27,957 nucleotides of DNA from Synechococcus sp. Its GTDB lineage: Bacteria > Cyanobacteriota > Cyanobacteriia > Thermostichales > PCC-7336. The DNA lies in assembly GCA_051439425.1 (NCBI GenBank), contig JBFRWD010000050.1, forward strand, positions 1 through 27,957, written 5' to 3'. Below the pieces are notes generated by a model. The model did not search any database, was not told where the DNA came from, and was given only the letters and a program-made list of their open reading frames with translations. The number at the start of each line of letters is the position of its first letter. Position 1 is the first letter of the stretch. Positions 1-27,957 of the stretch are shown here, piece by piece. Both the position numbers and the translations under genes were made by a program.

Positions 1-530
1 CAGTAGGGATAAAGAGGAGATTGTCACCTGCCTGCGTATTTACAATGAATTTTGAAATGATTTTGCTACCTTGATATCTAATTGTGAAGAGCAAACGATC
101 TGAAAAGCCTTTGTGATGTGAGTAAACTGTTTTGTTCATAGAGGTTTATGCCGATTTTATTGAATTAGAAATCGAAATGACTGATAAATAAAGGGAGGTG
201 ATTTTTCGGTAAAAAAATAAACAATCTGTCCGTCTGTTCACCGTACTCTTGTCCGGTTTGCCCCGATCGCCTTACTGTGTATGATATTTTCTGTTCGCGA
301 GCGTGTGAGCGCATCAATGGATTCTCAACTTTGGGTGCTTTGGGCTTGAAACGCATTGCCTAGATGAATTTGAGGTAATGACTGAATTGATGTATTGCTC
401 CGAGCTGACGTTGAGTAGCATTTGCAGGTTGTTCTTAGCTTTGGGGAGGGATTGGATTGCGACCTGGATGCGGGAAATGAGGACGTAGAGAAGGGATCCT
501 CCTACTTTGGGAGCGAACCAAGGTGTTATT

Positions 531-539
531 TGATAGAGT
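531..539 (+). promoter_or_regulatory. Putative extended -10 promoter (TGnTAGAGT) for rimP-nusA
   Basis: tgatagagt at 531-539, about 50 nt upstream of the rimP-leader hairpin; motif match only. Confidence 0.4.
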
Positions 540-587
540 AAGCGTGGCATTTAGCCAGGTGCGTGTTTGTTTTCCCGGTTGACGTGG

Positions 588-610
588 AAGTGGGTTCTGC
601 CCACTTTTTT
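588..610 (+). terminator. rimP-leader attenuator/terminator hairpin
   Basis: AAGTGGG-ttctg-CCCACTT stem-loop running into TTTTTTGTTGTTTT, about 135 nt upstream of rimP; matches the GTGGG..CCCAC terminator widely conserved upstream of rimP-nusA. Confidence 0.75.
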
Positions 611-746
611 GTTGTTTTAGGGGCTCGGATGCAAGCGTTTTGCTGTTGCGGAGAGAATCAACAATAGGTCGATCGCTTTTCTGTGACACTCCAACGCTCC
701 ATTTGCAATCACCACGCGTTTATCGAGATAGGAGTAGGAACTAGCT

Positions 747-1217
747 GTGGCACATCCGCTTACCGCTGAATTTGCCAACATTGCTGGCCCCATCGCTCAG
801 TCTTTGGGGCTGGAGCTGGTGAATGTGGTGTTCTACACCAATCAACATCCACCCGTTATGAGGGTTGATGTCCGAAACCCGGCGTCGGCAGATACCAGTC
901 ATGAGGATTGTGAAGCCATGAGTCGTGCTCTTGATGCGCGCTTGGAGGCAAGCGATCCGATTCCTGGAGCCTATGTGCTGGAGATCTCGAGTCCCGGACT
1001 CTCGAACTGTCTCGATAGCGATCGCGATTTTGAAGTGTTCAAAGGCTTCAGCGTTGTCGCTGTTTTGACCGAACCGTTCAAGGGACGAACGGAGTGGTTG
1101 GGGACGTTGCAAAAGCGGGACGAGGAACGGGTGTGGCTCTCTCAAAAAGGTCGCCCGGTTAAGCTGCCACGAGATCTGGTGCAACAGGTTAAGTTGTTGG
1201 ATGCAGAAGAGGAGTAA
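747..1217 (+). CDS. rimP: Ribosome maturation factor RimP
   Basis: GTG start after purine-rich RBS-like AGGAGTAGGA; motifs DCEAMSRALDARL and YVLEISSPG; directly upstream of nusA. Confidence 0.95.
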   Translation: MAHPLTAEFANIAGPIAQSLGLELVNVVFYTNQHPPVMRVDVRNPASADTSHEDCEAMSRALDARLEASDPIPGAYVLEISSPGLSNCLDSDRDFEVFKGFSVVAVLTEPFKGRTEWLGTLQKRDEERVWLSQKGRPVKLPRDLVQQVKLLDAEEE

Positions 1218-1395
1218 ATAATATTTCTCCTTTGTCTCAGGACTATCCTCCATGACTGACGTGTTGTACTCGTTCTCGTCTTGTTCGCTATGCATCTGCT
1301 GCGTGAATTCGCACATTTAGAGTGTCTAATTTGCTGACTCAGCCGCGATCACAAGCGATACCTACCAACTGAATATGTCTTAAGGAGCGCTCGCC

Positions 1396-2730
1396 ATGTC
1401 TATGGTGACCCTGCCCGGTCTGGGCGAAATGGTTGATGTCATCAGCCAAGAACGCAATCTACCGAAATCTGCTGTCACGGCAGCCTTGAGAGAGGCTCTG
1501 CTCAAGGGATACGAGCGCTATCGCAAAACGCTGGAGCGCGATAGTCATGCTTTTGAAGAGGAATATTTCGATAATTTTGATATCGATCTAGATGTTGAAT
1601 CGGGCGGTTTCCGGGTGTTAGCCACCAAAACCATCATGGAAGAGGTGGGCAATGACGATCACGAAATTAGTTTGGCGGAAGTGCAACAGGTAGCCCCCGA
1701 AGCAGAGGCTGGCGGCCAAGTGGTGGTGGATGTCACTCCCGAACAGTCTGATTTTGGTCGCATGGCTGCGATCCAGACCAAGCAGGTGCTGTCTCAGAAA
1801 TTGAGAGATCAGCAGCGTCGATTGATTCAAGAGGAATTCAACGATCTTGAAGGAACCGTTTTGCAGGGGCGGGTGATTCGTCTTGAGCGCTCTTCGGTCA
1901 TTATTGGGGTGAGCAGCGGTTTCGGTCAGGCGGAAGTGGAAGCGGAACTGCCTCGGCGACAGCAACTGGCCAACGATCGCTACACCATTGGTTCTGTGAT
2001 GCGGGTGTATCTGCAACGGGTGGCGGAGGGGTCTCGTCGCGGTCCGCAGTTGATCGTGTCGCGGGCGGATGCCGGACTGGTGGTGTATCTGTTTGCCAAC
2101 GAAGTTCCGGAAATTGAAGACGATATCGTTCGGATTGTGGCAGTGGCTCGCGAGGCCAATCCCCCCTCCCGCAATGTGGGCCCTCGCACCAAAATTGCCG
2201 TCGATACGTTAGAGCGAGACGTCGATCCGGTCGGTGCTTGCATTGGCTCGCGTGGGTCTCGCATTCAAGTGGTTGTAGGAGAGCTGCGTGGAGAGAAAAT
2301 TGATGTCATTCGCTGGTCTCCCGACCCCGCTACTTACATTGCCAATGCACTGAGTCCTGCCCGAATTGTCGAAGTTCGGCTCGTGGATCCTGAAATTCAG
2401 CAAGCTCACGTTCTGGTTCCTGCCGATCAGTTGAGTTTGGCGATCGGTAAGGAGGGTCAGAATGTCCGTTTGGCGGCTCGACTCACCGGTTGGAAGATCG
2501 ACATTAAGGATGCTGACGAGTATTACGCAGCTGAAGATGCCGGGCAGGTGATGTACGTCGCGCCCGAGCGTCCTCCGGCTCCTGTGGTGGCCGAGCTAGA
2601 GGAAGAGGATACTCTGGAGGACTTGGAAGAGTTGGACGATCGCAACGATGTGTCGATAGAAGAGTTCGACTTTGATAGCGAATACTCTATTGCTGAGCCA
2701 ACCGCCTCCCTAAATGAGGACGGTGAATAG
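1396..2730 (+). CDS. nusA: Transcription termination/antitermination factor NusA
   Basis: FGRMAAIQTKQV, S1 domain, KH motifs VDPVGACIGSRGSRI and LSLAIGKEGQNVRLAARLTGWKIDI; AAGGAG RBS; acidic C-terminal tail. Confidence 0.98.
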   Translation: MSMVTLPGLGEMVDVISQERNLPKSAVTAALREALLKGYERYRKTLERDSHAFEEEYFDNFDIDLDVESGGFRVLATKTIMEEVGNDDHEISLAEVQQVAPEAEAGGQVVVDVTPEQSDFGRMAAIQTKQVLSQKLRDQQRRLIQEEFNDLEGTVLQGRVIRLERSSVIIGVSSGFGQAEVEAELPRRQQLANDRYTIGSVMRVYLQRVAEGSRRGPQLIVSRADAGLVVYLFANEVPEIEDDIVRIVAVAREANPPSRNVGPRTKIAVDTLERDVDPVGACIGSRGSRIQVVVGELRGEKIDVIRWSPDPATYIANALSPARIVEVRLVDPEIQQAHVLVPADQLSLAIGKEGQNVRLAARLTGWKIDIKDADEYYAAEDAGQVMYVAPERPPAPVVAELEEEDTLEDLEELDDRNDVSIEEFDFDSEYSIAEPTASLNEDGE

Positions 2731-2988
2731 TTAGAGCCTTAGTGATTGTATGGGCCACTGTTGAGTTCCATTGTGTGTCTTCAGTGGCTTCTGTTCTCAC
2801 TATTGAGAATATTCGAGCTATCGGTCGGGTTGGCCGTGAAGCATGCCATCAAACGACGAAGGTATTGCCGCAGACTTAAGGGGAATCGCCCGTTGGCTGA
2901 TTCGCCGATAGTATCGATACGATTTAGCTCTCGGCTTTCATCACAGATCGGGGTATGGCCTATGGAACGCTCTGCTGGCGAGCTGACA

Positions 2989-3627
2989 TTACTCGACATT
3001 GACGACCATTATTGAGTTCCAACTGCCTCCCGATCTCGACTGGCGCTGTCTCGACAGAACCTGACGGGCTCCCGTCACAGTTCCAGATCGATTGAAATAG
3101 GGGCTGTGTCCCTGAGCAGCTTCAACTACAGCAACCTGTATATCAGTCCAGCCATGTCCAGCCATTGCAATTGTGTTATTTCCAGGTTGCAGATAACCAT
3201 TCAATCTCAGACCATTGAGCTCGCTTAAGCGGCCAATTGTCCTGCCATTCATGGTGACAGTACCTTCTCCATCCCCAGATACCAGCAGTACGTAGTCTCG
3301 GGTGGAGAGATGGCCGATGGGAATGCTGCCAGAGGAAGAGGTGGAAACGGTGGAGGAGGATGAAACATTGCGGGAGAACTGCGGGCTGTTTGAATATGAG
3401 GTGCCAAACGACTGGTGAGAGGAGAACGACTGCGAGGAGAACGATTGGGACGAGTTATTGGTACTCACGACTGCTCCTTCGCGATTGGTGTCTACGCGAA
3501 CATCATCTGTTACCACCGTAACCGAGCCGTCTGCTCCCGTGCGGACAATGACGCCAGCCCACACGCCGTAACCGCCAATCGCTGCAATTCCTAAGGCAAT
3601 CGCCCCGATTTTTAGCAGATTAACCAT
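2989..3627 (-). CDS. Exported Ser-rich hypothetical protein with a beta-rich C-terminal domain
   Basis: ATG at 3627 with GGAGG RBS; hydrophobic N-terminus (LLKIGAIALGIAAIGGYGVWA); SSQSF repeats; C-terminal region with GTVTMNGRTIG...LNGYLQPGNNTIAMAG. Confidence 0.8.
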   Translation of the reverse strand: MVNLLKIGAIALGIAAIGGYGVWAGVIVRTGADGSVTVVTDDVRVDTNREGAVVSTNNSSQSFSSQSFSSHQSFGTSYSNSPQFSRNVSSSSTVSTSSSGSIPIGHLSTRDYVLLVSGDGEGTVTMNGRTIGRLSELNGLRLNGYLQPGNNTIAMAGHGWTDIQVAVVEAAQGHSPYFNRSGTVTGARQVLSRQRQSRSGGSWNSIMVVNVE

Positions 3628-3782
3628 GAGTTGCCTCCCACCCAATTAATACATCTAGGGGTTGTTGCATCACCTCAATTCCCACCTCTCCCCCTCTCTG
3701 TTCCCTCGTCTTTAGGCTTGCTGCAATACATTTGTCGTTTGATGACACATTCCATAGCAAGCCTGAACTATCAAGACTAGAA

Positions 3783-3823
3783 GGGCGATTGCTTCCCCAA
3801 GGACGTTAGAGGAGCGATCGCCC
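3783..3823. terminator. Imperfect inverted repeat just downstream of the 3832 stop (possible terminator or mRNA stabiliser)
   Basis: gggcgattgcttc (3783-3795) pairs with ggagcgatcgccc (3811-3823) at 11/13 Watson-Crick positions; contains a HIP1 site; U-tract weak. Confidence 0.4.
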
Positions 3824-3831
3824 GTGGGCGT

Positions 3832-4197
3832 TTATCGACGCAAGCGTATGCGGGGCAAGGCTAATTGAATTTGTTGCCCGTTTTGTACGCTAACGGCATT
3901 TTGAACACTGGGGGCCACCACAATATCTTTATCGATGGGGATATTGCGGCGATTGGGGCCGCGTCGGCGCGGAGCCCTGGGTCGACCGTTGCGTACCTGT
4001 GCCTGTCCTTGCTCTTGGATCAGAACAGCTTCTTGGCGATCGACGTCGAATCCAATTTGGAGCTGCTGAGCGTTTTGGACACTAACGGAGTTTTGGATAT
4101 TGGGGGCGATCGTAATGCTGCCAGCCATGACTGGTGCTCCGATCGCCAAGGCTCCGCCAATGCCTGCAGTCGCTGTAGCGAGTCGCAACCATACCAT
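3832..4197 (-). CDS. Small exported Gln/Asn-rich repeat protein with an Arg-rich linker (amyloid-like candidate B)
   Basis: GGAGGA RBS; signal peptide ending VMA-G; repeats ITIAPNIQNSVSVQNAQQLQI and IVVAPSVQNAVSVQNGQQIQL; starts 16 nt after the upstream gene's stop. Confidence 0.85.
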   Translation of the reverse strand: MVWLRLATATAGIGGALAIGAPVMAGSITIAPNIQNSVSVQNAQQLQIGFDVDRQEAVLIQEQGQAQVRNGRPRAPRRRGPNRRNIPIDKDIVVAPSVQNAVSVQNGQQIQLALPRIRLRR

Positions 4198-4213
4198 TGT
4201 TCAGTCCTCCCGA

Positions 4214-4615
4214 TTAGCGGCCGCGACGAACGCGACGGACTGCCGTGTTTTGGTCGAGTAGGTTGACGTTATTGGAGTTTTGGATGATGTCAGATGCTCG
4301 GCCAAATCCCAACCCCTCTTGCTCTTGGATGTTGGTTTGAACGCCGGTCACAGTTTGCTGCACTGTTCCGCGACGACCGCGCCCGAAGAACCTACCGCGT
4401 CCTCGACGACCCGAACCGGTTCGTTCGAAGACATCGGCTCGTTGATTGAGGTTTTGAATGTTGGTGCTGTTCTGCAAGATGTCACCATCCCCTTCAGCGT
4501 ATTGAAACTGATCGGATTGCTGAATACCGGTGACAGTTTGGTTGACACCGGCCATTGCAGGAGAGGCAAAGCCGAGTGCTAGCAGAGAACCAATCGCCAA
4601 ATACTTAATGGACAT
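4214..4615 (-). CDS. Small exported Gln/Asn-rich repeat protein with an Arg/Gly-rich linker (amyloid-like candidate A)
   Basis: ATG at 4615 (MSIKYLAIGSLLALGFASPAMA-G, Sec signal peptide); repeats VNQTVTGIQQSDQFQ..DILQNSTNIQNLNQ and VQQTVTGVQTNIQEQ..DIIQNSNNVNLLDQ. Confidence 0.85.
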   Translation of the reverse strand: MSIKYLAIGSLLALGFASPAMAGVNQTVTGIQQSDQFQYAEGDGDILQNSTNIQNLNQRADVFERTGSGRRGRGRFFGRGRRGTVQQTVTGVQTNIQEQEGLGFGRASDIIQNSNNVNLLDQNTAVRRVRRGR

Positions 4616-5040
4616 GAACCGTAAGCCCAAAACAACTATGGGTTCAGCATATTCTCCACGTTTGGGGAGGCTCTACCCTCCAGCACGTAGTGTCTGTCGC
4701 CGGGATGGGAAGAAATTGGATGGGGTAATTGCAGACTGAATTACGCGTGAAAGAACTTGAAATGGAGGGGAAAGACTGGCTTGTTGCGAACGATGAGGTT
4801 TGTATATATGGCTGTGGTTGTGGGACAGAATAGCCTCCGCCAGTCGTCGTAAGGGGCGAGAGGTACGAGATTTCTCCAGTTATTGGGGAGGAATGAATTT
4901 GTTTGAGGCTTTTGCGTTGAGGTCTGAGTACCGCCTCCATTGCAGTTCTTGTCGAAAAATGCCCTGCCCTTTATCAAGGCCAAGGCACACATTCGGTGGG
5001 GTTGGGTCAGTTGCGATCTCCACCCATATGGAAGGCCGGG

Positions 5041-5493
5041 TTAAGAGGGCTCTACTTTAATGGTGATTTTGTCGGATAGGACAGGATTGTCGTGGGGAAT
5101 ATGTAGGTGGTTGCCCAGTAGAAGTTGTAGGGTGTGTTCGCCGGGGGGCAAGGTGAGTTCTGCTTCGGTTTGACCTTTGCCAAAGTGGCGGACGCTATCG
5201 CTTTTGGGCAGTGACATTTTCATGTCGGGTAATTCTGCCAAGTCCACCAGCAGGTGGTGGTGACCGGAGTTGGCTTTTTCAACGCCTGCAGGAGCCACTT
5301 CCATGCCGGAGAGTCCGAACTGAATACTAAAAGGGCTGGTGACGGTATCGCCATTTTGAGGCTCGACGATGTAAGCACGAGCGGATTTGGGGGCGTGAGA
5401 GATGAATTCATCTGCTGTTGCCTGCGGTGTTCCCGCAAACCACCAACAGAGCACCAAGGCGATTGCTCCCAAGAGCACAGCAGTTCGTTTCAT
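5041..5493 (-). CDS. DUF4399 domain exported protein
   Basis: Signal peptide; family motifs FGLSGMEVAPAG, GHHHLLVD, HFGKGQTEAELTLPPGEHTLQLLLG. Confidence 0.88.
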   Translation of the reverse strand: MKRTAVLLGAIALVLCWWFAGTPQATADEFISHAPKSARAYIVEPQNGDTVTSPFSIQFGLSGMEVAPAGVEKANSGHHHLLVDLAELPDMKMSLPKSDSVRHFGKGQTEAELTLPPGEHTLQLLLGNHLHIPHDNPVLSDKITIKVEPS

Positions 5494-5715
5494 GACGTCA
5501 ATCTCTTCCGCAACATCTGTTTACATAATTTTTGCACGAGGAAGTGCGATCGCACTACATTGCTGAGACTCAGAAAAAGATTCCGATGTGTCCTGTAAGC
5601 CACTAAAGTAAGTGAGAGCAGAAAGAGATTTTGTTAATTCAAATCAAATTGAGACTTATTTAAACACAGACTCCTCTCATCTCAGAACTTCTGATTTTGC
5701 GATTGCCAGTGGGTA

Positions 5716-5930
5716 GGTGGTGGATTCGAACCCCAGTTGTGCCAGTAAGTCGTCGAACGACCCTATGCTTGGCTGGACAGTGCTCGACGCTTAACTCGGG
5801 ATTATGAAGATCTACCAGAATTTCACAAGAATTTTGTCTATCGGGCTAGATTCATCTAACTAATACGTCGATTGGGTTGCAATCGTAGACTATGCTCCTG
5901 GGCTGCTTCTCTTCAGAAACTGCTTCTTAG
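5716..5930 (+). mobile_element. Degenerate IS5-family (IS1031/IS427-like) transposase 3' remnant with probable right end
   Basis: Frame from 5716 reads GGGFEPQLCQ*VVERPYAWLDSARRLTRDYEDLPEFHKNFVYRARFI*LIRRL, matching the IS5 C-terminal pattern GF.V.PRRWVVERTFAWL...RRL.KDYE.LP......Y.A.I.L..RRL; stops at 5746 and 5857; TTCAGAAACTGCTTCTTAG near 5912-5930 resembles a decayed terminal IR. Confidence 0.8.
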
Positions 5931-6247
5931 GCTCGCAAGACTGTTTATCCACCATTAGGTTGCACCTCTGGCGGATAGCTCAACAGCCATAGCCGCACCT
6001 CTACCCAATTTTCTATTGGAGCACGATCTATTCGAGCGTCTTCTTGTTAGCTAACTTGCTGTTTAAACGCTCAAGGGCTTTATTTCTACCGCTTAATTCG
6101 CAAAATAATTTCGAATATCAACGAAATGCAAATACATGTCCGCCCTAAAACTGTTAGCCAATGAAGTTCTGTAACGGCCAAATAGTTGCTTGAAGCCTCT
6201 GATGACATACTGTTATTGGCTATTAACATGCTGAGATTTAAGGAAAC

Positions 6248-6454
6248 ATGAAAAAACTTCTTAAAGAATTATTTCCCACTTTCTGGAACCAAATTTCAGC
6301 TCCAGTTCCACCTGAAAATGCCGTTTGTGAGTTTGACTGTCGGGAGCTTGAGTGTTCTCAGGAGGAGTGGGAGCACTGCGAACGACGTCTAAAGTATGTC
6401 AACTCAATGAATTCCGTTAAGTGGCACAACCCTGAAAAACGGAGCATTCATTGA
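6248..6454 (+). CDS. Small hypothetical protein with a CEFDC-x4-C-x7-CERRL motif
   Basis: AAGGA RBS before ATG; 68 aa; four clustered Cys; converges on the binding-protein gene with a 12-nt gap. Confidence 0.7.
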   Translation: MKKLLKELFPTFWNQISAPVPPENAVCEFDCRELECSQEEWEHCERRLKYVNSMNSVKWHNPEKRSIH

Positions 6455-6466
6455 CCGCTACCTAAT

Positions 6467-7750
6467 CTAATGTTGAGGCCAGCGATTATCAATTTCCTTT
6501 AAGACGGTTTCTAGGTCTGCATCTCCGCCAGTCAGGTTGAGGATGCCTTCCCAGAACGCTCCTGTCCCTACTTCTCCTGGCATCAGATCCGAGCCATCAA
6601 AGCGTAATGTGTCTGCCGCTGCTAGAATCTCTGCTTGCTTACGAGTATTGGGTTCGGTGTAATTCGCGATCGCAATTCCCCGAAATGGAGACACGAACCC
6701 CTCGGCCTGCGACCAAATACGGTGGGGCTCTTCAGTCGTCAGATATTCCATCATGGCCAGTGTTTCCTGTGTTTCGTTCAACAGGCCAAACTGCTCTCCC
6801 GAGACCAACAGCGGGTTGCCAAACTCGGGGTTCATTGCAGGAAATGGAAACACCCCCACATCGCGGCCGGACTCAACGCTATCAGGGAAAAACGTCGAAA
6901 TAAAACTAGCCTGACGATGCAGGTAACATCCCGGAGGATCGTCAAACAATGCCGCGGGTGAATCTCCAAACGGAGTACTAAGCGTTCCTATCGCACCTCC
7001 CAAAACGCGATCGCCATCCTGTACCAGTTCAGTAAAGGAATTAAACGCTGCCGCGATCGCCGGATCGGAAAACGGCGTCTTTCCACTCACCCAACTGTCG
7101 TACACCTGTGGCCCCGACTGCCGCAGCACAAATTCCTCCACCCAATCCGTCCCCGGCCACCCCGAAGCTGCCCCACTCTCCAACCCAATACACCAAGGAA
7201 TGTTGCCGTCGCCTACCATACGATCGCTCAGTGCCTGTAACTCTTCCCAGCTGTTCGGCACCTCGTACCCCTCTGCCTCAAATGCTGGGGGACTGTACCA
7301 CACCAGACTTTTGAGAGACACCCTGGCCCAGATGCCGAAGGGGCGATTGTCTACGCTGGCCAACTCCAGCCACTGGAGATCGAACGCCGATGTCAGCTGC
7401 TCGTCACTCAGCACGTTATCCAGCGCCACCAGCTCCCCCTCTCGTGCTAAATCTGCCATCAACCCCGGTTGGGGAAATAAGGCAACATCGGGGGGATTGC
7501 TCGCCGCCAATCGAGTTATCAACACCGTGGCGAATTGGTCGGTGCCTTCATACATAACATCAATGCCACTGGCGTCTTCAAACGGAGCAAATACTTCGGC
7601 GATCGTGGCCTCTCCATCTCCCGTTATGCTGCCCAGAATGGTGACAGTTGGATTGGTAGGGGGCTTGCTACAGGCAGAAAGTATGGTGAGGGACGCGATT
7701 GCCCCACCGAGAACAACAGCAGATCGAGTGGACGCGAATGGCGAACTCAA
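6467..7750 (-). CDS. Carbohydrate ABC transporter substrate-binding lipoprotein (AglE/GgtB-like alpha-glucoside family)
   Basis: Probable TTG start at 7750, 4 nt after the upstream stop; lipobox LSAC; motifs PPDVALFPQPGL, KSLVWY, PWCIGLESGAASGWPGTDWVE, CYLHRQASF, RFDGSDLMPGEVG. Confidence 0.9.
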   Translation of the reverse strand: MSSPFASTRSAVVLGGAIASLTILSACSKPPTNPTVTILGSITGDGEATIAEVFAPFEDASGIDVMYEGTDQFATVLITRLAASNPPDVALFPQPGLMADLAREGELVALDNVLSDEQLTSAFDLQWLELASVDNRPFGIWARVSLKSLVWYSPPAFEAEGYEVPNSWEELQALSDRMVGDGNIPWCIGLESGAASGWPGTDWVEEFVLRQSGPQVYDSWVSGKTPFSDPAIAAAFNSFTELVQDGDRVLGGAIGTLSTPFGDSPAALFDDPPGCYLHRQASFISTFFPDSVESGRDVGVFPFPAMNPEFGNPLLVSGEQFGLLNETQETLAMMEYLTTEEPHRIWSQAEGFVSPFRGIAIANYTEPNTRKQAEILAAADTLRFDGSDLMPGEVGTGAFWEGILNLTGGDADLETVLKEIDNRWPQH

Positions 7751-7754
7751 ATAT

Positions 7755-8987
7755 CTATTCCGCGTCAGCCCCAACCTCTTCCGGTTCAGTTCCGTCAGCA
7801 TCGAGCACATCTCCACCCGTATTGTCCGTTCCATCTATGCTTGCTTCAGCATCTGTGGGCTCGCCGTTGCCGTTACCCTCAACATCCCCCTCAACCGGCT
7901 CGGGAAATGCTGGAGCATCCTCAACAATCGTTGCCCCCCTCGGAATCACCAGCTCCACTGTTGTGTCTAGAGTGGTACGTGGCTCTACTTCAACCTCCGT
8001 CTCCTCGTCCACCTCAAACCGAGCTAGGGGTGCCACATCATCCTCTGCCCACTCCTCACCAATCTCAGTGGTCATTCGAGTGACTTGGACTTGGTAAATC
8101 TGCTCTAGTTCCGCCGCATTTAGCGTGGCATTCTCCTCTGCCTCATAGTCAGACTCAGCAATTTCCTGAACCCGAACTTCGCCGCGATCGTCAATCGTCC
8201 ACAGCTCTAGCCGACTGCGCGATCGCAAACTCAAGGTATTCGTCTCTGTGGCCTGACTGAGCACGTCCACCTTGACTACCACCAGGGCCTCTAACCCCAA
8301 AAAATCAAAAAACTGATTGACGTTTTCCTGCTCGATCTCGTCGTGTTCCAAAATGTCAAACAACGGGCTGCCAATCTCCTCCAAGACGGGCTGTAGGTTG
8401 CGATTATCCAGCGGTAATACATTGCTAGATTCGGGGACTAGCCCCAACCGCACTGCCTCGGATGCCATCCGCTGCGATAAGAATTCCGTGTGGGCTAACG
8501 TGCCAACCCCAATCACCCCCAACCGGGTGCGGGGCTGTGGCCGAATGGGAATGGAAAGCTGCACGGCCACCGGAGTGGTCAAGCCGCCAAATAGCCAAAT
8601 CTCCTCGTTCAAGTCTTCGTAATCGGGATGTCGCACCGACAGCAGCCAGCGCCCGGGCAATCCCCCATCCAACTCGAATGTCCCGCTAGAGTCAGTGCGA
8701 ACCACCTGCCGGAATAATCCCGTCCGCTCGCCCCCTGTTCGGGAACCCCGCACAATTACACGAGCGCCATCAACTGGGCGACCGGCTTGATTGGTCACTT
8801 GGCCGACCACTTTCCCCAAGCTATTGCTCTCAATTTGAACGGTGGTCTCTTCAGTTTCTTCGTCGGGTGTGTCAGGCGATGCCGATTCCTGCGCCAGACA
8901 GGGATAACTGGTAATGCCCATAGCAATGGCTGCGGCTAAAGAAAGCGATGCCGATCTGATGATTGAGTTGGTTTGTAGAAATGTCAT
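7755..8987 (-). CDS. Exported acidic protein with a carboxypeptidase regulatory-like domain
   Basis: ATG at 8987, signal peptide (..PCLA-QE); GQVTNQAGRPVDGARV..TDSSGTFEL..LPGRWLLSVRHPDY; acidic N- and C-terminal tails. Confidence 0.85.
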   Translation of the reverse strand: MTFLQTNSIIRSASLSLAAAIAMGITSYPCLAQESASPDTPDEETEETTVQIESNSLGKVVGQVTNQAGRPVDGARVIVRGSRTGGERTGLFRQVVRTDSSGTFELDGGLPGRWLLSVRHPDYEDLNEEIWLFGGLTTPVAVQLSIPIRPQPRTRLGVIGVGTLAHTEFLSQRMASEAVRLGLVPESSNVLPLDNRNLQPVLEEIGSPLFDILEHDEIEQENVNQFFDFLGLEALVVVKVDVLSQATETNTLSLRSRSRLELWTIDDRGEVRVQEIAESDYEAEENATLNAAELEQIYQVQVTRMTTEIGEEWAEDDVAPLARFEVDEETEVEVEPRTTLDTTVELVIPRGATIVEDAPAFPEPVEGDVEGNGNGEPTDAEASIDGTDNTGGDVLDADGTEPEEVGADAE

Positions 8988-9117
8988 CTCATTACCAAAT
9001 CTCACAGTTCTTTGCCTCAAAAAATTCGTCTCAATTAGCAGCTACGGTCTTTAGGCATCTTGTTTTCAGCTTTCGGCATCTGGCTAGACATGGCAAATAG
9101 CACCAATGTCTTGGCTA

Positions 9118-11481
9118 CTACGAAAACGGTGCTCCAGCCTCTTGCCACTGTTCCAGTAAATCTGGCGCCATGCTCTTCGCTTGCCGCCGGAACAAACCGG
9201 CTGCCGCGTCTTCAAACATGCGATTGCCCCCTACTTCGTCCTTGTCAAACGCTTCGTAATATCCTGCCCGATCTCCAGGGTTGTCCTCCTGTAAGTCCAC
9301 CACAATCATGACTCCTCGGCTGCGCAGTTCATTGGGGGTGAAATCGGGGATGTTGACGGGTACTTGGGGGACAAAATAGCGGATGGCTAAATTGAGGAAT
9401 GGGTTACCCCGTCGGTCAAACTCGCGCGAAATATCCATGTGGGTGAGGACGATGTAGCGCAGCCCCAAACTGTTACCAATCACTTTCAGCCGCTCTAAAT
9501 CGGGGGTGAAGCGATTGTCGCGATCGATAATGTCTAGTCCTTCTGCTAGCGGTGCCAGTTGCTGAAACTCTTCCCAGACACCAATCGGACCGATTAATAA
9601 TTCCACCGGTCGATCGCCTGCTGTTTCCTGTAATGCAGCATGAACTTGAGCGGCCAGGTCATCGGAGAATGGCTCGCGATCGGGAATCACACCAATGCCA
9701 ATACTGTCTTCGGGAGGACGACCGGGGGGCAGTTGAATTTGGGTGGAGGAGACGAAACCGGAGCGCACTTGAATCTGGCTACTGACGGTGGGAAAGCCCG
9801 GCACGCTGATGTCTGCTAAATAGACCCCGGTGGGGACATTGGGAATCAGAAAGCTACCGTCGGGTAACAGATTGAGTTGAGTATCGGGGGCATCTCCGCG
9901 AATGTTCTTGAGTCGGATAATCCCTCCCGACACCGGATTGCCTGCGAGATCGACTACGCGGCCCGCGGCACTTCCCGTATTGGGGCGGGGGGCTAAGTCT
10001 ACAGCGGCTTCAGGATCGATGTCCGGCAACTCCAGCCAATTCAGTTGTGGTTCACCCGCCTCGGCCACCAATATTGCTGGACCATTTTCGGTTGGCAGGA
10101 ATGATATTCCAATGGGGGAATCTCCCAGGTCGTACACCGCTTGCAACTCACCCGTTTCTAGATTGGCCACTTGTAGGTGATTGCTGTCGCGAGAGGTTGC
10201 GTAGGCGAACTGACCGTCAGAGGAGAGAGCAACGCGGGTGGGTCGCCAGTTGAGACCAATGGTTTGCACGGCTTCGCCACTGGCTCTGCGGTCAAATACG
10301 GTTAGATCGCTGGTCTCAGAATTCAGCACCACCACCCGTTGAGATTCCGGGTCGAGGGCAATGTCTTCGGGGTTGATGCCACTGCGTAACATGGCCAGCA
10401 GCTCACCATTGTCGGCATTGAGCACCACCAACCCGAGCGGACTGTCGTTGTCGACGGTAATGAGCAGGTTGTTGGAAACCGGGTTGAACGCGATCGCCAG
10501 CGGAGGCACGGGAACCGGTAGTGTACGGGCCGATTCCTCCGACAATTGCATGATGGAAATGCTGTTGAGGTTGGGATGGGTGGCAAAGATCCGACCGTTT
10601 TCTCCGTCAAAATCAATATCGAGCACCCCGGCTCCCAATCCGTAACCCTTGCGGATTTCCAGAGTGTTACCTTCCAGCACCACTAGGCCATCCGAGTTGA
10701 TACCGGCGGCATACACCACATTGTTGATGGGGTCGTAGCGCACGGTGTTGGGCTCGAAGCCGATCGCTGTTTGGGCCAAAATTGCACCGGATGCCAGATC
10801 GACCAATGCGACGGACTGCTCTTGCAGTAGGCCGACTGCCGCTAGCGTTTGCCCATCGCGCTCGACGATATCAAACCGATCGACAGCACTTCGTAGCGGG
10901 ATGGTTGCAACTGATGTTAACCCAGTGCCAGACTCCCCTTCGCCGTCAGCATCAGCCGTTTCTGTATCGTCGGTATCATCTCCAAGTTGTTCGTTTTCAG
11001 ATGCGGTATCTCCGGAGGCGGTATCTTCAGGCTCGATTTCAGTACTTCCAGAAGCGGCATCACCAGGTTCGATGTCTCCAGACTCAGCAGTAACGGGGTC
11101 GCTTGTCGTGTCGGTTTCTGGATTATCCGTATCTTGACTATCAATCTCTGAATTATCAGCTCCTTGGCTACCAGTCTCTTCGCCAGTGGTGTCTTCGCTA
11201 GCAGCTTCATCGGGCCGGTCTTCTGCTTCCGATTCGACAGAATCAGTAGAATCCAGATTGACTAAATCGAACAGATCGAGAGGCTCGGAGTCTGGTGCAA
11301 TCTCTAATTCTGTTGCAACCTCTAACTCTGTCCCCTCATCAGGCTCGGATAATGCTTCAGAACCCGACACATCTGACGGTATTTTTTCCTCCGCCTGAGC
11401 TCTAACTTCAATAACTGTTAATGGAGTCAGCGCCCATACAGGCAACAGCAACAAAGCAAGCAGCGACAGGTATTTCAGCAT
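9118..11481 (-). CDS. Large exported protein: acidic low-complexity region, YncE/YVTN-type beta-propeller, carboxypeptidase regulatory-like domain, C-terminal alpha/beta module
   Basis: Probable start MLKYLSLLALLLL at 11481 (upstream ATGs possible); blade repeats G.xP..I.xD/NP; GRVVDLAGNPVSGG..GSFLIPNVPTGVYLADISVPGF. Confidence 0.85.
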   Translation of the reverse strand: MLKYLSLLALLLLPVWALTPLTVIEVRAQAEEKIPSDVSGSEALSEPDEGTELEVATELEIAPDSEPLDLFDLVNLDSTDSVESEAEDRPDEAASEDTTGEETGSQGADNSEIDSQDTDNPETDTTSDPVTAESGDIEPGDAASGSTEIEPEDTASGDTASENEQLGDDTDDTETADADGEGESGTGLTSVATIPLRSAVDRFDIVERDGQTLAAVGLLQEQSVALVDLASGAILAQTAIGFEPNTVRYDPINNVVYAAGINSDGLVVLEGNTLEIRKGYGLGAGVLDIDFDGENGRIFATHPNLNSISIMQLSEESARTLPVPVPPLAIAFNPVSNNLLITVDNDSPLGLVVLNADNGELLAMLRSGINPEDIALDPESQRVVVLNSETSDLTVFDRRASGEAVQTIGLNWRPTRVALSSDGQFAYATSRDSNHLQVANLETGELQAVYDLGDSPIGISFLPTENGPAILVAEAGEPQLNWLELPDIDPEAAVDLAPRPNTGSAAGRVVDLAGNPVSGGIIRLKNIRGDAPDTQLNLLPDGSFLIPNVPTGVYLADISVPGFPTVSSQIQVRSGFVSSTQIQLPPGRPPEDSIGIGVIPDREPFSDDLAAQVHAALQETAGDRPVELLIGPIGVWEEFQQLAPLAEGLDIIDRDNRFTPDLERLKVIGNSLGLRYIVLTHMDISREFDRRGNPFLNLAIRYFVPQVPVNIPDFTPNELRSRGVMIVVDLQEDNPGDRAGYYEAFDKDEVGGNRMFEDAAAGLFRRQAKSMAPDLLEQWQEAGAPFS

Positions 11482-11597
11482 AGAGAGAGCAGTGTATGGC
11501 ATGCCAACCGACAAGCTATCGGAGAGCAGGTCACCGATAACCGATTCAATTGAATCAATCATTCAATAGGAAGGCATCCTAAAGCGCGATCGCCTTC

Positions 11598-12308
11598 CTA
11601 GTCTCTCAATACATATCCCACACCGCGTACGGTTTGAATGAGGCGTTTTTCCCCCTCTTGTTCTACTTTCAAGCGCAAATATCGAATGTAGACCTCAATA
11701 ATGTTGGAGTCTCCCATAAAGTCGTAGCCCCAGACATTTTCTAAAATTTGCTGGCGGGTGAGTACCTGGCGGGGGTGTTCCATCAAGTAGCGCAGTAGGT
11801 CGAACTCCTTCGCCGTTAGCTCGATGCGGCGGACGGCAGCCTCATCGTCATCCGATCTCCGCATGACTTCGCGGGTAATGGGATCTAAGGAGAGATCGAG
11901 GAAGCTGAGTTTTCCTTCCCCTTGGCCGCCATATCGCCGCAGGTGAGCGCGAACCCGAGCCAGTAATTCCTCGATGCTAAAGGGCTTTACAACGTAATCG
12001 TCGGCACCGGCATCTAACCCCTCGACGCGATCGACTACATCATCTTTGGCCGTCATCAAAATCACCGGTACCCGATTGCCAGTTTGGCGCAATCGCCGAC
12101 AAATCTCTATACCCGAAATCCCCGGTAACATCCAATCTAGAAGAATTAAATCGGGTTCTTGTTCGCGAGCGGCCATCATTCCACTCGTTCCGTCATTGGC
12201 CACCGATACGCGATACCCTTCGTATCCCAACTCCAGCTCGATAAATTTAGCCAGCTTTTCTTCATCTTCAACAATGAGAATGTGCCCTTTCGGAGTCGAA
12301 CCCGTCAT
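11598..12308 (-). CDS. OmpR/PhoB-family response regulator
   Basis: Receiver ILIVEDE, LILLDWMLPG, GADDYVVKPF; winged-helix LTAKEFDLL, IQTVRGVGY; no kinase gene adjacent. Confidence 0.95.
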   Translation of the reverse strand: MTGSTPKGHILIVEDEEKLAKFIELELGYEGYRVSVANDGTSGMMAAREQEPDLILLDWMLPGISGIEICRRLRQTGNRVPVILMTAKDDVVDRVEGLDAGADDYVVKPFSIEELLARVRAHLRRYGGQGEGKLSFLDLSLDPITREVMRRSDDDEAAVRRIELTAKEFDLLRYLMEHPRQVLTRQQILENVWGYDFMGDSNIIEVYIRYLRLKVEQEGEKRLIQTVRGVGYVLRD

Positions 12309-12706
12309 TCACCAAACTCCATTTTTGTTCATGCATTGTATGCAACTCTAGCGTATTTCTTTCTAGTGCGAGCCCACTCAAACCCCATTCACTGCTTGGG
12401 ATTTGTCAAGTCATGATTGCGGTCAGTTATTTGAGGAAAAGGCTGAGGTGAAGGGGCACAAATTGCTCAATCTTTGTCCGAACGGTTTTAGAGAAACAGT
12501 GAACGCTATCGTTAGGAGTAAAGACTGCACCGTTGACACTTGTGAAGAATATTTCGGTGCTCTACTTTACAGGAAAGAGCCTATGTTGCTCGGTTAATAA
12601 GTTCAAAATCAGACCCGATCGCTCGGATTGCAGTAGGCTAGTTAGCCCGTGTCGAATCGATGTGTTCAGTCGAGTTGCGATCGCTATTCAGTACTAGGAG
12701 ACTGCC

Positions 12707-13825
12707 GTGAAATTTATCGATCGCTCTACGATTGCTGTCAAAGCCGGTGATGGCGGAGATGGCATGGTCGCCTTCCGCCGCGAGAAATACGTTCCTGCAG
12801 GTGGACCATCTGGAGGGAATGGGGGACGAGGTGGGTCTGTTGTCTTAGTCGGGGATGCCAATCTACAGACACTGTTGGATTTTCGCTTCCAGCGATTGTA
12901 CGCCGCAGAAAACGGCGGCAAAGGTGGACCAAAGAACATGACGGGTCGAGGAGGCAAAGACCTTGAGATTCTAGTGCCTTGCGGTACGGTGGTGTTTGAC
13001 GCCGACACCGACGAAATAGTGGGGGATATCACCGAGCCCGGTCAGTCGCTGTGTGTGGCCAAAGGAGGGGCTGGTGGAATGGGGAATGCTCATTTCCTCA
13101 GCAACCGCAACCGTGCCCCCGAACGGATGACGGAGGGCAAACCCGGGGAGGAGCGCCAGCTCCAGTTAGAACTGAAACTGATTGCTGAAATCGGTATTAT
13201 CGGCCTGCCCAATGCCGGAAAATCCACCCTTATTTCTGTCTTATCCTCCGCTCGCCCCAAAGTCGCCAACTATCCTTTTACAACCTTGGTTCCCAATCTG
13301 GGGGTAGTCAGACGTCCTACGGGAGACGGAGTAGTGATTGCAGATATTCCCGGATTGATTGAAGGGGCTCACGAAGGGGTGGGGCTAGGGTACGAATTTC
13401 TGCGCCATATCGAGCGCACTCGCTTATTGGTGCATGTTGTGGATGCCAGCGAGATGGATCCCATTACCAGCTATCAGACCATCCAAGCGGAGTTGCAATC
13501 TTACCAGCGTGGACTGCCAGAAAAGCCGCAGATTGTCGTACTCAATAAAATAGATGCCCTGCTGCCGAACGAGCTGGAGGAGAAGCAGCAGCAGATGCAA
13601 GCAGCTTGCGGTGCAAACGTTCTGACAATTTCTGCCGTTACGAAACAGAATTGCGATCGCCTGACCCAATCGGCATTCCAACTGCTCGATCTCCTCAAGG
13701 CATCTGCCGCCGATCGACCATCCGAGCCAGATGACTTAGAGGAACTGCGCTTAGCTCGCTCTGCACCTTCAGACGATAGTGATGGCGATAGCAGCCCCGA
13801 TGTTGAAGTGTTTTACGTCCGCTAG
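12707..13825 (+). CDS. obgE: GTPase Obg/CgtA
   Basis: GTG start with AGGAG RBS; Obg fold FRREKYVPAGGPSGGNGG; G1 GLPNAGKS, G2 YPFTT, G3 DIPG, G4 NKID. Confidence 0.98.
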   Translation: MKFIDRSTIAVKAGDGGDGMVAFRREKYVPAGGPSGGNGGRGGSVVLVGDANLQTLLDFRFQRLYAAENGGKGGPKNMTGRGGKDLEILVPCGTVVFDADTDEIVGDITEPGQSLCVAKGGAGGMGNAHFLSNRNRAPERMTEGKPGEERQLQLELKLIAEIGIIGLPNAGKSTLISVLSSARPKVANYPFTTLVPNLGVVRRPTGDGVVIADIPGLIEGAHEGVGLGYEFLRHIERTRLLVHVVDASEMDPITSYQTIQAELQSYQRGLPEKPQIVVLNKIDALLPNELEEKQQQMQAACGANVLTISAVTKQNCDRLTQSAFQLLDLLKASAADRPSEPDDLEELRLARSAPSDDSDGDSSPDVEVFYVR

Positions 13826-14044
13826 CCAGCATTCATTGCCCCAATCCTTGCGGTCAGCCATTGAATGGTGGGTATTGCCCGAGATTTGCCGGACAGTCAT
13901 TGGATAAGATGGGAGCCAATTTATCGATAAACAGATAAATACGTGGAGAAAGCGAAATATCTTGGTCAAGTGATCCGGTGTTGGGGGGAGCACCTTAGAA
14001 TTAACTCTGTGTGATTAGCCGTAACTCTGGAGCCAGTCCCCCGC

Positions 14045-17000
14045 ATGAGTTCTGTCCCTAACTCCATAGCGACCAACCGTTCCCCAGCAGAGACTCCGGC
14101 TCAGACGATTGTCTCCAACGACCCGTTGTTGTCCCAACGCCTGCGTCTGATCGAGCAATTGTGGGAAACCGTTTTATTGCAAGAGTGCGGTCAAGAATTA
14201 GTGGATCTGCTGAAGCAATTGAGGCAGATGTGTTCCCCGGAGGGTCAAGCTCCCAAGTATCCGGCGGAAGAGGTGCTAGACATTATCACCCACCTGGAGC
14301 TGAAGGAAGCCATTCAGGCATCCCGAGCCTTTGCGCTCTTCTTCCAGCTAATCAACATTACCGAGCAGCATTACGACCAGGCGGTACGTACCAGCCGCGA
14401 TCGGATTGGTTACGGTACGGTTGATGGTTCCGTAGGAGCAGTTGCTACAGGTGGCGAGACCGGTTCGGCAACCTCCAAGGTTGGCAATCCAGGTGTCGCA
14501 AGCTCCGAGAGCGGCACGGAGTTAAACGGAGCCGATAATTCTGTAGCGGAAACTGAGACGGCGGCTGGAACGAGTACCAGTATCGCCAATAGTCGCAAGA
14601 ACGAGCGGTTCAACGCCCTATTTACCCACCTAAAATCTCAACAGGTGTCTGCCGAGCAGTTGCAGTCATTGCTGCACGATCTAGACATTCGTTTGGTGTT
14701 CACCGCCCACCCAACAGAGATCGTGCGGCACACCATTCGAGAAAAACAGCGATCGCTCTCCAAGCTACTCGATACCTTCGACAGCCTCAAAGATCCAGTG
14801 GGTTGGGAAGCGGAATTATTGCGCCAACAGCTGTTCGAAGAGATTTTGCTATGGTGGCGCACGGACGAATTGCACCAATTCAAGCCCACCGTGCTGGACG
14901 AGGTTGACTATACCCTGCACTACTTCGAAGAAGTGCTGTTCAACGCCGTTCCCCTGCTGCACGAGCGGCTATCGCAGACGTTGCAGGCGGAATACACCAC
15001 GGTTGAGCCCCCCAGTTTCGATTTTTGTAGCTTTGGTTCGTGGGTGGGGTCAGACCGCGACGGTAACCCCTCCGTTACCCCCGAGGTGAGTTGGCAAACC
15101 GCCTGCTATCAGCGCAATTTGGTGCTGAACAAGTACATTCAGTCGGTGAAAAGCTTAGTGCGGGCGCTGAGTATCTCCCTGCACTGGAGCGATGTGGATT
15201 CCGAACTATTGGGGACACTGGATCAAGATCAAAGCCAATTCCCCGAGGTATACGAATCCCTCGCCCTCAAGTTTCGCCAAGAACCCTATCGCCTCAAGCT
15301 CAGTTATATCCAACGCAAGCTGGAACTGACCCGCGATCGCAACGAACAACTGCGCAACCCCGATCCCGTGCAGCGGCGGGGGGCGAACGCCAGTGGCTAT
15401 GCCAGCGCCGAAGACTTCCTCGCAGATCTACAACTAATTCGTTCCAGCATTGATCGCTGCAATCTACACTGCCGTCAACTGGATCAGTTGATTGCCCAGG
15501 TCAAGGTGTTTGGGTTCTATCTGGCTCGGTTAGATGTGCGACAGGACAGTCGCATTCACGAGAAAACCCTGACAGAGATCGTGCAGTACTTGCGCTTATT
15601 ACCCGACAGCACCTATGCCGATCTGCCCGAAGAGGAGAAAACCGCTTTGTTGGTGCGGGAGCTACAAACCCGTCGCCCACTGGTTCCAGCCGATCTTCCC
15701 GGCCCCAACCTTCCGTATACTCCCCCCGGCTTCAAGTCCCCCGAAGAACCGGAACCCGATGGGTCGTTTGTGTCCTCTAAAACCATCGAAGTGATGGAAA
15801 CCTTTCGCACCATTCGGGCCTTGCAGCAGGAGTTCGGCCATCCTATCTGTCACACTTACATCATCAGTATGAACCGCTGTAGCAGCGACATGCTCGAAGT
15901 GTTGCTGTTTGCCAAAGAGGCTGGGCTGTACGACCCCATTGCCGCCACTGGTTCGCTGTCTGTGGTGCCGCTATTTGAGACGGTTGACGACCTGAAACGG
16001 GCCCCCTCTGTGATGGAGGAGATGTTCCAGTTGCCTTTCTACCGCGACTACCTGCAATCTCGAAAAAACTTGCAGGAAGTGATGTTGGGCTACTCCGACA
16101 GCAACAAAGATTCCGGGTTTCTGAGCAGTAACTGGGAAATCTACAAGGCCCAGCAAGCACTGCAGGTAGTAGCCGAGAAGTACGGTATTAAACTGCGCAT
16201 CTTCCACGGCCGCGGAGGTTCGGTGGGACGCGGTGGTGGCCCTGCTTACGAGGCAATTTTGGCCCAGCCCGGTCGCAGTATCGGTGGACGTATTAAGATC
16301 ACCGAGCAAGGGGAAGTACTGGCTTCCAAGTACTCGCTGCTGGATGCGGCGGTGTATAACCTCGAAACAGTCACCAGCGCTGTAGTGCAGGCTAGCTTGC
16401 TGTCCTCTTACGCTGACGGTCAGGAGGACTGGCTTCAGTTGACAGAGGATCTGGCAACGCGATCGCGCCAAGAGTACCGCTCGTTGGTGTACGAGACCCC
16501 CGGATTCCTGGAGTTTTTCCTAGAAGCCACCCCGATTGAGGAAATCAGCAAGCTGCAAATCAGCTCCCGCCCTAGCCGCCGCAATACCAAGAAGAAAGAT
16601 CTGGATGGGTTGCGAGCTATCCCCTGGGTGTTTAGTTGGACTCAAAGCCGTTTCCTGCTGCCCTCCTGGTATGGCGTCGGGACCGCGCTGGAATCTTATA
16701 TCAGCCAAAGTCCAGAGGGCCATCTGGAGCACCTGCGCCACCTCTATCGCACTTGGCCGTTCTTCAAAACGGTGATTTCGAAGGTGGAGATGACGCTGGC
16801 TAAGGTGGACATGCAAATTGCTCGCCACTACATGCGTCAGTTGGTCTCCGACCAGCATCGGGACACGGATGAGCAACTGTTCGAGCGGATTTCTGCCGAG
16901 ATGAATCGCACCCGCGATCTAGTATTGGCGATCGCGGGGCACCAAGACCTATTGGATGGAGATGCCCAGCTGCAGCGTTCCGTTCGCTTGCGCAACAGCT

Positions 17001-17149
17001 CGATTGTGCCCCTGGGCTTCTTGCAGGTGTCTTTGCTCAAGCGCTTGCGCCAGCACGATCCTCGCTCTCGCCACAGCCGTTCTGAGCTACTACGGGGGGC
17101 CTTGCTTACCATCAACGGAATTGCGGCGGGGATGCGCAATACTGGCTAA
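14045..17149 (+). CDS. ppc: Phosphoenolpyruvate carboxylase
   Basis: VFTAHPT, WVGSDRDGNP, QEVMLGYSDSNKDSG, FHGRGGSVGRGGGP, LRAIPWVFSWTQSR, C-terminal GMRNTG. Confidence 0.98.
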   Translation: MSSVPNSIATNRSPAETPAQTIVSNDPLLSQRLRLIEQLWETVLLQECGQELVDLLKQLRQMCSPEGQAPKYPAEEVLDIITHLELKEAIQASRAFALFFQLINITEQHYDQAVRTSRDRIGYGTVDGSVGAVATGGETGSATSKVGNPGVASSESGTELNGADNSVAETETAAGTSTSIANSRKNERFNALFTHLKSQQVSAEQLQSLLHDLDIRLVFTAHPTEIVRHTIREKQRSLSKLLDTFDSLKDPVGWEAELLRQQLFEEILLWWRTDELHQFKPTVLDEVDYTLHYFEEVLFNAVPLLHERLSQTLQAEYTTVEPPSFDFCSFGSWVGSDRDGNPSVTPEVSWQTACYQRNLVLNKYIQSVKSLVRALSISLHWSDVDSELLGTLDQDQSQFPEVYESLALKFRQEPYRLKLSYIQRKLELTRDRNEQLRNPDPVQRRGANASGYASAEDFLADLQLIRSSIDRCNLHCRQLDQLIAQVKVFGFYLARLDVRQDSRIHEKTLTEIVQYLRLLPDSTYADLPEEEKTALLVRELQTRRPLVPADLPGPNLPYTPPGFKSPEEPEPDGSFVSSKTIEVMETFRTIRALQQEFGHPICHTYIISMNRCSSDMLEVLLFAKEAGLYDPIAATGSLSVVPLFETVDDLKRAPSVMEEMFQLPFYRDYLQSRKNLQEVMLGYSDSNKDSGFLSSNWEIYKAQQALQVVAEKYGIKLRIFHGRGGSVGRGGGPAYEAILAQPGRSIGGRIKITEQGEVLASKYSLLDAAVYNLETVTSAVVQASLLSSYADGQEDWLQLTEDLATRSRQEYRSLVYETPGFLEFFLEATPIEEISKLQISSRPSRRNTKKKDLDGLRAIPWVFSWTQSRFLLPSWYGVGTALESYISQSPEGHLEHLRHLYRTWPFFKTVISKVEMTLAKVDMQIARHYMRQLVSDQHRDTDEQLFERISAEMNRTRDLVLAIAGHQDLLDGDAQLQRSVRLRNSSIVPLGFLQVSLLKRLRQHDPRSRHSRSELLRGALLTINGIAAGMRNTG

Positions 17150-17688
17150 GGTTCTGTCAGCTTTAGTTAAGAAGTCATGCCTAACATCAGACTTGTAGCA
17201 AGAAGAACATGTCAAGAGATGACCTCCCTAAATATCAGTCTGACAAAGTGTGAACCCGATGCTCTTTTTGCTGGCCAACCGACCTGTGCTGAATGGGAAA
17301 TTCTGAGGTGGTTCGGCAATCATTGCGAGAGTGGAGGTTAACAATAGTGGGGCGTTCCCGTGTCCCAAGTGTGACGATATGTAGTGTATGAAAACTCGAA
17401 TTGCTGGTGGGCTGAATCGATTCCTTTGTTTAACCTTCAGGGAACCGTAAGCGTCTCCCAAGCATCATAAAACGCCGGTAGGGCTAGCTTCAGAGTTTGT
17501 AAAACCTTGCTGCGTTCGCGGGCATCTAGATGTAGTAACCGACATTATGTGGCTATTATCGTCAGAGGCTCGTGATGTACGAATCGTATATTTGGTAGTT
17601 GTCGTTGCTAGCATTCCCGACTATTGTTTAGCTCTACTCGCGTTTAACTCGCACATCACTTCCTCCGAATCGCTCTCATCGAATCCCT

Positions 17689-20334
17689 ATGACCGCTCTT
17701 GTCATTGTTGAATCTCCCACCAAAGCTCGCACCATTCGAGGCTTCCTGCCCAGTGGCTATCAAGTGGAAGCATCTATGGGTCACATTCGGGATTTACCTC
17801 AATCGGCCACCGAAATCCCGGCTGAGGTGAAGAAAGAGGACTGGGCTCGCATTGGGGTGAACGTGCGATCGAATTTCGAGCCGCTGTACGTCATTCCCAA
17901 AGACAAACAGAAAAAAGTCAAAGAATTGCGCAGTGCCCTCAAAGGGGTGGACGAGCTAATTCTGGCGACAGACGAAGACCGCGAGGGGGAGAGCATTAGC
18001 TGGCACCTGCTGCAGGTGCTGAAGCCCAAGGTGCCCATCAAGCGGATGGTGTTCCACGAAATTACTCGTGACGCGATTCAGAAGGCGCTGGATGATTGCA
18101 GAGATATTGACGTCAACCTAGTCCACGCTCAGGAAACCCGCCGCATACTCGATCGCCTGGTGGGCTACACCCTATCGCCGCTGCTGTGGAAGAAGATAGC
18201 CCGTCGTTTGTCTGCAGGTCGGGTGCAGTCTGTGGCGGTTACCCTGCTAGTGGAGCGGGAGCGGCAGCGTCGGGCGTTCAAGCAGGGGGAATATTGGGAT
18301 CTGAAGGCCGATCTGACCCACGCTAAAAAAGCATTTACGGCTGACTCCATTTCGGTGGGGGGCAAGCGTCTGGCTACCGGTCGCGATTTTGATGAATCAA
18401 CGGGTCGAATCGCTGCCGGTCGGGATGTATTGCTGCTCGATCGTGAGCAAGCGGAAGCCATTCAAGCTCGCCTGCGGGATAAGACCTGGACGGTGAGCAA
18501 TGTAGACGAACGGGCCAGCACCCGCCGTCCCTCTCCCCCCTTTACTACTTCGACGTTGCAGCAAGAGGCCAACCGCAAACTGAGGATGCCTGCCCGCACT
18601 ACCATGCGGACGGCCCAAAAGCTTTACGAAGAGGGCTACATCACCTACATGCGGACGGATTCAGTGAATCTGTCCCAACAGGCGATCGCCGCTGCTCGCA
18701 GTTGTGTGGAAGCAAAGTACGGCAAAGACTACCTCAGTCCCAAGCCCCGTCAATACTCCACGAAGAGCAAGGGTGCTCAAGAGGCCCACGAAGCTATTCG
18801 TCCGTCAGGATCCACGTTCCGAACTCCTGCGGATACCCCATTAAGCGGTCCGGAGCGGGCATTGTACGACTTGATTTGGAAGCGTACCGTTGCCACCCAG
18901 ATGGCTGATGCTCGTCAAACCCACACCACTGTCACCATGACTGTTGAGGATGTGGAGTTTAAGTCCACCGGCAAGCGAATTGATTTCCCCGGTTTCTTCC
19001 GGGCTTATGTAGAGGGTTCTGACGACCCTGATGCGGCGTTGGAGGACAAGGAGGCTATCCTACCTTTGCTGAAGGTGGGCGATTCTCCCAACTGCAAAAC
19101 CATTACCCCCAACGGCCACGAAACACAGCCCCCGGCCCGCTACACCGAGGCGTCGCTGGTGAAAGCGTTGGAAAAAGAAGGCATCGGACGACCCAGTACT
19201 TACGCCAGCATCATCAGTACGATCCAGGATCGGGGCTATGTGCAGGCAATTGGCAATGCACTGACCCCCACCTACACAGCATTTGCGGTTACCAGTCTGC
19301 TGCAAGAGCATTTCCCGTCGCTGGTAGATACCCATTTCACCGCGCAGATGGAAGGGACGTTGGACAAAATTGCCACAGGCAAGGCGGAGTGGCTGCCTTA
19401 CCTGACCGATTTTTATCTAGGGGATGACGGTCTGGAGCACCAGGTAAAGGTGCGCGAGGACGGCATTGACCCCAGCACGGCTCGGGCAGTGAAGCTGGAC
19501 GGATTGGATACAGAGATTCGCATCGGTCAGTACGGCCCCTACATTCAAGTGAAGGGGGAAGATGACAAGGATGTGCGGGCCTCGATTCCGGCTGATGTCC
19601 CCCCTGCCGATCTTTCAGCGTCGGATGTAGAGCGAGCGATTAAGACCAAGTTGGAAGGACCGGAGCAGATTGGCACCTTCCCGGAAGAAAACGAGCCTAT
19701 TTACCTGTTGGTTGGCCCTTACGGCCCTTACGTCCAGAAGGGGCAAGTCAGTGATGACAATCCCAAACCGAAGCGGGTGTCTCTGCCCAAGACGATGAAG
19801 CCTGAGGATGTGGATGAGGAAAAGGCGATCGGTTTGTTACAACTGCCCAGACGGTTGGGAGAGCATCCAGAGTCAGGTAAGAGCATTCGGGCAGGGATTG
19901 GGCGTTTTGGTCCCTACATAGTCTGCGATGGGGATTATCGCTCTCTCAAGAAGGACGATGACATCCTCACCATTGCTCTACCTCGTGCGTTGGAGATGCT
20001 GGCTCAGCCGAAGCGTGGCCGTGGCGCTACTGCCAAACCTGTACGCGAGCTGGGGGCTCATCCCGAGGATGGGGAAACGATTGGTGTGTTTAACGGTCGT
20101 TACGGGCCTTATGTGAAGCATGGCAAGGTAAATGCGTCGTTGCCAAAGGATGCAGCGATCGAGGAGCTTACTCTCGAACAGGCTGTGGAGTTGTTGGCAA
20201 CGAAGGGTAAGACCAAAGGCAAGAAGAAGACTACGGCCAAGAAAACGACTGCTAAGAAGAAGACAACCACTAAGAAGACTACGGCCAAGAAAAAAACTAC
20301 GGCCAAGAAGTCTACGGCCACTAAGGAGGCTTAG
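17689..20334 (+). CDS. topA: DNA topoisomerase I (type IA) with C-terminal Topo_C repeats and a Lys-rich tail
   Basis: [52 protein letters not shown]; four G.(Y/F)GPY repeats. Confidence 0.98.
20212..20331 (+). repeat. Degenerate coding repeat encoding the KKTTAKK histone-like tail of TopA
   Basis: Recurrent aagaagactacggcc-like units. Confidence 0.85.
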
Positions 20335-20378
20335 AGCTTACGGGGTTTGGATTCAGCTATGGTTCGAGGGGTTCGAGC

Positions 20379-20705
20379 CTATTTTTTAGCTGCTTCTGGA
20401 ACCTTGAACCAGAATTCAATCTCATCAGTTTCGACTTCAAATCGAGCTGAATGCGGTTCTTGAGCTGGGACATGATACCAATCACCAACTGATACTCTCT
20501 GGGTTACACCACCCACGGTCAAGATCAATTCACCACGAGTGATTACACCATAGTTATCGGTTTCGTGGGTGTGGCTTGGAATTTCGGTACCTGCCGGATA
20601 CGAGGAGAAGAGAACGTCTGCTCCATCCGCCGCCAATTTGCGGGCATCGAAGCGACCATCGTACTCGGGTAGCGCTTTAATTCGCTGTGGGTACTGTCCT
20701 GGCAT
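20379..20705 (-). CDS. Cupin domain protein
   Basis: Probable ATG at 20705 (MPGQYPQRI); cupin motifs IPSHTH..GEL and GDWYHVPAQEPHSA. Confidence 0.88.
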   Translation of the reverse strand: MPGQYPQRIKALPEYDGRFDARKLAADGADVLFSSYPAGTEIPSHTHETDNYGVITRGELILTVGGVTQRVSVGDWYHVPAQEPHSARFEVETDEIEFWFKVPEAAKK

Positions 20706-20883
20706 TTTGTGTGCAGTCGAATGACTTACGGTGCTGATCTTTATAATCAATAGCGCTTGATTGGGTATTGGGGCAAACTCATCTGGGGTTGCGTACAGGG
20801 CACCGATCGCGGACAACCAATTCTCTGTGAAACGAAGAAAATTGAGACAGAGAAATTTCTTTGTTTTTTGGTTGAAGAGATAG

Positions 20884-21519
20884 CTACTGTCCAACCTTAT
20901 TAGGGCCCAGATATCGGGTCAGCAGATTTGAGAAGACTTCAACAATTACAGTCAGGGGGTGTTGATGGTGCCAGAGTACATAGTGCCGTCCCCAGAAAGG
21001 TCCTTCAACCCCAAATTCCCGCTCCAATTCTTCCGAATGCCCCAAATACAGCCCGTGTAGTTCTCGAAATAGCTCGGTACGGTGCAAACTCAAATCCCGA
21101 CCAATAGGTTGCTCGGGATGGCGCAAATGAGAGCGCATACACTCGTCATTCCACCAAGACACCCCATAAGCCAAAGGCGTCCCCGATACCGTCCGCAACA
21201 TCACCTGACGGCGCAGATTGGGAGTGTCCAACAATGACACCGCCGCCGGAGCCTCACTCAGTCCAGACTCCAGCGCCGCTGGAGCAATAGCCGTCGTAAC
21301 GATCGTTGTTGCTGCAATGTCCTCCCCCGTAATCAGCCCCAGATTGCGAGTGTTGTACCCGTCATTCAACAGCAGCAGCCGCCATGCAGACGGAATCGGA
21401 GGAGCAAAGGTCTTCTTTTGCAAGTCAAGAGTCTTCGCCTCCCACACGCAATCCAACTGCCACCAACCAGAGGGAGCAATCGAGCGTAGCGTTTCAGGTG
21501 GGGGAGAGGTTGCTGTCAA
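20884..21519 (-). CDS. Chorismate pyruvate-lyase-like protein (DUF98, cyanobacterial UbiC type)
   Basis: WRLLLL.DG..TR.L, LRRQVMLRT, LAYGVSWW, PFWGRHYVLWH..PLTVIVEVFS; TTG start uncertain. Confidence 0.85.
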   Translation of the reverse strand: MTATSPPPETLRSIAPSGWWQLDCVWEAKTLDLQKKTFAPPIPSAWRLLLLNDGYNTRNLGLITGEDIAATTIVTTAIAPAALESGLSEAPAAVSLLDTPNLRRQVMLRTVSGTPLAYGVSWWNDECMRSHLRHPEQPIGRDLSLHRTELFRELHGLYLGHSEELEREFGVEGPFWGRHYVLWHHQHPLTVIVEVFSNLLTRYLGPNKVGQ

Positions 21520-21805
21520 ACTAATGCCGCCGTGACATTAACGTTCCGTTACATTCACTCTAGTCTATTCGCCGAAAGGCGAAAAGGTATATACAGGGTT
21601 CCCAAAAACATAAACGGGCTTAAAACCGGCGAGATACCTGGAGATCGGGCGATCTCATCCAGCATTGAATCACCGAGATGCGATCGCACGCGACAGCTTC
21701 TCGTTTACGATCTGTAATAGAAAGCAGTGAAGCCGAGGCCATCCACAAAGCAACGCCAGCAGATGGCGATCGCTGCATCATTGACCAAACCTGCAGGGGA
21801 AACCG

Positions 21806-22033
21806 ATGCCACACACTATCGTCACAGACATTTGCGAGGGAGTTTCCGATTGCGTTGAAGCCTGTCCCGTCGCCTGCATCCATCCCGCCGACACCAAAAA
21901 CGCTAAAGGCACCGATTACTTCTGGATTGACTTTGACACCTGCATCGACTGCGGCATCTGCCTGCAGGTATGTCCCGTCAAAGGCGCCATTATTCCCGAA
22001 GAAAAGCCCGATTTGCAGCGCCTCCCAGCCTAA
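21806..22033 (+). CDS. Bacterial-type dicluster ferredoxin (probable [3Fe-4S][4Fe-4S])
   Basis: CEGVSDCVEACPVACI and CIDCGICLQVCPV motifs; conserved cyanobacterial MPHTIVTD start. Confidence 0.93.
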   Translation: MPHTIVTDICEGVSDCVEACPVACIHPADTKNAKGTDYFWIDFDTCIDCGICLQVCPVKGAIIPEEKPDLQRLPA

Positions 22034-22125
22034 ACGAGTAGGGTTGAAGCAAGGGGTTCTGGCTGAGTTTCTGAACGTTCGATTGCAGCTCGACACCCCG
22101 ACTCGACACCTCGGGGGGAGAAGCG

Positions 22126-23421
22126 TTGATACTCAGATTCTGTAAGTCAAGAACCTACCACGACCCCCTGCACGGGGCAATCCAGCTCGATGGCAGCGAC
22201 CCCACCGAAGCCCTCCTAATTCGCCTCATCGACACCCCCGCCTTCCAGCGGCTGCGACGCATTCGCCAGCTCGACACTGCCTCCCTAACATTTCACGGTG
22301 CCGAGGGCTCTCGCTTCACCCATTCTGTCGGTGCTCTGTACGTCGCCCGACGAGTGTTTGACTCTATTGCCAGCCACTACCCAGAGCTACGCCCCTACCG
22401 CCCCCTGGTGCTGGTATCTGCCCTCCTGCACGACATCGGTCACAGTCCCTTCAGCCACGCCGGCGAAGAAATCTTTGGCAGCCACCACGAACTGTGGACG
22501 GGACGCATTGTCACCGAAGATCCGCACATCTCCCGTCTATTCGAGATTTACAACCCCGAGCTTCCCGAGCAGCTCTTACAGGTATACGGCCACGAATTTC
22601 CCATTCCTCTCATCGCTCAACTGATTTCCAGTCAACTGGACTGCGATCGCCTGGACTACCTGTTGCGAGACAGCCACTACACCGGAGCCCAATACGGACG
22701 CCTCGATCTCGATCGCATTGTCACCGTGCTGGACTACGACCCTGACAAGCAGCGTTTGATGATTCCCGAACGCAAGGGATTGGGTGCGATCGAGCATTAC
22801 CTGGTGGTGCGCTATTTCATGTATACGCAGGTGTACCACCATCCCAAAAGCATTGCTGCCCGATTTGTGATGGAACGACTTTTTCTGCGGGCCAGACACC
22901 TGTGGGAAGCAGGGGAACTGCAGTGCGATCTCATTCTGTCTGCTTGGCTAGAAGGCCCTGTAGACGAGCTGCCTCTTAAGACCTACCTGGATGCTGACGA
23001 CACCATGTTCCAGTACCCCATTCGCTTTTGGGCAGACCATCCCGATCCAGTTCTGTCGGATCTATCCCGCCGCTACCTCGATCGCGACCTCTTCAAAGCC
23101 CGCAGCATTGCCCACCTCCCACCGCAACAGCAAACAGAACTTTGGGCTACCATCGAATCCGAACTCAAGCGACTCAAGCTAGACCCCACCAGCTACATCG
23201 GTCTCCACTCTGCCCACGCCCGCGGATATACCCTCTATCACGAAGGCATTCACCTCAAAGGAGACAGCGGCTATCGCGAAATCGCCGATCTATCTCCCCT
23301 CGTACATTCCCTGACTCAAACCGTCCCCATTCCCCGCATCATCTACCCCCGCGAAGTCGAAGAATCTGTGGAATACTTCTTGCGACAGTCTGTCGCTCCA
23401 CCGTCCAGTGTCAGAGTGTAA
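22126..23421 (+). CDS. HD-domain phosphohydrolase (YwfO/SAMHD1-like dNTPase family)
   Basis: DPLHG, FQRLRRIRQL, SRFTHS, LLHDIGHSPFSH, LDCDRLDYLLRD, MYTQVYHH; start uncertain. Confidence 0.92.
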   Translation: MILRFCKSRTYHDPLHGAIQLDGSDPTEALLIRLIDTPAFQRLRRIRQLDTASLTFHGAEGSRFTHSVGALYVARRVFDSIASHYPELRPYRPLVLVSALLHDIGHSPFSHAGEEIFGSHHELWTGRIVTEDPHISRLFEIYNPELPEQLLQVYGHEFPIPLIAQLISSQLDCDRLDYLLRDSHYTGAQYGRLDLDRIVTVLDYDPDKQRLMIPERKGLGAIEHYLVVRYFMYTQVYHHPKSIAARFVMERLFLRARHLWEAGELQCDLILSAWLEGPVDELPLKTYLDADDTMFQYPIRFWADHPDPVLSDLSRRYLDRDLFKARSIAHLPPQQQTELWATIESELKRLKLDPTSYIGLHSAHARGYTLYHEGIHLKGDSGYREIADLSPLVHSLTQTVPIPRIIYPREVEESVEYFLRQSVAPPSSVRV

Positions 23422-23505
23422 GCCCCACTCTGCTAAAAGCTCTAAGCTTGCAAATCGGAATCCAGCACAGAAGTGGGCTTGGGCCTACAGGGGAGCGATC
23501 GCTAA

Positions 23506-23796
23506 TTGAGGAATCTCAAGTTAACTGAGACTCAGCTTTACCGATTCCTGGGGGGAGCAACTGTAAGCACAATTATGATTGCGGTTCCCCATTCTGTTAC
23601 ATCGATACCGTTCGATTCACTCCATCTCGGTATCGCGGCCTTTGTCGTGTTGGCATTTGGAACGCTGGCTAGTCAATTAGGCTCGAACTTCATCGAGACG
23701 CTGTCGACGCTTTTGGCTGACACGGGGTTGTATTCAAAGCCCTATTGGGGACATGTAGAAACTCGTTTCCAGGAGCAATGCCGTTACACGCGATAG
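23506..23796 (+). CDS. Small hypothetical membrane protein
   Basis: Two hydrophobic segments; fills the gap between the HD gene and gpmI; TTG start uncertain. Confidence 0.5.
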   Translation: MRNLKLTETQLYRFLGGATVSTIMIAVPHSVTSIPFDSLHLGIAAFVVLAFGTLASQLGSNFIETLSTLLADTGLYSKPYWGHVETRFQEQCRYTR

Positions 23797-23803
23797 ATTC
23801 ACA

Positions 23804-25399
23804 CTACAGATTCAAGTGGACTGGGGTGCGGTTTTGGCGAACCGTGTAATCGGCAGGTAGCAACAGGGATTGTCCGGTCATTTCTTCCGGTTGTGTGACG
23901 CCTAAAATTTCCAAAATAGTCGGCGCAACATCAGCCAGGCTGCCATCTTCCCGCAAGCCCACATCGTTGCCGCGTCCTTCAAGCTTGAGCCCTTCCCCTT
24001 CCACCAGCATCAACGGCACGGGGTTACTCGTATGAGCCGTCCACGGACGACCGCTATCATCCCACATCACTTCAGCGTTGCCGTGATCCGCCAGGATAAG
24101 TGCAGTTCCCCCAACAGTAATCGTTGCTGATAACAGCCGACCCAAACAGGTGTCGACTGTCTCAATTGCCTTCACAGTGGCCTCGTAATTGCCGGTGTGA
24201 CCCACCATGTCAGGATTAGCATAGTTCAGAACAACCAACGAATATTCCCGTCGTGAGATGGCTGCGATCGCTTTGTCCGTCACTTCCCCTGCCGACATTT
24301 CCGGCTGCTGGTCGTAAGTGGACACAGGGGGACTGAGGATGAGTTCTCGATCTTCTCCCTCAAACGGTTGCTCGATACCGCCATTAAAGAAATATGTGAC
24401 GTGGGCGTATTTTTCGGTTTCTGCAATTCGCAATTGCTTCAAACCTGCTTCACTAATTACTTGCCCCAAAATATTGTCCAAGTTTTGGGGGGGGAACGCG
24501 ACCTCAACTGGCAACCCAGCTTCGTACTGAGTCATGGTGACCACGTGAAGGGAGTCAATCGCCTGCCGCTCGAAGTCGGAAAAGTCTGGTGTGACAAACG
24601 CATTCACCAATTGGCGGGAGCGATCGGGCCTGAAGTTAAAGCACAGAAGACCATCCCCAGGCTCGACAATTCCGTCTGCTAATCGAATGGGTTCGATAAA
24701 TTCGTCATAGATATCCCGATCGTAAGACGCTTGCAAGTACTCAACCGCAGATTGGGATGTTGTATCGCTATTGGCCTCCGTCATAACCCGATACATCTTT
24801 TCGGTGCGGTCCCAACGGCGATCGCGATCCATCGCATAATATCGGCCTGCAATTGTTGCCAGCGTGCCTCCAGCTTTGTCCAGCTTCGCTTGCAATGTGT
24901 CTAGATAGGCAATCCCACTTTGCGGGGTGGTATCTCGACCGTCCGTAATTACATGCACGTAAGGATGTAGCCCCCATTCTCTTACAACATCAATTAGGGC
25001 TAGCAAATGATCGATGTGGGAGTGAACCCCACCGTCAGAACACAAACCGACTAGGTGTAGCTTTGTTCCCCGTTCTTTTACTCCCTGACACAATTGTGCG
25101 ATCGGCTCGCGCTCTCCCAGTTTGCCGTCCGCTGCTAAGTCCGAAATTCTCACCAACTCTTGAGGCACGACTCGACCGGAGCCAATGGTTAAGTGACCTA
25201 CCTCCGAGTTACCCATTTGCCCGGCCGGTAGCCCCACGCGCTTGCCAGAGGTTGCCACTAGCGTGTGAGGATACGTTGCCCAAAGACTGTCCATGACAGG
25301 AGTACTGGCGTTCACAATCGCATTGCCATCTTCAGACGTACTGAACCCCCAGCCATCTAAGATCACTAACACCGCTGGTGAGACCGGTGCAATTGCCAT
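23804..25399 (-). CDS. gpmI: 2,3-bisphosphoglycerate-independent phosphoglycerate mutase
   Basis: ILDGWG, GQMGNSEVGH, GRYYAMDRD, AETEKYAHVTYFFNGG, NPDMVGHTG, ADHGNAE. Confidence 0.98.
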   Translation of the reverse strand: MAIAPVSPAVLVILDGWGFSTSEDGNAIVNASTPVMDSLWATYPHTLVATSGKRVGLPAGQMGNSEVGHLTIGSGRVVPQELVRISDLAADGKLGEREPIAQLCQGVKERGTKLHLVGLCSDGGVHSHIDHLLALIDVVREWGLHPYVHVITDGRDTTPQSGIAYLDTLQAKLDKAGGTLATIAGRYYAMDRDRRWDRTEKMYRVMTEANSDTTSQSAVEYLQASYDRDIYDEFIEPIRLADGIVEPGDGLLCFNFRPDRSRQLVNAFVTPDFSDFERQAIDSLHVVTMTQYEAGLPVEVAFPPQNLDNILGQVISEAGLKQLRIAETEKYAHVTYFFNGGIEQPFEGEDRELILSPPVSTYDQQPEMSAGEVTDKAIAAISRREYSLVVLNYANPDMVGHTGNYEATVKAIETVDTCLGRLLSATITVGGTALILADHGNAEVMWDDSGRPWTAHTSNPVPLMLVEGEGLKLEGRGNDVGLREDGSLADVAPTILEILGVTQPEEMTGQSLLLPADYTVRQNRTPVHLNL

Positions 25400-25731
25400 G
25401 CTTGATAGTCCTCGTCAAGAGCTGGCTGCATCATATCATTCCGCTGAATTCTTCCTCCAGCAAAGACAGAGCCCATCGGACTTTCAGACGAAACGTCCAT
25501 TTTCCTATGGCTATGTTTTGGCTTGTAAAACTAGTGGTTTGAGACGCGTTGGATGTGGAAAGACCGTTCTAGGACCAAAGGAACCCAATCGAAGATGCAA
25601 GATTTCCCGTTCAGGAAAGTCCCGGGATTCAGAGGAGCAACTTTTGCCCATTGCTTCCAGCTTTCGTCGAAACAAGAGGGCTGCCACGATAGGATTGCCA
25701 GTATTCGATTAGTTCGTATCTAGAGTCTGGC

Positions 25732-26391
25732 ATGGCAAATCTACAGCTGAGGGTGTACGTTCCCCCCCACCCTTCCATCAAGCATTGGTTGGCGATCGTT
25801 CGCGATGCCGATACCCCTATGCCACTGTTTCGTACGGCTATTGGTGAATTGAGTCATTGGCTGACTTACGAGGCAGCGCGCGAATGGCTACCTACTCAGA
25901 TGGTGCAGGTGCAGACCCCCTTGACTCCTTGTGATGCTGAAATCATTGATGTCAGTCAACCAATCGCCATTGTTCCAGTTTTGAGAGCAGGGCTGGCGAT
26001 GGTGGATAAATGCCAGGCCATTTTGTCGAATGGCAGAGTATATCATTTGGGATTTAAGCGCGATGAAACTACGCTTGAGTCGAATTGTTATCTCAATCGA
26101 CTGCCCGAGACCTTTGCCACCAACACTAGAGTTGCCATTCTAGAACCCATGTTGGCCACGGGCGGTACCATCGTTCAGACACTGCAAGAGCTAGAACAGC
26201 GTGGCGCGGACATCAGCCTGGTCAGAATCTTGTCGATTATTGCCTCTGCCCCGGCCCTAAAGCGGATTGGCGAAACTTATCCCAGCCTACAGATCTATAC
26301 GGCAACGATTGACGAGCATCTTAGCGAACAAGGGTTTATTGTGCCTGGTTTGGGAGATGCAGGCGATCGCGCCTTTGGCACCGAAGGCTAA
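25732..26391 (+). CDS. upp: Uracil phosphoribosyltransferase
   Basis: VPVLRAGL, PMLATGGT, FIVPGLGDAGDRAFGT. Confidence 0.97.
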   Translation: MANLQLRVYVPPHPSIKHWLAIVRDADTPMPLFRTAIGELSHWLTYEAAREWLPTQMVQVQTPLTPCDAEIIDVSQPIAIVPVLRAGLAMVDKCQAILSNGRVYHLGFKRDETTLESNCYLNRLPETFATNTRVAILEPMLATGGTIVQTLQELEQRGADISLVRILSIIASAPALKRIGETYPSLQIYTATIDEHLSEQGFIVPGLGDAGDRAFGTEG

Positions 26392-26454
26392 AACTCAACA
26401 TTCAGCAAGCCGTCAGACAGGCTGTTCAAACTACCTTATCCTCCTAGACACCGC

Positions 26455-26484
26455 AAAAAGCACCCCGCTAGCGGGGTGCTTTTT
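26455..26484. terminator. Bidirectional intrinsic terminator between convergent upp and psbA
   Basis: Perfect 30-bp palindrome aaaaagcaccccgct/agcggggtgcttttt, giving a T-tract on both strands. Confidence 0.9.
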
Positions 26485-26506
26485 AAAGCTAAAAGAAGCT
26501 CAGAAA

Positions 26507-27589
26507 TTAAGCATCAATCGCAGGAGCGGTCAGAGCTACAGGGGTTGCATCGCCAGCAGCCAAGTCCAAGGGGAAGTTGTGAGCGTTACGCTCGTGCATG
26601 ACTTCCATACCCAAGTTGGCACGGTTGATGATGTCTGCCCAAGTGCCGATACCACGACCGGATGAATCCACGATGGACTGGTTGAAGTTGAAGCCGTTCA
26701 GGTTAAACGCCATGGTGCATAGACCAACACCTGTCATCCAGATGCAAACAACAGGCCAAGCACCTAAGAAGAAGTGCAGAGAGCGGCTGTTGTTGAAGGA
26801 AGCGTATTGGAAGATCAGACGACCGAAGTAGCCGTGCGCTGCAACGATGTTGTAGGTCTCTTCTTCCTGACCGAACTTGTAACCAGCGTTCTGAGACTCT
26901 TCTTCAGAAGTCTCGCGAATCAGAGAAGAAGTTACCAGAGAGCCGTGCATGGCGGAGAACAGAGAACCACCGAATACACCGGCTACTCCCAACATGTGGA
27001 AGGGGTGCATCAGAATGTTGTGCTCAGCCTGGAATACCAACATGAAGTTGAAGGTACCAGAGATACCCAGAGGCAGACCGTCAGAGAAAGACCCCTGACC
27101 GATGGGGTACACAATCAGTACCGATGCAGCGGCGATTACGGGAGCTGAGTACGCAACGCAGATCCAAGGACGCATGCCCAGACGGTAGGACAGTTCCCAC
27201 TGACGACCCATCCAGCAGCAGATGGCAATGAAGAAGTGGAAAACAACTAGCTGGTAAGGCCCACCGTTGTACAGCCACTCATCCAAGGAAGCAGCTTCCC
27301 AGATTGGGTAGAAGTGCAGGCCAATGGCTGCAGAAGACGGAACAACTGCACCAGAGATAATGTTGTTGCCACCGAACAGAGAACCTTGTACGGGCTCGCG
27401 AATGCCATCGATGTCGACAGCAGGGGCGCCTACAAAGGCAATGATGTAGCAGATAGCTGCGGCAAGAACGGTCGGGATCAACAGAACACCGAACCAACCT
27501 ACATAGATGCGGTTGTCAGTACTAGTAATCCACTCGCAAAACCGCTCCCATACGCTGCCGCTCTTGCGGCGTTGTACTAGAGTTGTCAT
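26507..27589 (-). CDS. psbA: Photosystem II reaction centre protein D1 (divergent isoform, Gln130)
   Basis: 360 aa; retains D61, Y161, D170, E189, H190, H198, H215, H272, H332, E333, H337, D342, A344 and a 16-aa C-terminal extension. Confidence 0.99.
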
Positions 27590-27630
27590 TCTGTATTACT
27601 CCAAATTATGAAGCGAGTACTATGTGACAG

Positions 27631-27659
27631 AATCTAGGCCAACCGTAATATTCAGTCAA
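27631..27659 (-). promoter_or_regulatory. Sigma70-type promoter of the downstream psbA
   Basis: Minus strand TTGACT-17 nt-TAGATT, 41 nt before the ATG; GGAG RBS. Confidence 0.7.
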
Positions 27660-27740
27660 TTCACGCAACAACATCTAAGCGTTCTGCAATCTTTCTAGGC
27701 CTATCCGCACAAGGTGCGCAGCACAACAATAAGAAATGTA

Positions 27741-27782
27741 AGCAAAGCAAAGGTGCTCCCTCCGACGGACGGAGGAAGCACC
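27741..27782 (-). terminator. Intrinsic terminator of the upstream psbA copy
   Basis: Minus strand GGTGCTTCCTCCG-tccgt-CGGAGGGAGCACC followed by TTTGCTTTGCT. Confidence 0.8.
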
Positions 27783-27829
27783 AGTTGCGTCAACTATCTA
27801 ACTGTTCGGGTCCCTAAAGACTCAAGACA

Positions 27830-27957
<128 letters not shown>

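Follow-up and report, generated by a model that had tools for sequence, protein, structure and literature searches.

The window, by which we mean the whole stretch of 27,957 nucleotides that was analysed, carries on its minus strand two short genes, A and B, followed by a third gene, C (Table 1). The mature A chain consists of two Gln-ladder units of ~40 aa, joined by an Arg/Gly-rich linker and followed by a basic tail (RRVRRGR). Mature B is built from three Gln-ladder half-units, R1, R2 and R3; a basic Pro/Arg linker separates R2 from R3, and the tail reads LALPRIRLRR. As encoded in the window, both mature chains are free of Cys and Trp, contain about 24% Gln plus Asn, and are strongly basic, with a pI of 11.4 for A and 11.9 for B.

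Table 1 Features of the locus, with coordinates given as positions in the window and cleavage sites marked by arrows.
Feature	Position	Strand	Description
Region upstream of A	4616..4792	minus	Non-coding, conserved; good alignment in three genomes of the genus
Gene A	4214..4615	minus	133-aa precursor; 22-aa Sec-type signal peptide (AMA↓G); 111-aa mature chain
A motif 1, residues 26-38	4502..4540	minus	QTVTGIQQSDQFQ; regex; four Q columns kept in 18/18 distinct sequences
A motif 2, residues 87-99	4319..4357	minus	QTVTGVQTNIQEQ; regex and alignment of homologues
A-B spacer	4198..4213	minus	16 nt; coding strand TCGGGAGGACTGAACA; GGAGG Shine-Dalgarno site for B
Gene B	3832..4197	minus	121-aa precursor; 25-aa signal peptide (VMA↓G); 96-aa mature chain
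B motif 1, residues 35-47	4057..4095	minus	QNSVSVQNAQQLQ; regex; Q columns kept in 21/21
B motif 2, residues 55-67	3997..4035	minus	QEAVLIQEQGQAQ; regex; one Q column 20/21, the others 21/21
B motif 3, residues 99-111	3865..3903	minus	QNAVSVQNGQQIQ; regex; Q columns kept in 21/21
Gene C	2989..3627	minus	212 aa; ATG at 3627 preceded by GGGAGG; signal peptide VWA↓G

The short spacer with its GGAGG site suggests that A and B are co-transcribed and that their translation is coupled. The conserved stretch upstream of A is probably the promoter and leader of this gene; a scan of positions 3500-5200, which include it, returned no Rfam family at E ≤ 1. Signal peptides were called by rule, from a basic n-region, a hydrophobic h-region and small residues at positions -3 and -1. 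That of A is MSIKYLAIGSLLALGFASPAMA↓G, and that of B ends in ...ALAIGAPVMA↓GS. The -3/-1 rule holds at all 19 distinct N-termini of A and at 19 of the 20 of B (38/39 together), the single exception in B (ARA↓GG) being an offset artefact. Both proteins are accordingly predicted to be Sec-exported and of the signal peptidase I type, with a classical n-h-c signal ending in AXA. A preliminary description of this DNA had proposed a pair of co-oriented genes 16 nt apart with Sec signals and no Cys, and the sequence bears out each of these details.

The same description had built its case on a particular spacing of glutamines. A regular-expression search recovered exactly the five Q-x5-Q-x3-Q-x-Q motifs that it had listed, together with both Q-x3-N-x5-Q segments of A, which start at residues 48 and 112. 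When the mature chains were shuffled with their composition kept, the four-Gln motif appeared on average 0.023 times in A, where two copies are observed (38 of 100,000 shuffles gave at least two), and 0.035 times in B, where the observed number is three (0 of 100,000 gave at least three). The whole 4.8-Mb genome has 31,684 stop-to-stop frames that are 60 aa or longer, and only 5 of them contain more than one motif: A, B and three unrelated Gln-rich frames of 398-1014 aa, among them a Pro/Gln-rich membrane protein and a coiled-coil ATPase-like protein. The two units of A share 20 identities over 43 aligned columns, and R1 and R3 of B are identical at 13 of 24 positions; judged by these alignments, the motifs in both proteins mirror internal duplication. 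The half-units are ~20-25 aa long, with conserved Gly, Asn or Ala at the turn positions (VQN[AG]QQ), and are separated by Gly-rich loops. Each chain holds 3-4 of them, broken up by long charged linkers.

Structure prediction gave little definition to these chains. The AF2 monomer model of B, based on 12 sequences, has a mean pLDDT of 45 and a pTM of 0.14. When mature A and mature B were predicted as a complex, using their own alignments and no controls, ipSAE values of 0.02 and 0.02 were obtained against a mark of 0.32, a result that speaks neither for nor against a complex. Some amphipathic β periodicity is present in B (z 2.1; observed value reached in 49 of 2000 shuffles), and no β-type hydrophobic periodicity was detected in A (z -0.3; observed value reached in 1211 of 2000 shuffles).

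Comparison with the closest relative, locus L017, yields dN/dS ratios of 0.089 (A), 0.106 (B) and 0.134 (C), by which measure all three are real genes under purifying selection. We regard two plus-strand open reading frames as shadows, that at 3865-4266 of B and that at 4280-4582 of A, since their conservation falls below that of the minus-strand frames that they overlap (70% vs 92% identity for the first and 62% vs 86% for the second).

Conservation is concentrated on the glutamines. In 18 distinct A sequences, 13 of 15 Gln are invariant and the remaining two are kept in 17/18; in 21 distinct B sequences, 14 of 15 are invariant and the last is kept in 20/21. This invariance, which extends to the flanking Val, Ile, Thr and Gly residues, spans two orders. 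The preliminary description had named the Gln spacing in homologues beforehand as one of the points on which its reading could fall, and the spacing is retained in these 18 A and 21 B sequences. All 39 homologue sequences are likewise devoid of Cys, and their Gln plus Asn content lies between 18 and 30%. Linkers, C-terminal tails and the sign of the net charge vary among the homologues, with pI values from 4.4 to 12.0, so that on this comparison the Arg/Gly-rich linker and the basic tails of the window proteins are clade-specific and lie outside the family core. Invariant Gln alongside drifting linkers, tails and charge is what would be expected if the glutamines themselves make the structure.

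This pattern bears on two other explanations of the pair. A and B could be disordered polar proteins of a matrix, forming a gel or hydration coat without an ordered cross-β core, for example in desiccation or salt tolerance in benthic habitats. Such a role would agree with the low AF2 confidence for B, with the very polar character of A and its lack of hydrophobic periodicity, and with the low-complexity linkers and variable charged tails. However, about 14 Gln with their flanking Val, Ile, Thr and Gly are position-invariant over two orders, far more strictly than composition-constrained disorder would require, and dN/dS is ~0.1; we consider a disordered coat improbable. Still less credit can be given to the idea that A and B are secreted cationic peptides with an antimicrobial or competitive function exerted by their Arg-rich segments. 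The window proteins are small, secreted and strongly basic, as this idea would have it, but their basic charge is not a conserved property, since orthologues range down to acidic pI and some carry acidic tails. Moreover, it is the Gln ladder that is conserved and not the Arg tracts, and the cassette contains no immunity or transporter gene. Because conservation is positional and charge is not conserved, both explanations become less likely, and the antimicrobial one appears very improbable.

The family is rare. Searching 5.8 billion clusters gave 9 proteins related to A, including that of the window, and 11 related to B, and a search of 1.84 billion representatives with a B profile gave 7 matches, 5 of them real; the other matches, P0024 and P0025, are unrelated repetitive proteins. 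A scan of 241 million metagenome records turned up 4 loci. Named members come from marine cyanobacterial MAGs, from Synechococcus sp. PCC 7336 and from seven MAGs of the Gloeobacterales, Aphanocapsa lilacina among them. When 400 other cyanobacterial genomes from across the phylum were searched with the A profile, none gave a match; this sample evidently does not include the cassette-bearing Gloeobacterales MAGs. Both A and B are carried by the same 5 genomes out of 30 in the order. In Synechococcus sp. PCC 7336 (locus L012), a strain available in culture, B corresponds to WP_156820213.1 and C to WP_156820211.1, both annotated as hypothetical proteins. A literature search, which could not reach most subscription journals, retrieved no publication on these genes.

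Gene order within the family is strict. The co-oriented pair of the preliminary description proves to be conserved, with A immediately upstream of B in 12/12 related loci from the PCC 7336 lineage and the Gloeobacterales. Synteny ends at the cassette, and the flanks are lineage-specific: NusA and DUF4399 genes in the window, a phosphodiesterase or glycosyltransferase gene in the Gloeobacterales. GC content stays at 0.52-0.55 over the cassette, with no island-like shift. Gloeobacterales lack thylakoids, and the presence of the cassette in this order would therefore speak against the thylakoid lumen as the destination of its products.

A C profile matches 3' of B in 9/12 related loci (E ≤ 1e-4), and C is truncated in one of the loci (L025). 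This conserved third gene of the cassette is absent from the preliminary description. Its product is arranged as a signal peptide, a conserved hairpin-like segment (VIVRTGADGSVTVVTD; consensus V-x-V-x-T-G-x-D-G-S-V-x-V-x-T), a Ser-rich low-complexity linker and a β-sandwich of ~120 aa, for which AF2 reaches a pLDDT of ~90 over residues ~92-212. A Foldseek search of the PDB with this model returned nothing at E ≤ 0.001. In a wide VIA-align search, the nearest structures were sugar-binding-type domains of GH2/GH35 glycosidases with Z scores of 5.9 and 5.8, and all neighbours of C fall below a Z of 8, a range in which a match may reflect a common arrangement alone. Pfam gives a weak match of C to BetaGal_gal-bd (E 0.14).

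In most relatives, one or two genes between B and C encode a further family of secreted Gln-ladder proteins, D. Its consensus is IIPV-x-Q-x-Q...GGG...Q-x3-Q-x-Q-x-VNI, again with invariant Gln, and the number of units per protein differs by lineage from one to three. In the window's own genome D was found neither by a single-protein search nor by a subsequent profile search. In profile-profile comparisons with hhalign, D and B align in register (probability 81%, E 1.3e-5), and a weaker alignment links D to A (probability 57%, E 1.1e-4). On the strength of these two alignments, A, B and D seem to be three diverged families built from one double half-unit, or double-arch, of ~40 aa. Taken together by sequence, A, B, C and, where present, D are a new and very narrow cassette of secreted Gln-ladder proteins in early-branching cyanobacteria.

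A direct comparison of A with B gives a BLASTP E of 0.29, and hhalign aligns their signal peptides alone. This affects the assignment of A and B as major and nucleating subunits in the preliminary description. The two proteins are not detectable paralogues of one another beyond the signal peptide, relatives add D as a third family, and neither gene order nor similarity points to a nucleating subunit, so the division of roles is left without support.

Detailed knowledge of bacterial functional amyloids is limited to a handful of systems, among them curli, Fap, TasA and the chaplins. With A or B as query, no Pfam or NCBIfam model scored at E ≤ 1 and no PDB chain gave a sequence match, and the pair thus stays clear of the characterised families in these collections, as the preliminary description had anticipated. 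Curlin repeats (Curlin_rpt, PF07012) were not found in the whole genome, although the E. coli control was matched, and genome searches for CsgE and CsgF were likewise negative. The repeats of curli subunits are modular, with Gln, Asn and Gly at conserved positions, and the minimal repeat is X6QXGX2NX10 (PMC3521004). Regular-expression searches for the full curli signature, S-x5-Q-x-G-x-G-N-x-A-x3-Q, and for the minimal Q-x-G-x2-N gave zero matches in A and zero in B, which agrees with the earlier proposal of a register distinct from that of curlin.

The genome does contain a CsgG-family gene. It lies on another contig, beside genes for a response regulator and a putative NadA-like protein as read from the translation, and it occurs in 21/30 genomes of the order, namely in 2/5 with the cassette and 19/25 without it. 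Since it fails to co-occur with the cassette, this gene is, judged by its distribution, not the channel of the A/B system. An outer-membrane channel, usher, protease or chaperone gene was not found in or beside the cassette, either in the window or in the relatives; the neighbours there are NusA, DUF4399, phosphodiesterase, glycosyltransferase and unnamed secreted proteins. With no channel near the cassette and CsgG unlinked to it, A and B may never leave the periplasm.

These results leave hardly any room for A and B as divergent members of the true curli (CsgA/CsgB) or Fap (FapB/FapC) families, an assignment that we regard as already largely refuted. It would account for secreted, imperfect Q/N-rich repeats encoded by adjacent genes and for the CsgG-family gene in the genome, but it is contradicted by the lack of any Pfam or NCBIfam (E ≤ 1), Curlin_rpt, CsgE, CsgF or PDB sequence match, by the absence of the curli minimal motif and by the failure of CsgG to co-occur with the cassette.

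The resemblance to curli lies at the level of architecture. Like CsgA and CsgB, A and B are small Sec-exported subunits from adjacent genes, with imperfect repeats of ~20 residues, conserved Gln/Asn and Gly turns. They show no sequence match to curlin, carry four Gln per half-unit in the Q-x5-Q-x3-Q-x-Q arrangement, and have repeats that are interrupted by charged linkers where those of curlin are contiguous. They also differ in that A and B are not detectable paralogues of each other, no CsgE or CsgF was found, CsgG is unlinked and the host is a basal cyanobacterium. Stacked β-arches with Gln ladders are likely the mechanism that A/B and curli would have in common. By this analogy, the A/B system would be mechanistically most like curli; in the family searches, A and B matched no known amyloid family.

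The Fap system of Pseudomonas encodes several Q/N-rich repeat subunits and accessory proteins (FapB, FapC and FapE, with the channel FapF) in one operon. Several Q/N-rich repeat subunits encoded together are a feature that the A/B cassette shares with it. In contrast, A and B match nothing in Pfam or NCBIfam at E ≤ 1, libraries in which the presence of Fap models is unconfirmed, and the cassette has no gene for a FapF-type β-barrel channel or a FapD-type protease.

Export of the EbfG proteins relies on a double-glycine leader and a dedicated peptidase-exporter; the signal carried by A and B is of the Sec type and ends in AXA. EbfG1-4 are small secreted matrix proteins of a cyanobacterium, encoded by one operon, and in this they resemble A and B; they are the sole cyanobacterial amyloid precedent found in our literature search. 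EbfG1-3 of Synechococcus elongatus PCC 7942 show an amyloid phenotype in C-DAG, and EbfG2 fibrils were seen by TEM (PMC9981879). A short hydrophobic motif, A-φ-N-I-π, serves as the amyloid hotspot in EbfG (PMC9981879), which sets these proteins apart from the Gln-ladder repeat of A and B.

We propose the following mechanism. A and B would be Sec-exported structural proteins made from a strand-turn-strand half-unit of ~20 residues in which Gln is held invariant. Once past the inner membrane, the half-units would stack as β-arches, and the Gln side chains would form hydrogen-bonded ladders. The product would be a cross-β or β-solenoid polymer of the cell envelope or extracellular matrix, composed of A and B and, in relatives, of D as well. 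C, secreted from the same cassette, would probably tie the polymer to envelope glycans through its sugar-binding-like β-sandwich, and the hairpin at the N-terminus of C may attach to the polymer or nucleate it. Fixed Gln spacing, conserved turns, modular units and free linkers form the pattern that stacked β-arches with Gln ladders demand, and export, the lack of Cys and the presence of a conserved accessory protein are in keeping with it. That A and B form a curli-like polymer in the envelope or matrix, with C anchoring or nucleating it, is quite possible in our estimate, if somewhat short of an even chance. We can only infer a location of A and B outside the outer membrane. Of the curli- or Fap-like subunit pair put forward in the preliminary description, the exported Cys-free repeats, the conserved pairing and the separate register stand, and the major and nucleator roles lack support.

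Several observations count against a polymer: the low confidence of the B model, the lack of β periodicity in A, a chain too polar to display it, the small number of units per chain and the absence of assembly genes nearby.

The main rival to a curli-like polymer is a non-fibrillar complex of the envelope. A, B and C would then form small discrete β-structures or a defined hetero-oligomer in the periplasm or cell wall, and the glutamines would stabilize a monomeric β-helix or β-sandwich or bind glycan or peptidoglycan. A cassette without export channel or assembly factor, chains with 3-4 half-units and no more, and the sugar-binding-like domain of C would all suit such a complex, and the strict co-occurrence of A, B and C can be explained equally well by a fixed complex and by a fibre. 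On the other hand, AF2 gives B no confident closed fold, albeit from a shallow alignment, the one to three units of D are better suited to modular stacking than to a fixed globular fold, and a very high Gln plus Asn content without Cys is atypical of small stable periplasmic domains. Weighing these points, we hold the non-fibrillar complex to be rather unlikely, though a serious contender.

The curli-like polymer, if extended to its widest form, would make A, B and D together with C an undescribed functional-amyloid or β-solenoid fibre system of early-branching cyanobacteria, comprising the Gloeobacterales and the PCC 7336 lineage. This system would have three paralogous subunit families in a register unrelated to curlin or Fap, C as the nucleating or anchoring component and no channel of the CsgG or FapF type, and it would represent an independent invention of Gln-ladder fibres, possibly an old one within the cyanobacteria. 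We put this forward as a speculative and, on balance, unlikely proposal. Should it be true, a further Gln-ladder system with a new register and no known secretion machinery would indicate that this architecture evolves freely, and it would raise the question of how the subunits cross or assemble in the cyanobacterial envelope. The cassette is found in the deepest-branching lineages of the cyanobacteria and may thus shed light on the building of sheaths or mats by early members of the group. If A and B are instead soluble and non-polymeric, they would still form a new family of envelope proteins, of narrower interest.

A search of the ESM Atlas placed the same three unnamed cyanobacterial clusters, with proteins of 116-141 aa, nearest to both A (0.90-0.91) and B (0.87-0.88), where the likeness is a feature-space score that carries no alignment or E-value. 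The clusters bear automatic names of the type 'filamentous hemagglutinin ...', and they lie beyond the reach of the HMMER profiles of A, B and D. Together with A and B, they may belong to a broader group of small, polar cyanobacterial proteins that are secreted and built from repeats.

The region directly upstream of A, the first of the two adjacent genes for secreted Gln-ladder proteins in the window, is strongly conserved and likely contains the promoter or operator of A. It has a GAATAT box ~35 nt 5' of the ATG. The start codon itself is directly adjoined by the inverted repeat GAACC...GGTTC. Rfam gave no match to this stretch. The DUF4399 gene further upstream is followed by a terminator-like hairpin. 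It probably lies outside the cassette, because elsewhere it adjoins the cassette only in the closest relative.

Coordinates of features in the window and in related loci
Feature	Location	Strand	Remarks
ORF adjoining nusA	window 741-1316	minus	191 aa
nusA	window 1396-2730	plus	
Long antisense ORF opposite B	window 3865-4266	plus	133 aa
Long antisense ORF opposite A	window 4280-4582	plus	100 aa
Conserved stretch upstream of A	window 4616-4792	minus	about 180 nt; three genomes of the genus
Terminator-like hairpin	window 4980-4961		after DUF4399 gene
Secreted DUF4399 protein	window 5041-5493	minus	upstream of A; E 4e-36
Solute-binding protein	window 6467-7834		adjoins CarboxypepD_reg pair
Two large CarboxypepD_reg-domain proteins and adjoining OmpR-type response regulator	window 7755-9020, 9118-11562 (minus), 11598-12308 (minus)		
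D	L018:4600-5067		
D	L012:6418-6894 and 6891-7544		Synechococcus sp. PCC 7336
D	L023:4387-4809		
D	L027:4360-4809		
A and D	L019:3601-3999 and 4426-4869		strongly acidic or His-rich tails; contig shared with L015
C, truncated	L025:4724-5032		Gloeobacterales MAG; 102 aa
CsgG-family lipoprotein	G000:C110:50258-50845 (L016)		window's own genome; E 3e-40

Opposite A and B, the plus strand carries two long ORFs whose conservation is lower than that of the sense frames; they are best read as shadow ORFs.

In most relatives, the interval between B and C, the gene for a secreted beta-sandwich protein downstream of B, is occupied by D, the third of the secreted Gln-ladder families. Each D protein has one to three ladder units and a charged tail that is Arg/Gly, Arg/Asp or acidic. 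In the window, D is absent from the B-C interval, where there is a 204-nt gap instead, and the rest of the genome gave no match either. The tails of A and D in the L019 lineage contain Asp runs or the His-rich GGHGGHHG, while those in the window's clade are basic. The sign of the tail charge switches from lineage to lineage, with the Gln core remaining constant. In the truncated C of the Gloeobacterales MAG, the signal peptide and N-terminal hairpin segment are intact, but most of the beta-sandwich is gone, its last strand excepted.

On another contig of the same genome, a CsgG-family gene is adjoined by an OmpR-type response regulator gene. The family is present in 21 of the 30 genomes of the order, with no sign of curli subunits.

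Among the remaining genes of the window, the ORF next to nusA is without a Pfam match, and the CarboxypepD_reg proteins, the solute-binding protein and the OmpR-type regulator may form another envelope or surface module.
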